Source of the DNA: an uncultured virus (IMG/VR IMGVR_UViG_3300010885_019006)
Lineage: Duplodnaviria > Heunggongvirae > Uroviricota > Caudoviricetes
Length of the DNA: 64,000 nt
Virus record (IMG/VR): IMGVR_UViG_3300010885_019006
Coordinates: 1 to 64,000 of that record
Reading direction: 5' to 3' (one strand)
The notes beneath the pieces are model-generated. The model had not been told where the DNA came from. It saw nothing but the letters and a program-made list of their open reading frames with translations, and ran no database searches. Each line of letters begins with the position of its first letter. Position 1 is the first letter of the stretch. The translations under genes were made by a program, and so were the position numbers. Below, piece after piece: positions 1 through 64,000 of this stretch.

Positions 1-99
1 CTTTTTTGCTTCAAGTTCATATAAATCTCCAATAGTCATTTCGAGTATTTCACCGGTCTTTTTATTTTTTAATTTGACTATTGTATTTATACTAACGCA
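1..99 (-). mobile_element. Intein N-terminal region inserted in the terminase Walker A motif
   Basis: After SRQAGK the frame reads CVSINTIVKLKNKKTGEILEMTIGDLYELEAKK instead of T/S-T. This fits an intein block A (C-x-x-x-x-T-x-V) followed by an IGDLY motif. Confidence 0.85.
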
Positions 100-369
100 T
101 TTTCCAGCCTGTCTACTTGTACAAACTGCTACTCGTCTATTATTGGTAATTTTATGAATAATTTCTTTCTGATATTCATAGAGCTTAATTGGAATAAGAC
201 CATGATCAACATGCACAATTTGAATATATTGTTCGGCAAAATAGATAGGATCTTCAGCACACTTTAAATACTCTTGAACCATATCTGGAGTCCAAGAAAT
301 TGCCTTTCTTGACTTCTTTAAAAGTGGATTACCATTATAACCTTTGTCAATTGTAAAATCTGGATTCAT
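1..369 (-). CDS. 17: Terminase large subunit, N-terminal part, running off the window edge and interrupted by an intein
   Basis: Manual translation from ATG 369: MNPDFTIDKGYNGNPLLKKS...KCAEDPIYFAEQYIQIVHVDHGLIPIKLYEYQKEII...SRQAGK (T4 gp17 adenine-binding YQ and Walker A motifs). Its ATG overlaps the gp16 TGA. Confidence 0.93.
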   Translation of the reverse strand, partial: MNPDFTIDKGYNGNPLLKKSRKAISWTPDMVQEYLKCAEDPIYFAEQYIQIVHVDHGLIPIKLYEYQKEIIHKITNNRRVAVCTSRQAGKCVSINTIVKLKNKKTGEILEMTIGDLYELEAKK

Positions 370-773
370 TGTGATTTATTTCGAAGATCATCCAACATTT
401 TTGTAAGTTCGGCAGTACTTCCAACAAAAAGGTTGTTATTAGTGACATTTTTAACTTCCTCAGGATTTGGTTTACCATTTAGTCGTTGCTTTTTCATATG
501 AAGATCTGCCAAACCCATGCTTACATCTGCGTAAGTTTTAATAATAGCATTTAACGCTTCATAAGCTTTCGGGTGTTGTGAACTCTGAGCAATAACAATC
601 ATATCTTTTACTGCTTGCTCTGCAGCATCTACAGCTTTATAGATATTTTCTCGAACTTGATCTATATCATGATCTGTCTGTTTGTCTTTAGCAACTTCTG
701 GTAAATAATCTCTTTCAGTTTCCAACATGGGAAGTGGTCTTAAACCAAGACTGTTTTCTAACTTTTTACTCAT
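366..773 (-). CDS. 16: Terminase small subunit
   Basis: HPKAYEA and NNNLFVGSTAEL motifs of T4-like gp16; lies directly upstream of gp17. Confidence 0.9.
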   Translation of the reverse strand: MSKKLENSLGLRPLPMLETERDYLPEVAKDKQTDHDIDQVRENIYKAVDAAEQAVKDMIVIAQSSQHPKAYEALNAIIKTYADVSMGLADLHMKKQRLNGKPNPEEVKNVTNNNLFVGSTAELTKMLDDLRNKSQ

Positions 774-1801
774 GTATTATTCTCATTTAAATCTATAATA
801 AAACCCCAATCACTATTTTCAATTACATTATTTGCCGGAATTGCTAATGGTATAACACTAATAGAGGTAATAGTAGCCGGAAGTTTGCTAATAGAACCTT
901 GAACTGGTGTGTTGACAGTTAAAGTACCACCAACATCATAAGCGGTAATATAAGAAGAATTAGCAGTTCTGATATAAGCGTAATTATTAGTATTTGTAGT
1001 TGATTGCAGTCGTTCCGTAATGTAGAAATTTGTATTTGGTGCTGAAATTCCATAAGTGTATAGTAATGGAGGCGCTGAAACGGCTATTCCATTTGCTGTC
1101 TGCCCAGGTGTAATATGTATAGTCTCTGAAGGTGCGACACCAAATGCACCAACACCAAAATTAAGTCCAATATCTTTAATAATACCAGAAGTAGTAGCAC
1201 TTGTAGGACCGAATAACCAGCCTTTCATTGTAAAGTTTAATGTCCAAATAATAGCTCTACGTTCAGTAAATGCACCTTCATAAGTGTCTTCTTGAGTTAC
1301 GTTATCTAATGTGATTGGAACATCATATGTAAGATTTAGATCTGGATTTAAATTGAGAGTAGCTTGCCACGTAGGACCAAAGTATGGAAGAATCTGTTCA
1401 ACGATAAAAGTCCCATCCATTACATTTTTGACCATAATTGAAAGAGTGAAGTCGATGTTATATGGAACTGGTGAGTATTGTGATGCTTTACCATGTGGAT
1501 TATTTGGATTCTGACCAGATACTTTATTAATTGTAGGCATCTTACGGGTTGAATCGTAATACAGACCGGTCATTTCAAATGTCATTCTAGGCAATTGAAT
1601 AGCAATTTGTCTATTTAGATCTGGATTACCATCTAGACGAGCAAGAAATTTATCGCGAGGTCCATAGTTGAGTGGGACTTTACTAGTCTGAACTACAGTT
1701 CCATTAATATCATATCTATTTAGATGGATATTATTAAAAAGTGTCCCAAAGTAAATAACATACTTACGAAGTGTATTATGTCCATATGTAATACCAAACA
1801 T
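770..1801 (-). CDS. 15: Tail sheath stabiliser / tail completion protein
   Basis: FGTLFNNI, VPLNYGPRDKFLARL, LPRMTFE and EQILPYF motifs. Confidence 0.93.
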   Translation of the reverse strand: MFGITYGHNTLRKYVIYFGTLFNNIHLNRYDINGTVVQTSKVPLNYGPRDKFLARLDGNPDLNRQIAIQLPRMTFEMTGLYYDSTRKMPTINKVSGQNPNNPHGKASQYSPVPYNIDFTLSIMVKNVMDGTFIVEQILPYFGPTWQATLNLNPDLNLTYDVPITLDNVTQEDTYEGAFTERRAIIWTLNFTMKGWLFGPTSATTSGIIKDIGLNFGVGAFGVAPSETIHITPGQTANGIAVSAPPLLYTYGISAPNTNFYITERLQSTTNTNNYAYIRTANSSYITAYDVGGTLTVNTPVQGSISKLPATITSISVIPLAIPANNVIENSDWGFIIDLNENNT

Positions 1802-2466
1802 TAGATAAATCCGGAACTAAATGGGTCTATATCTGACCAATCTAAAAGTCCAGTACCTTCAGCTTGGAGTTCTACATTGGTTTCAAATACATCACTCATA
1901 GCTGCTTCATATGCAGTATTTGAGGTTACATTTGAAACAGAATATTTAGTCTCAATAGAATCAATTTCATATACACCAGTATTAAAGACTTCATTTGAAT
2001 ATTCCCAAACATCACATGCAACGTCCCAGATCTGTAAACTGCCCATCTGATAGAAAATAGCGGTCTGGTTTACATACTTGATAACAAAGATACGCTTCAT
2101 CATTGTCGAGTAGATCAAATCACCTTCACGTGGTCTCTGAATATCTGGCTGCTGTACTGTTACTTCTTTACCAAATGTTCTTCTTGCAATGGTAAATGTA
2201 ATTGAATCTCTAATCTCTAGATTAAACTTAGATAGAAATGTTCCATCTCCTTCATATGAATCATATGACTTAATATAGACATCAAATTCAAATGCATTAT
2301 TATATTTTGATAGAGTATCTTCGCCGTAAATATCATCTTTCTTGATTAAAGTTCTTGGGAGATAATAAACTGTATGACCATAGATTGAAAAGCTCTCATT
2401 TATCAATGATTCAATGAGATCTTGTTCTCCATAGTTATTAAAGTTGTCAAAATAGACGCTTGGCAT
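1801..2466 (-). CDS. 14: Neck protein
   Basis: EQDLIESLINE, YYLPR, FLSKFNLEIRD and RPREGDLIY motifs. Confidence 0.93.
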   Translation of the reverse strand: MPSVYFDNFNNYGEQDLIESLINESFSIYGHTVYYLPRTLIKKDDIYGEDTLSKYNNAFEFDVYIKSYDSYEGDGTFLSKFNLEIRDSITFTIARRTFGKEVTVQQPDIQRPREGDLIYSTMMKRIFVIKYVNQTAIFYQMGSLQIWDVACDVWEYSNEVFNTGVYEIDSIETKYSVSNVTSNTAYEAAMSDVFETNVELQAEGTGLLDWSDIDPFSSGFI

Positions 2467-2499
2467 TTATAATCCTAATTCTTTTATAAAGTGGGTCCG

Positions 2500-3246
2500 C
2501 TAACCGATCATGTCAGTAACAGGAAGAGAATAAGATGTAAGCATTTCACGTTCCATCTTTTCAATTTCATTTGCAGCATCTGAAAGGATTCGCTCACCAT
2601 TGAACTGAACACCACCCGGAAGAGTCATTCCAGTAAACTTAGTAAGATTTGAGCCCCACTGATATTTAATCTTTGCTGTTACATAATTTTGTAACCAACG
2701 ATCTGACCAAACATCAGTCCAAACATCAGGATCAATTACTTCATAAGCTTCAATAAGCAAATACTCGCCTGCTTTAACTTTAAGATTCCACTCCATGTCA
2801 ATATAGACACGATTCTTATGACGCGAATATCGAATTGGTTGTTGGCCTACTAGAAGTTCAGAAATAAGAGATAGATGTTCCATAGTCATATAGTAAGGAA
2901 CCATGGAAACAGAAGTAAGTGTATAAAGATCGTTTAATGCAATCTGATATCTAATATTAAATAGATCGTCTGTTCTAACTACAGGGTCTGCAATAGGAAA
3001 TACTCGAACCGCACCGATAATATTCTCAGGAAGAGTAAGATACTTATTTGTCTTATCTTTTTCAGTAACCTGATGTTTATAATATATTTTATCAGATCCA
3101 TCAAAATGATAGTCCCAGTAATATTTAAGTGCTTCATCAATACGATCGTCTATTTGATCATCATCAACGTTGATTTCGATTACTGGTTTGCCTAGTTTAC
3201 GAAGACAATATTCTTGAAATTCTTCTCTACTTTGTGGTACAGCCAT
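2500..3246 (-). CDS. 13: Neck protein (ends in TAG)
   Basis: YCLRKLGKPVIEINVDDDQIDDRIDEAL and QWGSNLTKFTGMTLPGGV motifs. Confidence 0.95.
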   Translation of the reverse strand: MAVPQSREEFQEYCLRKLGKPVIEINVDDDQIDDRIDEALKYYWDYHFDGSDKIYYKHQVTEKDKTNKYLTLPENIIGAVRVFPIADPVVRTDDLFNIRYQIALNDLYTLTSVSMVPYYMTMEHLSLISELLVGQQPIRYSRHKNRVYIDMEWNLKVKAGEYLLIEAYEVIDPDVWTDVWSDRWLQNYVTAKIKYQWGSNLTKFTGMTLPGGVQFNGERILSDAANEIEKMEREMLTSYSLPVTDMIG

Positions 3247-3268
3247 TATTCTTTTCCTGGTTTAGTTA

Positions 3269-3276
3269 TATTTATA
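3269..3276 (-). promoter_or_regulatory. T4 late promoter TATAAATA; further minus-strand copies at 9046, 17748, 19881, 29091, 49559, 55601, 56206 and 62259
   Basis: Exact TATAAATA octamers at gene boundaries; the gp33 late co-activator is encoded in the window. Confidence 0.8.
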
Positions 3277-4234
3277 CTATGGAAGAATAACCCACATTGG
3301 TAATTGGAGCGGCTTCCGCATCTTGTTCATATGAGATAACCCAAATTTCACCTCGACCTCCAGCACCACCAGAACCAGGAGTAAAGCCGTTTAGTGACAT
3401 TCCACCACCACCACCTCCGGCTCCAGGAGTTCCACCAGCGCCGCCATTACCACCACCGGTGGATCCAGAACCACCGCCACCACCACCAGAACCAGGATTA
3501 GCACCAGTTCCAGCAGTTCCAGCCGTTCCTGCTGTGCCAATTGCACCTCCAGAGCCACCTGCTATATCTCTGTAATAACCGCCAGCACCGCCCGCATAGT
3601 ATGTTGGTCCTGTACTAATTGATCCTGCTCCACCGCCACCGCCTGGTGCACCAGATACGCTATGTCCACCAGTATATCCAGGCGTACTGGAAGCAGCACC
3701 ACCAGAACCACCGCCACCTTGTATTGATGTCGAATTGGTAGCACCTAAGACAACACCGTTAGTTCCGTTATTAGGTCCAGCACCAGTACCAGATCCACCT
3801 GCAGTACCTGAACCATTTAATCCTGAACCACCGCCACCATACATATTCGTACTACCTGTGGGCCCTCCTGCTCCAGGACCACCACCAAAAGCAGAGTATG
3901 TTAAACCATTTATAGTAAATGTGGTTGTTTGTCCTTGTGTTCCCGAATTACCAGCTGTACTATTTGCCGTAGGAGCTGATCCTCCTGCAACAGAAGCAGC
4001 TACTGAATAAGTTTCAGTAGCACCAAATGATGAAGCTGAAAGTGTTATATCAAAAACACCACCTCCGCCACCACCAGTACCACCGGCAGCCGACGGAGTA
4101 GTTTTACCACCCGACCCACCTGAACCACCGCCACCAATTAAAATTATACGAACATATTGAGCCCATGATGGCTTAGTCCATGTACCAGTACCTGCAGTAT
4201 ATTTGTCTACTTGAATTTGAGATGATGTTGGCAT
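3272..4234 (-). CDS. Glycine-rich virion fibre protein, paralog 4
   Basis: WTKPSWAQYVRIILIGGGG...GGAGGRGEIWVISY glycine-rich domain, in the late cluster. Confidence 0.75.
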   Translation of the reverse strand: MPTSSQIQVDKYTAGTGTWTKPSWAQYVRIILIGGGGSGGSGGKTTPSAAGGTGGGGGGVFDITLSASSFGATETYSVAASVAGGSAPTANSTAGNSGTQGQTTTFTINGLTYSAFGGGPGAGGPTGSTNMYGGGGSGLNGSGTAGGSGTGAGPNNGTNGVVLGATNSTSIQGGGGSGGAASSTPGYTGGHSVSGAPGGGGGAGSISTGPTYYAGGAGGYYRDIAGGSGGAIGTAGTAGTAGTGANPGSGGGGGGSGSTGGGNGGAGGTPGAGGGGGGMSLNGFTPGSGGAGGRGEIWVISYEQDAEAAPITNVGYSSIV

Positions 4235-4235
4235 A

Positions 4236-5153
4236 TTACTGACTTATTACGATGACCATACCATCGCCTCCTTTTCCGCCTGCACCCGAAGTGCCACCTG
4301 TAATAGTAGATCCGCCACCGCCGCCGCTTCCGCCAGGAAAACCACCGGCACCGCCAGTACCACCAATTACGTTATTAGAAGCGCCACCTCCACCTCCAGC
4401 ACCACAGAAACCAAAATAGTTACTACTTCCTGGAAATCCATTAGCCGAAGCTGTTGAGGATGCAGTACTTCCATCTAAATATGCAGGTGATCTATTACCC
4501 CCAGATGCAGCACCTGCTGCATAAGCATCTGCAATTGTTTTGCCTGCACCACTAGATCCAGATGAACCACCATAAAGTGCTGAATATCCAGTCTGTGAAC
4601 CACCGGTTGCAGTACCAATGCCAGGAGCACCTCCAAGACTAATTGTTACTACAACACCTGCGGTTGAACCGGCAGTACCACCATTAAGTCCAGCCGCGCC
4701 GCCTGTATCATTTGCACCAGAAACAACTGTAGCTGTACCACCCGTGCCACCAAACCCAGCACCACCACCTCCAGCAGATGAAAAGCCAGCTTTACCACCA
4801 GATCCTCCACCTCCGCCATATGCTGTAACAATATATGGTGCAGTCCCAAAAGTACTGAAACCACCTGATGTACCTATATTACCATTACCTGAAACAACAG
4901 CAGCACCACCAGAACCGCCAGCAGCTACTGAATATGACTCTGTATTTGAAAGTGAGCTAGCAAGAAAAATTCGTTCTACTCTACCACCGCCACCGCCAGA
5001 AGCGCCGCCTGAAATGGCTACACCAGTTGAACCAACAGCGCCACTACCTGATCCGCCACCACCGCCAATACAAATTACTCTAACTAAAGTAGCCCATGAT
5101 GGCTTAGTCCAGGAACCTGAACCGGAAGTAAATGTCTGTACATCGTAACTCAT
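4236..5153 (-). CDS. Glycine-rich virion fibre protein, paralog 3
   Basis: FTSGSGSWTKPSWATLVRVICIGGGG...GGKGGDGMVIVISQ. Confidence 0.75.
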   Translation of the reverse strand: MSYDVQTFTSGSGSWTKPSWATLVRVICIGGGGGSGSGAVGSTGVAISGGASGGGGGRVERIFLASSLSNTESYSVAAGGSGGAAVVSGNGNIGTSGGFSTFGTAPYIVTAYGGGGGSGGKAGFSSAGGGGAGFGGTGGTATVVSGANDTGGAAGLNGGTAGSTAGVVVTISLGGAPGIGTATGGSQTGYSALYGGSSGSSGAGKTIADAYAAGAASGGNRSPAYLDGSTASSTASANGFPGSSNYFGFCGAGGGGGASNNVIGGTGGAGGFPGGSGGGGGSTITGGTSGAGGKGGDGMVIVISQ

Positions 5154-6088
5154 CCGTTAATCCATCCATACCCTAAAATATATCTTACAGTTGCAGGAGG
5201 GTTTTCATATGAGATAACCCAAATTTCACCACGACCGCCAGCGCCGCCAGCGCCGCCAACAGATGCATATGTAGTAGAACCTCCACCGCCACCACCGCCG
5301 CCGGGTATACCACCTGCGCCACCAATCCCTGGGACCGTATTTCCTGCAGCACCGCCGCCTCCACCAGAACCTGGTCTTATTGCAATGCCATTAATGCCCG
5401 CAGATCCATCGACCGCACCGGCTGTTAAACCACCTGCGCCACCAATAATATCTCTAGATACGCCGCCAGCGGCACCGTTATAATAAGTTAATGATCCTTT
5501 ACCACCGCCGCTCCCACCACCAGCGGTACCATATAAAGAATATCCACCTATTGAACTACCACTGTTTATTCCTCCGCCGCCGCCAGATCCACCATTAGAA
5601 ACCAAAGTATTATTTGAACCGACACCGCCGATTCCACCAGCAGAACCACCATTTAAACCTGCTGTTTGCAACCCACCAGGTCCTGACATTCCTGCTCCAC
5701 CTCCGCCGCCAGAGGATGAACCGGGACCACCACCATAAGCAATTAAAGTGTTAGCACCGCTATTAAAAGTAAAAGTAGAATTACTACCTACTGTTGCGGG
5801 AATTATAGTAGTATTAGCAGATCCTAATGATCCAGCGCCGCCTGCTCCTACTGAATATGTTTCCGTAGTACCTAATAAATAAGTTGGAATAATAACATCA
5901 AATATACCAGCACCGCCACCACCTGAACCACCAGTTGCTGATGATGTGCTTCCTGCTTTACCACCACCAGCACCGCCGCCACCACCGCCTATTATAATAA
6001 GACGAACATATTGAGCCCATGATGGCTTAGTCCATGTACCAGTACCTGCAGTATATTTGTCTACTTGAATTTGAGATGCAACAGCCAT
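5150..6088 (-). CDS. Glycine-rich virion fibre protein, paralog 2
   Basis: N-terminus nearly identical to that of 3272-4234, with the same GRGEIWVISYE motif near the C-terminus. Confidence 0.75.
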   Translation of the reverse strand: MAVASQIQVDKYTAGTGTWTKPSWAQYVRLIIIGGGGGGAGGGKAGSTSSATGGSGGGGAGIFDVIIPTYLLGTTETYSVGAGGAGSLGSANTTIIPATVGSNSTFTFNSGANTLIAYGGGPGSSSGGGGGAGMSGPGGLQTAGLNGGSAGGIGGVGSNNTLVSNGGSGGGGGINSGSSIGGYSLYGTAGGGSGGGKGSLTYYNGAAGGVSRDIIGGAGGLTAGAVDGSAGINGIAIRPGSGGGGGAAGNTVPGIGGAGGIPGGGGGGGGSTTYASVGGAGGAGGRGEIWVISYENPPATVRYILGYGWING

Positions 6089-6372
6089 CAGATTTCATCT
6101 ATATTTACAATAACTAATTTAGTCACAACACCAGTATTAATATCCATCGAATCACCAATATCCATAAATCCAGTCGGTCTTACAATTAAGTAAGTAAATT
6201 GATCTGTTATATTTGTAAGATCTGGTTGAGTAGGATCATCTTCACCAAAATCACAAACTATGTATGATCCATAACCTGGATAGTAAGTTTGTGGGTATGG
6301 ATCTTCTACTAGAATGGTATTTAGTTTGGTACCATTAGAATCAAGAACACTATATCTTAAAGTTTTAGCCAT
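6088..6372 (-). CDS. Small acidic hypothetical protein, possible fibre chaperone
   Basis: 94-aa ORF coupled between glycine-rich genes. Confidence 0.55.
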   Translation of the reverse strand: MAKTLRYSVLDSNGTKLNTILVEDPYPQTYYPGYGSYIVCDFGEDDPTQPDLTNITDQFTYLIVRPTGFMDIGDSMDINTGVVTKLVIVNIDEI

Positions 6373-6381
6373 TATCTTTCC

Positions 6382-7317
6382 TTATCTACAAATAACAAAT
6401 ACAATACCATCACCACCTTTACCGCCGCTACCACCTCGGACCGTAGATGTGGTATTATTAGCAGCACCGCCTCCGCCACCACCGCCACCGGGAAACCCTC
6501 CTGCGCCGCCATTACCACCTCCAGTAGCGCCAGCACCTCCGCCAGAACCACCGGCACCGCCAACTCCTGTAATCATGAGTTGACTTATAATAAAACTAGC
6601 ATTACCACCAATAAATCCATTTGCAGCATTAGCCGTAGTATTTGCAGCACCACCTGTTGCTGCATCTAATAATGAAATTGTATTGTATCCGCCCGCACCA
6701 CCAGCACCATAAGTTGCTGCAACTTTACCACCACCTGAACCACCACCAGCCCCTCCAAAACTAGAAGAACCTCCAGCTAAACCAGCAATTGTAAGCGCAA
6801 CGCCACCACCAGCAGCACCTGCTGCACCACTTAATGTACCAGCAGCAGCACTCACTCCAGTAATACCACCATTAATTCCGCCAGTTGAACCGTTTGCTGA
6901 ACCTGCAATGCCGCCACCTCCACCACCAGCTGTAGCAGTAGCCAATGCCGTGACACCTAATCCACCACCACCTGCATATCCATTAACAGTATATGCAGAA
7001 TTGCCGAATGTACTTACACCACCATTAACACCAGCATCACCTGAAATTCCAAGACCAGAGTTACCACCTAGACCACCAGCACCTCCCAGACCTACAATTA
7101 CGGGTTCTGTATTTGCTAATGTTGGCGCATAAAAGAAAACTTCATTCCTACTAGCTCCACCACCACCAGAACCACCACCAACGTTTGTTAAGACTGAAGA
7201 AGTGTCACTTCCACCACCACCGCCGCCTCCACCAATGCATACTACTTGAATTATAGTAGCCCAGGATGGTTTATACCATGTGCCATTAGCAGTAAAGATT
7301 TGAACGTTAGCACTCAT
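6382..7317 (-). CDS. Glycine-rich virion fibre protein, paralog 1
   Basis: FTANGTWYKPSWATIIQVVCIGGGG...GGKGGDGIVFVICR. Confidence 0.75.
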   Translation of the reverse strand: MSANVQIFTANGTWYKPSWATIIQVVCIGGGGGGGGSDTSSVLTNVGGGSGGGGASRNEVFFYAPTLANTEPVIVGLGGAGGLGGNSGLGISGDAGVNGGVSTFGNSAYTVNGYAGGGGLGVTALATATAGGGGGGIAGSANGSTGGINGGITGVSAAAGTLSGAAGAAGGGVALTIAGLAGGSSSFGGAGGGSGGGKVAATYGAGGAGGYNTISLLDAATGGAANTTANAANGFIGGNASFIISQLMITGVGGAGGSGGGAGATGGGNGGAGGFPGGGGGGGGAANNTTSTVRGGSGGKGGDGIVFVICR

Positions 7318-8666
7318 TAAGATTTAATCGCACTGAGAACAATATTACATTTTGTAATATTTATTGCAGTATTAACATAAAAGAATAGAACATCACCTGC
7401 ATTAATAGTTTTAGTCCAACCAGTAAGAGTTGAATCTGTATATTTAATACCATTTGTAATTGTAGGTAGCGATGCTGCACAAATACTATTAGCAGCAACA
7501 GGTGGGTATGCTGAATAAGGTGCTTTCCAAATATCTAATTGAATACTACCTGTCTGATCTCCTAGAACTGTAACACTACTAATAGTTGCTGCATAAGGAA
7601 TGGTAAGACCTTGACCGACAATAGTACTATTTGAAATTGCTTGTCCAACACCAATAATTGAGTATCCTAATGCTACTGTGACACTATTCTTTGCCGCATT
7701 TGCATATGTATTTGCTAGTGTAGCACTAGCTGCTGCATTAAATGCGGAAGTATTAGCTGAAGTTGCATTAGCAGAAGCTTGACCCGCCGATGTAGCAGCT
7801 GAAGTTGCATTAGCAGAAGCTTGACTTGCAGATGTAGCAGCTGAAGTTGCATTGGCAGAAGCTTGACTTGCCGATATTGCCGCAGATATGGTATTTGCAG
7901 CGGCTGAGGTTGCATTACTACTTGCTTGACCTGCCGATGTAGCAGCTGAAGTTGCATTAGCAGAAGCTTGACTTGCAGATGTAGCGGCTGAGGTTGCATT
8001 AGCAGAAGCTTGACTTGCGGATGCTAGTGCAGTTACTGCACTAGCCGATGCATTTGTTGCAGAAGTACTAGCAGAAATTGCATTAGCAGAAGCTTGACTT
8101 GCAGATGTAGCAGCTGATGTGGCATTGGCAGATACTTGTGATAGATATGTAGCTGCTGTAGAAGTATTTGCTGCGGCTTGAGTAGCACTAGTGAAAGCAG
8201 ATGTAGCATTGGCCGCAACACTAGATGATAATGCATAAACATAATTAGCATTAGCAGCAACTTGAGTAGAATAATTGAACACAGTTGCTGCATTGGCCGC
8301 AACTTGATTGGCAGCAATAATTGCTTCGGTTGTTTTAATTTCTACAATTTGTGATAGACTATAAACATATACGGCATTAGCTTCAACTAAAGCTGTAAGA
8401 TCTTCTACGGTTGTGACTGAAGTTATGATTTGATTTGATATGTTAGCAGTATATACTGCCGAAGCATTAGCGCTATTTGCCGCAAGAATGGCTATATCTC
8501 TTGCGGATTGAGCTTCAGCAACTAAAATTGGTATTTGTGGATCCATATTACCAGAATCACCTTTAATACCTCTATTGACAAATACTTCGCCTATTTCATA
8601 TCTACGGCTTTTATTTACAACAATTGATGATGCAGATGAACTGCTATTAATTACCACAACAAACAT
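7317..8666 (-). CDS. Ala/Ser-rich coiled-coil fibre protein (Stf-like stalk) with C-terminal beta domain
   Basis: Tandem SASQASANATSAAT 14-aa repeats; C-terminal GSIQLDIWK...LTGWTKTINAGDVL domain. Confidence 0.7.
   Translation of the reverse strand: MFVVVINSSSSASSIVVNKSRRYEIGEVFVNRGIKGDSGNMDPQIPILVAEAQSARDIAILAANSANASAVYTANISNQIITSVTTVEDLTALVEANAVYVYSLSQIVEIKTTEAIIAANQVAANAATVFNYSTQVAANANYVYALSSSVAANATSAFTSATQAAANTSTAATYLSQVSANATSAATSASQASANAISASTSATNASASAVTALASASQASANATSAATSASQASANATSAATSAGQASSNATSAAANTISAAISASQASANATSAATSASQASANATSAATSAGQASANATSANTSAFNAAASATLANTYANAAKNSVTVALGYSIIGVGQAISNSTIVGQGLTIPYAATISSVTVLGDQTGSIQLDIWKAPYSAYPPVAANSICAASLPTITNGIKYTDSTLTGWTKTINAGDVLFFYVNTAINITKCNIVLSAIKS
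7760..8130 (-). repeat. Imperfect 42-bp coding tandem repeat (14 aa)
   Basis: gcattagcagaagcttgacttgcagatgtagcagctgaagtt recurs with variants. Confidence 0.8.
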
Positions 8667-9025
8667 TATGACACACCTGGATTTACTTTTAGTGTACCTT
8701 GTATAATTCTAGTCTTATACAAAGTTATATTGTTGGTAATTGCAACATCATAAAAGTACTTAATATTTGGTTCCATCATATCGGTCTGTTCTGGTGTTAA
8801 ATCAAGTTTAATTTCACCGGCAGCAGCATTTACAATTTGAGCAGTAATAGTAGTTGAATAACTATCACCTGCATCAAAATCAGTAGCATATTTAGATGTT
8901 ACTATATAATCCGTTAAATCAACATAAGTATTTGATTGATCTTTTACATTCATCCAAACTTCAAAGCTAGCTTTTTGATCAACTGTAAAATTAATAATGT
9001 TACTTTTTTCTGAAAGCATTGTCAA
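8666..9025 (-). CDS. Fibre attachment/adaptor protein (BppU-N-like)
   Basis: VDQKASF...VDLTDY...GEIKLDLTPEQT...YFYDV...RIIQGTLKVNPGVS; paralog of 17393-17722. Confidence 0.65.
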   Translation of the reverse strand: MTMLSEKSNIINFTVDQKASFEVWMNVKDQSNTYVDLTDYIVTSKYATDFDAGDSYSTTITAQIVNAAAGEIKLDLTPEQTDMMEPNIKYFYDVAITNNITLYKTRIIQGTLKVNPGVS

Positions 9026-9068
9026 AACCTTGTTCTTGTTTTATATATTTATAAACATCCAGAGTATC

Positions 9069-10457
9069 TTATACAAGATCACCAGAAAGTCTCCAAGTAT
9101 TAGTATCAACTTTTCTCAATACAGCAGTTGAATAGATAGTATTTGTAGTATTTAAATTATTTTTTGATTGTAAAGTGACACCTGCAGAGCCTAAAACAGT
9201 CATTCGACCAGAATTTATTTGATATAGTTCTACAAAATTGCCTATATCAAAAGCTTCATCAGTATAATTTGGAACATATATGGTAATTGCTGCTGTATTA
9301 CTACATTGTATAATTGAATTCTTCTGAGCTTTTGTTAATGTAATAGAAGTATTAGTTGATGTAAATACTCCTGTTTGTTCTAATGCAGTAACCCTTGAAG
9401 ACCAATAGACACCAGTTGCATTTGATGTCAGAACTTGACCACTAGCACCAGTAGAACCTGACGAATCCATAATAGTTGAGCCAGGTTTCACATTTATACT
9501 ACCAGAAAATGCAGTAGAATTTACTGTAGTAAATACAGACGAATTGCCTACAGTTACAGTAATAGCAGTATTGTTAGTTAAGTTAATAGTATTAGCATAC
9601 AATGTAACAAAAGTATTACTCAAGAATGTACCTGCCGTAATACGTGTAGTAGATCCACTGAGACCTCCAGTACCAATTGTAATAGTTTTGGTATTACTTG
9701 ATAAAGTTGCACCATCTGAAATAGATATAAGTTGACTTGCATTAGAACGACCAAATACCATTTGTCCAGTTCCGCCACCACTACCTATTCGAACTTGCTG
9801 AGAGGTTTGAGAACTACCAATGTCAAAAGCAGTTGTACTTGCTGCGGTACCAGCAAATGTTACAGCCAAGCTTTCTGCAACCAACGCAGCTTTAGAAGTA
9901 ATAGTAACTTTGGTTCCTGCTACAGGTTCTGCAAAGTAAGCACCTACCGCATAACCAACAGTTACTGTATTTGAAGTATTTGAAGAAAGAGTCTGTGCTT
10001 TAAAAGCATTTAAGTAAACTGTTGATACAGTATTTGAAGAAGGTGTGTCAACAATTGTAGATGCAATCTGATTTATAACAACACCACTAGTAATTCCAGT
10101 AGTAGACCATGACCCTGAATTAATGTTTAGTGTTACCGTTCCATTCATTACACCTCCTATTAGAGGTAAGAACTGTCCATAACCACCAAATTGTTTCCAT
10201 GTGCCATCACCATAAAGAATTGTAGTAGCATCAGCAATACCTGAGCCTAATTGAGCTGGCTTAACTGGACCGCCGGTAAGACTTGAAGCATTAGCGTAAA
10301 TAGCCGCATTTGCCGTGGCTGTATAAAAAGTTGAGTTTACAGTAGCAGACCCAATAGTCAAAGTATTAGCTATCTTAATTACTGTAGTATTAGCAATAAA
10401 ATAGCCATTACTTACATTAAGACCATTTTTTACTCTAAAATTAGTTGGTGTAGTCAT
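9069..10457 (-). CDS. Tail fibre protein
   Basis: NFRVKNGL start, GASGQVLTSNATGVYW repeat, and a C-terminal AVLRKVDTNTWRLSGDL domain. Confidence 0.7.
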   Translation of the reverse strand: MTTPTNFRVKNGLNVSNGYFIANTTVIKIANTLTIGSATVNSTFYTATANAAIYANASSLTGGPVKPAQLGSGIADATTILYGDGTWKQFGGYGQFLPLIGGVMNGTVTLNINSGSWSTTGITSGVVINQIASTIVDTPSSNTVSTVYLNAFKAQTLSSNTSNTVTVGYAVGAYFAEPVAGTKVTITSKAALVAESLAVTFAGTAASTTAFDIGSSQTSQQVRIGSGGGTGQMVFGRSNASQLISISDGATLSSNTKTITIGTGGLSGSTTRITAGTFLSNTFVTLYANTINLTNNTAITVTVGNSSVFTTVNSTAFSGSINVKPGSTIMDSSGSTGASGQVLTSNATGVYWSSRVTALEQTGVFTSTNTSITLTKAQKNSIIQCSNTAAITIYVPNYTDEAFDIGNFVELYQINSGRMTVLGSAGVTLQSKNNLNTTNTIYSTAVLRKVDTNTWRLSGDLV

Positions 10458-10485
10458 CTGGTTCCCTTTCCCTCAGATGTTAAAA

Positions 10486-13400
10486 TTAAGATACATCAAT
10501 ATCAATAATTGATAGATTATCAGTTACATACATATTCTTGAAACCACCACTAGAACTGAATACAATACCACCAATTACTGCGGATGCAGTAGCTATAATA
10601 GCATTACCATTTGGTGGACCACCAGTATTACCTGAATACAATATGGTCAAAGATCCGATAGTTGGTGTAGTACTTTTTAAATTTAAACCTGACCCAAAAT
10701 TCTGTTTATAAATGGAAGTTGATTGAATAACTCCATTTGAATTTGTAGAAATAGAAGCAATACCCTTAGTAAATCCAGAAGTAACTACAATAAGATCAGA
10801 ATTATTATACCCAGGTGTTGATGGAACAGATATCGATGAAATACCTCCAGCACTTACGGCAAATAGTCCCACATCTGATGTTCCAGTAGGAGTCCCTCCA
10901 GTTGTATTAGAAATTAAAATATTTGATTTTAGAATAGGATTCAAAATAGTAAATCCAGATCCGGCATTTATAATGTTTGTTGACAAGATCGAACCAGTAG
11001 AATCTGTAGAAATAGTAGCTACTGCATTTACGTATCCGGAATCTGAAATAACAGTAATAATATCATTATTGTTATATCCTATTCCACTTGAAGTTGCTAA
11101 TATTTTATAGATACCAGTAGTATCAATTGTAATACCTAGAGTAGAAGAAAGCCCGCGAGGTGCACTGCCATCAGTTGTAGTAGACATACCGGATACCATG
11201 GTATTACCCAATGCAAGACCACCAGTATTGCTAGTAATTGTAAAGTAAGATGAATCTAAAGTACTATATGCAGGAAATCCAGAACCATAATTTGTTCTAG
11301 TGATTGTTCGAATGACACCATTTGAATTGGTCAAAATTGTTGCTACAGCATTTACACCAGCAGGTCCAGGATTTACAATAACAATGTCAGAATTATTATA
11401 GCCGTTAGAATTTAGTGGTATAGAAATACCTGAATTTAATGCACCAGTATTACTTGTAATTAGAATAGTTCCAATACCAAGTTGGGTATATACGGGCCAA
11501 CCATCACCACGTGTTTTCCATGAAGATATAGAAGTACTGCCGGTATTTGGAGCATATGCTACAGCATTTGCACCACCTGGTGGTGCAACAATTGTAATAA
11601 TATCATTATTATTAAATGACCCTGAAATAGTAAGAGCTAAAGATGCCAGACCATCTATAAATAAATTTGTCTTGCCAGATGCAGTACTAATTCCATCATT
11701 AGCAGTAATGTAGGCCTGAACTTTTTTTGTATAAGCAGCCAAACCAATTACATCATATAACTTATTAGTAAACCCTGAACCCGGATTTTTTATTGAGAAT
11801 TTCTTATTATCTGAAATAAAACCATTGGAATTAGTCGACATTGTTATTATAGCATTCGAATATCCTGGTGTTGGAGATACAATAGTAATAATATCATCAT
11901 TACTAAAGCCAGATGATGATGGAGATTTAGTAAAATCTAAATTAAGACCCGCAGTAGTATTGCCTGTTGCTGGATTAGGATCTGACAATGGTCTTTTAAT
12001 TGTAATAGTACCAGCAGTTAAATCAAAATAACCATCCTCAGCACCACTCCATTGTTTATGCCATTCATTGCCGTTTACACCAGTGGCAATAACTGTGCCT
12101 ACATTTGCAGTTGAATCAACATATAAAGTTAAATCTGGTTCTCTTTGGAATGTAGATTCCTGCCAATCAATCATTTCATCAACATCAGACGAGAAGATAT
12201 AATGAGACATAACATTCTGCCAAATAGAATTTAGTGGAATATTAATACTCTTTTCAAATGATTCATTAAAACTAATATTTTTAAGTGGTACATCATCTTT
12301 AATGTACCAATCTTTAGTTGGTACATCAGATTTATAAGCATATCTCATTGTTACGCTATTTGCTGATGGTACTGGATATATTGTATTAGCAATATCATAA
12401 TAATTGGGTACGTCAATTCTATTTGGAAGTTGACTTAAAACATTTGCGGTATTGTTTCCTCCCAAAACTCCTACGGTTGAACCATAAGTACCTATCCAAA
12501 AATTATTTACTGTAATTTGATTATTTGGCATTAAACCAGCACCAAATATTTGAAATGATAGCCCTGGAATATTAGATCTATAATTTGATGAGGTAACAAA
12601 TTCATCACCATATGTTGGTAGAACACAAACATTCTTAAAGACTTGCTGATATCCAGGTATAAAACTACTTTGTACAATAGCTGCAGTATAACCGCCCTTA
12701 ATTAGACCTATACTGTCCTGTAAAGTAAAATCATAAACAGGATCTGTATTTCCAATAACAGGGCTAAAATACATAAACTGTGAATCACCATAAGTAATAG
12801 CATTCTTGACGGTAAGACCATCAATAATCATCTGGGAACCAGTATTAAATTGGAAGAAATCAGCGTGAGTTGACACCCCAGTACCTATTGGCTGACCTCT
12901 ATTTGTATAATTATATGATGCTTGAGTTCGCCCAGTAGGCCAAGCAATATGATCAATTGTAACATAGACGTGTAGATTGTTGGCGGAAGCTATACCTGGT
13001 GTACTAGCATACACTGGGAGCTGTATATTGCTGTCAATTTTTGTCCAATTAGTACCACCAAGATTCTCATATACTCCTGCATCTACGCCGCTGTCAATTA
13101 TTCCAGCCATTCCTTGCGTAACAAAACCTGAAGCTATAAGTGAGGCTAATGATGAATATCTAGTACCAGAACTACTAGGCCATGAATTTGCAATTCGAAC
13201 TAACCCTAAGTTATCCATTTTACGATATACACCACGATTAAGTACCGATGTATTACTAAATGGGTCTACGTGAGTATTAGCATCCGTGGCAAATACATAA
13301 AGGAATGTATCCGCAGGCATTGAAGATGTTGCATTTAATGCATCAGAATAACTCAAATATTTTGGTCCTGGCATTCCAGGGAATATTCTTCTATCAGTAA

Positions 13401-16059
13401 ATGTTGTTGTTGCCTTGCTTAATGCCGCTTGATAACCTTGATGATCATCGCCCCAAAAAGTATCATATGGATATAGCAATAATGTTCGGTCTCTGCACCC
13501 ATATAAAAATAGTGCATTATTTGACTGATCAATAGGGTCACCAACTTTTGGTCTATAACTATATAGAGATAATTTACGATCTGTAGGTAAGTCAGTAGCA
13601 TACAGACCTGCTGCTGAAAGATATTCTAGACCATTACCACGATCAATCATTATCTCATCACGAGAATGATATTGGTACCAATTTTCAAAACTCTGGTTTA
13701 AAGAAGCAACATTTTGAACTATTCCTGAATATGTTCCACGACCAACATAGACAAAATCGGACCAAATTTTATCACCTCTAACACCATTATAATTCATATT
13801 TACTCTAGAAGTCTTTGATCCATTATCTAGATTGGTACGACCTATTCTACTAAATAATACTTCACTTAAAGCTAGATTACCTTTACTTGCTAGATTAAAT
13901 TCACCAATCCATCTACAATTTATACTGTTAGCATATTCGCCATAATGTACTCTTTTATTTCCTCTGGTATGATGTTGAGTATGACCAGAAAGTACCGAGT
14001 AAGAAAGTGAAATATTATTGCCAGCAAGATTACCTAATCTTGGTATTGACTGACCAATTTGTTCACCAGAAGTAGATGAACGCAAGAACACATTAAGATT
14101 TTTAACAGTTAAATCACCAACAGGCCCTGTATATGGTAATCCATTATAAATTGATGCTACTTGAGCCCACCGTTTTGGCGATTTAAAGGCTCCTTTAATA
14201 GTTATATTATAGCCATAACTATTATATACTAGATATCCAGATTCCATAGGAAGTATTGGTGGGTTGTTGACAATTTGGTTGAAGTATGCATCACTTAGAT
14301 ATACTTCAACAGGATCTCCTAATGTAATCATACCATTAGAAGCTTTAACCCCAGCAGTAACAGGAGCAAAATCATAGTACTGATAATAGTTTGGCATAAT
14401 AAAGTCAACTGAAGTATCTTCAATTGATTTTGAAAGTTCAATCTTTCGCTCATAGTGTAAATACATATCAGCATCATTAGGTCTAGATCTATACTTTCGT
14501 ATTGGTCTAATAGAACCATCAGTTACTAGAGTTCTTCCCTTCCTAAGTCTATCAAACTTAATATCAATAGCTTTAGTAGTTGCAATCTTTAAATAATTAT
14601 CATTAAATGTCTTATTTACTGCACAAACAGGCGCTGCATTTGGAATAGTAGAACCATTCTTTACAATACGCAAATCTTGAATAAGTAATTTACGAGTAGA
14701 AACACTTGAATTTGAAGTTGGTTTTCCCCAAGTAAGTTTAGGTATAAGTGTTCCCACATCGAGCATTTTTTCTTCAACCCAAGCAAAATAGTATGACACA
14801 GAATCTTTTGTTTGAAGAAGTCTACAATCTGCTCGTCGAGCTTTACTAGTAAAAGACTGAAGCTGATTTGTAGAATTAAAGTTTAAAGTCAACCCATTTG
14901 TAGGCAATAAACCTGAAGTACTATTACCACTAAGTACATTTTTTGATAATGTAATATAATCGTTAGTATTTGCAAGCGTGTCAAAATCACGAACTGCAAA
15001 GATCATTTCAACTCTAACTAGATCATCATTGGAAACTGAGCAAACAATATTGTTTGCCACTACATCTTGATAATTAGTATATCCGCCAAGATTAATAAGA
15101 ACACCTTTACCTGAAGCATCAAAGATACTTGGTTGAGTATGTGCTGCCGCATATACAATATTAGCATTTGTAGCTGGAGTCTTTTTGGTAAGGTATACTG
15201 GATCTGTATTAGCAGGATTTGTTGCATAATCGAATGGTGCTGATAGATATGTGTCCGCAGGTGACATGTCTAAACCAAGAACGTTTCCGTTAGTATCATA
15301 ATAGATAAGTTCTTGATTGGCAACTGTAGTACGAATCCAGTTGCCAGAAATATCTCTATAGAATCTACCTTTATCACTATAATATACTGGAGTTTGTGGA
15401 ATAGAAGTATCAGTATAATCAATAATGAAATTTTTATTTGATATTGAAGAACTACTAGAGCTGCCACCCGAGACTGAAGATCCAGAATTAATTGCAACTA
15501 CTTGTACCAGATCACCAGTAAGTAGATTTGAAGTAAATGTAATTGTATATGAATCGGTAGTATTGTAGTCAATTCCTGCTGCTTGTTTTGATCCATTAAC
15601 ATATATACTTTCTAAACCAAGAGCATAATATAGAATTTTAGCAGTATCATCGGCACCAGTAATTACTGATGTGTCGGCAGTTATGGTATATGTGAAAGTA
15701 GTAAGAACACCTGCAGCTGCGCTACCTTTTGAGTCCTGCCAAGAAACTGTAGTTCCATTTGATGTTAGAACTTGACCATCACTACCACGCGAGTTATTGA
15801 CTAATATGCCACCATTAAAGTTTACATCGGAATTAAAAGAATGAACATTAGTCCAAGTATAAGATAGACTTGTATTAACACCAACAACTGAAACTACTTC
15901 TTGTATAGTCTGATTATCTACTACATATTGTTTAGTTGTATATAGAATACCATCAGCAGTATTAATTGCAAGTTCACCAGGTGTAATATCAGCTGTAGTA
16001 GGCTTCTTACCTGACTCTGAACTTCGCTTGAATAAAATCTTATTTGGGGTATCAGTCAT
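10486..16059 (-). CDS. Large tail fibre / receptor-binding protein, 1857 aa
   Basis: N-terminal KRSSESGKKP...GELAINTADG motif, GQVLTSNG repeat, and C-terminal GYNNxDII...NAVATI repeats. Confidence 0.7.
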   Translation of the reverse strand: MTDTPNKILFKRSSESGKKPTTADITPGELAINTADGILYTTKQYVVDNQTIQEVVSVVGVNTSLSYTWTNVHSFNSDVNFNGGILVNNSRGSDGQVLTSNGTTVSWQDSKGSAAAGVLTTFTYTITADTSVITGADDTAKILYYALGLESIYVNGSKQAAGIDYNTTDSYTITFTSNLLTGDLVQVVAINSGSSVSGGSSSSSSISNKNFIIDYTDTSIPQTPVYYSDKGRFYRDISGNWIRTTVANQELIYYDTNGNVLGLDMSPADTYLSAPFDYATNPANTDPVYLTKKTPATNANIVYAAAHTQPSIFDASGKGVLINLGGYTNYQDVVANNIVCSVSNDDLVRVEMIFAVRDFDTLANTNDYITLSKNVLSGNSTSGLLPTNGLTLNFNSTNQLQSFTSKARRADCRLLQTKDSVSYYFAWVEEKMLDVGTLIPKLTWGKPTSNSSVSTRKLLIQDLRIVKNGSTIPNAAPVCAVNKTFNDNYLKIATTKAIDIKFDRLRKGRTLVTDGSIRPIRKYRSRPNDADMYLHYERKIELSKSIEDTSVDFIMPNYYQYYDFAPVTAGVKASNGMITLGDPVEVYLSDAYFNQIVNNPPILPMESGYLVYNSYGYNITIKGAFKSPKRWAQVASIYNGLPYTGPVGDLTVKNLNVFLRSSTSGEQIGQSIPRLGNLAGNNISLSYSVLSGHTQHHTRGNKRVHYGEYANSINCRWIGEFNLASKGNLALSEVLFSRIGRTNLDNGSKTSRVNMNYNGVRGDKIWSDFVYVGRGTYSGIVQNVASLNQSFENWYQYHSRDEIMIDRGNGLEYLSAAGLYATDLPTDRKLSLYSYRPKVGDPIDQSNNALFLYGCRDRTLLLYPYDTFWGDDHQGYQAALSKATTTFTDRRIFPGMPGPKYLSYSDALNATSSMPADTFLYVFATDANTHVDPFSNTSVLNRGVYRKMDNLGLVRIANSWPSSSGTRYSSLASLIASGFVTQGMAGIIDSGVDAGVYENLGGTNWTKIDSNIQLPVYASTPGIASANNLHVYVTIDHIAWPTGRTQASYNYTNRGQPIGTGVSTHADFFQFNTGSQMIIDGLTVKNAITYGDSQFMYFSPVIGNTDPVYDFTLQDSIGLIKGGYTAAIVQSSFIPGYQQVFKNVCVLPTYGDEFVTSSNYRSNIPGLSFQIFGAGLMPNNQITVNNFWIGTYGSTVGVLGGNNTANVLSQLPNRIDVPNYYDIANTIYPVPSANSVTMRYAYKSDVPTKDWYIKDDVPLKNISFNESFEKSINIPLNSIWQNVMSHYIFSSDVDEMIDWQESTFQREPDLTLYVDSTANVGTVIATGVNGNEWHKQWSGAEDGYFDLTAGTITIKRPLSDPNPATGNTTAGLNLDFTKSPSSSGFSNDDIITIVSPTPGYSNAIITMSTNSNGFISDNKKFSIKNPGSGFTNKLYDVIGLAAYTKKVQAYITANDGISTASGKTNLFIDGLASLALTISGSFNNNDIITIVAPPGGANAVAYAPNTGSTSISSWKTRGDGWPVYTQLGIGTILITSNTGALNSGISIPLNSNGYNNSDIVIVNPGPAGVNAVATILTNSNGVIRTITRTNYGSGFPAYSTLDSSYFTITSNTGGLALGNTMVSGMSTTTDGSAPRGLSSTLGITIDTTGIYKILATSSGIGYNNNDIITVISDSGYVNAVATISTDSTGSILSTNIINAGSGFTILNPILKSNILISNTTGGTPTGTSDVGLFAVSAGGISSISVPSTPGYNNSDLIVVTSGFTKGIASISTNSNGVIQSTSIYKQNFGSGLNLKSTTPTIGSLTILYSGNTGGPPNGNAIIATASAVIGGIVFSSSGGFKNMYVTDNLSIIDIDVS

Positions 16060-16100
16060 GTCAATCCTATTAAATTTAATATAATAGTATATTTATTGTG

Positions 16101-17393
16101 TTAGTAAGTACCACAATCTATAATTGGGAATATATTTGAACTTAAAATACCAGCAGTGAGATTTGTCGCATTTGAAAAATAAGCATCTGATTTGCCATTT
16201 AAATATATTGCAGTATTGACATTTAAATTTGCTTCATTTTTACCAAAAGCATATACGGTATTATTAGCAGTACCACTAAATGATGATGGGGTAATAGTGG
16301 AAAATATAGTTCCATTACCAACAATAAGTGTATTAGCCATAAAGTTGGCTGTACGGAATGAAGAATCACCCTGATCAATGTAAACAGATCTATCTGGTTC
16401 TGATGTTAGATTATCAAATACTTTCCAAGTTCCGGTAGTGTGATCTCTAAAGATACCACCATATCGGTGTGATCCATCATAATATCCTGCGGAAAATCCT
16501 AAATCTACTGTTGTTTTTGATTTAGCTCTAACTAAACCGCCTCCAATATAAGTAGATGTATTATTGCCCGCTACAGTAAACTGAGTAGAATTAGCAGACA
16601 ATACATTAATGTAAATACCATTAAATGATGATGAATTAGCGCCAGAAACAGATACATCAGAACCAACTGAAAATGTATTATTTGCTGTAAATTTAAGAAT
16701 AGATCCATTACCACTAATGGCTGTAATCGAAACTGGTACCGTCCCATTATTCAAATAGATCATACTATCTGAAGTTGAAATATTATTTGATTGAACGGAG
16801 TTAACACCACCACTTACAGTTAAGAAGCCAGTAACTGTTAAATCATTAAACTGAACCGATGATATATTCGTAGTATCTTGATTCATTCTATATGGTAGTA
16901 ATGTCTCGGATATTACGCCAGTATTAAAATTTGATGCATTTAGAAAATAAGATGCAGGTACACCACCAAGATATGTACTATAGACGGCACTACCGACATT
17001 TAAATCTTCTTCATTCTTACCAAATGCATGAGTACTATTATTAGCTGTGTTGACATAAACTGTAGCAATATATGCTGAATTAACAAACAATCCAGATGTA
17101 TTTGCAATAAGGCCAGTTTTTGAGTTGACGTAATAATGTGTATTATTTGATGTTAGACCATAACCCGCCGCAGTGAAAATATAAGGAGGTCTTACATCAT
17201 ACTTATCGGTATTTGCATTATAGATGATGAATGAACCATCAACTCTGTTTGTAATATTAAGACCAAGTTGATCAATAGATCGAACTTCTTGAATCTGATT
17301 CTTTACTGTGATTGGACTTGTTATTTGTAATCTATCGTCTCGTTTAGATACAGTAACATTAAAGTTTGATCTTGTTAGTATAGGATCTGACAT
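16101..17393 (-). CDS. Tail fibre-associated structural protein
   Basis: Asn/Thr-rich, with internal repeat ANNxxxAFGKNExxLNV and a C-terminal IDCGTY. Confidence 0.6.
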   Translation of the reverse strand: MSDPILTRSNFNVTVSKRDDRLQITSPITVKNQIQEVRSIDQLGLNITNRVDGSFIIYNANTDKYDVRPPYIFTAAGYGLTSNNTHYYVNSKTGLIANTSGLFVNSAYIATVYVNTANNSTHAFGKNEEDLNVGSAVYSTYLGGVPASYFLNASNFNTGVISETLLPYRMNQDTTNISSVQFNDLTVTGFLTVSGGVNSVQSNNISTSDSMIYLNNGTVPVSITAISGNGSILKFTANNTFSVGSDVSVSGANSSSFNGIYINVLSANSTQFTVAGNNTSTYIGGGLVRAKSKTTVDLGFSAGYYDGSHRYGGIFRDHTTGTWKVFDNLTSEPDRSVYIDQGDSSFRTANFMANTLIVGNGTIFSTITPSSFSGTANNTVYAFGKNEANLNVNTAIYLNGKSDAYFSNATNLTAGILSSNIFPIIDCGTY

Positions 17394-17722
17394 TATCTAG
17401 TTACTCTTGGAACTATTGTTAAAATACCTTCGGCGATTCTAGACTTTACACCAGAAGTAGAAATTAATTCACAATCATATACATAACGTCCTGCATTGAC
17501 ACAACTAGTGGTATCGGAATTTAATGCAAGAGTTACTTCACCTGTAACTTCATTTACAGTAACATTGAAGTCGTATGATTTAAGTGACGAATAATGCTTA
17601 CGAAATTGTGCCTTACCAGTATATCCAGTAAGATTTATAGGGGCTGAGCTTTCATCTGTAACATTGATTGTGACTTCATAATCAGTCCCCTGATCAACTA
17701 AAATATTACTTTTAACTGCCAT
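17393..17722 (-). CDS. Fibre attachment/adaptor protein (BppU-N-like)
   Basis: DQGTDY...INLTGYTGKAQFRK...GRYVYDCEL...RIAEGILTIVPRVTR. Confidence 0.7.
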   Translation of the reverse strand: MAVKSNILVDQGTDYEVTINVTDESSAPINLTGYTGKAQFRKHYSSLKSYDFNVTVNEVTGEVTLALNSDTTSCVNAGRYVYDCELISTSGVKSRIAEGILTIVPRVTR

Positions 17723-17848
17723 TTTACTCTCTTATGTCTATTTAATCTATTTATAAAGAATAATCAATCTTATAGCGGTTAATTCCGGCAGAACTGGAGT
17801 CTTAACGAAAAGAATCATTATATACCGTATCTTAGATAGAATTTTTGA

Positions 17849-18196
17849 TTACAATCTTTGGTAAATTAATGAAGAAGTTGCAGTATAATCAATCCCGTTT
17901 ATGGTTGCAACACATTTCAGAGTGCAGGTGGCAGTATCGGGAGATGCCACGCCTGCAACTAGAGCTACACAAGTTGCTGTGCCCTGTCCTGAGTTTATTG
18001 ACCAAGTACCGGAAAGCGGGTCCACTATGCTCCATAAATATGCGGAAGGTGTTCCTCCCACTGAACTCAGTGTAGCACCTGAAAACACCGTCCCAGCAGG
18101 TGAACTCGGGCCCAGCAGTTGAAAAGCTGGAGATATACTTACTGATACTCCGCCACTAGTTGCTACACTCAGCAAGGCCATTTGGATACCACTCAT
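17849..18196 (-). CDS. Small fibre-associated protein
   Basis: Begins MSGIQMALL; translationally coupled to the upstream fibre gene. Confidence 0.55.
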   Translation of the reverse strand: MSGIQMALLSVATSGGVSVSISPAFQLLGPSSPAGTVFSGATLSSVGGTPSAYLWSIVDPLSGTWSINSGQGTATCVALVAGVASPDTATCTLKCVATINGIDYTATSSLIYQRL

Positions 18197-19737
18197 TAGC
18201 TAACACCTGCACCAGACATCACCCAAGATGTTGAGTTCACCTTAATCAGCGTAGCAAGGCCATATCCTGCAAGTGCGCGTGTACCTGATGTAGTATTAGC
18301 AGCAAGATACAAAAAATCGCTAGTGATGGTGACAGAAATAGGAGAAGTGTTGGAGTTAAAAATAGAGATTGCAGTACCAACGGGAAATGGATTGGCTGCA
18401 TTAGATGGAATTATCACACCAGCAGTGGTCGTGATAATTTTACCCGCGTCTGTATTAGCCAATGTATAAGATGTAGTTTGAGCGTTCGGAGGAAGTCCTT
18501 TGTAACCAACTGCATCGGCAAGATTGGCAGATGTAACTGATCCATTTGAACCAAGTCGTGTATGCTGTGTGAAAGTATCCGTCCCACGGACATATGTGCC
18601 AAAGGATATGTCAGCACCAGAAGCCGCATAGATACGATATTCATTAGAACCTATACCCATACCGTACTGGTTAGTAGAATCATCGTATAGACAAAAAAGT
18701 TTATTACTTTGTAATGAGCCAAAGCTTAAATTAGCATTAGGAGTAGACGTACCAATTCCGATATTACCACCACCAAGAATTGTCAAGCGCGGTATTCCGT
18801 TAGTACCTAAATTTACTGCTGTTGTTGAATCACTCATAGCCGCAGTTAGGGTTGTCCCATTGAAATAACCAAAATAACCAAGACGTGTATCTGAAGAATT
18901 AAAACAAGCGTAATACGGTGAGCTACTTATACTACCACCTTCGATCGTAGAATAATAACCATTAGAAACAGCAGAATGTTTAAATCCATAGTATGATCCA
19001 AAACAGTCAACACGATAAGTAGGAGATAATGTTCCAATACCAAGATTACCGACATTATTGAGTCTCATTCGCTCAGAGCCACCAGTATAGAATTCCATAC
19101 CATGAGGATTAAATGTAGAGTTTGCGCCTCGAACGACAAGAGAAGCACCCGTGGTATTAAAAGCAGTACCTCCGCTAAAATCACGACCACTATTAGTAAC
19201 AGTATGAGTGAAATTAACAAGTGTACCACCACCCGTATTTGCCAATTCTGCACGCAAAGTTGAGTCAACAACATTTACACCATTGGCATTTACAACAATT
19301 CCCGTTCCTGCCTTAACACTAAGTGTTCCCGTTGTAGTAATTGGACCACCAATTAGACCTGAACCATTTGCTACATTTGTGACTGTACCATTTGCTGTGG
19401 TAAGTGATCGCCAATAGACATTACCACTAGGACCTCCCGATGTTAATACACTTAATGAGACTCCAGTACTACCATTAGCCGCAAGTTTATTAGAACTAAG
19501 AGATATAATAGAACTATTTACCGAAAAGCCACCTGAAGGGACTGTTAGTGTATTTGCAGTAAACGTACCAATTAAAGTAGAATTTCGAGGTGATGCAGCT
19601 GTTCCTGTAATACCATTAGTACTATTAGCGGTAACAATTTCGGCAGATAATGAAGAAATCAGTGAATTGGTACGATTAATTGCAGTCTGCCAAGTATCAG
19701 TAAGAATATCAATTGGTGGAATATTGCTATTTGACAT
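18196..19737 (-). CDS. Tail fibre protein
   Basis: TDTWQTAINRTN start, ERMRL...GNLGIGT repeats, and a C-terminal ATLIKVNSTSWVMSGAGV domain related to that of 9069-10457. Confidence 0.7.
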   Translation of the reverse strand: MSNSNIPPIDILTDTWQTAINRTNSLISSLSAEIVTANSTNGITGTAASPRNSTLIGTFTANTLTVPSGGFSVNSSIISLSSNKLAANGSTGVSLSVLTSGGPSGNVYWRSLTTANGTVTNVANGSGLIGGPITTTGTLSVKAGTGIVVNANGVNVVDSTLRAELANTGGGTLVNFTHTVTNSGRDFSGGTAFNTTGASLVVRGANSTFNPHGMEFYTGGSERMRLNNVGNLGIGTLSPTYRVDCFGSYYGFKHSAVSNGYYSTIEGGSISSSPYYACFNSSDTRLGYFGYFNGTTLTAAMSDSTTAVNLGTNGIPRLTILGGGNIGIGTSTPNANLSFGSLQSNKLFCLYDDSTNQYGMGIGSNEYRIYAASGADISFGTYVRGTDTFTQHTRLGSNGSVTSANLADAVGYKGLPPNAQTTSYTLANTDAGKIITTTAGVIIPSNAANPFPVGTAISIFNSNTSPISVTITSDFLYLAANTTSGTRALAGYGLATLIKVNSTSWVMSGAGVS

Positions 19738-19740
19738 AAT

Positions 19741-19920
19741 TTATCCGTTTAAAACTTTTAATAAAAGATTTTTAATTTCTGTTAGTTCTTCTTTAAAATC
19801 ATCTATACTCTGTTGCATAGTTTCAATTTTCTGTTTGGTTTCACGTTCTGACTTCAATGACTTTAAATAAGAATCATCAGTATTTATAACAATACCATAC
19901 TTATTTTTTTTAAAGGTCAC
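19741..19920 (-). CDS. Small coiled-coil protein (59 aa, GTG start; not in the ORF track)
   Basis: Manual translation MTFKKNKYGIVINTDDSYLKSLKSERETKQKIETMQQSIDDFKEELTEIKNLLLKVLNG; its start overlaps the upstream TGA. Confidence 0.6.
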   Translation of the reverse strand: MTFKKNKYGIVINTDDSYLKSLKSERETKQKIETMQQSIDDFKEELTEIKNLLLKVLNG

Positions 19921-22580
19921 GCGGATACACCAATAACTTGTATTAGATCAACTTTAGGTGTTAGATATGAAGTATCTGCAAGCAGAACAATTTTGATTTG
20001 CATTGAATCAAATGTATTAAATTGAGCTAATGATGAGTTATAATACTTTGAAATATTGTAGTTATTTACATCATTAAATGCAATGTTCTTATATTTCAGA
20101 TTGTCTACTTTATAACCGGTACCCACTACATTATTTGAAGTGATAGGTTCATTTAATATAATGGCAGTTGAATTAGCAGATGAAATCGAAGCAATAAAAT
20201 AATTCTGTGGTAGCAATCTGTTATAAATCTTAATAACATCACCTGTTGTGACATATGTAGTTGGAGTTACACCAGAAGCAATAATGGTATTACTAAGATA
20301 TGCTGAAGTAAATTTACCAGGTAGATTATTAGCAGATTCAGAATATGGAGGCAAACTCAACTCATATTCAATAAAGTCGGTAGAATCTTGAGTAGAACTG
20401 TATTTTGACTCATTTGTATCATAAATTAACGGAGTCCATGCTTTATCATCAAACGATTCTGGATCTGCGGAATTATGAATTTTAGCGTAAACCTTAATAT
20501 CAGTTCCAGCAGGACGATATGCAGTCATATACATTTTGATATCTTCGGCTGATCTATTAGTTGCAAAAACAACTTTTGATCCAATATGACGACATGCAGC
20601 AAGACCATTACCTGCAATTTCAGTGTCAATAGTAACACCATTTGCATTAATCGTAGTATATGTATTTGAAATAGAATTTTGAATTGTATATAGATGCAAA
20701 ATATTATCTTCAATTGATGGCGCTGAGTGTGCATCAGCAGTCTCATTATTTAAATCAATTGAGATTTTCAACGATTTTTTATTAATAAGCAAATCTGTAT
20801 TTGAATATAAGCCTGAAGTTGAAACTTCGGTTGATCTTGAAAGTATATAAGCATCATATGAGTTTAAATCTTTAACTCGAACATCATTAATTTGGATTGA
20901 ATCACTATTATTAGTAGTATAAGAACCACCACTTAAAGCAGCAAATGTAATATGACTGTTTACTAAAGATGTAGTCGGAGCTTTTACTGTGCCTTTGAGT
21001 TTTATTCTATCAATTGTAAGTACATCAACTGAGGCAATATTTGCAGATGCTCTAGAATCTTCACCAACAATTAAATCATTGACTGTAAACTTAAGTCCAA
21101 CATTTGCAGTAGACCCCGTAAGATATAGTTTATTGTTTACTTCATCTTTAAAATAAACTTTACCTATTGCAGTAACTTTATAGTTAGTAGCCGCAGCAGT
21201 AAAAGGCATTTTGTTAGTTAATTTAAGATTATTATTATCAATAATAGTAGAAATAGTACCAACTTGAGATACAGTTGAGTTTCCGATTACAAGCATCTGA
21301 CCCGCAGTAAAATTCTGGAATAAAGTATTTCCAGTTCCAACAATAAGATTGGAACCTTTAGTAACTGCCACAGTACCATTCGCGGCGGCTACATCTTTAT
21401 AGACATATTCACCACCAATGAATGCACCAGATCTATTTGCAATAGTAAAGAATTCGTAGTTATCATTCACAAAGACTTTATTTGCACTAGTTGATACGTA
21501 TTTGGAAATGTTTACATTAAATTTAAGGTCTTCATTTATTTTTGCTGTAAAAATACTTGAGTTATTTCGTGTGTATAGTTTACCATCTTTTACAACATTA
21601 GAACCTGTAGAGGCTGTATTAGTTCCTACTAATTTATCACCTGTAACATTAGTCCAGAGCTTATATGCAGCATCATCAAACATCACTACTATACCATAGA
21701 ACTTACCTGTATCTACTTTTAGTGGATTTTTTAGATTAAATGTTACCGAATTGGATGCGTCGCTGTATGAGTTGATTTCATCATATGTCTTTTCCGTAAG
21801 TGAAGAAACATAACATCTTGATAGAATAGGTGTGTCATTCTGAACTTCGCATATAGCAATTGTTACAGACGGTTTGCTTTTACCTGATGCATTTACAGTG
21901 ACATTTGGCTTAGATTTAAAGAATAGATCAATGGATGTAATTGAAATATCTTTCTGATTCTTTACAATCTCGGGGTCCGCATAAAATGTCTGAATAAAAT
22001 TATATGAAGCAGGATTGAAATATGTTCTGTCTGCATTGGCAGATACAACTGGTGTTGTCTGCACCACTAGATTATTCTGAATAGCACCTGATGTAGATGA
22101 ACCAATTGGGGTCTTCTTGAAATCTACTACCGGTTCACTTCTAATGTATGGTGGTAGATAGATATACATCTCTGCAAATGAGGTTTTAGTATGACAAGTT
22201 TCTCCAGTACCTCTAAGTTCAAGCTTCTTTGTACCGGCAATAAGTTGTGCAGCTGCACTAGATTTTTCAACCGGTGTAGAAGGAATCAAGTTAGATCGAA
22301 AATAAAACTTAAAAGTGATTCTACCATTTTGATCTGAATATAATTGACCTTCACCTAATGTATAGCCTTCTTGTTTGGCACTAGAAGTAACATTAATGTT
22401 ATCAAGATAAAGCGTATGATATGTATATGGCTTTAGCCCATAAGTAGTTATCTCAAAAGCTTGTTCAGCTAGTAAATAATTTGACTGAATTCCACCCAGA
22501 GGAAAGACTCGAGGTGTTCCGGTATCACCTATTGCTGTAGCATACTGTAGTGATTGACTGGTATTAAAAAACAATGACAT
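19917..22580 (-). CDS. Virion structural protein (C-terminal part of a DUF4815/VrlC-like module)
   Basis: QTFY...ITSIDLFFKSKP, DLKFNV and FIEYEL...MQIKIVL motifs typical of the C-terminal region of large T4-like structural proteins. Confidence 0.65.
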   Translation of the reverse strand: MSLFFNTSQSLQYATAIGDTGTPRVFPLGGIQSNYLLAEQAFEITTYGLKPYTYHTLYLDNINVTSSAKQEGYTLGEGQLYSDQNGRITFKFYFRSNLIPSTPVEKSSAAAQLIAGTKKLELRGTGETCHTKTSFAEMYIYLPPYIRSEPVVDFKKTPIGSSTSGAIQNNLVVQTTPVVSANADRTYFNPASYNFIQTFYADPEIVKNQKDISITSIDLFFKSKPNVTVNASGKSKPSVTIAICEVQNDTPILSRCYVSSLTEKTYDEINSYSDASNSVTFNLKNPLKVDTGKFYGIVVMFDDAAYKLWTNVTGDKLVGTNTASTGSNVVKDGKLYTRNNSSIFTAKINEDLKFNVNISKYVSTSANKVFVNDNYEFFTIANRSGAFIGGEYVYKDVAAANGTVAVTKGSNLIVGTGNTLFQNFTAGQMLVIGNSTVSQVGTISTIIDNNNLKLTNKMPFTAAATNYKVTAIGKVYFKDEVNNKLYLTGSTANVGLKFTVNDLIVGEDSRASANIASVDVLTIDRIKLKGTVKAPTTSLVNSHITFAALSGGSYTTNNSDSIQINDVRVKDLNSYDAYILSRSTEVSTSGLYSNTDLLINKKSLKISIDLNNETADAHSAPSIEDNILHLYTIQNSISNTYTTINANGVTIDTEIAGNGLAACRHIGSKVVFATNRSAEDIKMYMTAYRPAGTDIKVYAKIHNSADPESFDDKAWTPLIYDTNESKYSSTQDSTDFIEYELSLPPYSESANNLPGKFTSAYLSNTIIASGVTPTTYVTTGDVIKIYNRLLPQNYFIASISSANSTAIILNEPITSNNVVGTGYKVDNLKYKNIAFNDVNNYNISKYYNSSLAQFNTFDSMQIKIVLLADTSYLTPKVDLIQVIGVSA

Positions 22581-22609
22581 ACTTTAGCTTATCCTTAGAC
22601 TCTATCAAT

Positions 22610-25600
22610 TTAAAAACTGCGGTCCAAATCTCGACCACCACCATAAAGACTCTTAATATGACCACCATAATTCATCTGGTAATTAGTGGTATCGTTTGTA
22701 TTTATCACATTCACCAAAGCGATAGTTGGATAGCACATCTTATATTTATAAATTGCACTAAAATAGCTTAGTGTGTATAAATTAGTTGTAAGAGAAGTAC
22801 CTTTATAGACTCTAACTTTATAGTAAAGACCATTTAATGGATTGTGAGTCGCGGATAGTTTATATTGATCCTCAATCCATCCTCCAAGTCCCGATTGCGG
22901 ACCATACCCTGGTCTGACAGGTAGTCCCCCAGGATGCAATACAGTACCTAAAGATGAATCCAATTTATTCTTAGCTATATCTTCATTTGTAATAGATTCG
23001 GCATATTGTGATGATGTAACAAGAGACCAAGGACCGATAGCTGAAGGGCTTTGGAAAATTTCAATTGCTGTTTTGCTATACGGAGATACCATATACAAAT
23101 CAAATGTATCTGATTCAGTACCAAATGTATAGAAGAATTCATCATATGCATATGGTGCAAAATCAATACTGCTTGGATTTCGCTGTGATTGAATAATGCA
23201 AACTTTAGACTGAGTAGTAACTGGATTTGGTACTGGAGTGGCAGTTACAGGACCATCTGTAGCTTTCTTTTGTGAGATGAATGACGCTTCTAAATATGGT
23301 AAGCTAACATCAGAACTTGGAGTACTAGTATTGATGTTAAATTCTGTTACTGATGGTGCAAGATAACCATCAACAATTGTAGCTCTATAACCTGGGTTTG
23401 ATATATCCGAATGTGTGTAATCTTCAAAGCCATCAACATAGAAACCAAACTTATAACGATCAACATTTGAATTAAGTGAACTTGGAATATTTCTTTTTTG
23501 TGTTAGTGTTTCAACTAATGAAAGAGAAGCATAATATTCAAGTGTTGAGATTCTATTTTCTAATTTAGATATTTCACCCATCGTGTAATTGCGAGGTTGA
23601 AGAATTGAAATATCATTATCACTTAATGTAGTTGTAATTCTATAATTACGGATTCTTCTTGTGATGTATTTCTCATTTGCAATGCCTGTGTCTGCAAATT
23701 TTGTGGTATTTGCAGAAAGTCCATAAGGTACACTTGGATAAGGCGGTATCTTGAGAATATTCAATGTTAATGCATTATCCTGTGCTTCAGGTGAAATAGT
23801 TGTGCCTGGAACACCCTTAATGACTCTGAATTGATTTGATTCATCAACAATAACTCGATCTGATCTTGGTAGATAATATTCAATATCCGCAGTCATAACT
23901 GAATCTGGTGCAGGAAAATAATTGTCAACTGCAGGTGCTTTTATTATACTATTAGCGCTTGGTTCGATAGGATTAATAGGGGCTAAAATAGCACTAGATC
24001 CTGGTATAACATTAGTATTTGTTTGAGGACGAAGATCAATCTGATCTCTTAGATCATAGTATGTTCCAGTAGCACCATATAACTCAGGAATCTCCAATGT
24101 ATTAATAGTATTTGGTGAGTTTGACAAAGTCAATGAATCATTTACAATTGTAGAATAAACTTTTACACCAGAACTTGAAGTGATATAATCAAAGGACACA
24201 AGTAAATAATCACTTGTAGATAAAGTTGAAATTGTATTTGGCTTCTTATAAAGATATGAGATGCCATAATAATCTTCATTTTGATTGTGATCAATATAAT
24301 AATCATTTGTTACATCAAACACTGTATTTGAGGCGGTATCTGTAAATGTAGCATTAGAACCTTTAAAGACTTTATTAAGTCTAAATACATCAGACACACC
24401 AAGAGCCCAAGGTCCTGTATTACTACTCACATTATTTGCCAGACGAAGTCTTACATACTTAGTTCTATTGACTGTTTTTGCGGTTGGTGAACTTGCTGTT
24501 GATTTAACATTATGTGTAACAACCAAAGAAGCACCAGCAAGTGTAGTAGTTCCTACATTTATTGTCAACTGATTTGTAGAGTTAATGGTAATAGTTCTAT
24601 TCGAGCTTGCAAGTGAAATTGCAACATTAGCAGGAAAATACACTGAATAAGTGTTATTTGTGAGTGTTACACCTGCTGTATTGGAAAGTTGTAAAAGTGA
24701 ATTATTACTAATATTGGTGACTTGCTTAACTGTACCATCCGCAAATCGAATATAATCTCCAGTCAATAAATCTTGAGTAAATGCTGTACTTGATCCAATA
24801 ACAACATTTGATGAAGCACTAGTTGTAACAGAACCACTTAGATTTACAGCCGAGCGGATATCTGTAGTTGGGATTATAGTAAAATCTTTTTCTTGTGTAC
24901 TTGATAGAATTCCACTATATGGGAATGATCCACTACCTAACGTGATTGTAGCTAAACCTGTTGTTGCCAATGTTGAAGGTGAATTGGTTCTATAAGTGTA
25001 AGAAATGTTACTGATGGTTTTTATAGCATCTTGACCGCCATAAAAAACAAGAGATGAAGATGAAGTATCCTTAAGTACGGCAAATCCATTCTCAAGAATT
25101 AAATCACATACTGCTTGTCTACTGCTTGAATAATAGATTGATCTAACATTGTTGAAGTTAGATCCTGGGTTCATTCTAATATCAAAGAGATATACTCTAT
25201 AGACACCAGAAGATGAACCTTGAACTCCTGAGTCTTGAATGATTGATCTAATTCTAGCAGTGCCGATTACTTTACCGGTTACTGGAGTAAACGATGCTCG
25301 TTCTTTAGTAAGATATTGAGTTGCTGTATCATAGAGTGACACTAACACACCTAGATTGAAATCAAATATACCACCAAGTTCATTCACATAAACATAATTG
25401 CCATAATTTAATGAAATAGTAGTCCCAACACCCATAGCCGTATCAATTGCTTTGTCAACAGACTGTTCATAATTATAAACAGTCTGAATTCGATTTCCAT
25501 TAATATAAGCAGTACCAGGATCAATTAAAACATTGAACTTTGTAGCTTCATCAGCAAATGAATCTGGGGATTTTGTATTAATAAGAAATGGATCTAGAAC

Positions 25601-27028
25601 ATAATTGCCAGCGGTCTCAAATGAACGTTGAGCAATATCCTTTTCAATTACATTATAGACAGTTTGTCTATTTTGCTTATATGGCAGACCTTCAGAAAAT
25701 TCAGCAACATAAAGGTAGTCATCAGGAATATCAGATTTTATTTTATCAATAACGATTAGTTCTGGTGTGAGCTTTAGGCGATTTGCTCCAGGTGCTGTAT
25801 AGTTTGGAGATCCTGTAGCATTGTCAAGTAGACTTTCATCTTGATTTGATGATACAATAGTTTCCACAGTCTGGAAACCTACAGATTTTTGATCTGGGGT
25901 ATTTGTATACTTGTCTACAATTAGGAGCTGTTCTGAAACTCTAGAGAAATAGCCTTTTTGGTAAATAATACCTTCACCAACAGTCATACCATAAGTAGAA
26001 CCCGTTGGGTTATCACTAGATGCAATTGTGACTTTTGTAAGATAGTTTTGAGAAGTAGCACTGAATAGATCAATATCATTTTCTGATGCATTTATAGATA
26101 ATATTGAGACTGATGGTGGCACCAAATATCCAGTACCTTTTGATGTCATATTAACACTTTTTACTTGTTTTAAACTATCAGTCAAAAGAGTTGCGGTGGC
26201 ACCAGCACCAAGAATTTGAGAAACCTTAATGACTTCACCAGACGAACCAACTTTCTGGATTGAATCACCTACATTAAATGTCCAACCTTTTGAATTACCT
26301 ATGTGTAGATCTTGTTTTCTTGGTTTAATCTGTAATATTAAAGCATCATTAAGTGTATTTGAATCAGGTGTAGCAATAATTTGAACATTTGCAATACCAT
26401 TTGTGATGTAATCACCTGAACTCAATGATGTAGTAAATGTTTTTCCATTATTAGCATTCTGGATTGCAATGGCAGATAGAATAACTACTTTGTCTGTATT
26501 AAAAAAATTCTGTGAAGGATTAGTAACTGTAATCTTCTCAACTACATTAAGTGGATTAAATACAGTCAATAAACCACCTGCTTCAAATGTATTTCTAGAA
26601 CCTGCCAAACTATCTTGACCTGAGTTAATATAACGCAGATATAAAGTATTTAGATTTGGTTTCTTAGATTCAAAACCTGAATCAGTTTTAATAATAGCAG
26701 CAGTGAGAGGAATAATATTATCCTGATTCTTCACTCTATATCCCGCATAGTTTGAAACTACCACAGGAGTTGAATCAATCTCGACATCTTTAAGTTTTAC
26801 GTATTTTAAATCATCATGAAATGCAATATCACAGCCGCTGATAATTGTACCAGTTCTAAAGATATTATCACCAAAGTGCTCAATTTGCTTTTGGAGTAAA
26901 GTCTGAAGCTGATTTAATTCGCGAGCCTGAACGGATACTCCAGGTCTAAATAGAATCTTATAATAATCACTTTTTTCATTATAGTCATCAAAATAAGGTG
27001 ACACGCTTAAGTCATTTTGTATTGACAT
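22610..27028 (-). CDS. Large virion structural protein (DUF4815/VrlC-like)
   Basis: SPYFDDY...YYKILFRPGVSVQARELNQLQ, APGANRLK, YTMGEISKLENRISTLEYY and FGFYVDGF motifs. Confidence 0.8.
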   Translation of the reverse strand: MSIQNDLSVSPYFDDYNEKSDYYKILFRPGVSVQARELNQLQTLLQKQIEHFGDNIFRTGTIISGCDIAFHDDLKYVKLKDVEIDSTPVVVSNYAGYRVKNQDNIIPLTAAIIKTDSGFESKKPNLNTLYLRYINSGQDSLAGSRNTFEAGGLLTVFNPLNVVEKITVTNPSQNFFNTDKVVILSAIAIQNANNGKTFTTSLSSGDYITNGIANVQIIATPDSNTLNDALILQIKPRKQDLHIGNSKGWTFNVGDSIQKVGSSGEVIKVSQILGAGATATLLTDSLKQVKSVNMTSKGTGYLVPPSVSILSINASENDIDLFSATSQNYLTKVTIASSDNPTGSTYGMTVGEGIIYQKGYFSRVSEQLLIVDKYTNTPDQKSVGFQTVETIVSSNQDESLLDNATGSPNYTAPGANRLKLTPELIVIDKIKSDIPDDYLYVAEFSEGLPYKQNRQTVYNVIEKDIAQRSFETAGNYVLDPFLINTKSPDSFADEATKFNVLIDPGTAYINGNRIQTVYNYEQSVDKAIDTAMGVGTTISLNYGNYVYVNELGGIFDFNLGVLVSLYDTATQYLTKERASFTPVTGKVIGTARIRSIIQDSGVQGSSSGVYRVYLFDIRMNPGSNFNNVRSIYYSSSRQAVCDLILENGFAVLKDTSSSSLVFYGGQDAIKTISNISYTYRTNSPSTLATTGLATITLGSGSFPYSGILSSTQEKDFTIIPTTDIRSAVNLSGSVTTSASSNVVIGSSTAFTQDLLTGDYIRFADGTVKQVTNISNNSLLQLSNTAGVTLTNNTYSVYFPANVAISLASSNRTITINSTNQLTINVGTTTLAGASLVVTHNVKSTASSPTAKTVNRTKYVRLRLANNVSSNTGPWALGVSDVFRLNKVFKGSNATFTDTASNTVFDVTNDYYIDHNQNEDYYGISYLYKKPNTISTLSTSDYLLVSFDYITSSSGVKVYSTIVNDSLTLSNSPNTINTLEIPELYGATGTYYDLRDQIDLRPQTNTNVIPGSSAILAPINPIEPSANSIIKAPAVDNYFPAPDSVMTADIEYYLPRSDRVIVDESNQFRVIKGVPGTTISPEAQDNALTLNILKIPPYPSVPYGLSANTTKFADTGIANEKYITRRIRNYRITTTLSDNDISILQPRNYTMGEISKLENRISTLEYYASLSLVETLTQKRNIPSSLNSNVDRYKFGFYVDGFEDYTHSDISNPGYRATIVDGYLAPSVTEFNINTSTPSSDVSLPYLEASFISQKKATDGPVTATPVPNPVTTQSKVCIIQSQRNPSSIDFAPYAYDEFFYTFGTESDTFDLYMVSPYSKTAIEIFQSPSAIGPWSLVTSSQYAESITNEDIAKNKLDSSLGTVLHPGGLPVRPGYGPQSGLGGWIEDQYKLSATHNPLNGLYYKVRVYKGTSLTTNLYTLSYFSAIYKYKMCYPTIALVNVINTNDTTNYQMNYGGHIKSLYGGGRDLDRSF

Positions 27029-27033
27029 TTAAA

Positions 27034-29061
27034 TCAGAACTCCAGGATTATTTTAATAGTTTCAGATTGAGTAGGTGATCTGGTAATATAATTGATATTT
27101 TCCAAATATACAATGTCGCCAGAATCTCTAATAAGTTCACCATCATATTTATACTGATATGTAAACAATCCACCACTAGTAGAACCAGTAATGGTTCCTA
27201 GTTTGAAGATGTTCTTAGGATTTGTTACATATAAAATATCATTATTTATACCTGAAACGTTATTAGCTGCAAACAATACGGCTGAAGGAGACGAGATGGT
27301 TTGAATGTCGTCCTGGATTAATGTCTCATTAGTTACAAATATATCGGAATCAATAGTCCCTACAAATCCAGTAAGTTGATTAAACTCAGTAAAATTAGAT
27401 GCCGGTCTTCCGTTTACGGTAATATAGGATGAAGATACAGAATTTATAGTAGCCGTACAATTAGAATCTGAACCAACCAAACTTGTGGTATTACCAAAGT
27501 TTCTAGGAATCACATTAGTAAGATTAAGAATTGTATTATAATTATATGCAGTAACTATACCAAACGGTACGGTTTCTACCAAAGTTATTTTACAATTTGC
27601 ATCTGTGAATGTAGGATATTGATCTAACATTACAGTATTTGTGTCAATAATTGTTGATATATTTGCAAATAGATTTTGATATCCATTTGTAATGATAACT
27701 TGATCATTACTTCGCACCGAAGAACCAAAATTGGAATCATTACTAGTTATGATTTTGGTATTAGATTGAATAGAAATATTACCATTTAGATTATAAGGTC
27801 TATAACGATATACCATTTCACCAGAATTAAATGCACCAATTAAAGTATCTGGATTAAGTGAAATTGTTACATTTGCATAAGCGGGATCTTTAAGAATGCC
27901 AATTGTTCCATATCCATTATAGGAGATATTGTTGCTAAATGTAGTGGATACACATACTTTATTAGCAAAAAGTTCTTCAGCTAAATTAGACCCATGACCA
28001 TAAATAGGAGATATAATAGGATTTATTATGCAATTTGATGTTACACCAACAGACCCATCAGCTGCTATATATGCTGAAATACTTCGATAGCCGGATCCAG
28101 GTCTAATAACTTCGATCTGAGATACCGAATTTCCTGTATTGGATGAAATAATAGCTCTAGCAATACAAGTATTGGATAATGAAACTGTATCGTTAAGATC
28201 TTGAATTAAAACTTTTGGATAAATTTCATACAAATCACCCGCGCTAAGATTCAAAGTAAATGGTGAATCTATAACGACAACTCGATTAGGACCAGTTATA
28301 TTATATTGTATAATGGTTCTATATTGAGATTGAGAATTATTTGCGGAGGTGACTTTCATCAAACAGCCGGTATAGAATGAATTTAAAATTGAAGCATTAA
28401 TGTCTAAAGCATATTGAGTAGAACTGTTATTATAGTTAATACTTGCAGTAGATGTAAATGAACCAAGTGTATAGTTATTATAGCCAAAACCTGGTTCGGT
28501 TATTTCTATAACTTCAATACCACCAAGATTTTTTGTAACTTGACCGTTCTGAGATGTGTCAACAGGAATATAATCATTGCTACCAAACTTACGATACATA
28601 ACGTCACTAATTGTGTATAGATATTTCCAGACGTAGCCATCTGTCATTGAATATACTAAAGTAGAATCGGTACCTGATGGTTGATCTGTAGAAGCAGCTC
28701 CTTGATTATTGTCAAGACACTTATAGACATTGTAATTAGAACCTTCGGATACTGTAACATAAAATGACTTTGAATAAAGTTCGGTATCAGCAGGATTATA
28801 CATTGTGTATACTGTATTAGATACCCAAACATAATTTTTTGTTGTAAGACTAACGTCCGTACCTTTAAGTTTATTACCAAAAAGCATTGAACTATAAGTA
28901 TCAGTATCCGCCATAATAGAATCAGATGGAAAGGTAAGACTATTTTGTGGAATAGGATTTGCAGCAAAAATATAGTATGTTGAGTTATTCTCAACGTCAT
29001 ACTTAAATGTTTCTGCAAATTTTGTGTTTAGCTTTTTTAGAACTTTTTTATAAGTATTCAT
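27034..29061 (-). CDS. 8: Baseplate wedge subunit
   Basis: VYKCLDNN, DGYVWKYLYTI and SGDIVYLENINYITR...ETIKIILEF motifs. Confidence 0.85.
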   Translation of the reverse strand: MNTYKKVLKKLNTKFAETFKYDVENNSTYYIFAANPIPQNSLTFPSDSIMADTDTYSSMLFGNKLKGTDVSLTTKNYVWVSNTVYTMYNPADTELYSKSFYVTVSEGSNYNVYKCLDNNQGAASTDQPSGTDSTLVYSMTDGYVWKYLYTISDVMYRKFGSNDYIPVDTSQNGQVTKNLGGIEVIEITEPGFGYNNYTLGSFTSTASINYNNSSTQYALDINASILNSFYTGCLMKVTSANNSQSQYRTIIQYNITGPNRVVVIDSPFTLNLSAGDLYEIYPKVLIQDLNDTVSLSNTCIARAIISSNTGNSVSQIEVIRPGSGYRSISAYIAADGSVGVTSNCIINPIISPIYGHGSNLAEELFANKVCVSTTFSNNISYNGYGTIGILKDPAYANVTISLNPDTLIGAFNSGEMVYRYRPYNLNGNISIQSNTKIITSNDSNFGSSVRSNDQVIITNGYQNLFANISTIIDTNTVMLDQYPTFTDANCKITLVETVPFGIVTAYNYNTILNLTNVIPRNFGNTTSLVGSDSNCTATINSVSSSYITVNGRPASNFTEFNQLTGFVGTIDSDIFVTNETLIQDDIQTISSPSAVLFAANNVSGINNDILYVTNPKNIFKLGTITGSTSGGLFTYQYKYDGELIRDSGDIVYLENINYITRSPTQSETIKIILEF

Positions 29062-29116
29062 AATCTTAAGTTATACCTTAAAGTTTTTTATATTTATATC
29101 TATTTTACTGCTTAAG

Positions 29117-32100
29117 TTAGAAGGTAATATAAGAATTTGCTATTGAAACTTTAGTACTTACGACTGTATCAAGTAGAATACTTCCAAAGAATTTAGTACC
29201 TGCTGTATGCATTACTTTCTTGAACATATCAGAATATTTCTCAAGGGGGATTCTGGAAATGATGTCATATGAATATTCTTGGTAATAATTACCATCATGA
29301 ATCTTAGACAAATCTGACACAAAGCCTTTATGATTCTTATAGCGACCAGATCCATTACCTAGACCAACATCAATTACTGTTGCTGTGCCATATTTACCGT
29401 CAATTGTAAATGTTGCTTCTTGTCCACCAATAAAACCGAAACCTGAATCTGTGACTGATAATCCGGTAACTACATTATTTGATGTAAATACATCTGATTG
29501 TATACTTGCATTCCATCCAATAGGATCAGTAGAATAATCTAAATTAATAGTACTGATATTAGCAGTAGCACCACTAATTGAACCAACAACATTTAAAGTA
29601 TTGCTGAAATAGTTAGTAAACTGAATTCGCTTTACATACATAGTATTAGCACTTAGTGCTTTAAGTATACCTTTAGCAATAATAACTGTATTGCTAGTTG
29701 ACACGGAAGTTATATCAATCGTTGTTGATGTGTTAGCAAACTTTTTAAGATTATCTATATCTCTTAATGTGCCTTGAATGTTATTCACCGTAATTGCATT
29801 TGAGACTATTGAAACAACTGTAGCATTAGCAATATAATTCACCGTGTTATTAGCGGTATAAACTCGTTCACCAACTATAAATGGAGTAGAATTGGCTACA
29901 TTTAATACTGATCTTGTGTCCGTAATAGACTGCTGTATATATTCGCCTGGTAAAAATGATCCATTAATATTAGTTACCGTAAAAATACGATCCCTATGAT
30001 TATATCCCGAAGTATAAGGCTGATATGTTAGAAGATATGGATTATAAGTATAATCATAACCCGAACTAGTAGAACCTAGATTGTAAATTGACCCGAGTAC
30101 AAAATCTTTATACTTTAATGAGTTAAAGATGATTGAATTGAGATTGGCAGTTGTTTGTGCAGCTAAATTAAATTGATTTGAACTTAATCTAGCATTATAC
30201 ATAAAGCTATTAGCAATTATATCAGTATTTAAAGATATAGTTTCAGAGTCATAAATTGCACCAACATTATATTTGGCACTTTCACCACCAGAAACTCTAA
30301 TAAGATTTGCATTAACACCGGTAAAAGGAATAATAATCTTTGCTGATGGAACTGTTTCTGTAGTGACAAATGTATTGTTTACTTGAAATAGACCAAACTC
30401 AGATTGAAAATTATTTAATACAGTATTTAATGTTGTACTACTAGAATTTAAATTGGAACCTATGAGGAATGTACCAGTGATATTATTCACGGGTATTAGA
30501 CCTTTTATGGCAATTGCATCAGAAATAATAGCACTAGCAATAATTTCACCGATTTTATTTTTCTGATAAAGTTGTTCACCTATTGGGAGACTTATATAAC
30601 TAGTTCCATCAATAGATAGATAACCAACTGAAGGTAGATTAACCAACTTACCTGTAGCCGAAACATCAATATAACTTTCAATATTAGCAGTTACTTGTGT
30701 ATTTGAAGCTAGAATAAGTTTATTATTTGCTTTCACCATAAAATTGTTTGATAGTAATACTTGAGTAGTTCCAGTATTAGATGATGTGCGATTATACGTA
30801 ACAAGAGAACCAGACCCGATAGTAGCAGTACCATTACTTACAAGAATATTTGCACCACTATTTAATTCAGATGATGGAATTACTGAATTGACATAAATGA
30901 GTGCTTGTTTTTGTATTATATCTTCAAAATATGTAAATTGTTTCTTGGGTATTTCGTACGTAAATGTAGTAGAAAGCCCAGACCCAGTTGTAGAACCCCC
31001 AGTAGAATTTGCTACTGAAATTAGAGGTGTTCCACCAAAGAAGCCAGCGCCAGGGTGCATTAAGATAATGCTAGTAACACCCCCAGATGAATTTGTAATA
31101 GGTCTAGCAGTAGCATTCAAGTACTGAGATTTTATTGTTATAATGTCTGTATTATTATATGACAGACCTGATGATGAAACTGAAACTGCAGAAATTGAAT
31201 TACCAAACGCAATATTAGATAAAAACAACACATTGTCTGAAACAATAGTCTGTGAATGATCTTGAAGAAATAAAGGATCTGTATTTCCTATATTAACAGA
31301 ATATCCCCAACCTGAATCCAAAAGTTTAAATCTAACGAACCCAGTAGAATTATTAAGAGATATTACTTTTGCTTTACCGTTTATACCGTTAGTTGAAGTG
31401 ACATCAACAATGTCACCAATTTTAAAGTCACTATAACTAGAAGTAATATCAGAAAGTTCACCGAGTGAACCAAGAATTGTTGGTGAATCTGGATAGACTC
31501 TATCGGCCTTAATCAATTCACCACGTTTAAATGTACCGGAAACATTAGTAACATAAAGTGTATGAGAAAAGCCATTTGAAATTTCGTGCTTGATATACTT
31601 TTCAACAAATGCTTGAGAACCTGAAGAAACACCGGTAATAGTCTTACCAACTAATTGAATTGCTCTAGATGACGAATATCCAGTAGTTGCAATTTCTAAG
31701 TACTGAGGTTTAAACCACTCACCCTCCGAAAGTTTGAATAGATCATCTCCTGGATAGTATACGTTGGAATTTACACCATATACTAATCTTAAAAATAAGT
31801 CAATTGATCTAGAAGTACCTTTTGATCTATACAAATCAAAAGAATTCTTAATTAATAGTTTCTTGTTAGTAGCAACATCAAACTCAATATTACATAGATA
31901 TTTTTCTTTGAAGTTAGTCAAGAAAAGATCCATCGTAGTATCAATATTGCGAATGTTAAGCAGGTTTCTAGTTAAATAGATAGATCCCATTCTTTTACTT
32001 AGACCACCGCGCTTGATAAATGATGATCCACCAGATGAACTGGTTATTGGTGTAAGATCAGAACACATGGTGACACATTTAAATGATTCTAGTCCATTTA

Positions 32101-32335
32101 CTAGAACTAATATATCAGAATCTACATAAGTAATAAATGTTCCAGTTACTAAACCTTGAGTAACAAGATCACCGACATTAAAGTTGGTTGTGTTTTCTAG
32201 AGTTAATAATTGTGAATTCTCTTCAAGCCATTCATAATATGCTTTAACAAATGCAATAAAGTTTGGTCCATCTTCTTTATAAAAAGATGGGAACATATTC
32301 TCAATAAGAGGTGAGATCTTTGCTTCAATTGACAT
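29117..32335 (-). CDS. 7: Baseplate wedge initiator
   Basis: FVKAYYEWLE, YRSKGT and DGNYYQEYSY...HTAGTKFFG motifs. Confidence 0.85.
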   Translation of the reverse strand: MSIEAKISPLIENMFPSFYKEDGPNFIAFVKAYYEWLEENSQLLTLENTTNFNVGDLVTQGLVTGTFITYVDSDILVLVNGLESFKCVTMCSDLTPITSSSGGSSFIKRGGLSKRMGSIYLTRNLLNIRNIDTTMDLFLTNFKEKYLCNIEFDVATNKKLLIKNSFDLYRSKGTSRSIDLFLRLVYGVNSNVYYPGDDLFKLSEGEWFKPQYLEIATTGYSSSRAIQLVGKTITGVSSGSQAFVEKYIKHEISNGFSHTLYVTNVSGTFKRGELIKADRVYPDSPTILGSLGELSDITSSYSDFKIGDIVDVTSTNGINGKAKVISLNNSTGFVRFKLLDSGWGYSVNIGNTDPLFLQDHSQTIVSDNVLFLSNIAFGNSISAVSVSSSGLSYNNTDIITIKSQYLNATARPITNSSGGVTSIILMHPGAGFFGGTPLISVANSTGGSTTGSGLSTTFTYEIPKKQFTYFEDIIQKQALIYVNSVIPSSELNSGANILVSNGTATIGSGSLVTYNRTSSNTGTTQVLLSNNFMVKANNKLILASNTQVTANIESYIDVSATGKLVNLPSVGYLSIDGTSYISLPIGEQLYQKNKIGEIIASAIISDAIAIKGLIPVNNITGTFLIGSNLNSSSTTLNTVLNNFQSEFGLFQVNNTFVTTETVPSAKIIIPFTGVNANLIRVSGGESAKYNVGAIYDSETISLNTDIIANSFMYNARLSSNQFNLAAQTTANLNSIIFNSLKYKDFVLGSIYNLGSTSSGYDYTYNPYLLTYQPYTSGYNHRDRIFTVTNINGSFLPGEYIQQSITDTRSVLNVANSTPFIVGERVYTANNTVNYIANATVVSIVSNAITVNNIQGTLRDIDNLKKFANTSTTIDITSVSTSNTVIIAKGILKALSANTMYVKRIQFTNYFSNTLNVVGSISGATANISTINLDYSTDPIGWNASIQSDVFTSNNVVTGLSVTDSGFGFIGGQEATFTIDGKYGTATVIDVGLGNGSGRYKNHKGFVSDLSKIHDGNYYQEYSYDIISRIPLEKYSDMFKKVMHTAGTKFFGSILLDTVVSTKVSIANSYITF

Positions 32336-34107
32336 CAGACTCGTACACCCTCAGCAATTATTGAAGTATCTGTACTGATGATATTTAGAATTACATTATT
32401 CATCACTTGTATATCTTTACTTTCTGGATATGCATAAACTCTAATCTCTGAACCAGTAAATGCTTCAAGAATAAAGTTACTAAGTTGTAACAAGCCTGTA
32501 GTATAATCAATTGTTCCTATTTTAACTATAGGCTCGTTAGTATAAGCAGACACAATATTTAGCATACCCATACCATCATCTTTAATGTATGAATTAAGAC
32601 CTTTATATGTAAATGTAGTTGAATACACACTATAGTTTGACTCGGTAAAGTGACGAACTGATAATGGAACACCAAAGTTTACATTGAAAGTAGTATAAGT
32701 CCCAAGAGTAGGAATAAAAGTTTTAATTAGTTGAACATCAGTCTCATTTGAGATAATTGATAGTTGTGAATTGTCAATCTGCTGGCATAACTTAGAGTAT
32801 CTAAATGTACTACTAAAGTTATTGAGATTATTGATTGCATACTGTGTAATACCTGAAGTAACAATAGTCTGAATATCACTAGGAGTTAGACTTGTTACAT
32901 TGATGTTATATTTTACTTTTGATGTAACTGCTACGTACATATATTCTGGGCTAACAAAGACTGGATCAATTGAGACAGGTGACCTTGGTTTTAAAAACTT
33001 AAAATATTCGGCTTTTTTAACATCTGGTACTTGATCAAATTCCTTAAGATCAACCGCTACAAAAACTTTACCATATTGTGGCGGATCAAGGTTTTCGCCA
33101 CCATATGCATGAACTGCATTGACTTCTGGGAAGTTAGTCTTAAGTAGTGTTTCATAATCTTCAGTTGTGATAGCACGTTCTTGTGTTGTAAAATGCCGTG
33201 GAGCATTTCTCTTAATTGACTCAATGGATTCAGAAACAGAACCACCAGCAGCTACTGATAATGTAGTAATTGTGATTCCAGTCTCACTGCTGATTGGGGA
33301 GTCTGAAGTAAACTGATTACACCCATTCGGAAGTTCACCATTACAAATTCTATATTCTACTGCAATTACAGAATTATTCTTAGGAAGTCGACCACTAACT
33401 CCATCACCAAAGACAATCTCATATGAATCATTTTCAGCCCCTTGAATGAAAAAGACTTGTGATGTAGCGCTTAGATCAAATAAAGACTTAGCTTGTTTAT
33501 AGACAACTGGATTTGCTCCATTATCTTCAAACACAGTAACTGTAATACTTGAAGTATCAATGTTTTTATTTGATAGAAGAATTCGATCATGATTACCATA
33601 GGCATAAGTAAATGTATCTGTTATATAATATCCTTCATAGATATCAAAGATACCACCAAAGAATCTAGAAGTATTTACAGTCTCATAAGCATCTAGAATA
33701 ATATTCTCTGGTATTGAAAATGTAAATGTCTTATTAAATTGAGTACTTGTAAAAGTAGTGCCTTTAGTTGCTAATAATGAAGTCTTTGTGAGATCGTTTG
33801 ACTTTACAACAATAGCAATCTTAGCAACGGCGGATTTAAATGATCGAGGAGTATAGTTGAGTTCTTTGGCGTGTGATACCACAGAATCTCTAAGTTGAGC
33901 AGAATCCAAAAACATTTCACTACCGATCATATTCAAATAGAATGAGTTGTGAAACGTGTTATATGAAAGCAAATCCAATAGAACTGACATATTTGAACCA
34001 TCAAAATCATAGTCATTAAATTTGGATTGTGTCTTTAGATATGACTTAAATGTATTCTTGATTGTATCAAAATCAAGGGAGCTTAAAATGATACTGGAAT
34101 TTGCCAT
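32335..34107 (-). CDS. 6: Baseplate wedge subunit
   Basis: LDFDTIK...DYDFDGSNMSVLLDLLSYNT and RAITTEDY motifs. Confidence 0.93.
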   Translation of the reverse strand: MANSSIILSSLDFDTIKNTFKSYLKTQSKFNDYDFDGSNMSVLLDLLSYNTFHNSFYLNMIGSEMFLDSAQLRDSVVSHAKELNYTPRSFKSAVAKIAIVVKSNDLTKTSLLATKGTTFTSTQFNKTFTFSIPENIILDAYETVNTSRFFGGIFDIYEGYYITDTFTYAYGNHDRILLSNKNIDTSSITVTVFEDNGANPVVYKQAKSLFDLSATSQVFFIQGAENDSYEIVFGDGVSGRLPKNNSVIAVEYRICNGELPNGCNQFTSDSPISSETGITITTLSVAAGGSVSESIESIKRNAPRHFTTQERAITTEDYETLLKTNFPEVNAVHAYGGENLDPPQYGKVFVAVDLKEFDQVPDVKKAEYFKFLKPRSPVSIDPVFVSPEYMYVAVTSKVKYNINVTSLTPSDIQTIVTSGITQYAINNLNNFSSTFRYSKLCQQIDNSQLSIISNETDVQLIKTFIPTLGTYTTFNVNFGVPLSVRHFTESNYSVYSTTFTYKGLNSYIKDDGMGMLNIVSAYTNEPIVKIGTIDYTTGLLQLSNFILEAFTGSEIRVYAYPESKDIQVMNNVILNIISTDTSIIAEGVRV

Positions 34108-34532
34108 TAACGTACTCGCTCTAGCGTTAGATTTACTGTAATTGGATCTGATTTATTTATAACCATATAAGTAATAGTTACTACATATTGATTCTGATCG
34201 TAGTATGGTATAACAGAAACACTTAAAACTATAGCTCTTGGTTCATATTCTCTAATTGTATCTTGAATATATTTAGAGATTAATTCTGAAGTTGCCGATC
34301 CCATTGGTTCAAATAACATCTGACGAAGATCTGATCCAATGCGTGGTTGATATAAACGCTCACCTCGATTAGTAAGTATCAGATTTTTGATTGATCTACT
34401 CACAGCCATTTCATCAACATACCGAACAATGTCTTTAATCACTGGGTGTGGATTTAGATTAATAAGAAAGTCGGAATAGCGTTGTAATGCTTTAGCTGAA
34501 CTTTGTGTAAACTTATCTGATCTAGTAGACAT
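34107..34532 (-). CDS. 25: Baseplate wedge subunit
   Basis: SIKNLILTNRGERLYQPRIGS...YEPR motif. Confidence 0.9.
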   Translation of the reverse strand: MSTRSDKFTQSSAKALQRYSDFLINLNPHPVIKDIVRYVDEMAVSRSIKNLILTNRGERLYQPRIGSDLRQMLFEPMGSATSELISKYIQDTIREYEPRAIVLSVSVIPYYDQNQYVVTITYMVINKSDPITVNLTLERVR

Positions 34533-34542
34533 GTTGACTTCC

Positions 34543-36060
34543 TTATGCGATTATAATTGCTGTGTTTGATGTAACTGTCTGAAGTAGATATTTAGAAGTT
34601 TGTCCGTATACTTTACAAAAAATTGAAAACCCGACATCAGTATTAGTACATGTATACTTATTATTACTTGAAAGTACTTGTACAGTATTTGCGGTTTCAA
34701 ACTTTATCCATTCATACTGAATTATTTTAACAGCAGAAGGCCATGTACCAGTTGAGCATGTAAGTGTGTTAGCCTTCTTTGCCAAGCCACTAATTACCGG
34801 TAAATTGTCTGGAGCTAAACTAAATGTTACTGGACCGACTAATGCTGATTGTGCTTGTTTGATGTTGGTGTGATTCTCGGCTGTCACAGTGCAGAATAGA
34901 TTACAATCAAGATCGTCTAAAATTGGACTGTACGAGTTAGTATTTGCACCGTAAATGTCTGTTCCGTTTCTAGCCCACTGATATGAATATGTAAATGCCG
35001 AATTGTTGCTTACACCATTTGCACTCCAAGTACCATCTGAGCAAATAACTGTATTTCCTACAGCAGCAGTTCCAGTAATAATTGGTAATTCATCGTTTAC
35101 TGGTGCTGGTAGATTCATTATTTGATTGACATTGTCTTTGTATTGTGTATAATCAGTACTATTGACTGAAGTAATAAAATTGTTTACAGATGATGTATCA
35201 AGTACAGGTGTAATGCCTGTCAATGTCTGAACAGTAGATTGATGTGAATCAATAACAGATAGAGACTGATTGATTCCGATAATAGATCCATCCATTATAG
35301 ACTCACCTGTTTTAATTGCATCCTGAATTGTCTTGACAGCACTGAGTGCATTATCTAGATCATTCAGTGTAATACCGGCATCATTCAGTGTTTCACAGAT
35401 ACTATTGGCAATAGCTTTAGCTATTTTCTTTTCTAGGTCTAATGCTGCTTGTTCTACAGCATCTTTTGCCTTTCGTTCATATTTTTGTAATTCTTCTAAA
35501 GCGCAAGCTTTAAGTTTATCTTCAACTTGTCTAGCAACAGTGATAAGCTTTGCAAGTGCTTTGGTGACTTCAACAATACGACTAATAAGATCTATAAGTG
35601 CTTCAATATCAGGGAGAATTTTACCTATAGTTTGCTTGACAATAAACTTAGGTAGTTCGAATGGATTGAGAGGAACACTTAATAGAGGAAATAACTTTTC
35701 TAATTCTTTCTGAATTGGCTTTGTAAGTGAATCTAATTCATCACCAATATCATTAAGTGCCTTTTCTAGTTTCTGCTGAAGGTTGTCACAATCAGTTACT
35801 TTTTCAATTTCTTTTGTGAGCTTGTTGATTCGTTTTGCTAGAGTAGAACCTTTATTTGCTCTAGCATCTTGAACCTGCTTACCTGATTTTATTTTACAGT
35901 CGCCAGACAGATTAGACGGGTTTACTGGTATTGGTGGAACTATAGTTGCCGCCGTAATATCAGCTAAATTCTTATTGAGTTTTGCTTGATCTACTTTAAT
36001 AGGCTTATCAGCATCAATTAATGCTTGTATTGCAGAAGGTACTGGTGGTATAGATGCCAT
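34543..36060 (-). CDS. Hypothetical baseplate-associated protein (helical N-terminus, two Ig-like repeats)
   Basis: Two PxIxGxAxxxNTxxCSxGTW...YxW repeats at the C-terminus; lies between gp5 and gp25. Confidence 0.6.
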   Translation of the reverse strand: MASIPPVPSAIQALIDADKPIKVDQAKLNKNLADITAATIVPPIPVNPSNLSGDCKIKSGKQVQDARANKGSTLAKRINKLTKEIEKVTDCDNLQQKLEKALNDIGDELDSLTKPIQKELEKLFPLLSVPLNPFELPKFIVKQTIGKILPDIEALIDLISRIVEVTKALAKLITVARQVEDKLKACALEELQKYERKAKDAVEQAALDLEKKIAKAIANSICETLNDAGITLNDLDNALSAVKTIQDAIKTGESIMDGSIIGINQSLSVIDSHQSTVQTLTGITPVLDTSSVNNFITSVNSTDYTQYKDNVNQIMNLPAPVNDELPIITGTAAVGNTVICSDGTWSANGVSNNSAFTYSYQWARNGTDIYGANTNSYSPILDDLDCNLFCTVTAENHTNIKQAQSALVGPVTFSLAPDNLPVISGLAKKANTLTCSTGTWPSAVKIIQYEWIKFETANTVQVLSSNNKYTCTNTDVGFSIFCKVYGQTSKYLLQTVTSNTAIIIA

Positions 36061-36962
36061 TACTTAGACTCCGTCAAAATGCCAGATTCAAATATAAAAG
36101 ATCTTCCACCAACAATAATAGCATCATTCACACCATCGCCGGGTGTTACATGAGTTACGGATTTAATTCCACCCACCGTAGTATTTAAACCACCTGGGGC
36201 AGCAACAGTAACATCAGTGCCGGAATTAAGCGAGATTCCATTTTGACCATTTAGGCTAAGTCTACCAGCAGCAGATAGTTTTATATTGCCTTCAGTGTTT
36301 ATTGATACATCACTTTTTACAATTGCCGTCAAAGTACCTTCAACACTGAGATTACAGTCACCTTTTATGGCGATCTTTTTAGCACCACCCACAATATCAA
36401 AACTATCACCTACGGACTTAATCACCATTCGACCACCGGCATTAATTTCAATTGAAGTTCCAGATTTATGGAAGATATGGATTCGTTCTTGCCCTGGCGT
36501 ATCATCAAGTTCAATAGCATGCCCAGCTCTAGTCTGAATAACTCGGTTGTAAGGATACTCTGCAGCATATGCCGAATCGGGTTCTACGGGATGAGCCTTT
36601 TCTTTTTTGATAGTCTGTTGTCCCCGAGCAAGAGCAGGTACTGAATGCTTGGCATTGTCCATATCTGGAATTACTGGAAAAGTACCCATAATCATTGCAA
36701 TCTGCTTTTCTCGACCGTCCATATAAAAGCCGATAACTCTTGATCCTACTGATAACTGAGGTGTGTCTCCATTGCCTTCAAAACTACCACTAGTAGTGGG
36801 CATCATAACTTGAGCCCAGTCTAAATCATCCGTTGGGATATCATCATGAACATTAAAGATTCTAACTTTTGCCCGACCAAGTTTTAATTCGTCATTCACA
36901 TCTTCAACTATTCCAACAAACCAACGGAAGCCATCTTCACCTAGAAACTGAGTAGTACTCAT
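36060..36962 (-). CDS. 5: Baseplate hub / central spike, without a lysozyme domain
   Basis: WFVGIVEDVND..LGRAKVR OB fold, YPYNRV...GHAIELDDTPGQERIH, and beta-helix repeats. Confidence 0.9.
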   Translation of the reverse strand: MSTTQFLGEDGFRWFVGIVEDVNDELKLGRAKVRIFNVHDDIPTDDLDWAQVMMPTTSGSFEGNGDTPQLSVGSRVIGFYMDGREKQIAMIMGTFPVIPDMDNAKHSVPALARGQQTIKKEKAHPVEPDSAYAAEYPYNRVIQTRAGHAIELDDTPGQERIHIFHKSGTSIEINAGGRMVIKSVGDSFDIVGGAKKIAIKGDCNLSVEGTLTAIVKSDVSINTEGNIKLSAAGRLSLNGQNGISLNSGTDVTVAAPGGLNTTVGGIKSVTHVTPGDGVNDAIIVGGRSFIFESGILTESK

Positions 36963-38302
36963 TATGCATTATCCTCGAAATCACCCTTAATTAGTTCTAG
37001 AGACATTGTGTGTTGTGGTCTATCACTATTTAAGATTATATGTCTAACTTTAGCAACTAAATAATTACCAGTATTCAACCGAGCTTTAGTTTTACCATTG
37101 TCAATTGATGTTGCTGCTGGTAAGTGACAAATAAGCATGTCACCAATATCTATATCAGTATCACCATAAATGTAAATCTGAATTTTATTCTGATCTATTT
37201 TTAATGCTTCAGCAATGCCGACACTTAGAGCAGCAGGGTATTGTGTCTTTGGGTTTGCACTAGAGATTGGAACTAATCTAGTAGCAGAAGTAGTCTTACC
37301 TTGAGTTCTGGTATAAGTTGAACTATTAAGTGAAGCTTTATCATTACCACTTGCAGTTTTAAGTGTATTTGTTCCTACATTATCAGTATATGTAACTGTA
37401 TTTAAATTACCCATAATAGTATCTAGTGAGTTTACACTATTTGTAAAGCCGCCAAGACCCGACACCGAACAAGCATCACCACTTGTTGGTCTGTTATATG
37501 CAATGATATTACGGATATTCACATCTTCAATTTTGATTTTTCTGTGAGTGTCAAAGAAGAATTCTTTATCAGTTCCTTTTGCTACACTTTTAGCACCATC
37601 ATCCATCAGTCTTGCTAATGATGCCAGACGATAGCCTTTCTTACCTTCAAAGAAAAATAATCGTGAAAAGTTATATTTGACTGAATACGACTTTTGGCGA
37701 ATATAATCAATTGCTTCAAATGGGCGCATCTTGTGTAGATTCTTACTGATAATTCCTGAGGTCTTTTCTAGATCAACTTCTCTAGCCGTCTGAAGATCAT
37801 CCTTTAGAATCTTGCCTATTAGTTCGTCACCTGCTCCATTGAACTTACGCTTGACAAATAATCTTGAATTGCTCAACATATCAGCAGAAACTAATTGAAG
37901 TGTATATGTAACATTCTTATTATTCTCATGTACTTCATGATCAAAAATGTCATTCACTCGGAATAGTAGTGTCAGAGCTGTATTATTCTTTGGTGTACGA
38001 ATTGAGATTGTGGCATATTCTTCTTTGAGAATTGGGAAACTTTCTAGTAAGCCAATTGAGTCTGATATATTCAATTCAGCAAAGATTACAGGTGACATAA
38101 TAGACTTGAAGATCTGAATACCTTTGGCGTGATCCATTAGACTAAACTTACGATTTCCGTCCTGACTTACCAATGAAACATCAAGTATTTCTACATCACC
38201 CGCAAGAATATCAGTTCCTGCTGTTTTTGATACATTTGTAGTAGCACCTAAGGTAGTTAAAACAGTTTCAATGCCAGATAAAATGTCTTTAATAAAACTC
38301 AT
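36962..38302 (-). CDS. Baseplate hub protein (gp27-like)
   Basis: Position between gp53 and gp5; PFEAI...FFFE and GDTDIDIG...GNYLVAKVRH motifs. Confidence 0.65.
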   Translation of the reverse strand: MSFIKDILSGIETVLTTLGATTNVSKTAGTDILAGDVEILDVSLVSQDGNRKFSLMDHAKGIQIFKSIMSPVIFAELNISDSIGLLESFPILKEEYATISIRTPKNNTALTLLFRVNDIFDHEVHENNKNVTYTLQLVSADMLSNSRLFVKRKFNGAGDELIGKILKDDLQTAREVDLEKTSGIISKNLHKMRPFEAIDYIRQKSYSVKYNFSRLFFFEGKKGYRLASLARLMDDGAKSVAKGTDKEFFFDTHRKIKIEDVNIRNIIAYNRPTSGDACSVSGLGGFTNSVNSLDTIMGNLNTVTYTDNVGTNTLKTASGNDKASLNSSTYTRTQGKTTSATRLVPISSANPKTQYPAALSVGIAEALKIDQNKIQIYIYGDTDIDIGDMLICHLPAATSIDNGKTKARLNTGNYLVAKVRHIILNSDRPQHTMSLELIKGDFEDNA

Positions 38303-39210
38303 GCTGATCTCATAATCCGTTTTAGTTCTTCCTCAGCAGTTCCTTTATAATTAGAACCGATAAGTTGAATATATCTTTTCTTGGTGTTTTCTTCATATTC
38401 ATAGTCAAGATATGTTACTGGACTCCAATATGTATTGTCAACTTCAGCCATAGTCTTTACAGAAGCACCAGAGACAATTTCACCGGTAGCACCTGATTCA
38501 TGACCAGTTACAGTAAAGCCAGTGAATGTGTCAGACAAAGAGAAAAACTGACCTGCTGGAATAGATGGATCTACAGGAAAGCCTACAGTGTGTTGAATTG
38601 TTATATTAGACCCATTTACATCTTTTACAAATGCATAGATGGTTGGATCATTATTTACTTGAACTTCTTCATCTTTGATGAATGTACCAGCCGCATTACT
38701 TAGATTAAGTATAATAGTCTGATTAGTAAATAGAATAGAATCATCTTGCTTACGGACATATTTCTTCACCAGGCCGTATGAATCAAGAACTACTTCATAA
38801 TACTTTCGATGTGAACCATTAAAGACATCATTTGAAAGCTGATTAAATTGATCTGGTGTTAATTCTGTATGATCGTTTATCCAGTCTAGTCTATAATGCT
38901 TTATCTTGCGCGAAGCAGTTTCAATAGACCCATATTTGCTTTTAATGTGTCTAGCTAAATCCACATCGGATAGAGGCAGATCATAATAAGGATCAATAGT
39001 TTCATTAGCATACCAAACAAGCCAAGTATAACCTGGATCATCATAGTAGTTAGCTGATAATTGGTCAATTCGATCATCATCCTTCATTGTATAAGGATAA
39101 AATAGAGAATATGAAGCTTTTGACTTCTGACTTAACTGACCTTTAGCTAGAATGTTTCTGACATCATAGCCATTATATGAGATGATAGGAAGTTTATTAA
39201 AGTAGTTCAT
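38299..39210 (-). CDS. 53: Baseplate wedge protein
   Basis: YFNKLP, DDDRIDQLSANYYDDP..TWLV and YEYEENTKKR motifs. Confidence 0.85.
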   Translation of the reverse strand: MNYFNKLPIISYNGYDVRNILAKGQLSQKSKASYSLFYPYTMKDDDRIDQLSANYYDDPGYTWLVWYANETIDPYYDLPLSDVDLARHIKSKYGSIETASRKIKHYRLDWINDHTELTPDQFNQLSNDVFNGSHRKYYEVVLDSYGLVKKYVRKQDDSILFTNQTIILNLSNAAGTFIKDEEVQVNNDPTIYAFVKDVNGSNITIQHTVGFPVDPSIPAGQFFSLSDTFTGFTVTGHESGATGEIVSGASVKTMAEVDNTYWSPVTYLDYEYEENTKKRYIQLIGSNYKGTAEEELKRIMRSA

Positions 39211-40181
39211 GGTTTAGCATCCATTACAGCTTGGACCGCACTTTTAATTGCTTTAGTAGCGCCAGGAAATGCATTTGTTATAGCTTGAGCACTTTCTAAT
39301 AATGTATCAAGACCACTATTACTATCCCAATCTCCGGATAGCATGTATTCAATCTCCATAAAACTAATAGTAATAGTAGTAGCAACAGCACCATTAGTTC
39401 CATGGAAAAAACCAGGAGAACCACCAGGTGTATAATTAACACTTACACCTTTCATAACGCATTTTTTATAGCGTATAATACTGGTATCTGAATTCCAACC
39501 CCAAGGAGCAAGACCACCGGTATCCCAAGGGTAAAAATTAAGCTGAACCATATTTGGGTAATTTAAAAGAGCAGCAGATCCTGCAAATGTATTTTTTGGG
39601 AGTGCTGATTCTTTTAAAACCTTGATAATTTTCTGTAAGGTGTTACTTTCCGTTTCATTCTTAGGATAAAATGTCCATGAATGACTGAAATCTCTTAGTT
39701 CGGGGCCTGTGAACATAACTGAGGGATTTGGGTTTGGAGCAGTTCCTGTCATTTGTTGAATAGCAGAAGTAATTTGATCGGCTGAAATTACTTTATCAAT
39801 TGCACCACCAATTTTACCCAAAAATTTACTATAACCCCCAAAGTATGCATCAACTCCTGCACCCAACACATTTGATGCAGTACTCTTAATTAATTCGCCT
39901 GAATTACGTGCTAATGCCGCTCTCAATCCAGGCCCTATATCATTAACACTATCACCATTGATTATATCTCCAACGGATTCAAGATTCTGATTATTATTAT
40001 TATAACCAACCGAAGTATTATCTCTAAGATCTACAGGTAGTGGGAAATAGATAATCTTCTTTGTTTTAAATTCAGAGCTTGTAAATGGTGCAGGTCTACT
40101 ATACTCACCAAGTGTCAACTGGGTATAATACTTACCGAGATATGAATCGGTTGGGCTATTAATTTGAATTGTATCAACCAT
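39207..40181 (-). CDS. 48: Baseplate-tail tube cap
   Basis: NPNPSVMFTGPELRDFSHSWTFYPKN..ES and CVMKGVSVNYTP motifs. Confidence 0.85.
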   Translation of the reverse strand: MVDTIQINSPTDSYLGKYYTQLTLGEYSRPAPFTSSEFKTKKIIYFPLPVDLRDNTSVGYNNNNQNLESVGDIINGDSVNDIGPGLRAALARNSGELIKSTASNVLGAGVDAYFGGYSKFLGKIGGAIDKVISADQITSAIQQMTGTAPNPNPSVMFTGPELRDFSHSWTFYPKNETESNTLQKIIKVLKESALPKNTFAGSAALLNYPNMVQLNFYPWDTGGLAPWGWNSDTSIIRYKKCVMKGVSVNYTPGGSPGFFHGTNGAVATTITISFMEIEYMLSGDWDSNSGLDTLLESAQAITNAFPGATKAIKSAVQAVMDAKP

Positions 40182-40576
40182 TATACGGCCGCCAAGATTT
40201 CAATATTAGAATCTGATTTCTTACTTGAAATCTTGGTTTCTGGGTTAATCTTTTGCAGATATGTCTTAATATCAGTGATAGATTTACTTCTGAGATCCGC
40301 CATGTTAGTAGCTCCTATCTTAGAAGGTTCCTTTCCTGCCAATCCGAAGAATTCATTTGAAGCACCAGTAATAATTGTATCAGTTTTCAAAGCAGCAAAT
40401 GCTTCTACACTCTGATATGATGCACCAATATTAAACATAGATTCTGCTACATTTTTAGCAGGGAGTCTAGAATTGGATGCTAGATTGCTGACAACATTAC
40501 CGATGATATTATCTACTGCACTTCCAATAATAGACTTTGCAGAATCTTTAATAAAACTTCCGACATTAAATGCCAT
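40181..40576 (-). CDS. Hypothetical late protein
   Basis: 131-aa ORF with AAGGA SD, downstream of a late promoter. Confidence 0.6.
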   Translation of the reverse strand: MAFNVGSFIKDSAKSIIGSAVDNIIGNVVSNLASNSRLPAKNVAESMFNIGASYQSVEAFAALKTDTIITGASNEFFGLAGKEPSKIGATNMADLRSKSITDIKTYLQKINPETKISSKKSDSNIEILAAV

Positions 40577-40595
40577 GAATGTTTCCTTTTGTTTT

Positions 40596-40617
40596 TATAA
40601 ATATATCTTTATTTATA
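40596..40617. promoter_or_regulatory. Divergent pair of T4 late promoters
   Basis: TATAAATA at 40596-40603 (+) and 40610-40617 (-), exactly at the strand switch. Confidence 0.8.
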
Positions 40618-40628
40618 TTGGATTTTAG

Positions 40629-41060
40629 ATGGCATACAAAGGAAAATTCACACCCAAGAATCCGAATAAATACAAAGGTAATCCCACTAACATTGTTTAC
40701 AGATCTCATTGGGAATTAAAATGTATGTTACACTTTGATTCTCATCCAGATGTAATAGAGTGGTCTTCAGAGGAAATAGTAATACCATACAGATCACCAA
40801 TAGATAACAGGATACACAGATATTTCCCTGACTTTTTCATCAGACGAAAAGATAAAGAAGGAAATATCAAAGCATTTTTAATTGAGGTAAAACCCAAAGC
40901 TCAAACCAAACCACCAAAGTTACAGACTAAAGCAACAAAGCGCTATATTAATGAAGTTGCTACTTGGGGTGTAAATTCAGCTAAATGGGAACAAGCCGAG
41001 CAATACTGTAAAGACCGAAACTGGGAATTTATAAAAATTACTGAGGACGAACTATTTTAA
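40629..41060 (+). CDS. 4: Head completion nuclease
   Basis: YKGNPTNIVYRSHWE, WSSEE, HRYFPDF and IEVKP motifs. Confidence 0.93.
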   Translation: MAYKGKFTPKNPNKYKGNPTNIVYRSHWELKCMLHFDSHPDVIEWSSEEIVIPYRSPIDNRIHRYFPDFFIRRKDKEGNIKAFLIEVKPKAQTKPPKLQTKATKRYINEVATWGVNSAKWEQAEQYCKDRNWEFIKITEDELF

Positions 41061-41656
41061 TGGCAAATGTATTTGACGAACTTATCACAAAAGGTATCCG
41101 TGCAGGGCATGTTCCTGCACGAACTGAAGAAGCACGTAAATGGTACCGCGAAATGGCTTCAAAGCAAGGTCGGATCAACGAACGACAGTTGATTAATTCA
41201 GATCCAGATCGAGGCAAAACTGTCATTAAACCTGGATCAATGTATATGTATCTCTACGATCCAAAACATAAAGATACGCTACCTTACTACGATAGAGCAC
41301 CTCTTATATTTCCATTTAGAGTAGAAAGTAATAGATTTTGGGGTATCAATTTGCACTATCTTCCATTGGAACTTAGAGCAAAACTTATGGATGCTTTATA
41401 TGAAACTCGAATAAATAGTAGGTATGATGAATCGACCAAACTTAGAATTAGTTATCAGGTGCTTACTAGTGCATCAAAGTATAGATATTTTGAACCTTGT
41501 GTGAAGCAATATCTAGTTAATCATGTACAGTCTAAGTTTATGTATATTTACCCTTCTGAATGGGATGTGGCAATTTGGCTACCGACTGAACGTTTTGCTA
41601 AAGCCACAAAGACTCAAGTGTGGGCAGAGTCCAAAAAGAAAGTAATGAGTAACTAA
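41060..41656 (+). CDS. 2: DNA end protector protein
   Basis: YDPKHKDTLPYYDRAPL and GINLHYLP motifs. Confidence 0.92.
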   Translation: MANVFDELITKGIRAGHVPARTEEARKWYREMASKQGRINERQLINSDPDRGKTVIKPGSMYMYLYDPKHKDTLPYYDRAPLIFPFRVESNRFWGINLHYLPLELRAKLMDALYETRINSRYDESTKLRISYQVLTSASKYRYFEPCVKQYLVNHVQSKFMYIYPSEWDVAIWLPTERFAKATKTQVWAESKKKVMSN

Positions 41657-41657
41657 G

Positions 41658-42305
41658 ATGATAGTTAAGATAAATGATTTTATTGCAGAGATTAATAAAG
41701 CAGGCGTACTTAGAGACAATAAATATGTAGCAAATTTTGGTGTTCCTCCTTATCTTAATCGGCCAGACTCTCCGATATCAAAATATAAGACAATCTATAA
41801 TGGTGGCCAATTAGCACTACGTTGTGAAACAGCATCAATACCTGGGCTTCAATTTGCAGGTATTGAAGGACCACCAAGAATAGGCTATGGTCCAATCGAA
41901 TTTAATCCTTATAATGTAGTATATGAGGATATTAATTTAACTTTTGTATTGGATACTAAAGCAGGTGTTCATAAATTCTTTTATGACTGGATGAATACTA
42001 TAGTAAACTTTCATGCGGCAGGTCAGTCACAATTGCGAAATGCACGAGGTTCTGTTGCAGGCATGGTTCCGTACGAAGTAGGTTATAAGGATTATTATAG
42101 TACTAATTTAACAATTTATGTTTATAATGATAATACAGACCCAACTGAATCTAATGCATCAATGATCTTTAATGCTTATAAGGCATTTCCTAAAGCAATC
42201 ACACCTCTAACTCTTAATTGGGCTGATGGTCAACCATTAAAGTTACAAGTAACTATAGCTTATACCGATTTTGAAATTACTTATGGATCATTCCCTATTA
42301 AATAA
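41658..42305 (+). CDS. 54: Tail tube initiator (gp54/gp19-like)
   Basis: CETASIPG, FFYDWMN, YKDYY and AFPKAI..L.W motifs; synteny. Confidence 0.7.
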   Translation: MIVKINDFIAEINKAGVLRDNKYVANFGVPPYLNRPDSPISKYKTIYNGGQLALRCETASIPGLQFAGIEGPPRIGYGPIEFNPYNVVYEDINLTFVLDTKAGVHKFFYDWMNTIVNFHAAGQSQLRNARGSVAGMVPYEVGYKDYYSTNLTIYVYNDNTDPTESNASMIFNAYKAFPKAITPLTLNWADGQPLKLQVTIAYTDFEITYGSFPIK

Positions 42306-42317
42306 TGGAGCTAACTT

Positions 42318-43034
42318 ATGACACTACCTAAACTTGACAAGCCGCTATTTGAACTTACAATTCCTTCAACCAAACAGCCGATTCTATTCAGACCATTTAC
42401 AGTCAAGGAAGAAAAAATTCTTCTCATGGGTCAACAGAGCGGTACTGAAAAAGATATTATTCTTGCAATCAAGCAAGTTATCCAGAATTGTTGCCAAGCT
42501 GATCGTGATCTAAATGTTGATAGGCTTGCTACATTTGATCTCGAGTTCATCTTCCTCAAGCTTAGATCAATGTCGGTAAATAACGTCATTAATGTATCTT
42601 ATAGAGATAATGAAGATGATAAGATTTATGACTTTGAGATTGATCTAGACCAGGTTATTGTAACTAATCTTGAAACTGTAATCTCCAATCGGATTGAAAT
42701 CACGGATACTATTGGTATGCTTATGTCATATCCATCAGTCAAGATTCTTGAGAATGTGCCAGAAAATAGTACAGTAACTGAACTAACTGAATATCTCATT
42801 CGTTCATGTATTGAATCTGTATATGATGAGAACACCGTATATCCTGCAAATGAAGTCGACTCTGATGAACTTGCAGCATGGCTAGATGATCTTAATGTAG
42901 AGACATTTGACAAAATCAAAGCATTCTTTGATAATATTCCTCAGATGTATTATAAGATCGAATATACTAATTCATTAGGCTCTAAGCGTAAGATTGAACT
43001 TACTACGTTAAATGATTTTTTTACCTGGCGTTGA
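42318..43034 (+). CDS. 26: Baseplate hub assembly chaperone
   Basis: LPK...PST...FRPFTVKEEKILL and FDLEFIFLKLRSMS motifs. Confidence 0.9.
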   Translation: MTLPKLDKPLFELTIPSTKQPILFRPFTVKEEKILLMGQQSGTEKDIILAIKQVIQNCCQADRDLNVDRLATFDLEFIFLKLRSMSVNNVINVSYRDNEDDKIYDFEIDLDQVIVTNLETVISNRIEITDTIGMLMSYPSVKILENVPENSTVTELTEYLIRSCIESVYDENTVYPANEVDSDELAAWLDDLNVETFDKIKAFFDNIPQMYYKIEYTNSLGSKRKIELTTLNDFFTWR

Positions 43035-43204
43035 GTCATAACACATTAGCAAACTATTATACTACTATTTTTGCTATGGCTCAACATCATAAATACTCAA
43101 TTACCGAAATAGAAGACATGTTACCTTTTGAACGAGATCTTTACATTGATCTCCTTATGGCATATTTAGATAAAGAAAAAAATAAGTTGACAGAGGAAAT
43201 CTAA
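43031..43204 (+). CDS. 51: Baseplate hub assembly catalyst (57 aa; not in the ORF track)
   Basis: Manual translation LSHNTLANYYTTIFAMAQHHKYSITEIEDMLPFERDLYIDLLMAYLDKEK, matching the gp51 QHHKYS..EIE.M.P.ER motif. Confidence 0.85.
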   Translation: MSHNTLANYYTTIFAMAQHHKYSITEIEDMLPFERDLYIDLLMAYLDKEKNKLTEEI

Positions 43205-44863
43205 GTGAAGCTCCCGACTATCAAGGGCATTAAATCACCGATAACAAATACCAAGCGAGTGGTTGCTCCAACTACTGAGAGACGTGCTGCCGCTCAAAAG
43301 CGTCTCAATTCCATGAAACGGAAGCAGTTTGCTAAAAACTTCCTATCAAGATATGGGCTTGATGAAACAAATATCGGTAAGACTAAACTATTTACTGAGA
43401 CACTAGGTATCTTTTCACCACAGACTTCACGTAATAGATCCAATAATGTCAATATACCAAATCTAGATACGCCAACTAGAGTATCTAATGATAATAGTCC
43501 TACCCTACAAACACTTGAAAAACAATTTAATCTGATTGCCAATCAACTTAAAATACTTGAGTCAATTACAAAGAAGCAACAAGATAATTTTGTATCACAA
43601 CTATTATCAAACGAATCATCTAATAAAGAATCTATTCTAGAGTCTGGTAAACATGGTGACTTAGAGCCAGGTGGTTCAAATCTAGAACTAGAACCATTAA
43701 ATGATGAAATAGCAAAACTTTCAAATTCAATTAGCTCATTAATAGATATACTAGATGAAAAAGCTCAGGAGTCTAATGGTAATAGTTTCTTAGATAATCT
43801 AAAAGAACGTTATGGTTTTGAGAAACCAAAAGTTGGTAAAGCAGATAAAGCCGCAAGAGCGGCCAGACGTGAAGCCAGTATGGTTGAAAAGCTTGCGGCT
43901 AATGATAATATATCAAAGATAAGTAAAACAGGACGATTAGGTAAAGCAGCAGACGTAATAGGTAGAGGGATTAGATCTGGAACTCAGGCGGCATCCAGAC
44001 TCGGTGGTTCTACTTCTAAAGCAATTGAAAAACTAGCGGCACCAATTATAGAAAAAGGTCTTGGTAAAACTGTACTTAAATCTATTCCAATATTAGGTGC
44101 TGCCGCTGGTGCAGGCTTTGCTATTGGACGACTACTTGAAGGTGATGTTATTGGTGCTGGATTGGATGCAGCATCAGGTCTTGGTGGGCCTTTAACTGCA
44201 ATTCCAGCATTTGTTGCTAGTACAGTACGTGACATATATTCAGCAATGTATGGCATTCAACCTGAAGAAGACCCAAATGCTGGTGATCGAATGTCAGAAA
44301 TAACCACAGTAGTTAAAGGTCTTGTTTCAGCAGCTCTAGGTAAAAGTATTGATGCTCGCCCATCACCACCTGCAGATTCAGCAAGTAATGGAGTAAAAGG
44401 ACAAGCCGCTACTGTGATGAAGAATGCAGGATTCTCTTCCGGAGATGGAAGTTTTGGAGGTGGTGGTTCTTCTGGTTCGTTTGATACGGGTGTGAGTAAG
44501 GCACCTGCAGCAGAATCTACGCCAGCCACACCTTCAGCGGCGGTAGCAAGTGAATCTAAAGTTCAAGCTGGAACTGCCGCAGAATCTAGTGTTAAAGCCG
44601 CAACTGCTGCACCAGTAAGTGAATCTAATGTTCAAGCTACACCAGTAAGTAAACCAACACAAGACATGAATAGTACACAGCTCATTCAAAAATCACAACA
44701 GAATGAAGAAATGCAACAACCACAACTAATTGCTATAAATGACAATACTAATCTACCATCTCCACAAAAAGTAATTACCAAACAAGGTAAAGCTAGTGTT
44801 GGTAATGTTCCTGATCCTACATATCATTTATCAATGTCATTAGCTAAACAGCTATATTTTTAA
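43205..44863 (+). CDS. Tape-measure-like / hub protein
   Basis: Follows gp26-gp51; helical, with a KSIPILGAAAGAGFAIGRLLEGD amphipathic segment. Confidence 0.55.
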   Translation: MKLPTIKGIKSPITNTKRVVAPTTERRAAAQKRLNSMKRKQFAKNFLSRYGLDETNIGKTKLFTETLGIFSPQTSRNRSNNVNIPNLDTPTRVSNDNSPTLQTLEKQFNLIANQLKILESITKKQQDNFVSQLLSNESSNKESILESGKHGDLEPGGSNLELEPLNDEIAKLSNSISSLIDILDEKAQESNGNSFLDNLKERYGFEKPKVGKADKAARAARREASMVEKLAANDNISKISKTGRLGKAADVIGRGIRSGTQAASRLGGSTSKAIEKLAAPIIEKGLGKTVLKSIPILGAAAGAGFAIGRLLEGDVIGAGLDAASGLGGPLTAIPAFVASTVRDIYSAMYGIQPEEDPNAGDRMSEITTVVKGLVSAALGKSIDARPSPPADSASNGVKGQAATVMKNAGFSSGDGSFGGGGSSGSFDTGVSKAPAAESTPATPSAAVASESKVQAGTAAESSVKAATAAPVSESNVQATPVSKPTQDMNSTQLIQKSQQNEEMQQPQLIAINDNTNLPSPQKVITKQGKASVGNVPDPTYHLSMSLAKQLYF

Positions 44864-44872
44864 GGCCATTTA

Positions 44873-46801
44873 ATGCTTGCTCAATTAGAACAATATGATG
44901 ATCAAGATCTTAAAGCAATTTATAGTAAGATAAAGCTATTTGATGACCCAAAAGAAATAAAGAAAGTTTCTAATGTCGTCACACAACAGCGCAATTCACT
45001 TAGTGCAATCAATACTTATAATAACAATATACTCAAGCTTGTTGATTCATCACAGTTAAGTAAAGCCAATGCAAGAAATGAGAGTATTCTAGAGCAATCT
45101 AAGACTTCTAATGATAATAGTCCCAACTTAGTTAATGCCAAACCTACTGCGTTACTTTCATCTTTACAGAATCTAACTAAATTAGTAGATACACTAAATG
45201 AAAAAATGAAAATGACGGATCTATCAGGATCGGTGCAAATGATGCCAGAGCTTGGTATTGCTAAGAATATAGGAAAGGCCGTAGCAGTTGCAGGTGCTGT
45301 AGCTATTGGAACTGCAGTACTTTCCAGACCAGATCAAACATCGGATAAACTTAATAGAACCGCGGGTAATGCAATCCAAAAATCAGATCAAAGATTAGAA
45401 ACTACCAAAGTATCTGAACAAAGTTTTGCTAGTCAGTTTGCTAATTTTATGGCTAGTCTATTTACAGGCGGATTAATTGGTGGAGCTATTAATGCAGTAA
45501 CTGGTGGTGGCGAAGATTATAGCAATCTAAAGCCTGCTGGAGATTCTGCTCATGCTGGTCAAGCTATGTCATTCTTTCAATCAAAAGGCTGGACAAAAGA
45601 ACAAGCAGCAGGTATCGTAGGTAATCTACAACAAGAATCAAAAGCAGATCTAGATCCTAATGCAAAAAACGAAATTGGAATGTATGGTATTGCTCAATGG
45701 GATACCGACAGACGAAATAAATTTAATCTTCTATATGGTAAGTCAATTTATGGATCTTCATTCGAAGAGCAACTCAATTACGTTCAATATGAACTAACTG
45801 AAGGGTCACGTAAGGGAGCAGGTAATAGATTAAAAGCAGCTAGAGACCCTAAGGAAGCTGCATTAATAGTAAATAAGTATTATGAAGGTGCAGAAGGCCA
45901 AGCAGATGGCAAACGAATTGCAAATGCTATTGCTCTAGCAGGTGGTGACTATGAAAAGACTACATCTTCAAAGAATGTAAATGTAAGTACTTCTGCTGCC
46001 CGAAAAGGTACTATTTGGAAAGGTCGAGACAAGAGTGGTCTAATTACCTTTGTTAGTAAGACAAATGATCCGCGTAATGGTAAGGTAAAATACGAGACTT
46101 GGACTAATCAAGATTCTACTCATTATCCAATAAGTGAAGAAGATGCAAATACGCAAATTAAAAGTAGAAAACTAACATCTAATAATACAGCATTACAAAA
46201 AGATGCTCAAAGATCTTCAGGATATACTATAACTGGCTCATATGGTACAGATAGAGGTGACCATATACACGGTGGTGTAGATATTAAAGCTTCCATAGGA
46301 ACACCTGTATATAGTATTATGGATGGTATCATATCTAGATCAGAATATTCTAAAACATATGGCAATGTAATTTATGTAGATCATACTGATGGAACACAAA
46401 CTAGATATGCACATTTATCTCAACGTATGGGATCTAAAGGTCAAAGAGTATCGGCAGGACAATTAATTGGTAAATCTGGTAATACAGGTCGTTCTGAAGG
46501 AGAACATTTACATTTTGAAGTCAGAAAAAATGGTCAATCTATAAATCCGTCTGGTTATGGAAATCCATTAAATGGAAATCCTGATCAAGTACAATCAGGA
46601 CAACCAAGATCACAACAAATGTTGGCGACATCAACACAAAGTGCAATGAATAAAGCTCATACTAAAAGACATGCGCCTACTATCATAGTTAAGAATAATA
46701 TGATTACAAAAAATGTGAAACAGCCAATGATTGCATCTCAGAGCTCACAAACTAAACAGATGATTAGACCAACCACTGAGTACTTTGATTATCTAATCTA
46801 A
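44873..46801 (+). CDS. Virion-associated peptidoglycan hydrolase (phage tail lysozyme plus M23 peptidase)
   Basis: AAGIVGNLQQES...GIAQW (Phage_lysozyme2 type) and HGGVD...YAHL...HLHFEVR (M23). Confidence 0.88.
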   Translation: MLAQLEQYDDQDLKAIYSKIKLFDDPKEIKKVSNVVTQQRNSLSAINTYNNNILKLVDSSQLSKANARNESILEQSKTSNDNSPNLVNAKPTALLSSLQNLTKLVDTLNEKMKMTDLSGSVQMMPELGIAKNIGKAVAVAGAVAIGTAVLSRPDQTSDKLNRTAGNAIQKSDQRLETTKVSEQSFASQFANFMASLFTGGLIGGAINAVTGGGEDYSNLKPAGDSAHAGQAMSFFQSKGWTKEQAAGIVGNLQQESKADLDPNAKNEIGMYGIAQWDTDRRNKFNLLYGKSIYGSSFEEQLNYVQYELTEGSRKGAGNRLKAARDPKEAALIVNKYYEGAEGQADGKRIANAIALAGGDYEKTTSSKNVNVSTSAARKGTIWKGRDKSGLITFVSKTNDPRNGKVKYETWTNQDSTHYPISEEDANTQIKSRKLTSNNTALQKDAQRSSGYTITGSYGTDRGDHIHGGVDIKASIGTPVYSIMDGIISRSEYSKTYGNVIYVDHTDGTQTRYAHLSQRMGSKGQRVSAGQLIGKSGNTGRSEGEHLHFEVRKNGQSINPSGYGNPLNGNPDQVQSGQPRSQQMLATSTQSAMNKAHTKRHAPTIIVKNNMITKNVKQPMIASQSSQTKQMIRPTTEYFDYLI

Positions 46802-46803
46802 TA

Positions 46804-46830
46804 AAAAGGGGAGCTTCGGCTCCCCAATTT
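46804..46830. terminator. Bidirectional intrinsic terminator
   Basis: aaaaa-GGGGAGC-TTCG-GCTCCCC-aattt between convergent genes. Confidence 0.85.
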
Positions 46831-46832
46831 AT

Positions 46833-47732
46833 TTAATCTTCTTCATCTACCAAACCTCGGAAGAATTCAAGGTCATCGTCATCATCAGCAGAGCTTGTTT
46901 CGGCAAGCTTAGGGGCCGAAGCGGACTTAGGTTCCCAGGCAGGAGCTTCTTCAGCAGGAGCACGGTTCTTTGCAGGAGCACTAGTAGAAGATCTACCAAG
47001 TGCTTTATCAAGCTTGATCTTGAGTTCATCATAAGTCTTAAAGTTCTTACGATCTAGAAGAGCCTGAAGGGAATGTTCCTTCTTGTAGATTGCCTCTAGT
47101 TCATCATCATCTTCACTCAATGGTGCAGGTGTATCAAATTCAGACTTATCATAATTTGGATAACCTTCAAGCTTACGAATCTTGAGCTTGAAGTTAGCGC
47201 CAGTCCATAGATCAAATGGATTAACAGGCTTTTCATCTGCAAAAGCTTCTGAAGGATTCATCACATCATTTAACTTATCAAAGATCTTCTTACCGTACTT
47301 GAAAAGGAAAACCTTTCCTTCATTTTCTGGGTTAGCAGGATCCTTAACAATGTAGACGTTTGAGTAGTAGGAGAGGCGGCGCTTCTGTTTACGAACAGTT
47401 TCCTTGTCTGCGTCTAGACCTGTATTCCAGAGCTGTGAATTATGCTCACCAATCGGATCATTTTCACCGAATGTGGTTAGAGAGCGCTCAATATACCAAC
47501 CGCCTGGTCCTTGAAATCCGTGATCCCAAATACGAACGAATGGAACATCTTCACCTTCTGGTGCTGGGAGAAATCTAATAACTGCGTAACCATTACCTAC
47601 CTTATCTGTAGCAGGCTTCCAGAGATTTTCAATCTCGTTGTTGTCGTAGTTATTGGAATTGAGCTTAGTTAGCTCTTTTGTGAGTTTCTCAAAGTTGGAA
47701 CTCGAATTGCGCTTAAGATTTGCAAACGACAT
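46833..47732 (-). CDS. 32: Single-stranded DNA-binding protein
   Basis: GNGYAVIRFLP, HGFQGPGGWYIE and GANFKLKIRK...NYDKSEF motifs, with an acidic tail. Confidence 0.96.
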   Translation of the reverse strand: MSFANLKRNSSSNFEKLTKELTKLNSNNYDNNEIENLWKPATDKVGNGYAVIRFLPAPEGEDVPFVRIWDHGFQGPGGWYIERSLTTFGENDPIGEHNSQLWNTGLDADKETVRKQKRRLSYYSNVYIVKDPANPENEGKVFLFKYGKKIFDKLNDVMNPSEAFADEKPVNPFDLWTGANFKLKIRKLEGYPNYDKSEFDTPAPLSEDDDELEAIYKKEHSLQALLDRKNFKTYDELKIKLDKALGRSSTSAPAKNRAPAEEAPAWEPKSASAPKLAETSSADDDDDLEFFRGLVDEED

Positions 47733-47809
47733 ATTATTTCCTTTTACGTTGTATAGTTGTTTACGATTGATTTCACATAGTCATAATGACATACTATATA
47801 TACAAGCAC

Positions 47810-48385
47810 TCAGATATCAAACGCAGAACTTAGAATCTTTTTACATTTCTCAAAGTCAAAATCTACGAATGGTTTGTATTTTTGAATCTTGTTATATAGT
47901 TCTGGCCAGAGAACTGTATCAGTTATTTCTCTGTTCCAATATGGGAAGAAGTTGACCAGGCTATTAAGAATAACCATAGTCTCAATACTGACAATCCCTT
48001 GTCGGTATAGCTTTAGTAAGAGTGGATGCTGTCCATCTTTTACTATAAGATTGTTCTGAAAGTCTGATTCCAGATTGTTTAGTTCTTGTTGAAAGTTATA
48101 TGTAAGTGATTGCTGTCTCTTGAGCCAATCTGTGTAGGTCTTTTCGGCTGTTTCATCAAGTAGATCACCAATCCACTTTACATCACGACTGATGAAGTTT
48201 GCTACCAAGTATTGTTCTGGGTCTTTATGTTTGGAGAGTTTATGAAACTGGTACTTATCTTTACGAGTATCAAATGAACTCTGTCCTACATTTACCTTCC
48301 CTTGATATTTGAAATAATCGTATCCTTTCTGGCTGAAGTGATTCTTCATAGCCAGATATGTTCTGTAAGCGTCGAAAGGTTGCAT
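47810..48385 (-). CDS. 59: Helicase loader
   Basis: YLAMKNHF..YDYFKYQGKV...RKDKYQF motif. Confidence 0.9.
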   Translation of the reverse strand: MQPFDAYRTYLAMKNHFSQKGYDYFKYQGKVNVGQSSFDTRKDKYQFHKLSKHKDPEQYLVANFISRDVKWIGDLLDETAEKTYTDWLKRQQSLTYNFQQELNNLESDFQNNLIVKDGQHPLLLKLYRQGIVSIETMVILNSLVNFFPYWNREITDTVLWPELYNKIQKYKPFVDFDFEKCKKILSSAFDI

Positions 48386-48448
48386 TACTTCACCATATTA
48401 AGAATTGTACCTAGAGCAAAACAGAAACTACCTAGAAGGTAGAACCAA

Positions 48449-48643
48449 TTACTCATCTTCACCAATCCACTCACCATTTTCATCAGTATATCCATAGTCA
48501 GCCAGAAGTTGTGCTGCTCCCTCAGGATCATCACCTTCAAGTAGGCCATAAATGACATAAGCAAGTTGGTCTGCTTTTTCAGCGTGTTTACTTACATGGT
48601 CTAGAGCAGTATCTAGCATAGTGAAATAAGGATCCTTATTCAT
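48449..48643 (-). CDS. Hypothetical protein
   Basis: 64-aa acidic ORF coupled to gp33. Confidence 0.55.
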   Translation of the reverse strand: MNKDPYFTMLDTALDHVSKHAEKADQLAYVIYGLLEGDDPEGAAQLLADYGYTDENGEWIGEDE

Positions 48644-48891
48644 CAGAACTGCAACTTTGCACGCTTGGGTAGAAAGTTTAGTGATTCTGCATCAGACTGC
48701 AGCCGTGATTTAATTCTAGCATTCGACTTAATCATTGCGGCTGCAGTCTCAATTTCAAGATTATTCTTTTCACAATAATAAACAATTGCATCTATTGTGT
48801 CAATCTTGAATTGCCTAACAATATTGTCAAGTTCGGAAACAAACTTTTCCGCGGTTAGTCCGTTGTTTATTATCAAATCATTATCAGTCAT
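48643..48891 (-). CDS. 33: Late transcription co-activator
   Basis: IDAIVYYCEKNNLEIE...DAESLNFLPK motif. Confidence 0.88.
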   Translation of the reverse strand: MTDNDLIINNGLTAEKFVSELDNIVRQFKIDTIDAIVYYCEKNNLEIETAAAMIKSNARIKSRLQSDAESLNFLPKRAKLQF

Positions 48892-48894
48892 AAC

Positions 48895-49338
48895 TTATCC
48901 TCGATAAAATGTGTGTTTTCCAATTGTCACTGCATTTGTATATAATCTAGATGATCTATTGGTATAAGAATGAAAAAAGAGAGCACCATGTGTAATATCT
49001 TGTATATTATTACTATACACTCTACTTGCAAGTTGTAATGCTCGATTGTATAAAGAAAGTTCTCTGATCTGAATTCTAGTGCAGACCCAGGAGAATTGAC
49101 AAGATCTATGAGTCTTTTGTTTGATTACTGCACAAGGTGTAGTGGGAAAGCGGCCAGATCTTATTCGATTCATTACCACATTACCTACAGCAATCATGCC
49201 CTTGTCGGATTCCCCGCGCGCTTCGTGATACATACTTTGTGCTAGACAGATTATTTGTGGATTTGTTTCCGCATGAGCGAAAGATATTGTAAAAAATGCA
49301 ACAAGGATTGTTGCTAGTATTTTAATTGTTCGTAACAT
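48895..49338 (-). CDS. SleB-like cell wall hydrolase (Hydrolase_2) with signal peptide
   Basis: CLAQSMYHEARGE...AVGNVVMNR...CQFSW...GALFFH...IGKHTFY. Confidence 0.9.
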   Translation of the reverse strand: MLRTIKILATILVAFFTISFAHAETNPQIICLAQSMYHEARGESDKGMIAVGNVVMNRIRSGRFPTTPCAVIKQKTHRSCQFSWVCTRIQIRELSLYNRALQLASRVYSNNIQDITHGALFFHSYTNRSSRLYTNAVTIGKHTFYRG

Positions 49339-49558
49339 AGTCGTCTCATAGTTCTAATGACTAGACGACTTAATCGCTATATGAAGAGTACTTACTTAAC
49401 TTTTGTATCTTCTATATCCATTCCCCTCTTACATAGGAATGCTGGTCATTAGTGTTTTTGTCGGTGGATAATCCTAGGATTATCCGCTTTCTTGCCACAT
49501 AAGGACGTGAAGCTGTGTAAGAGTAGTAATGAAACCAAAAGATTCCATTTAGAAAGTG
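49339..49558 (-). ncRNA. Structured 220-nt 5' leader between the late promoter and the hydrolase gene
   Basis: No ORF; complementary pairs CTCTTACA/TGTAAGAG, CTAATGAC/GTCATTAG, CATTCC/GGAATG, AGTCGTCT/AGACGACT and GGATAATC/GATTATCC. Confidence 0.55.
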
Positions 49559-49605
49559 TATTTATACTTCCTATAGTTGTGTTATATTACAATAACATAA
49601 AAATG

Positions 49606-50100
49606 TCAACCAATTGTTTTACGTACTGCCATTAAGACTTGACCTAACCAATTAGTTCCTTGCCAATTTCTACTATCTTCAATTAAAGGATCATCCCAAG
49701 CTAACTTTACTCCCCAAACTGGATCATAAATTGCACCTTCTACTAAATATCGATTCTCTGTATTAAGAAGATATGATTTAAAGAAGTCAGTGCTAGTGAA
49801 CTTGGCTACATTTCCTTCATAGACAATATCACGAGCATTCTCATTCCAAACATCTGGATTAAAACCTCGTACTTGTCTACCAAGTTGTTTCTGTTCTTTT
49901 GGATTAGTAGAACGCATAATGGCAAGAAAAACTTCTTCATCATTAAAGAGAAGAGCCTTTCCTGCCATCATGTATTGTTCGCAAGTATTAAAAGAATGAA
50001 AGCCAGCATCTAGAATCTTAGCTTTGAATGGTGATGCATACCATTGACTTAATGGACCACCAACAAAATAGACGTGTGTATCAGTCCGGCGTTCTTTCAT
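49606..50100 (-). CDS. NADAR (YbiA-like) family protein
   Basis: LSQWY...EQYMMAGKALLF...KQLGRQV..F...D.VWG...GTNWLGQVLM. Confidence 0.9.
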   Translation of the reverse strand: MKERRTDTHVYFVGGPLSQWYASPFKAKILDAGFHSFNTCEQYMMAGKALLFNDEEVFLAIMRSTNPKEQKQLGRQVRGFNPDVWNENARDIVYEGNVAKFTSTDFFKSYLLNTENRYLVEGAIYDPVWGVKLAWDDPLIEDSRNWQGTNWLGQVLMAVRKTIG

Positions 50101-50387
50101 TAGTCGCCGTCCATTACATCAGGACGAACATTACTTTTATCAAGCAACTTGTCCGCATATTCAACTGCAGCCACTGCAAGTGTTGCAGTCTTAATCATTT
50201 GTTGTCTAAAATTATGAATTGTAGCTTCTGAATATGGCTTTAAGCCACCAGGAAACCATCTAGTTGAATGGTTGCTAATATAACCTACAAAATCCATAGG
50301 TGTGTTTAGTGTATCGTCGGTCTTAGAACCCCACTTAGTCTTCTGATATTCACGTTCTTGTTTTAGTTCTTCTAAAATTTTATCCAT
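50100..50387 (-). CDS. Possible MazG-like all-alpha nucleotide pyrophosphatase
   Basis: EREYQKTKWG...QMIKTATLAVAAVE pattern. Confidence 0.5.
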   Translation of the reverse strand: MDKILEELKQEREYQKTKWGSKTDDTLNTPMDFVGYISNHSTRWFPGGLKPYSEATIHNFRQQMIKTATLAVAAVEYADKLLDKSNVRPDVMDGD

Positions 50388-50399
50388 AGTTATAAGTCC

Positions 50400-51068
50400 T
50401 TATTTTGCGTCTAGTGTCATATCCATTGCCGCACCAGTAGTAGCATAGGTTGATGAATTCATAACAAATGAAGCAGTCATACCTTTACGCTGATTGAGAT
50501 CATTGAGATCAAAATTGCGCATCTTGGTCATTTCAAGACCTGCTGAAGCTGTATATTGAGCAACATCGAAGTTTGCACCAAGGAAGATGACTTCCCACTT
50601 CAACAATGTTAGAATCTTGACCTTATTCTTGATTGTAGCAGCAGTATATTCCTTCGAAGTATTTTCCATACCATCAGTCATGATAACTACCACAGTACGA
50701 TCTGCATTGTTAGCCAAAGCAAGATCCATTACATGTGCAGCAGCATCATAAAGTGGAGTCATACCAGATGGAGATAGAACATTGGAATCAATTGGTGTAA
50801 AGTATGCAATGCTCTGAGCAGTTACAATATTCTCAAGCCTAATCTTTTCATTTGACTTATAAGATTGAAATGTCTGCCCCTGAGCATTAACAGCATTTGG
50901 AACATTTATACTGTCAAAAGCTACAAGTGTGATTTCACCTTCGATCTTCTCATCTTGAAGACCCTTGACGTAATCATTAAATGATGCAATAGCATTAGTC
51001 CACTTTTCACCTGACATAGAGCCAGAACGATCAAGTGCAGCAAAAATAGATAGAGTTTTCTTTGTCAT
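50400..51068 (-). CDS. vWA domain protein
   Basis: LDRSGSM (MIDAS), TPLYDA, MTDGMEN.S.E and FLGAN motifs. Confidence 0.9.
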   Translation of the reverse strand: MTKKTLSIFAALDRSGSMSGEKWTNAIASFNDYVKGLQDEKIEGEITLVAFDSINVPNAVNAQGQTFQSYKSNEKIRLENIVTAQSIAYFTPIDSNVLSPSGMTPLYDAAAHVMDLALANNADRTVVVIMTDGMENTSKEYTAATIKNKVKILTLLKWEVIFLGANFDVAQYTASAGLEMTKMRNFDLNDLNQRKGMTASFVMNSSTYATTGAAMDMTLDAK

Positions 51069-51083
51069 ATAGTTTCCCTTCTC

Positions 51084-51115
51084 AAAATAAATGGGAGACC
51101 CGAAGAATCTCCCAT
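51084..51115 (-). terminator. Intrinsic terminator after the Ro60-like gene
   Basis: ATGGGAGATTC-TTCG-GGTCTCCCAT-TTATTTT on the minus strand. Confidence 0.75.
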
Positions 51116-51122
51116 AGTTAAC

Positions 51123-52532
51123 TTAAACAGTATATCGGTCTGACATAACTGCTTTCTTCATAATACCTTCTGGGGTAAAACCTTCCATATCAGCCGCAAG
51201 AACAGCTTTTAGTATGTGGGTATTAAATCCAGATACAAGAGCAACACCCTTAGTATCAAACTTAACTGGGACATTGTCCGCAGCATTTAGGTTCCAGAAC
51301 ACAATCTGTGGCACTTCATATCCAGCCTCTGTGTACTTACGACGGATCATCTGCATTGCAGAATCATCATAACGAGTGCAGCTGTTAAACTGCATGTCTG
51401 ACATGATTAGAAGAACCTGTGGCATATCTTTTGCAGGCACATCATTTTCTCTAGCGACACGTAGAATTTCTTCAAACGCCTTGTTAAGGTCAGTTGACAT
51501 ATTCCATTCAGTCTGACTCATTTGAGCAATCTTCTGGGATAGAGTACCAGTTAGGTGAACGAACTCAGAGTTTGTCGAGAAGGTAAGAAACAGATCCTTA
51601 AAAGGACCAGTGTTCTTATCAGAGCAATAAAGACCAAGGGATATTGCAACATCAAGACAAGTTACAGTCGACTTAGAACCGTAACCACCAGCTGGAGTGC
51701 TCATTGAACCAGATACGTCTACAACTGGCATGACCATTGCATCGCCGATAAAGTTTGGAAGAGCTTTCCACTGCTCATCAGCAAGATCAGAATCACCATA
51801 CTTTATGTTCTTAGTGATGTCATATGGATATACGGCACCTGCATTTACCTTGACTGACTTGTCACCACTCTTGAGCTTTGTCTTGAACTCGGTGAACGAA
51901 TCAGAAGCATTCTTACCGAATGCCTTTGAGTAGCGGCTCATAGCAAGTGATGGAACGTGTGAGAAGTTAATCTCATCCCACTGCTTTGAACACATCTGGG
52001 TCTCAACTACCTTTGTAAGCTCAACTAGTCGCTTACGGTAGTACTTTGGAGACCAACCAAAGGTCTGACGAAGCTCAACTGCAAGAGGGCCCTTTCTTGG
52101 AAGCCACTTGCTGCAGAGACCATTTCCAGCATCAAGTGCTTCCTTGATCATTCCATATGCTTTATCCTTGACGGCAGCATTTGTAAAGACAAGAAGATCA
52201 TCCCAACGACCAAGCTCAACTGTATTCTTTAGAAGGTTAGTTTCAAGAAGAACTTCTGGCCGAGTCTTTTCAAGATACTTTAGAACCTGACGATAAAGCT
52301 CGCGTTCACCTGCACCACCACGAGCATCACGTGCCCACTGTGCAATACGAAGTGCAATATCAGGATTCTCTTGGAAAGCCTTTTCGAACTGAGCGGTAAT
52401 ATCCTTTCCTCTTGATGCGCCTATCTTGAAGAAAAGATCTGTAGTGTTGGAAAGAGTAGACTTGATAGCTTTCATACCGTTCCAGGTACGAGTTGCAACG
52501 GTTGTATTTAGTACAGCATTTTTAAAAGACAT
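51123..52532 (-). CDS. Ro60/TROVE-like helical ring plus vWA protein (DUF2828-type)
   Basis: ARDARGGAGER, GRWDDL, KWLPR, VETQM, VPSLAM, DVSGSM (MIDAS), SDMQFN and VFWNL motifs. Confidence 0.85.
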   Translation of the reverse strand: MSFKNAVLNTTVATRTWNGMKAIKSTLSNTTDLFFKIGASRGKDITAQFEKAFQENPDIALRIAQWARDARGGAGERELYRQVLKYLEKTRPEVLLETNLLKNTVELGRWDDLLVFTNAAVKDKAYGMIKEALDAGNGLCSKWLPRKGPLAVELRQTFGWSPKYYRKRLVELTKVVETQMCSKQWDEINFSHVPSLAMSRYSKAFGKNASDSFTEFKTKLKSGDKSVKVNAGAVYPYDITKNIKYGDSDLADEQWKALPNFIGDAMVMPVVDVSGSMSTPAGGYGSKSTVTCLDVAISLGLYCSDKNTGPFKDLFLTFSTNSEFVHLTGTLSQKIAQMSQTEWNMSTDLNKAFEEILRVARENDVPAKDMPQVLLIMSDMQFNSCTRYDDSAMQMIRRKYTEAGYEVPQIVFWNLNAADNVPVKFDTKGVALVSGFNTHILKAVLAADMEGFTPEGIMKKAVMSDRYTV

Positions 52533-52549
52533 ATTTATTCTCCATATTA

Positions 52550-52601
52550 TACAGGTTAAAGTTTTGCGTTTGATGCAAGATATGTTGCGGAAGTTAACCT
52601 A
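52550..52601 (-). ncRNA. Y-RNA-like element 1 (minimal, 52 nt)
   Basis: TAGGTTAACTTCCGCAA...TTTAACCTGTA; terminal helix AGGTTAA/TTAACCT. Confidence 0.65.
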
Positions 52602-52604
52602 GAG

Positions 52605-52669
52605 CAACAGGATAGCTTTTTGCTGGTTGCTTTATCAGTGCAGTGCAATTGGTTGCTGAAACTATCCTA
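52605..52669 (-). ncRNA. Y-RNA-like element 2 (65 nt)
   Basis: TAGGATAGTTTCAGCAA...GCTATCCTGTTG; terminal helix AGGATAG/CTATCCT. Confidence 0.65.
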
Positions 52670-52684
52670 AATTCAATATTATTT

Positions 52685-52713
52685 AATCTAACACAATTGA
52701 CAATAAATGTCAA
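52685..52713 (-). promoter_or_regulatory. Sigma70-type promoter TTGACA-N17-TAGATT driving Y2, Y1 and the Ro60-like gene
   Basis: tgtcaa at 52708-52713 and aatcta at 52685-52690. Related promoters have -35 boxes at 49604, 53994, 55329, 56384, 58036, 59385, 60560 (TTTACA) and 63841. Confidence 0.8.
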
Positions 52714-52730
52714 CCAAAAAATTCAACGGC

Positions 52731-53564
52731 TTACATCATAAAATCCATAATTGAAGATTTAGGGATGGATACCATATTATCTGGGACTTTTCGTGGTCTT
52801 CCCGGTCTACGTTTAGGTGGTAATATCACTTCATTACTAATACTAGAATTTCCAGCTAATAGAAGAATGATGGCTAAAGGATCAAACACCATTACTATGA
52901 AGATAATGACAAAACGAACCGTTTCATCAAAGTGATTAGAAGCATCCTTCCCATAAATCATCTCTGCAATGTATTTGAGTGGTCCGATGTCTGATGTAGT
53001 TACCGCTTCTTTAGTTTTAAGAGGTAATAACTTAGAATTGAGAACTTCAAGTTTTCCAGTTGAATCGCTTATTTGATTGTCAATCCGCTGCCTCTCAGCC
53101 TTTTGAAGATAACGAACAAAAGGTGCATCTTTTGGATTGGAAGTATTAGCAAAGCGATCTAGTGTATCAAGTGACGTCTGAGCATTTTTAAGTTTACTCT
53201 GTTCAAGATCAAATTGTTCCTGAAGAGGTTGGATTTGCAGATGTGATAACTGCAAACTATCGGCTGTTGCTAAATGTGCTCGAGATAAGTAACCAAATGT
53301 GCCCATTGATGTAAGAAGTACTAGAATAACCGTAGCTAGAATCAGATAAATTCTAATAAGCTTTGGACTAGTCTTCCAGTTGCGCTGGAGCCATGCAGCA
53401 GAAATTATCTTGCTGAACTCTAATGCTGTAGCCATAATCATAACAGCAACTGTAGCACCAGAGAACAGCATAGCCATTCCAGTAATGGAGAAGTATGCTG
53501 ACACACAAGATAAAAATAATGCGGCTAATACTGCTAAATGATTAACAGTAATTCGTTTAATCAT
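52731..53564 (-). CDS. Membrane protein with coiled coil (conserved T4-like hypothetical)
   Basis: SAYFSITG...LEFSK, TSMGTFGYLSRAH, GPLKYIA and FDPLAI motifs; C-terminal KRRPGRPRK. Confidence 0.75.
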   Translation of the reverse strand: MIKRITVNHLAVLAALFLSCVSAYFSITGMAMLFSGATVAVMIMATALEFSKIISAAWLQRNWKTSPKLIRIYLILATVILVLLTSMGTFGYLSRAHLATADSLQLSHLQIQPLQEQFDLEQSKLKNAQTSLDTLDRFANTSNPKDAPFVRYLQKAERQRIDNQISDSTGKLEVLNSKLLPLKTKEAVTTSDIGPLKYIAEMIYGKDASNHFDETVRFVIIFIVMVFDPLAIILLLAGNSSISNEVILPPKRRPGRPRKVPDNMVSIPKSSIMDFMM

Positions 53565-53583
53565 ATAAAAACCTTTTTATCTC

Positions 53584-53688
53584 TTACCAAAGGCGAGTAA
53601 AGTCGCCTTCCCATTTCTCTTCACGTTTCCACTGAGCTTCAATCTCGTGAAAGAATTCAGTATCAAAACCTAACCAAAAATAATACAT
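53584..53688 (-). CDS. Small protein, 34 aa
   Basis: MYYFWLGFDTEFFHEIEAQWKREEKWEGDFTRLW, immediately downstream of Y3. Confidence 0.45.
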   Translation of the reverse strand: MYYFWLGFDTEFFHEIEAQWKREEKWEGDFTRLW

Positions 53689-53703
53689 TCTAATCTCATA
53701 TTT

Positions 53704-53955
53704 CAACGGGTTGTACATTTTGTCGGTTGCCTCTACCACTGGGCTACACCCACATCAACATTCATTACGTGAGGTATCTCCCTGATCTAGGAGACCTTAT
53801 CACAGACCACAGTCACCGTTATGATCACTTACGTGTAACCGAGAATGCCACTTCCGACCTGCGTCCGCCAAAGAGGTAATGAATGATGGTGTGGGCGGTG
53901 GGATTCGAACACCACGCTTTACCGATTCCATAAAAATAATGCTGTAGACAACCCA
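53704..53955 (-). ncRNA. Y-RNA-like element 3 (YrlA-like), containing a circularly permuted tRNA domain
   Basis: GGGTTGT/ACAACCC terminal helix plus TACAGC. The T-arm (GTTCGAATC) and CGCCCAC-ACCA come before GTGGGTG and the D-arm (TAGCCCAGTGGTAGAGGC). It has its own promoter at 53971-53999. Confidence 0.8.
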
Positions 53956-53995
53956 AATTCAATATTATTCAATCTATCATAGTTTACATTTAATG

Positions 53996-54385
53996 TCAAC
54001 CAATTTTTGCGATCTTAAGCAAATTAAATGCCATTAAAACATCTCGGTCATACTCAGAGATTGGATAAACGGCAATTGAAGTAAACTCACCATCTTTTAG
54101 ATCAGGCTCGAAGAACTTCTCATACCGATAACCAAACTTCTTAAGTATTCGCTCAACTGCATTAAGAGCACCAGCATCACGAACACCAATTAGTGTAAAG
54201 TGAGTCTGTTCAGGAACTACCTTATCATTAAACTGACAAGAGACGTAACCATCACCAGAAGCAGTCTTTTCAACAATAGCTCGTTGAGAATGAACACCAA
54301 GTTGAAAAGCAGCATGTGCAGTCTGAACTACTTGTTGCTCAGGCGACATATCTTGTCGGGTGAAAAAATAACTGTAGTATCTCAT
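53996..54385 (-). CDS. Peptidyl-tRNA hydrolase, Pth2-like
   Basis: TRQDMS.EQQVVQTAHAA...FFEPDL....TSIAV resembles the Pth2 fold motifs. Confidence 0.7.
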   Translation of the reverse strand: MRYYSYFFTRQDMSPEQQVVQTAHAAFQLGVHSQRAIVEKTASGDGYVSCQFNDKVVPEQTHFTLIGVRDAGALNAVERILKKFGYRYEKFFEPDLKDGEFTSIAVYPISEYDRDVLMAFNLLKIAKIG

Positions 54386-54386
54386 A

Positions 54387-54770
54387 TCAAAGTCCTTTCA
54401 CAAAGTCAGACGTAATCATAGCAGCAAGTTCTCTAAACTTAACTATTTCTTCTTCTGTAAGAAGTTCAGTAATTTCAGTGTTAAGAATCCAACCATTAGT
54501 TTGTTTCCAACTATCATTTATCCAAACTCTACCACCACGAAGTTTATGTTTAAACCCGTACATATTATTGGTAATAGACTGGTAAGGATACTGACGGTGA
54601 GCACATACCTTACCTGGTGTAAATGATTTGGTGAGAAAATGCTTGAGGATTGTGACCTTGTCTTCTGACTTAGCCTTCATAGTTTTATAGACACATAGTG
54701 CAATAATATCTGCTGCTGTGAGTGTCTTGTTCTTTGCTTTAGTTTTGAATGTAGTAATAAAAGTAGACAT
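54387..54770 (-). CDS. Hypothetical basic protein, first gene of the Pth2-like operon
   Basis: 127-aa ORF whose AAGGA SD lies inside a predicted hairpin. Confidence 0.65.
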   Translation of the reverse strand: MSTFITTFKTKAKNKTLTAADIIALCVYKTMKAKSEDKVTILKHFLTKSFTPGKVCAHRQYPYQSITNNMYGFKHKLRGGRVWINDSWKQTNGWILNTEITELLTEEEIVKFRELAAMITSDFVKGL

Positions 54771-54846
54771 AATAGGATTCCTTTTTGTTTAATAAGAGTT
54801 TGTTTGATCTTATTAAACCTTCGGGAGGTCCTACTGCGTCATACGG

Positions 54847-54867
54847 CTACATAGTTTCGGTACTCAT
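54847..54867 (-). promoter_or_regulatory. Amber-terminated leader ORF MSTETM-TAG (read-through frame open to TAA at 54739)
   Basis: AAGGAAATAGT-ATG AGT ACC GAA ACT ATG TAG CCG TAT GAC GCA GTA GGA CCT CCC. Confidence 0.65.
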
Positions 54868-54891
54868 ACTATTTCCTTTATTTAAGTAAAG

Positions 54892-54969
54892 TGGTGCTTT
54901 GTGGGGGATTTGAACCCCCGACGGCATGATTTTAGAGATCACCGCTCTTGACCACTGAGCTAACAAAGC
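54892..54969 (-). tRNA. Amber suppressor tRNA (anticodon CTA)
   Basis: GCTTTGT TA GCTC-AGTGGTCAA-GAGC G GTGAT-CTCTAAA-ATCAT GCCGTC GGGGG-TTCAAAT-CCCCC ACAAAGC A CCA. Confidence 0.88.
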
Positions 54970-54976
54970 ATAAGAT

Positions 54977-55080
54977 AACAGGTAAGTTGCCTACTTTGTA
55001 TTATTTCCAGACGTACAAAATCGAAAATCGTCCTGGCCGAAGCCTTTTTAAAAGTTTTGCGAGTGGCTGTAACTTACCTA
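54977..55080 (-). ncRNA. Y-RNA-like element 4 (104 nt)
   Basis: TAGGTAAGTTACAGCC...GGCAACTTACCTGTT; terminal helix AGGTAAGTT/AACTTACCT. Confidence 0.65.
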
Positions 55081-55085
55081 AATTT

Positions 55086-55297
55086 CAACGGGATGTTATT
55101 TGAATTCGGATTTTTACCTCTTCTTCTATTCGGAGAAGCCCTATTCCTACATTCGGGTAGGACACCTACTCCTGGTCCGCCAGGCCGTTGTTAATAGCAT
55201 GAGTCGCCGAAGCGCTCAGTGACCGGATTTAACATCGAGAGTACCCGAAGGTACATATGCGCCCGAAGGCTTGAGTCGGTTTGCAGTAACCATCCCT
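55086..55297 (-). ncRNA. Y-RNA-like element 5 (212 nt, multi-hairpin)
   Basis: AGGGATGGTTACTGCAA...TAACATCCCGTTG, with three cTTCGg-capped internal hairpins; promoter at 55307-55334. Confidence 0.65.
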
Positions 55298-55330
55298 TAT
55301 TAGTTTAATATAATCATTTACTTTAAAATG

Positions 55331-55546
55331 TCAACCTTTATCTACAAAAGATTTAAACTTTTTTGCCTCTTCAATAATGCTATCACCAGTAGGATAAGGT
55401 GGGACCTCAACCAAAAACTGAGCACTTTCATTGATTCTTGCCTTTTCGGTAGCAGTTTGCCACTCTACGTGAAACTTTTCTGAAGCTCTCTGTTGAGCTA
55501 GTTTGATCATCTCCATGCGTAGGAGATATGGGGTATCTAGTGACAT
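55331..55546 (-). CDS. Small conserved T4-like hypothetical protein
   Basis: PYLLRMEMIKLA...YPT.DSIIEEAKKFKSFV; late promoter at 55601. Confidence 0.65.
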   Translation of the reverse strand: MSLDTPYLLRMEMIKLAQQRASEKFHVEWQTATEKARINESAQFLVEVPPYPTGDSIIEEAKKFKSFVDKG

Positions 55547-55613
55547 AGTAATTCCTTTGTGTATGTGTATCAGTCCTTAGTCCTGAGACAGTGGACAGAC
55601 TATTTATACACAA

Positions 55614-55943
55614 ACTTAGATGAACCCACTGGAATTTCGGAGAACTAAATTACACCATGTTCAGCTCCGACCATGGTAACCAATGGATTCATCTAAGTGG
55701 TGGATTTCTGTTCAAAGGTACCACCGAACCCGTTGTCTAGGACCTTTCGGCTCCCCCTAAGAGAAGGGCTTACTTAGTAGATAGACAAAATAGAACTTAG
55801 AAGAATGCTGGTTGGGTCGAGTTTGCCGATCTAATGTCGGATATCCATCGGAGAGGTGCGCTCTCCTCTTCCTGCTTATTTGCCGATCAAGACCAGCACT
55901 CATCTAAGTGGTGGGTTTCTGTTTCAAGGTACCCACCAAACCC
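55614..55943 (-). ncRNA. Two tandem pseudoknot-plus-long-hairpin modules downstream of the tmRNA tag
   Basis: GGGTTYGGTGG(G)TACCTT..AACAGAAAYCCACC-ACTTAGATGA occurs twice; each is followed by a rod closed by (T)TC(A/T)TCTAAGT. Confidence 0.55.
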
Positions 55944-56195
55944 ATGTTAAATTAGGCAGCTAGTGCGTAATCAACAATATCGTTATCATTAGATGCGACA
56001 TTTAGTTTGTTTTGGCCGCTCAGCCACCGAATCAGTCTAAGCAATATCCCTATTCCACGAAAATCGAGCCTGTTTCATCCCCATCAGTAGTTATGAGTAA
56101 GCAACATCTAGCCTCTTTCGGCGCCTCATAACTACTGGTGGAGATGGCGGGTACTGCCCCCGCGTCTTTCCGTCTTTATTGTCAGCTTTCAAGCA
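55910..56195 (-). ncRNA. ssrA: Circularly permuted two-piece tmRNA (alphaproteobacterial type)
   Basis: Acceptor piece GCGGG-GGCAGTA-CCCGC CATCTCC ACCA ends at 56136, then an intervening hairpin, then GGGGATG from 56082 (G3-U70). Tag frame 55996-55952 reads ASNDNDIVDYALAA-stop. The outer boundaries are approximate. Confidence 0.9.
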
Positions 56196-56328
56196 ACCAA
56201 TATCTTATTTATATTGTCTTTTATGAAGAAGTTCACGAAAATCGAGCCTGTTTCATCCCCATCAGTAGTTATGAGTAAGCAACATCTAGCCTCTTTCGGC
56301 GCCTCATAACTACTGGTGGAGATGGCGG
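56056..56328. repeat. Exact 95-bp direct repeat (56056-56150 and 56234-56328) of the tmRNA junction
   Basis: cacgaaaatcgagcctgtttcatcccc...ggtggagatggcgg occurs twice. Confidence 0.9.
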
Positions 56329-56385
56329 AAAACATTGTCAATCTCCATTCCTTATAGTTTAGTCTACCATACCATAAGAAAAATG

Positions 56386-56772
56386 TCAATCGGTTTCTGC
56401 ATCTTCTGAAATATATTCTTTCTGAATGACTATTTTAGTCACGACAGTCGGCATTTGTGGACCTGGCATAAGAACTGAAAATGTCTTATTAGTCCAGTAA
56501 AGAGGCCAAAACACACCAGAAAAAAGACCGACCATTCCATCAGGATCATTATCAAAATCTAAACTATAGCAATCTTTACCAGTTGCAACTCGATCTTCTA
56601 ATGTTGAACATTGAGCATCTTTAAAAGCTTGAAGTCTAGCCTTTTCATTATGATGTTCTACTGAAGCAAAGCCAAAGGTTAGTAGAGCAACGATACCATA
56701 AACACCAACCCAGTAACCAAATGAGCGCTCACTTAGCCATTCTTTAAATGTTTTAATATAAGTCAAATACAT
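56386..56772 (-). CDS. Hypothetical membrane protein
   Basis: Two hydrophobic segments and an FWPL motif. Confidence 0.6.
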   Translation of the reverse strand: MYLTYIKTFKEWLSERSFGYWVGVYGIVALLTFGFASVEHHNEKARLQAFKDAQCSTLEDRVATGKDCYSLDFDNDPDGMVGLFSGVFWPLYWTNKTFSVLMPGPQMPTVVTKIVIQKEYISEDAETD

Positions 56773-57983
56773 TAAATTTCTCGCTTCAAACCGTGGAACA
56801 TAGTAGCTACACCAAACCGAGGGACACCATCAGGAGTTCGTTCAAAGAACTTGATAGTCACAATCTTATGAGTCTCAGTAAGAAGTTCTACACCTCGCTC
56901 ATAAGATCCCTTGATTCCAGCCTTAGCGACACGGACAGAGCCTTCAGAAGGAACTACAGTTGAGGAGTACTGTAGCATCTCATCACTACCAGGATTATAG
57001 AACAAATCACCAAAGTTGATTGCGGCACCTGGAACCTTGAAGAAAACAGATTTTGCCGCTCCAGCCCAGTTACCTTGACCTTCCTCAGTCTTGATCATCT
57101 CAAACTCTTCGTCAAGAAAATCCTTGCGCTTCAGAAGGTTCTTAGTCCGGCGATTCTCATACTTTGTATTGTTACGCCACATGGAACCTTCGTAACCAGC
57201 CTCAAGCCATTCGCCATGACACTGGTCAAAACTATCAGCAGTGAAAACAGCCTGAGTAGAAACCAGACGAAGACACTTAGGGCATGGATCTTCCTCATCC
57301 AAGAAAAGACTCTCCAGATACGCATCCCGTTCGGCAAAGTTACCGCTATGAGAGGGCACATCGTAGATATGGTATTGAACCATCGCACGTGTCTTGGTAT
57401 AGTGCTCAGGCGTCAGCTTCTTGTCAGACTTCACACCAATCAGGCTTGCAATCTCATTGAAGTTATCCCGAAGCTCATGGTTGTAAAGTTCACCATCAAA
57501 AATCAGATCAGGATCTTCGGCAAAGAGAGGAGCAAGAGCTTCCATAATATGAGGACTGGAAACAAATGGCTTTCCAGAACGACTCCATAATCCGTCCTTA
57601 TTTGCGATACAACGGAAGCCATCTAGCTTAGGTTGAGCAAAACCAGATTGAAAGTTCTTGGCATCATACTTCTCAGCCAGCATAGCTTCAAAGATATGCG
57701 ATCCACCAGTCTTAGCAGACTCAATGGAAGTATGATAATCCTTTTCACACTTCTTCTTATAGAGAGCTTCAATTTCAAATGCGGCTTGAGCAGAACCATC
57801 ACGTTCATTAGACCGACCAAGATTAGTAGGAAAAGCTATCCGCCATTCAGAACACTTAATCTTTCCACCTTGTGTTCCATCCCATGTACGATACTTATCG
57901 TCCTGTTGTTCAATATACCAAATCCGTACCTTAGACTTGGAATCAACCTTGTAGCACATATCATACATTATAGCCATATTCAA
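56772..57983 (-). CDS. ATP-dependent DNA ligase
   Basis: QPKLDGFRC, FDGELY, YHIYD, GYEGSM and LLKRK motifs, plus a C-terminal OB domain (GVPRF). Confidence 0.9.
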   Translation of the reverse strand: MNMAIMYDMCYKVDSKSKVRIWYIEQQDDKYRTWDGTQGGKIKCSEWRIAFPTNLGRSNERDGSAQAAFEIEALYKKKCEKDYHTSIESAKTGGSHIFEAMLAEKYDAKNFQSGFAQPKLDGFRCIANKDGLWSRSGKPFVSSPHIMEALAPLFAEDPDLIFDGELYNHELRDNFNEIASLIGVKSDKKLTPEHYTKTRAMVQYHIYDVPSHSGNFAERDAYLESLFLDEEDPCPKCLRLVSTQAVFTADSFDQCHGEWLEAGYEGSMWRNNTKYENRRTKNLLKRKDFLDEEFEMIKTEEGQGNWAGAAKSVFFKVPGAAINFGDLFYNPGSDEMLQYSSTVVPSEGSVRVAKAGIKGSYERGVELLTETHKIVTIKFFERTPDGVPRFGVATMFHGLKREI

Positions 57984-58050
57984 ATCCTAATTATATGTTG
58001 AACCGATAGTATCATTATAACCACACTAAGAATAATGTCAACCAATTTAT

Positions 58051-58431
58051 TCAGATTGGCAGATTCTTTTTAGCACTTTCAATGTAGTCTCTGATTCGCT
58101 TGGAGTCAATAGGATTCATCGAATGGATGGTATAATCAGGAAAGCTACACCTTTTCCGCTCGCAGTAATCCACAAGCCACTTGGCGCACTCATAACCAGT
58201 CTTTTCAGGTCCATAGTCGACATTGTTTTTGTCGTTAACTTCATCGAGCATTGCAGCATAATGCTGCTCGGCAAGGTCGTGATCAAATGTCACAAATTTA
58301 GGAACCCCGAATGCTTCAATATGATTCACAAACTGATTATAGCTGCGGACAATGTGATAGTTAGCATAAGGAATACCAACCCAAGTAACTTGACCTGGGT
58401 TTCGCTCGTCATCAAGAAACAAATGGTACAA
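58051..58431 (-). CDS. Cyclic-phosphate-processing receiver-like domain protein
   Basis: LFLDDER...FDHDL...KTGYECAKWL...IHSMNP. Confidence 0.8.
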   Translation of the reverse strand: MYHLFLDDERNPGQVTWVGIPYANYHIVRSYNQFVNHIEAFGVPKFVTFDHDLAEQHYAAMLDEVNDKNNVDYGPEKTGYECAKWLVDYCERKRCSFPDYTIHSMNPIDSKRIRDYIESAKKNLPI

Positions 58432-58443
58432 AAGTTAAAGCTC

Positions 58444-58935
58444 CTAAGCAAAAGGTTGACAAGAATGGAATGACTGTTCGGCAGAAACATCCCAAGCTTC
58501 TTTGGCAATTTCCTTGAAAGATAATCTAATTATCTTCATGTGATCTGCAAAATCAGATTCAGGAAGTCGCGAATCAAACCATTCATCAAACGTCATATTA
58601 CAAACCTTCTTTTGTAAATAGAATAGACAAAAAACCACCAAGTAAAGTAAATGTCACACTCATAATCAGCCAAGCAATATCGTGATTATATGCTTTCTCG
58701 ATTGAGACCGCAAATTCTATAAGTGTTACAAAGATCATCAATCGACTACTAGGAGTAATCATTACATAAAACCCACTTCTCTAACTTGCCGGACATGATA
58801 CGAAATAAGTTCTGAAAAATTATTTTCCGCATGTCTGCACCACATTTCATTCTTTACCGCTTCAGCCTCATCTGCTGATGCATATGGACCATAGACTGCA
58901 AGACTATATGAAGAATTCTCAACGACTACGTACAT
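58444..58935 (-). CDS. Three small coupled hypothetical genes (58762-58935, 58598-58762 membrane, 58444-58596)
   Basis: Manual translation gives MYVVVENSSY..., MITPSSRLMI... and MTFDEWFDSR..., with abutting start and stop codons. Confidence 0.5.
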
Positions 58936-59348
58936 TATGCTTCTTCCTTCAACCAGTTCTTAATGGAATTAAAGCGGAGACAAAGACGATATTCAAGAAC
59001 TTCCCAACCATAGAACTCAATCTCATCGGCTCGGATGCCTTCAGCATCAGCAATAATCTTAACTGCAGCTTCACGGCTGGTGCAATTAACTACCATCTGC
59101 ATGGTATCTGCAACACGAACCTTGAACTCCTCAAACCAAGCGGCTTGATCAAGTGCTTCCTGATCAATCTGGCGTGAGAGCTGTTCAGAGAGTTGATCGA
59201 AGTCTTCTTGAAACTCGTCCAACGAAGCGAAGGTTGAACCACGAGGACGCATACCATAAACGTCCTTATAGAGGTCCGAGTAGATGTCACCGTCATGGCT
59301 GTCAGTGAGAGCATTGATGTCAGAGAGAGTAAGCATGTTGATCTCCAT
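58935..59348 (-). CDS. Hypothetical early protein
   Basis: IYSDLYKDVYGMRPRG motif; early promoter and GGAG SD upstream (true start probably ATG 59336). Confidence 0.65.
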   Translation of the reverse strand: MEINMLTLSDINALTDSHDGDIYSDLYKDVYGMRPRGSTFASLDEFQEDFDQLSEQLSRQIDQEALDQAAWFEEFKVRVADTMQMVVNCTSREAAVKIIADAEGIRADEIEFYGWEVLEYRLCLRFNSIKNWLKEEA

Positions 59349-59420
59349 TCCCTATAGATTATGTATAACCCATCTAAGGAAAAATGTCAACTGTTTTTAA
59401 AATAAAAATGATCTGCCAAC

Positions 59421-60524
59421 TTAAGCCAGCAGATCATTCTTAGTCAGTGTGAAGTCAGACTTCTTCCATTCGTCTCGCAGGTTCTTCAGAGCGTCACCTA
59501 GTTCCCGACCTTGCTTCATACCACGATCCAGTAGATCTTGACCCGTCACAGGGAACACAGGGATTTCCCAATTAGCAACTCGAACTGGCATGAACTGATC
59601 ACGCTCAATCCAAGAAAGATCCAGAACCCACTGACGTGGAACTCCATCAACCAACTGTTCCCTCCAATCCCACCGCTTGTAGCAATTTTCTACAATCCAG
59701 CGAAGATGCTTAGCTTCATCAGCAGAGAGTTTCCACTTAAAGAGAAAAGAATCCAGAGTACCAACACTCAGCATAGTACCCAGAGCACCAACGGCAGACT
59801 GTTTGATAGTGCAGTGGCGCCGTTTGCCGAGACCCAGAGCTTTCAGAACTCCATGATAGTACATGCAATCCAGAACTTCATTTGCATAAAGACTGGTGAC
59901 AAGCTTTTGCATTTCCAACCAGTAGCGCTCAACCGACACAGTCTTAAGACCGTCCAGATTTTCCTTGGTGCAGATATCTTTGACCTCATCCAGACACTGA
60001 TTGATGTTGCCGAACCGAGCCATGAACCGGAAGTACCGCAGAATGCGCAGATAGTCTTCTTTGACACGAGCATCAGCATCACCAACGAACCGAACTTGAT
60101 AGTTCAGAAGATCTTCCTGACCGCCGAAGTAGTCATAGATCTTACCATCAAAGTCCATCGACATAGCATTGATAGTCAAATCACGGCGTGCTGCATCAGC
60201 CTCAAAGTCACGCGTATATGCAATGACTGCATGCCGACCATCAGTCTCGGTATCAATCCGCAGAGTCGTAACCTCGAACTGCTCACCATTCACAACGATC
60301 GTAATCGTGCCGTGTTGCAGACCAGTAGGAATGTAAGAGAAATCCATATCCTCTACAATCTCAATCATCTCCTGAGGTGTAGCATTGACACACAGATCAA
60401 TGTCCTTAGGTTCCATCTTGAGAATGCTATCGCGGACTGCACCACCAACGACTCGAATTTCGAAGCCATATTGGCGGAACGCAGTCCCCAGGATTTTAAG
60501 ATTTTCGGAAAAGATCATAAACAC
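59421..60524 (-). CDS. cca: CCA-adding tRNA nucleotidyltransferase (class II)
   Basis: VGGAVRD, DIDL, EVTTLR, DAARRDLTINAM, EDYLRILRYFRF and ER motifs. Confidence 0.9.
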   Translation of the reverse strand: MFMIFSENLKILGTAFRQYGFEIRVVGGAVRDSILKMEPKDIDLCVNATPQEMIEIVEDMDFSYIPTGLQHGTITIVVNGEQFEVTTLRIDTETDGRHAVIAYTRDFEADAARRDLTINAMSMDFDGKIYDYFGGQEDLLNYQVRFVGDADARVKEDYLRILRYFRFMARFGNINQCLDEVKDICTKENLDGLKTVSVERYWLEMQKLVTSLYANEVLDCMYYHGVLKALGLGKRRHCTIKQSAVGALGTMLSVGTLDSFLFKWKLSADEAKHLRWIVENCYKRWDWREQLVDGVPRQWVLDLSWIERDQFMPVRVANWEIPVFPVTGQDLLDRGMKQGRELGDALKNLRDEWKKSDFTLTKNDLLA

Positions 60525-60574
60525 TCCTTATGGTTTAGTCTACCATAAAACGTGAATTATGTAAACAACTAAGT

Positions 60575-60660
60575 TGGTAGGGGCGAAGGGACTCGAACCC
60601 TCAAAAACCACTGGGTTTAAACCAGCCGACTGTACCAATTTGCCATCTGGTCACGCCCCC
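60575..60660 (-). tRNA. tRNA-Leu (TAA), atypical enlarged D region and short variable arm
   Basis: GCTGG-TTTAAAC-CCAGT anticodon arm, GGTTCGAGTCC T-arm, CCA end. Confidence 0.75.
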
Positions 60661-60671
60661 AAGAATTCTAT

Positions 60672-61166
60672 TTATCCGCCAAAATCAGCGGTAACATTCT
60701 TAATTGAACTTTCTGGTACTAGATAGACTTCAAAGCTATCAAACACTCTATATAGTTCTCCTTCGCACCAGATACCAATGAGATCATAAATAGATTTTTG
60801 ATAAAAATCACTGAGACTATTTCGAATATCATTTACAAAGTCTGCATAGTCAGGATTCATAAAATCCCATTCTTTAGGAATATCATAGTTGAGTCTACGA
60901 GCGCTATCAACAATTTGAGTGATAGCTTGTGTAAGAGCATCTCTCGTCCGGTCAATATCAGAATTACCGAATGCGTTTTCTCTTAGCTTTTTCCACTTAC
61001 CATTTATAAAGCTACCATCATTTTCACTATAGAAAAGTTTAGCAATAGAAATCAAAACACGAGCGGCAGACTCAGTAAGTCCACTAAACTCAGTTGTATT
61101 ATAATTGCCTAAATCATTTTCCCAAGACTTAATCTTGACTAGATAACCTGGTAGAATATCATTCAT
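60672..61166 (-). CDS. Hypothetical protein
   Basis: 164-aa ORF with GGAG SD and a SWEND..NY motif. Confidence 0.65.
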   Translation of the reverse strand: MNDILPGYLVKIKSWENDLGNYNTTEFSGLTESAARVLISIAKLFYSENDGSFINGKWKKLRENAFGNSDIDRTRDALTQAITQIVDSARRLNYDIPKEWDFMNPDYADFVNDIRNSLSDFYQKSIYDLIGIWCEGELYRVFDSFEVYLVPESSIKNVTADFGG

Positions 61167-61184
61167 AATATAAACTCCAAAAGT

Positions 61185-61276
61185 TGGAGGAGAGCAGGGT
61201 TCCCGCCACCCAGACCCGTCTTAGGGGTCCCAGCCGTTTTCGAAACGGCACTAGCACCTCGGCTAGTTTACTCTCC
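61185..61276 (-). tRNA. tRNA-Ser (CGA), non-canonical T loop
   Basis: GCCGT-TTCGAAA-ACGGC anticodon arm, long variable arm, TCCA end. Confidence 0.8.
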
Positions 61277-61278
61277 GA

Positions 61279-61449
61279 TTAATAGCATTTTCTAGTCTGT
61301 TCTTGACAATACCACATTGCATATCTATACACATCAAGTTCAGATTGTGGAAGTTTTTCAAGTACGGATTTCTGAACATAGAGATTCAGATACTTTTTAG
61401 ACTCTTTAGACCAAAATTCATATTGTTTAATTCTATGTTCGTCACTCAT
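61279..61449 (-). CDS. Small hypothetical protein, 56 aa
   Basis: Manual translation MSDEHRIKQYEFWSKESKK... Confidence 0.45.
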   Translation of the reverse strand: MSDEHRIKQYEFWSKESKKYLNLYVQKSVLEKLPQSELDVYRYAMWYCQEQTRKCY

Positions 61450-61453
61450 CTTA

Positions 61454-61921
61454 TCACCAATGTTCGTAGGGAATTACTCTGTTACCGACGTTGTTCTTAA
61501 CATCATATTCCTTAGCATCATAGATGGCAAGAGCACGGTTCCGATTGCGGTGACCAGAACCGCTGTTCTTCTTAGCAACGTGGTTCATCTTCCAACCAGC
61601 CTTGCTAGTGCCAGTACGAGGAATAGGAAGTCCCTTTGCAGCAATTCCTCGGATTTCAGCCTGCCGTTTGTTGTAGTACTTCCAGTTAGTTCCAAAGGAA
61701 ACTACATCGTCGTACTTAACAATTTTGCCACGATCATCACGAACAATCCAGCCGTTGGTCTTTCTACGATACATAAAAGAACTAATATCATAGTAGTAAT
61801 CAACGTGATGTTCAGTGAACTGACCGTACTTACCAATGAAGGAAGCAAGTGCATCGTTGGAATAAAGAAGAATAGGTTTGCCATCGATGTGGATAGCAAT
61901 GAGAGGATAGAGGTAGTTCAT
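61454..61921 (-). CDS. Hypothetical basic protein under leader control
   Basis: 155 aa with an Arg/Lys-rich C-terminal half; AGGAG SD lies within a hairpin. Confidence 0.65.
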   Translation of the reverse strand: MNYLYPLIAIHIDGKPILLYSNDALASFIGKYGQFTEHHVDYYYDISSFMYRRKTNGWIVRDDRGKIVKYDDVVSFGTNWKYYNKRQAEIRGIAAKGLPIPRTGTSKAGWKMNHVAKKNSGSGHRNRNRALAIYDAKEYDVKNNVGNRVIPYEHW

Positions 61922-61948
61922 GTTTTATCTCCTAGCTAGTAAGTTAGC

Positions 61949-61978
61949 TTAGAAGATATCGCTTTCCATGTAGTTCAT
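61949..61978 (-). promoter_or_regulatory. Leader ORF MNYMESDIF-stop overlapping an SD-sequestering hairpin
   Basis: GGAGATTAAAA-ATG AAC TAC ATG GAA AGC GAT ATC TTC TAA; TATCTTCTA pairs with TAGGAGATA. Confidence 0.6.
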
Positions 61979-62005
61979 TTTTAATCTCCAAACTTTAGTC
62001 ATCAG

Positions 62006-62080
62006 TGGTATCTCTCGTAGGTTACGCTCCTACTTCTCCAGAATGTCGATCTGGGATTCTAACTAGTGAACTAGAGAGAC
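62006..62080 (-). tRNA. tRNA-Val (GAC), atypical or degenerate
   Basis: CCAGA-TCGACAT-TCTGG anticodon arm; T loop AGCGTAA; D loop lacks GG; CCA end. Confidence 0.6.
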
Positions 62081-62089
62081 ATATAATTC

Positions 62090-62166
62090 TGGTGCCAGGA
62101 GAGGGACTTGAACCCTCAGACATTAGGCTCTCGACCTAATCGCTTTGCCAATTTGCGTATCCGGGC
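62090..62166 (-). tRNA. tRNA-Leu (GAG)
   Basis: TTAGG-TCGAGAG-CCTAA anticodon arm, GGTTCAAGTCC T-arm, CCA end. Confidence 0.8.
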
Positions 62167-62173
62167 ATTAACT

Positions 62174-62252
62174 TGGTGCCTGTAGTGAGACTCGAACTCA
62201 CACTGTAAGCGGTTTTGAACCCCTCGCCTTCTTCCATTTGGGCTACACAGGC
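62174..62252 (-). tRNA. tRNA-Leu (CAA)
   Basis: AGGGG-TTCAAAA-CCGCT anticodon arm, GTTCGAGTC T-arm, CCA end. Confidence 0.8.
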
Positions 62253-62268
62253 ATAATCTATTTATATC

Positions 62269-62343
62269 TGGTGCCCTCACGGAGAATCGAACTCCGACTT
62301 GATCCTTACCAAGGACCCGTTCTGCCGTTACAACTATGTGGGC
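62269..62343 (-). tRNA. tRNA-Thr (GGT)
   Basis: GGTCC-TTGGTAA-GGATC anticodon arm, GTTCGATTC T-arm, CCA end. Confidence 0.85.
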
Positions 62344-62345
62344 AA

Positions 62346-62483
62346 TTATTCTACTTGAACATATCCATAATAAGGTCCACCAAAATGGCATCTATCACTT
62401 CTACTGTTTTTATATCTATAGCAAGAAGTACAAACAGCACACTTCATAAGTGTTGTTGTTTCTTCTTTTTTCTTCTTAGACAT
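62346..62483 (-). CDS. Small Cys-rich protein, 45 aa
   Basis: MSKKKKEETTTLMKCAVCTSCYRYKNSRSDRCHFGGPYYGYVQVE fills the gap between two tRNAs. Confidence 0.45.
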   Translation of the reverse strand: MSKKKKEETTTLMKCAVCTSCYRYKNSRSDRCHFGGPYYGYVQVE

Positions 62484-62496
62484 AAAATTCTTTCAG

Positions 62497-62589
62497 TGGA
62501 GGAAGGCCGAGGTCCCGATCCTCAGACTATATCACTATAGCCCCACTGGTTTAGCAAACCGTGACAATCACCCGACTGCTTGACCTTCC
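62497..62589 (-). tRNA. tRNA-Ser (GCT)
   Basis: GGT-TTGCTAA-ACC anticodon arm, long variable arm, TCCA end. Confidence 0.75.
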
Positions 62590-62594
62590 GTGTA

Positions 62595-62747
62595 TTATTT
62601 TGGTGCCATTGCAATAGCACCCATTCCTGCAAATCCAGCGGCAAAGAAATATGTAGCAATTATATATGGATTTATATTATTAGCAATGTTATTAAATCCT
62701 AGACCAAGATTAAGAATAAGAAGTAAAATTTGTAATACAATCCACAT
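62595..62747 (-). CDS. Small membrane protein, 50 aa
   Basis: MWIVLQILLLILNLGLGFNN..., two hydrophobic segments. Confidence 0.45.
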   Translation of the reverse strand: MWIVLQILLLILNLGLGFNNIANNINPYIIATYFFAAGFAGMGAIAMAPK

Positions 62748-62765
62748 GTCAATTTTCTTTCATAA

Positions 62766-62857
62766 TGGAGGAGCGCGGGATTCCCGCCATCCAGACCTGT
62801 TTTAGAGGTCCCAACCGCTTTCCAAGCGGTGCCAGCACCTCGGCTGGTTCACACTCC
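62766..62857 (-). tRNA. tRNA-Ser (GGA), non-canonical T loop
   Basis: ACCGC-TTGGAAA-GCGGT anticodon arm; paralog of tRNA-Ser(CGA). Confidence 0.8.
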
Positions 62858-62861
62858 AGAC

Positions 62862-63071
62862 TTATTTAGACGTAGTATGCACAGCACCGGTGAAAATACC
62901 AACAAGTATCCATAGACCAAATGCTGATGACCAGTCAATAGCCTTAGCCCATGTCACAGCAGGAACAAGTGAATCATTCCATAGCCACATTATAGGGAAT
63001 GACATAATACAACCTAGAATGATATTAGCTATAATTGAGCCGACAAACTTTGCAAAAGCATCAGAATCCAT
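62862..63071 (-). CDS. Small membrane protein, 69 aa
   Basis: MDSDAFAK...PIMWLWN...IDWSSAFGL with GGAG SD; start re-called to avoid overlapping tRNA-Lys. Confidence 0.6.
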   Translation of the reverse strand: MDSDAFAKFVGSIIANIILGCIMSFPIMWLWNDSLVPAVTWAKAIDWSSAFGLWILVGIFTGAVHTTSK

Positions 63072-63091
63072 AATATTCTCCAAAAGTAAAG

Positions 63092-63168
63092 TGGTGGACA
63101 ATCTGGGGTTCGAACCCAGGACCTCAGGTTTAAAAGACCCGTGCAACTACCAACTGTGCTAATCGTCC
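63092..63168 (-). tRNA. tRNA-Lys (TTT)
   Basis: CGGGT-CTTTTAA-ACCTG anticodon arm, GGTTCGAACCC T-arm, CCA end. Confidence 0.9.
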
Positions 63169-63178
63169 ATATTCTTAA

Positions 63179-63388
63179 TTACCAAATTTCTGCTCGAACT
63201 TCTTGTCTACGTTCATCTAGAAGTTTTACAACTCTGCGACATTTTGAGATAGCACCCTGAGTTGTTCTAGATCTTCCAATCTCTTTTGCAATATCCTCAT
63301 CACTCCAACACTCAACCAAATAGTCCCAACCATCTTTCTCATAGTTAGCAAGTGCATGTTCACGAACTGCAGCAATCAAATCAGTCAT
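63179..63388 (-). CDS. Hypothetical protein
   Basis: HALANYEKDGWDYLVECWSD motif; AAGGA SD. Confidence 0.65.
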   Translation of the reverse strand: MTDLIAAVREHALANYEKDGWDYLVECWSDEDIAKEIGRSRTTQGAISKCRRVVKLLDERRQEVRAEIW

Positions 63389-63401
63389 AACAAAATCCTT
63401 T

Positions 63402-63472
63402 TGGTGCCAGAAGTGGGTAACGATCCCACCTAGTCAGCCTTATGAGAGCCGACCGGTCCCTGACCCACTGGC
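63402..63472 (-). tRNA. tRNA with CAT anticodon (Met or Ile2), truncated D arm
   Basis: TCGGCT-CTCATAA-GGCTGA anticodon arm; 71 nt; CCA end. Confidence 0.7.
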
Positions 63473-63473
63473 A

Positions 63474-63605
63474 TTATTCGTCATAAACGCGATCATATTC
63501 AAACTTGCGAAGACGGCGCCGCTGATAAGTGGTTTTCTTATCAGGCACAACCTTCGGAACATTGTATTTCCAAGCATTACCTGCAACTGGATTACGCGGC
63601 TTCAT
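63474..63605 (-). CDS. Small basic protein, 43 aa
   Basis: MKPRNPVAGNAWKYNVPKVVPDKKTTYQRRRLRK; GGAG SD. Confidence 0.55.
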   Translation of the reverse strand: MKPRNPVAGNAWKYNVPKVVPDKKTTYQRRRLRKFEYDRVYDE

Positions 63606-63630
63606 GTCGATCTCCAAACTTTTCTTAAAC

Positions 63631-63792
63631 TTACGGATAAGCTTCAAAGAAGTAATAACCGTCACGGTCCTCAAAACCAAGAGGGCGAGCAGGCTTAGTA
63701 TCAAGCCAGTCCTTTGCATCATCTTCAGAGTCCATAAGAAACATGGACTCTTCTTCCTTGTTGTCATAGCAACGGTAAACAACCAAAACCAT
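63631..63792 (-). CDS. Small early protein, 53 aa
   Basis: MVLVVYRCYDNKEEESMFL..., directly after the conserved early leader and GGAG SD. Confidence 0.55.
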   Translation of the reverse strand: MVLVVYRCYDNKEEESMFLMDSEDDAKDWLDTKPARPLGFEDRDGYYFFEAYP

Positions 63793-63854
63793 GTTAAACT
63801 CCATTCCCTATAGATTATGTATAATCCATACCGAGAAATATGTCAACCAAAAAG

Positions 63855-63947
63855 TGGAGGAGCAGTTCGGTGTCGATCCGAATACCAGTCTTAGTGGTAC
63901 CTTTGGTTTTCAAAACCAAGACGAGGGCCGCCTCGCTTATCTACTCC
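63855..63947 (-). tRNA. tRNA-Ser (TGA)
   Basis: TTGGT-TTTGAAA-ACCAA anticodon arm, long variable arm, TCCA end. Confidence 0.75.
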
Positions 63948-64000
63948 AAAATTTGTCGGCGCGGTCCGTTTCCCGCATTAAGTCTCTGGATCAACGCCAA

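What the first reader, a model, noticed from the sequence alone, without database searches (positions are those of the whole stretch)
54387..54969. Amber suppressor tRNA, amber leader ORF and SD-sequestering hairpin: a candidate read-through sensor controlling a Pth2-like operon
Seen: 24 nt after the CCA of the CTA-anticodon tRNA is an ATG, preceded by AAGGA, that opens MSTETM-TAG (TAG at 54847-54849). Read-through continues PYDAVGPPEGLIRSNKLLLNKKESYYVYFYYYIQN to TAA at 54739, overlapping the next start. The GTA-GGA-CCT codons (TAGGA-CCT) can pair with AGG-AA-TCCTA, which contains the SD of the 54770 gene, around an 11-bp inner helix GTTTAATAAGA/TCTTATTAAAC. Known: GPP is a slow, EF-P-dependent triplet resembling RAGP/RAPP arrest motifs, and leader ribosomes can open SD-blocking hairpins. 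Inference: termination at UAG leaves the SD hidden. Suppression or RF1 failure moves the ribosome onto the anti-SD and switches on the 127-aa protein and peptidyl-tRNA hydrolase.
Basis: partly seen in the sequence, partly recalled or inferred. Interest (0 to 1): 0.88.

Follow-up and report, generated by a model that had tools for sequence, protein, structure and literature searches.

The report
Suppressor-tRNA-gated leader switch in phage
A freshwater phage places a tiny leader gene with a built-in UAG stop between its own UAG-reading tRNA and an unknown gene, so that gene is probably translated only when the tRNA reads the stop through; dozens of diverged phages keep the same design.

Summary
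It comprises a tRNA-CUA (54892-54969, minus strand), the leader MSTETM-UAG-PYDAVGPP, and a long hairpin that pairs the Gly-Pro-Pro codons with the Shine-Dalgarno (SD) sequence and the AUG of the 127-aa gene.

Comparison shows a widespread phage cassette. In 52 of 55 unique upstream regions of an unrelated 120-aa gene family, found by protein homology alone, I see the same architecture. It is a short ORF, an in-frame stop, 2-7 codons ending Pro-Pro (usually followed by a stop), a hairpin hiding the SD, then the gene. Controls gave 0-2 of 55.

- **Gate codon:** UAG in 66 of 67 variants. The one UGA gate sits 25 nt after a tRNA-UCA.
- **Anti-SD position:** it always lies inside the footprint of a ribosome at Pro-Pro and almost always outside that of a ribosome at the gate.
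- **Cultured carriers:** phages DSS3_MAL1 and Synechococcus phage BUCT-ZZ01.

Most likely it is a translational switch that reports suppressor activity. No experiment exists yet. The regulated proteins have no recognisable fold, and only the second gene is weakly Pth2-like. I found no paper describing the design. Earlier notes of this scan report the same design on other DNA.

The parts
55307..55334 (-). Promoter-like site (TTGACA, 16 nt, TATATT; 11 of 12 matches) upstream of a structured RNA, the tRNA and the leader. It is the possible start of the transcript that carries them.
   Evidence: The scan reported no minus-strand terminator-like site anywhere in 53500-56500, so none between here and the genes. 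This is a consensus match only.
54892..54969 (-). tRNA with anticodon CUA (amber suppressor type), anticodon loop CUCUAAA, 3' CCA encoded.
   Evidence: ARAGORN; Rfam RF00005 63.1 bits; sequence. The amino-acid identity was not determined.
54874..54878 (-). Shine-Dalgarno-like AAGGA of the leader ORF, 6 nt before its ATG.
   Evidence: Sequence.
54850..54867 (-). Pre-gate leader ORF, MSTETM.
   Evidence: L005 encodes the same six residues with two synonymous changes (AGT to AGC, ACC to ACT).
54847..54849 (-). Gate codon UAG, in frame, followed by C.
   Evidence: A TAG is kept at this position in all 13 distinct variants of this leader type and in 66 of 67 leader variants overall.
54823..54846 (-). 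Post-gate codons PYDAVGPP. The Pro-Pro codons (54828-54823) are the proposed pause site.
   Evidence: Relatives keep PYDA[IV]GPP, with one D-to-H change (L002), while third codon positions vary.
54824..54835 (-). Anti-SD strand: AGUAGGA pairs with the SD-AUG spacer, and UCC pairs with the GGA of the SD.
   Evidence: Pair list.
54787..54818 (-). Inner 11-bp hairpin (GUUUAAUAAGA, 10-nt loop, UCUUAUUAAAC).
   Evidence: Relatives have at least six different stem sequences at this place that stay complementary.
54771..54783 (-). SD (AAGGA, 54783-54779) and spacer (UCCUAUU) of the 127-aa gene. This is the sequestered strand.
   Evidence: With a ribosome placed at the gate the structure is -19.4 kcal/mol. 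With a ribosome at Pro-Pro, -0.7 kcal/mol remains.
54387..54770 (-). 127-aa gene of unknown function. It is the gene whose initiation region is hidden.
   Evidence: ORF; 34 homologues, none named. The AlphaFold2 model is confident (pLDDT 91.8) but has no fold match.
54739..54741 (-). TAA that ends the read-through frame, 30 nt inside the 127-aa gene and out of frame with it.
53996..54385 (-). 129-aa gene, weakly Pth2-like. Its start lies 1 nt after the stop of the 127-aa gene, so it is probably translationally coupled.
   Evidence: ORFs; phrog_3668 'hydrolase' at 9.8e-05. PF01981 PTH2 is hit by 14 of 33 family members at E <= 1 (best 4.7e-05), but not by the window protein itself. The family profile matches PDB 24bt_A, a peptidyl-tRNA hydrolase, at E = 0.0019.

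Best explanation
This is a cis-acting translational switch read by the phage's own suppressor tRNA.

1. The tRNA-CUA, the leader and the two genes are probably made as one transcript.
2. A ribosome starts on the leader (MSTETM) and meets UAG.
3. If release factor 1 wins, the ribosome leaves about 13 nt before the anti-SD strand. The long hairpin stays closed, and the SD and AUG of the 127-aa gene remain hidden.
4. If the charged tRNA-CUA wins, the ribosome goes on for eight codons and slows at Gly-Pro-Pro. Pro-Pro bond formation is slow. In most relatives a stop follows directly, and release after Pro-Pro is slow too.
5. In that position the ribosome holds the anti-SD strand inside its mRNA channel. 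The SD is free, and a second ribosome can start on the 127-aa gene, with the Pth2-like gene coupled behind it.

Output therefore follows the ratio of suppressor activity to RF1 activity.

What is shown: the sequence features, their conservation, the match between gate codon and tRNA anticodon, and the geometry. What is inferred: that the tRNA is charged and suppresses, that Pro-Pro pauses the ribosome long enough, and that unmasking raises expression. What the 127-aa protein does is unknown.
For: **The window.**
- All parts are present, and the fold has z = -3.0.
- The sequestering structure is -19.4 kcal/mol with a ribosome at the gate and -0.7 kcal/mol with one at Pro-Pro.

**Relatives found through the downstream protein only.**
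- All five other contigs with a 127-aa homologue (53-71% identity) have a short ORF, then TAG, then PYDA[IV]GPP, a hairpin, the SD and ATG. One has D-to-H.
- L010 and L011 keep the design with different peptides: TAG-QVRGPP-TAA and TAG-TYNYSRGPP-TAA.

**An unrelated gene family carries the same leader.**
- The 120-aa family is not detectably related to the 127-aa family (hhalign probability 0.65%).
- 52 of 55 unique upstream regions parse as start, gate, x-Pro-Pro. Gates are TAG 51, TGA 1, TAA 0. A stop follows Pro-Pro directly in 41.
- Controls: reverse complement 2 of 55; 20 shuffle rounds 0-1 of 55; other segments of the same loci 4 of 259, none with TAG.

**The gate matches the tRNA (67 variants).**
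- ARAGORN finds a tRNA-CUA upstream on the same strand in 59: 54, four more, and one through a fuller copy.
- Three more have CUA in an odd anticodon loop, and one more was judged by eye.
- The single TGA gate (L212) lies 25 nt after a tRNA-UCA.

**Signs that the post-gate frame is translated.**
- Pro-Pro is always in frame with the gate.
- Pro third positions use all four bases (Pro1 T21 A33 G9 C4; Pro2 T28 G12 C13 A14).
- In 34 of 67 variants the Pro codons are not the anti-SD yet are still kept.
- Ungated variants end a longer upstream ORF in ..VPP-stop or ..WAPP-stop at the same place (L208, L236/L237).

**Geometry.**
- The SD core is paired in 66 of 67 MFE folds, and its partner is always in the Pro-Pro codons or within 20 nt after them.
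- The anti-SD starts 13-28 nt after the first base of the gate (one outlier at 7). It ends at -2 to +14 from the first base of Pro2.
- A ribosome covers about 12-15 nt past its P site (passage seen in PMC8012679).

**SD accessibility.** The median probability that the SD is unpaired is 0.22 with a ribosome at the gate, 0.71 or 0.68 at Pro-Pro, and 0.42 in shuffled controls.

**Published arrest cores.** RAPP and RGPP are robust arrest cores that EF-P does not relieve (abstract of PMC12992588). RGPP occurs in L010, L011, L159, L167 and L042.
Against: - There is no experimental datum: no reporter assay, toeprint or Ribo-seq.
- The window's core is VGPP without Arg. A plain GPP pause is normally relieved by EF-P and may be short.
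- In the window, and in 16 of 67 variants, the read-through frame has no stop within two codons of Pro-Pro. In the window it runs across the SD and the AUG. Ribosomes that escape the pause could therefore also occlude initiation.
- My averaged accessibility measure hardly changes for the window itself (0.42 to 0.47). The two A residues of AAGGA are unpaired in both states, so only the GGA core and the free energy show the switch.
- Exceptions exist. L204 and L249/L250 have a TAG gate but their neighbouring tRNA is Val-UAC. L224 and L229 have no suppressor detected within the locus. L236/L237 are ungated although a tRNA-CUA lies about 450 nt upstream. In L233 the SD is unpaired in the MFE fold.
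- The amino acid carried by the tRNA, and whether any synthetase charges it, are unknown.
- The UGA/UCA match rests on one contig with no close relative in the collection.
Confidence: 0.7

Rival explanations
1. Read-through represses rather than activates. Ribosomes that pass the gate run over the SD and AUG, as the frame does in the window. Alternatively they stall at Pro-Pro-stop, provoke mRNA cleavage and tmRNA action, and lower expression of the next gene. Basal expression would then come from breathing of the hairpin.
For: In the window the read-through frame crosses the SD and start and ends 30 nt inside the gene. A phage tmRNA lies close by in the window and in many relatives. A passage in PMC8012679 links suppressor read-through to tmRNA.
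Against: In 45 of 67 variants a stop follows Pro-Pro directly, so ribosomes never reach the SD. The anti-SD always lies inside the footprint of the paused ribosome, which is the geometry of an unmasking device as in secM or ermC. With the ribosome at the gate the SD core is paired in 66 of 67 folds, so the default state is off.
Confidence: 0.1
2. This is an ordinary coupling leader. The device is a Pro-Pro-stop pause plus hairpin that couples the gene to upstream translation. The UAG only keeps basal flow low through rare near-cognate read-through and has nothing to do with the phage tRNA, which serves some other purpose.
For: Ungated versions exist in which a longer ORF ends in PP-stop at the same place (L208, L236/L237). 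A few gated leaders have no suppressor tRNA in the fetched locus (L204, L224, L229, L249/L250).
Against: The gate is TAG in 51 of 52 independent cases, never TAA, and TGA once, exactly where the neighbouring tRNA reads UGA. In 45 of the 67 variants the suppressor tRNA ends at most 40 nt before the parsed leader start. Of 117 matches to a CUA-tRNA pattern in phage contigs, only 4 have a TAG...GPP motif downstream. The pairing is therefore specific and not a general property of such tRNAs.
Confidence: 0.08
3. The element works at the RNA level only. The hairpin would be a tRNA 3'-trailer processing or stability element, and CCNCC would be conserved merely as an anti-SD. The small ORF and its stop would be incidental and untranslated.
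For: CCUCC is complementary to GGAGG. In 32 of 67 variants the Pro codons themselves pair with the SD. The tRNA lies directly upstream, so processing signals are expected there.
Against: In 34 of 67 variants the anti-SD lies after the Pro codons, yet Pro-Pro is kept in frame with the gate and a start codon that has its own SD. Third positions of both Pro codons vary freely. Pre-gate codons change synonymously between the window and L005. A stop follows Pro-Pro directly in 41 of 52 real upstream regions and in 0 of the 6 control parses. No U-tract follows the hairpin, and no minus-strand terminator-like site was found.
Confidence: 0.05

Closest known systems
RAPP/RGPP-type regulatory arrest peptides (ApdA, ApdP, ApcA; SecM with RAGP). 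Seen: abstracts of PMC12992588 and, in the search listing, of PMC10951233 and PMC7897499.
   Same: A short upstream ORF ends in x-Pro-Pro, and a ribosome held there exposes the initiation region of the next gene. Several relatives carry an exact RGPP core (L010, L011, L159, L167, L042).
   Different: Here an in-frame stop codon lies 4-9 codons upstream of the end of Pro-Pro, so the arrest site is reached only by suppression. The nascent chain is very short (7-18 residues). The window has VGPP and the commonest cores are R/K-P-P-stop. The input is a tRNA, not the secretion machinery. Arrest has not been shown.
Leader-peptide translational attenuation (the ermC and ermB leaders). Named from my own knowledge.
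   Same: A ribosome stalled in a leader ORF melts a hairpin that hides the SD of the downstream gene.
   Different: The trigger there is an antibiotic bound to the ribosome. Here it is decoding of a stop codon by a suppressor tRNA.
Amino-acid operon attenuators (trp, his) and T-box leaders, which sense a specific tRNA. Named from my own knowledge; the trp and tna leaders are mentioned in PMC6412442 (passages seen).
   Same: The progress of a leader ribosome at codons for one particular tRNA, or direct tRNA binding in T-box leaders, reports on that tRNA and sets expression of the downstream genes.
   Different: Those act on transcription termination and sense scarcity of a sense-codon tRNA. This one acts on initiation, senses a stop-codon reader in competition with RF1, and turns on when decoding succeeds.
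prfB (RF2) autoregulation through an in-frame UGA. Recalled; no call.
   Same: An in-frame stop codon early in an ORF serves as a sensor of termination efficiency.
   Different: prfB escapes by a +1 frameshift within its own gene. Here escape is by a suppressor tRNA, and the output is unmasking of a separate gene.
Engineered amber-codon leader switches (a TAG placed in a leader peptide and read by an orthogonal suppressor tRNA). Passages and the Figure 8 legend of PMC6412442 seen; it cites Nat Biotechnol 2011;29:164.
   Same: [quoted passage not shown]
   Different: Those are synthetic and act on transcription through rut-site masking. This one is natural, conserved, and acts on an SD hairpin.
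Suppressor tRNAs of stop-codon-recoded phages such as crAss-like phages. Only the search-listing abstracts of PMC7886860 seen.
   Same: A phage-encoded tRNA-CUA.
   Different: This phage uses the standard code. Open ORFs of up to 1857 aa fill the window, and crude ORF calls cover 89% of the genome under table 11 with TAA 47, TGA 25 and TAG 9 stops. Here the tRNA has a specific, adjacent target.

Membership tests
tRNA (amber suppressor type) | Cloverleaf that scores as a tRNA | tested here: met
   Rfam RF00005 63.1 bits against a gathering score of 29; ARAGORN call.
tRNA (amber suppressor type) | Anticodon CUA in a 7-nt loop | tested here: met
   ARAGORN gives anticodon cta at position 35; the loop CUCUAAA is visible.
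tRNA (amber suppressor type) | Is aminoacylated and suppresses UAG in vivo | not testable with these tools
   This needs a suppression assay. Identity elements were not resolved: the discriminator base is A in the window and G in L010 and L015.
RAPP/RGPP-like arrest peptide | C-terminal core Arg-(Ala/Gly)-Pro-Pro | tested here: not met
   The window has Val-Gly-Pro-Pro. RGPP is present in the relatives L010, L011, L159, L167 and L042.
RAPP/RGPP-like arrest peptide | Encoded upstream of a gene whose initiation region is in a structure opened by the stalled ribosome | tested here: met
   Predicted pairing; geometry across 66 variants.
RAPP/RGPP-like arrest peptide | Demonstrated elongation or termination arrest (toeprint, peptidyl-tRNA accumulation) | not testable with these tools
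Leader-peptide translational attenuator (erm type) | Short translated ORF with its own SD upstream of the regulated gene | tested here: met
   AAGGA lies 6 nt before the ATG. Synonymous changes occur in pre-gate codons between relatives.
Leader-peptide translational attenuator (erm type) | SD of the regulated gene sequestered in a conserved hairpin | tested here: met
   The SD core is paired in 66 of 67 MFE folds, and P(unpaired) is below the shuffled controls.
Peptidyl-tRNA hydrolase 2 (PF01981 PTH2), for the 129-aa protein | Significant match to the family profile | tested here: inconclusive
   The window protein has no Pfam hit even at E <= 1. 14 of 33 family members hit PTH2, best 4.7e-05. 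The family profile against PDB 24bt_A gives E = 0.0019 over nearly the full length. phrog_3668 'hydrolase' scores 9.8e-05. Catalytic residues were not examined and no structure was predicted.
Stop-codon-recoded phage (TAG read as sense genome-wide) | Genes interrupted by in-frame TAG; coding density collapses under table 11 | tested here: not met
   Uninterrupted ORFs of up to 1857 aa tile the window under table 11. Coverage is 89% with crude ORF calls.

The most novel reading that the evidence does not exclude
The amber (and occasional opal) suppressor tRNAs carried by standard-code phages may not be decoding aids at all. They may be dedicated trans-acting regulators. Each would be paired with a matching gate codon in an adjacent leader, forming a self-contained tRNA-to-leader-to-gene switch. 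This would be a natural counterpart of engineered amber-suppression gene circuits. It would let the phage time, or make conditional on a working tRNA-maturation, charging and termination balance, the synthesis of small unknown proteins. These may themselves act on termination, tRNAs or ribosome rescue.
Probability: 0.35. Interest if true: 0.92.

Novelty: new variant of a known kind. Interest (0 to 1): 0.85.

Why it matters
Suppressor tRNAs in phages that use the standard genetic code have had no known target. One genome announcement says so outright (abstract of PMC9022506, seen in the listing). This cassette supplies a specific, adjacent, conserved target.

It would add a new input, stop-codon decoding by a trans-acting tRNA, to the known family of ribosome-stalling leader switches. 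It would be a natural version of the amber-codon switches that synthetic biologists build. It also marks two families of small, confidently folding proteins of unknown function as outputs of the switch: 34 and 538 homologues, mostly embedded in phage tRNA arrays. That makes them prime candidates for factors acting on termination, tRNAs or ribosome rescue.

The design occurs in two cultured phages, Bacteriophage DSS3_MAL1 and Synechococcus phage BUCT-ZZ01. It can therefore be tested directly.

Tried and rejected
**Searches that found nothing**
- DNA similarity of 53900-56300 to GenBank phages: no match.
- tblastn of the 127-aa protein against the same collection: no match.
- The leader DNA pattern in one genome per prokaryote species: 0 hits. 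No prophage copy or host was identified.
- Rfam at permissive thresholds over 52400-56500: only the tRNA and the tmRNA, nothing for the leader or the structured RNA upstream.

**Function of the 127-aa and 120-aa proteins**
- No Pfam family, and no informative PHROG.
- Profile searches against PDB sequences gave nothing below E = 0.1.
- Foldseek against PDB gave nothing at E <= 0.001 for either model.
- VIA-align wide for the 127-aa model gave a best Z of 5.2, within the range the tool calls uninformative for helical proteins.
- ESM Atlas: only unnamed clusters below 0.9 for the 127-aa protein, and no usable hit for the 120-aa protein.
- hhalign of the two families: no relation.

**T-box idea.** I considered that UAG acts as a specifier codon with a UGGN bulge that pairs with the tRNA's NCCA end. 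I rejected it by eye: no UGGN motif is conserved, and the codon-position pattern fits translation.

**Intrinsic terminator or attenuator.** Rejected. No U-tract follows the hairpin, and no minus-strand terminator-like site was found.

**Public runs.** Two lake metatranscriptome contig sets and one DNA run were laid on 53996-55340. The RNA-library contigs cover only 55059-55250. They say nothing about the leader, and contigs cannot show transcript ends.

**Loose motif.** TAG...GPP near CUA-type tRNAs is not significant on its own. It occurs downstream of 4 of 117 matches and upstream of 1, and by my own estimate chance could give as many. Only the full architecture is significant.

**Relatives of the UGA-gated locus L212.** None closer than 61% identity were found, so that match stays a single case.

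**Literature.** Four searches for this design and a fifth for papers on the two cultured phages found no description of a natural suppressor-gated leader. A sixth search looked up RAPP arrest peptides.
Full report
**1.

The features lie on the minus strand.
- ARAGORN calls a tRNA with anticodon CUA at 54892-54969. Rfam scores it 63.1 bits against a gathering score of 29.
- Its CCA is encoded. 24 nt later an ATG (54867-54865), preceded by AAGGA, opens MSTETM followed by TAG at 54849-54847.
- Read through, the frame gives PYDAVGPPEGLIRSNKLLLNKKESYYVYFYYYIQN and stops at TAA 54741-54739, inside the next gene, which starts at 54770.

The predicted fold (-26.5 kcal/mol) is one long irregular hairpin.
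- An inner 11-bp helix pairs 54818-54808 with 54787-54797.
- An outer helix pairs A54835-A54829 with U54771-U54777.
- U54826-C54825-C54824 of the two Pro codons pair with A54779-G54780-G54781, the GGA of the SD.
- An extension pairs 54844-54837 with 54763-54769 and covers two bases of the AUG.

The 156-nt region folds better than 199 of 200 dinucleotide shuffles (z = -3.0). A strict scan of the 74-kb genome finds this architecture once with a TAG gate and never with TAA or TGA gates.

**2. The genome**

- The window is part of a large freshwater phage. It is identical to a 141.8-kb IMG/VR contig and to a 187.6-kb metagenome contig.
- It uses the standard code. ORFs of up to 1857 aa tile the window under table 11. 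Crude ORF calls give TAA 47, TGA 25 and TAG 9 stops.
- The neighbourhood is rich in RNA and translation functions. It holds a two-piece alpha-type tmRNA, a Ro60/TROVE-like protein, a tRNA cluster and a structured RNA under a strong promoter-like site.

**3. Relatives found through the downstream protein**

- The five other contigs that encode a 127-aa homologue (53-71% identity) all carry the same layout upstream: a short ORF, TAG, then PYDA[IV]GPP (one with D-to-H), a hairpin, an SD and the ATG.
- Pre-gate codons change synonymously. The window and L005 both encode MSTETM, with AGT/AGC and ACC/ACT.
- In L004 and L005 the pre-gate ORF is about 45 codons long and is conserved as protein. A related form is seen in L249/L250.
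- What follows Pro-Pro is not conserved: TAA at once in L002, Ile-TGA in the L015 group, longer tails elsewhere.
- A degenerate DNA pattern recovered 13 distinct variants of this leader type. Within the freedom the pattern allowed, the Gly codon uses all four third bases, and the Pro codons use two and three.
- L010 and L011 were found through the Pth2-like protein. They lack that pattern but keep the design with other peptides: MRNKQL-TAG-QVRGPP-TAA and MKSNQAECW-TAG-TYNYSRGPP-TAA.
- The inner stems of these relatives have at least six different sequences that remain complementary. In every fold the Gly-Pro-Pro codons pair with the SD region.

**4. The leader is a module, not part of one operon**

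- In the L015/L022 group the same PYDAIGPP leader precedes a different gene. It encodes 120 aa and is followed by a Ro60-like gene, with no Pth2-like gene.
- The two downstream families are not detectably related (hhalign probability 0.65%).
- The 120-aa family is large: 538 homologues, none informatively named.
- I fetched 80 viral loci through an alignment of this family, that is, blind to the leader. They gave 55 unique upstream regions of at least 100 nt.
- 52 of the 55 parse as start codon with SD, 0-10 codons, in-frame stop, 2-7 codons ending Pro-Pro. The gate is TAG in 51, TGA in 1 and TAA in 0. A stop follows Pro-Pro directly in 41.
- The same parser finds 2 of 55 on the reverse complements, 0-1 of 55 in each of 20 shuffles, and 4 of 259 in other segments of the same loci, none of them with TAG.
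- The three misses are L180 (TAG present, but ..GPS-stop), L208 (a longer upstream ORF ending ..VPP-stop, no gate) and L217 (tRNAs directly upstream, no leader).
- Across all 67 variants I counted 31 different post-gate peptides. The commonest are IRPP, ITKPP, ITRPP, VFRPP and PYDAIGPP.
- The residue before Pro-Pro is R 21, G 18, K 11, S 7, H 4, D 3 and others 3. The base after the gate is A 37, C 16, G 14, and never U.

**5. Who reads the gate**

- Of the 67 variants, ARAGORN finds a tRNA-CUA upstream on the same strand in 54.
- Four more (L158, L167, L190, L206) have one. My segment had cut them.
- L006 is truncated inside the tRNA, and its fuller copies show it.
- Three have a tRNA with CUA in an unusual loop. 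In L183 I see a CUCUAAA loop with a T arm by eye.
- L204, L224 and L229 remain unresolved. L204, like L249/L250 outside the set of 67, has tRNA-Val(UAC) as neighbour.
- In 45 of the 67 variants the suppressor tRNA ends at most 40 nt before the parsed leader start.
- The single TGA gate (L212: ATG TTG TGA GTA TAC GCG CCA CCT TAA) lies 25 nt after a tRNA with anticodon UCA.
I did not test it.
- Conversely, only 4 of 117 matches to a CUA-tRNA pattern in viral contigs have a TAG...GPP motif downstream. One of them (L120, a GC-rich phage) and one upstream hit (L042) are further true cases with homologous downstream genes.

**6. Geometry**

- With the region folded from the gate onward, the SD core is paired in 66 of 67 variants. 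Its partner is in the Pro-Pro codons in 32 and within 20 nt after them in 34. It is never elsewhere.
- The anti-SD starts 13-28 nt after the first base of the gate (median 22.5, one outlier at 7). It ends between -2 and +14 from the first base of the second Pro codon.
- A ribosome shields about 12-15 nt beyond its P site (passage in PMC8012679).
- So a ribosome terminating at the gate leaves the helix intact, while one holding Pro-Pro in its P site has the anti-SD inside it.
- Where the gate-to-Pro-Pro distance is short (IRPP), the anti-SD has moved behind the stop. Where it is long (PYDAIGPP), the anti-SD is in the Pro codons. This is what the model requires.
- The probability that the SD is unpaired has a median of 0.22 with the ribosome at the gate, 0.71 or 0.68 at Pro-Pro, and 0.42 in shuffled controls.
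- For the window this averaged measure moves little (0.42 to 0.47) because the two A residues are always open. The GGA core goes from fully paired to free, and the structure from -19.4 to -0.7 kcal/mol.

**7. Mechanism**

The best explanation is a translational switch.
- Termination at the gate leaves the gene off.
- Suppression carries the ribosome to Pro-Pro, where slow peptide-bond formation or slow release holds it on the anti-SD. The SD is freed for a second ribosome.
- The input is the balance between charged suppressor tRNA and RF1.
- RAPP and RGPP cores give robust arrest that EF-P does not relieve (abstract of PMC12992588). Several relatives have RGPP. The window has VGPP, so its pause may be weaker.
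- That a Pro-Pro C-terminus slows release and attracts tmRNA is my recollection of the literature, not a call.
- Ungated variants (L208, L236/L237) suggest that the PP-stop plus hairpin coupling device is the older part. The gate would then have been added to make it depend on the tRNA.

**8. The regulated genes**

- The 127-aa protein models confidently (pLDDT 91.8), as does the 120-aa protein (91.4). Neither matches a known fold or family.
- The 129-aa protein starts 1 nt after the 127-aa stop. It is weakly Pth2-like.
- It follows the leader-controlled gene in the window, L010, L011 and L042. It is absent from the 120-aa clade and stands without a leader in L008.
- One attractive reading is speculative. 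Suppressor read-through creates non-stop complexes that tmRNA must clear (passage and reference in PMC8012679). On that view the tmRNA and the Pth2-like enzyme would be a clean-up kit switched on together with suppression.

**9. Novelty**

- Four literature searches for this design and a fifth for papers on the two cultured phages found no natural example.
- The nearest items are engineered TAG-in-leader switches (PMC6412442) and arrest-peptide work.
- Earlier notes of this scan (e1-5911500, e1-5675211, e1-5965075) describe the same design on other genomes and also found no paper.
- The principle of a stalled leader ribosome unmasking an SD is known. The gating by a stop codon matched to a phage suppressor tRNA is new. 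I therefore class it as a new variant of a known kind.
- Two cultured phages carry it. Bacteriophage DSS3_MAL1 has MKS-TAG-IRPPP-TGA. Synechococcus phage BUCT-ZZ01 has MGGDAS-TAG-INLKPP-TAA with a tmRNA nearby.

**10. Limits**

- Everything rests on sequence comparison and predicted folds.
- The variants are unique sequences but they are related, so the counts are not independent events.
- Five of the 67 variants (L027, L029, L031, L034, L035) were found with a pattern that imposed part of the motif.
- Supplementary files of the papers were not consulted.

Noticed in passing
window 55907-56231 (-), with repeats at 56056-56150 / 56234-56328 and 55689-55736 / 55900-55947: The phage encodes a two-piece (permuted) alpha-type tmRNA: Rfam alpha_tmRNA 89.8 bits and tmRNA_permuted 75.3 bits. 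The tag reading frame ends ..NDNDIVDYALAA. A 95-nt piece of it is duplicated exactly 178 nt upstream, and a 48-nt piece that contains its 3' end has an 81% copy 211 nt downstream. Relatives carry tmRNAs next to the same cassette.
   Followed up: partly
window 54970-55305 (-), core 55059-55250: A GC-rich region with four UUCG-type tetraloops lies directly after a near-consensus promoter-like site (55334-55307) and directly before the tRNA-CUA. It has no Rfam match, and its fold energy is not unusual (z = -0.7). Short contigs from two lake-water RNA libraries of two studies cover exactly 55059-55250 and 55114-55219. It may be a stable small RNA, perhaps a Y-RNA-like partner of the nearby Ro60-like protein.
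   Followed up: partly
window 51123-52532 (-); gaps 52533-52730 and 53565-53995: A Ro60/TROVE-like protein: DUF2828 plus DUF7788, and phrog_850 'RNA-binding protein' at 1e-139. It is conserved next to the cassette in L008, L010, L011, L012 and L022. The ORF-poor gaps beside it could hold Y-RNA-like genes. None was identified.
   Followed up: no
window 55331-55546 (-): A 71-aa ORF (MSLDTPYLLRMEMIKLAQQRASEKF...) lies between the tmRNA and the structured RNA. It is conserved in L008, L010 and L011. It has no family.
   Followed up: no
L004 2778-2920, L005 about 2787-2917, L249/L250 upstream of 1201: In some phages the pre-gate ORF is not a mini-leader. It is a conserved ORF of about 45 aa (..YTSxRVFEGK..EEAERHRxRL..) whose stop codon is the gate. 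Read-through would extend a real small protein by x-Pro-Pro.
   Followed up: partly
L208 and L236/L237, upstream of 1201: These are ungated versions of the cassette. A longer upstream ORF ends in ..VPP-stop or ..WAPP-stop at the usual distance from the hairpin and SD, without an in-frame stop before it. L236 still has a tRNA-CUA about 450 nt upstream.
   Followed up: partly
L178 222-297, L188 942-1017, L226 122-196: tRNA genes next to gated leaders for which ARAGORN reports a two-base anticodon 'ct'. Their anticodon loops contain CUA but have an unusual length or register.
   Followed up: no
window 56772-57983 (-) and 62006-63168 (-): An ATP-dependent DNA ligase (PF01068, phrog_114) and a cluster of five further tRNA genes: Val-GAC, Leu-GAG, Leu-CAA, Thr-GGT and Lys-TTT.
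   Followed up: no
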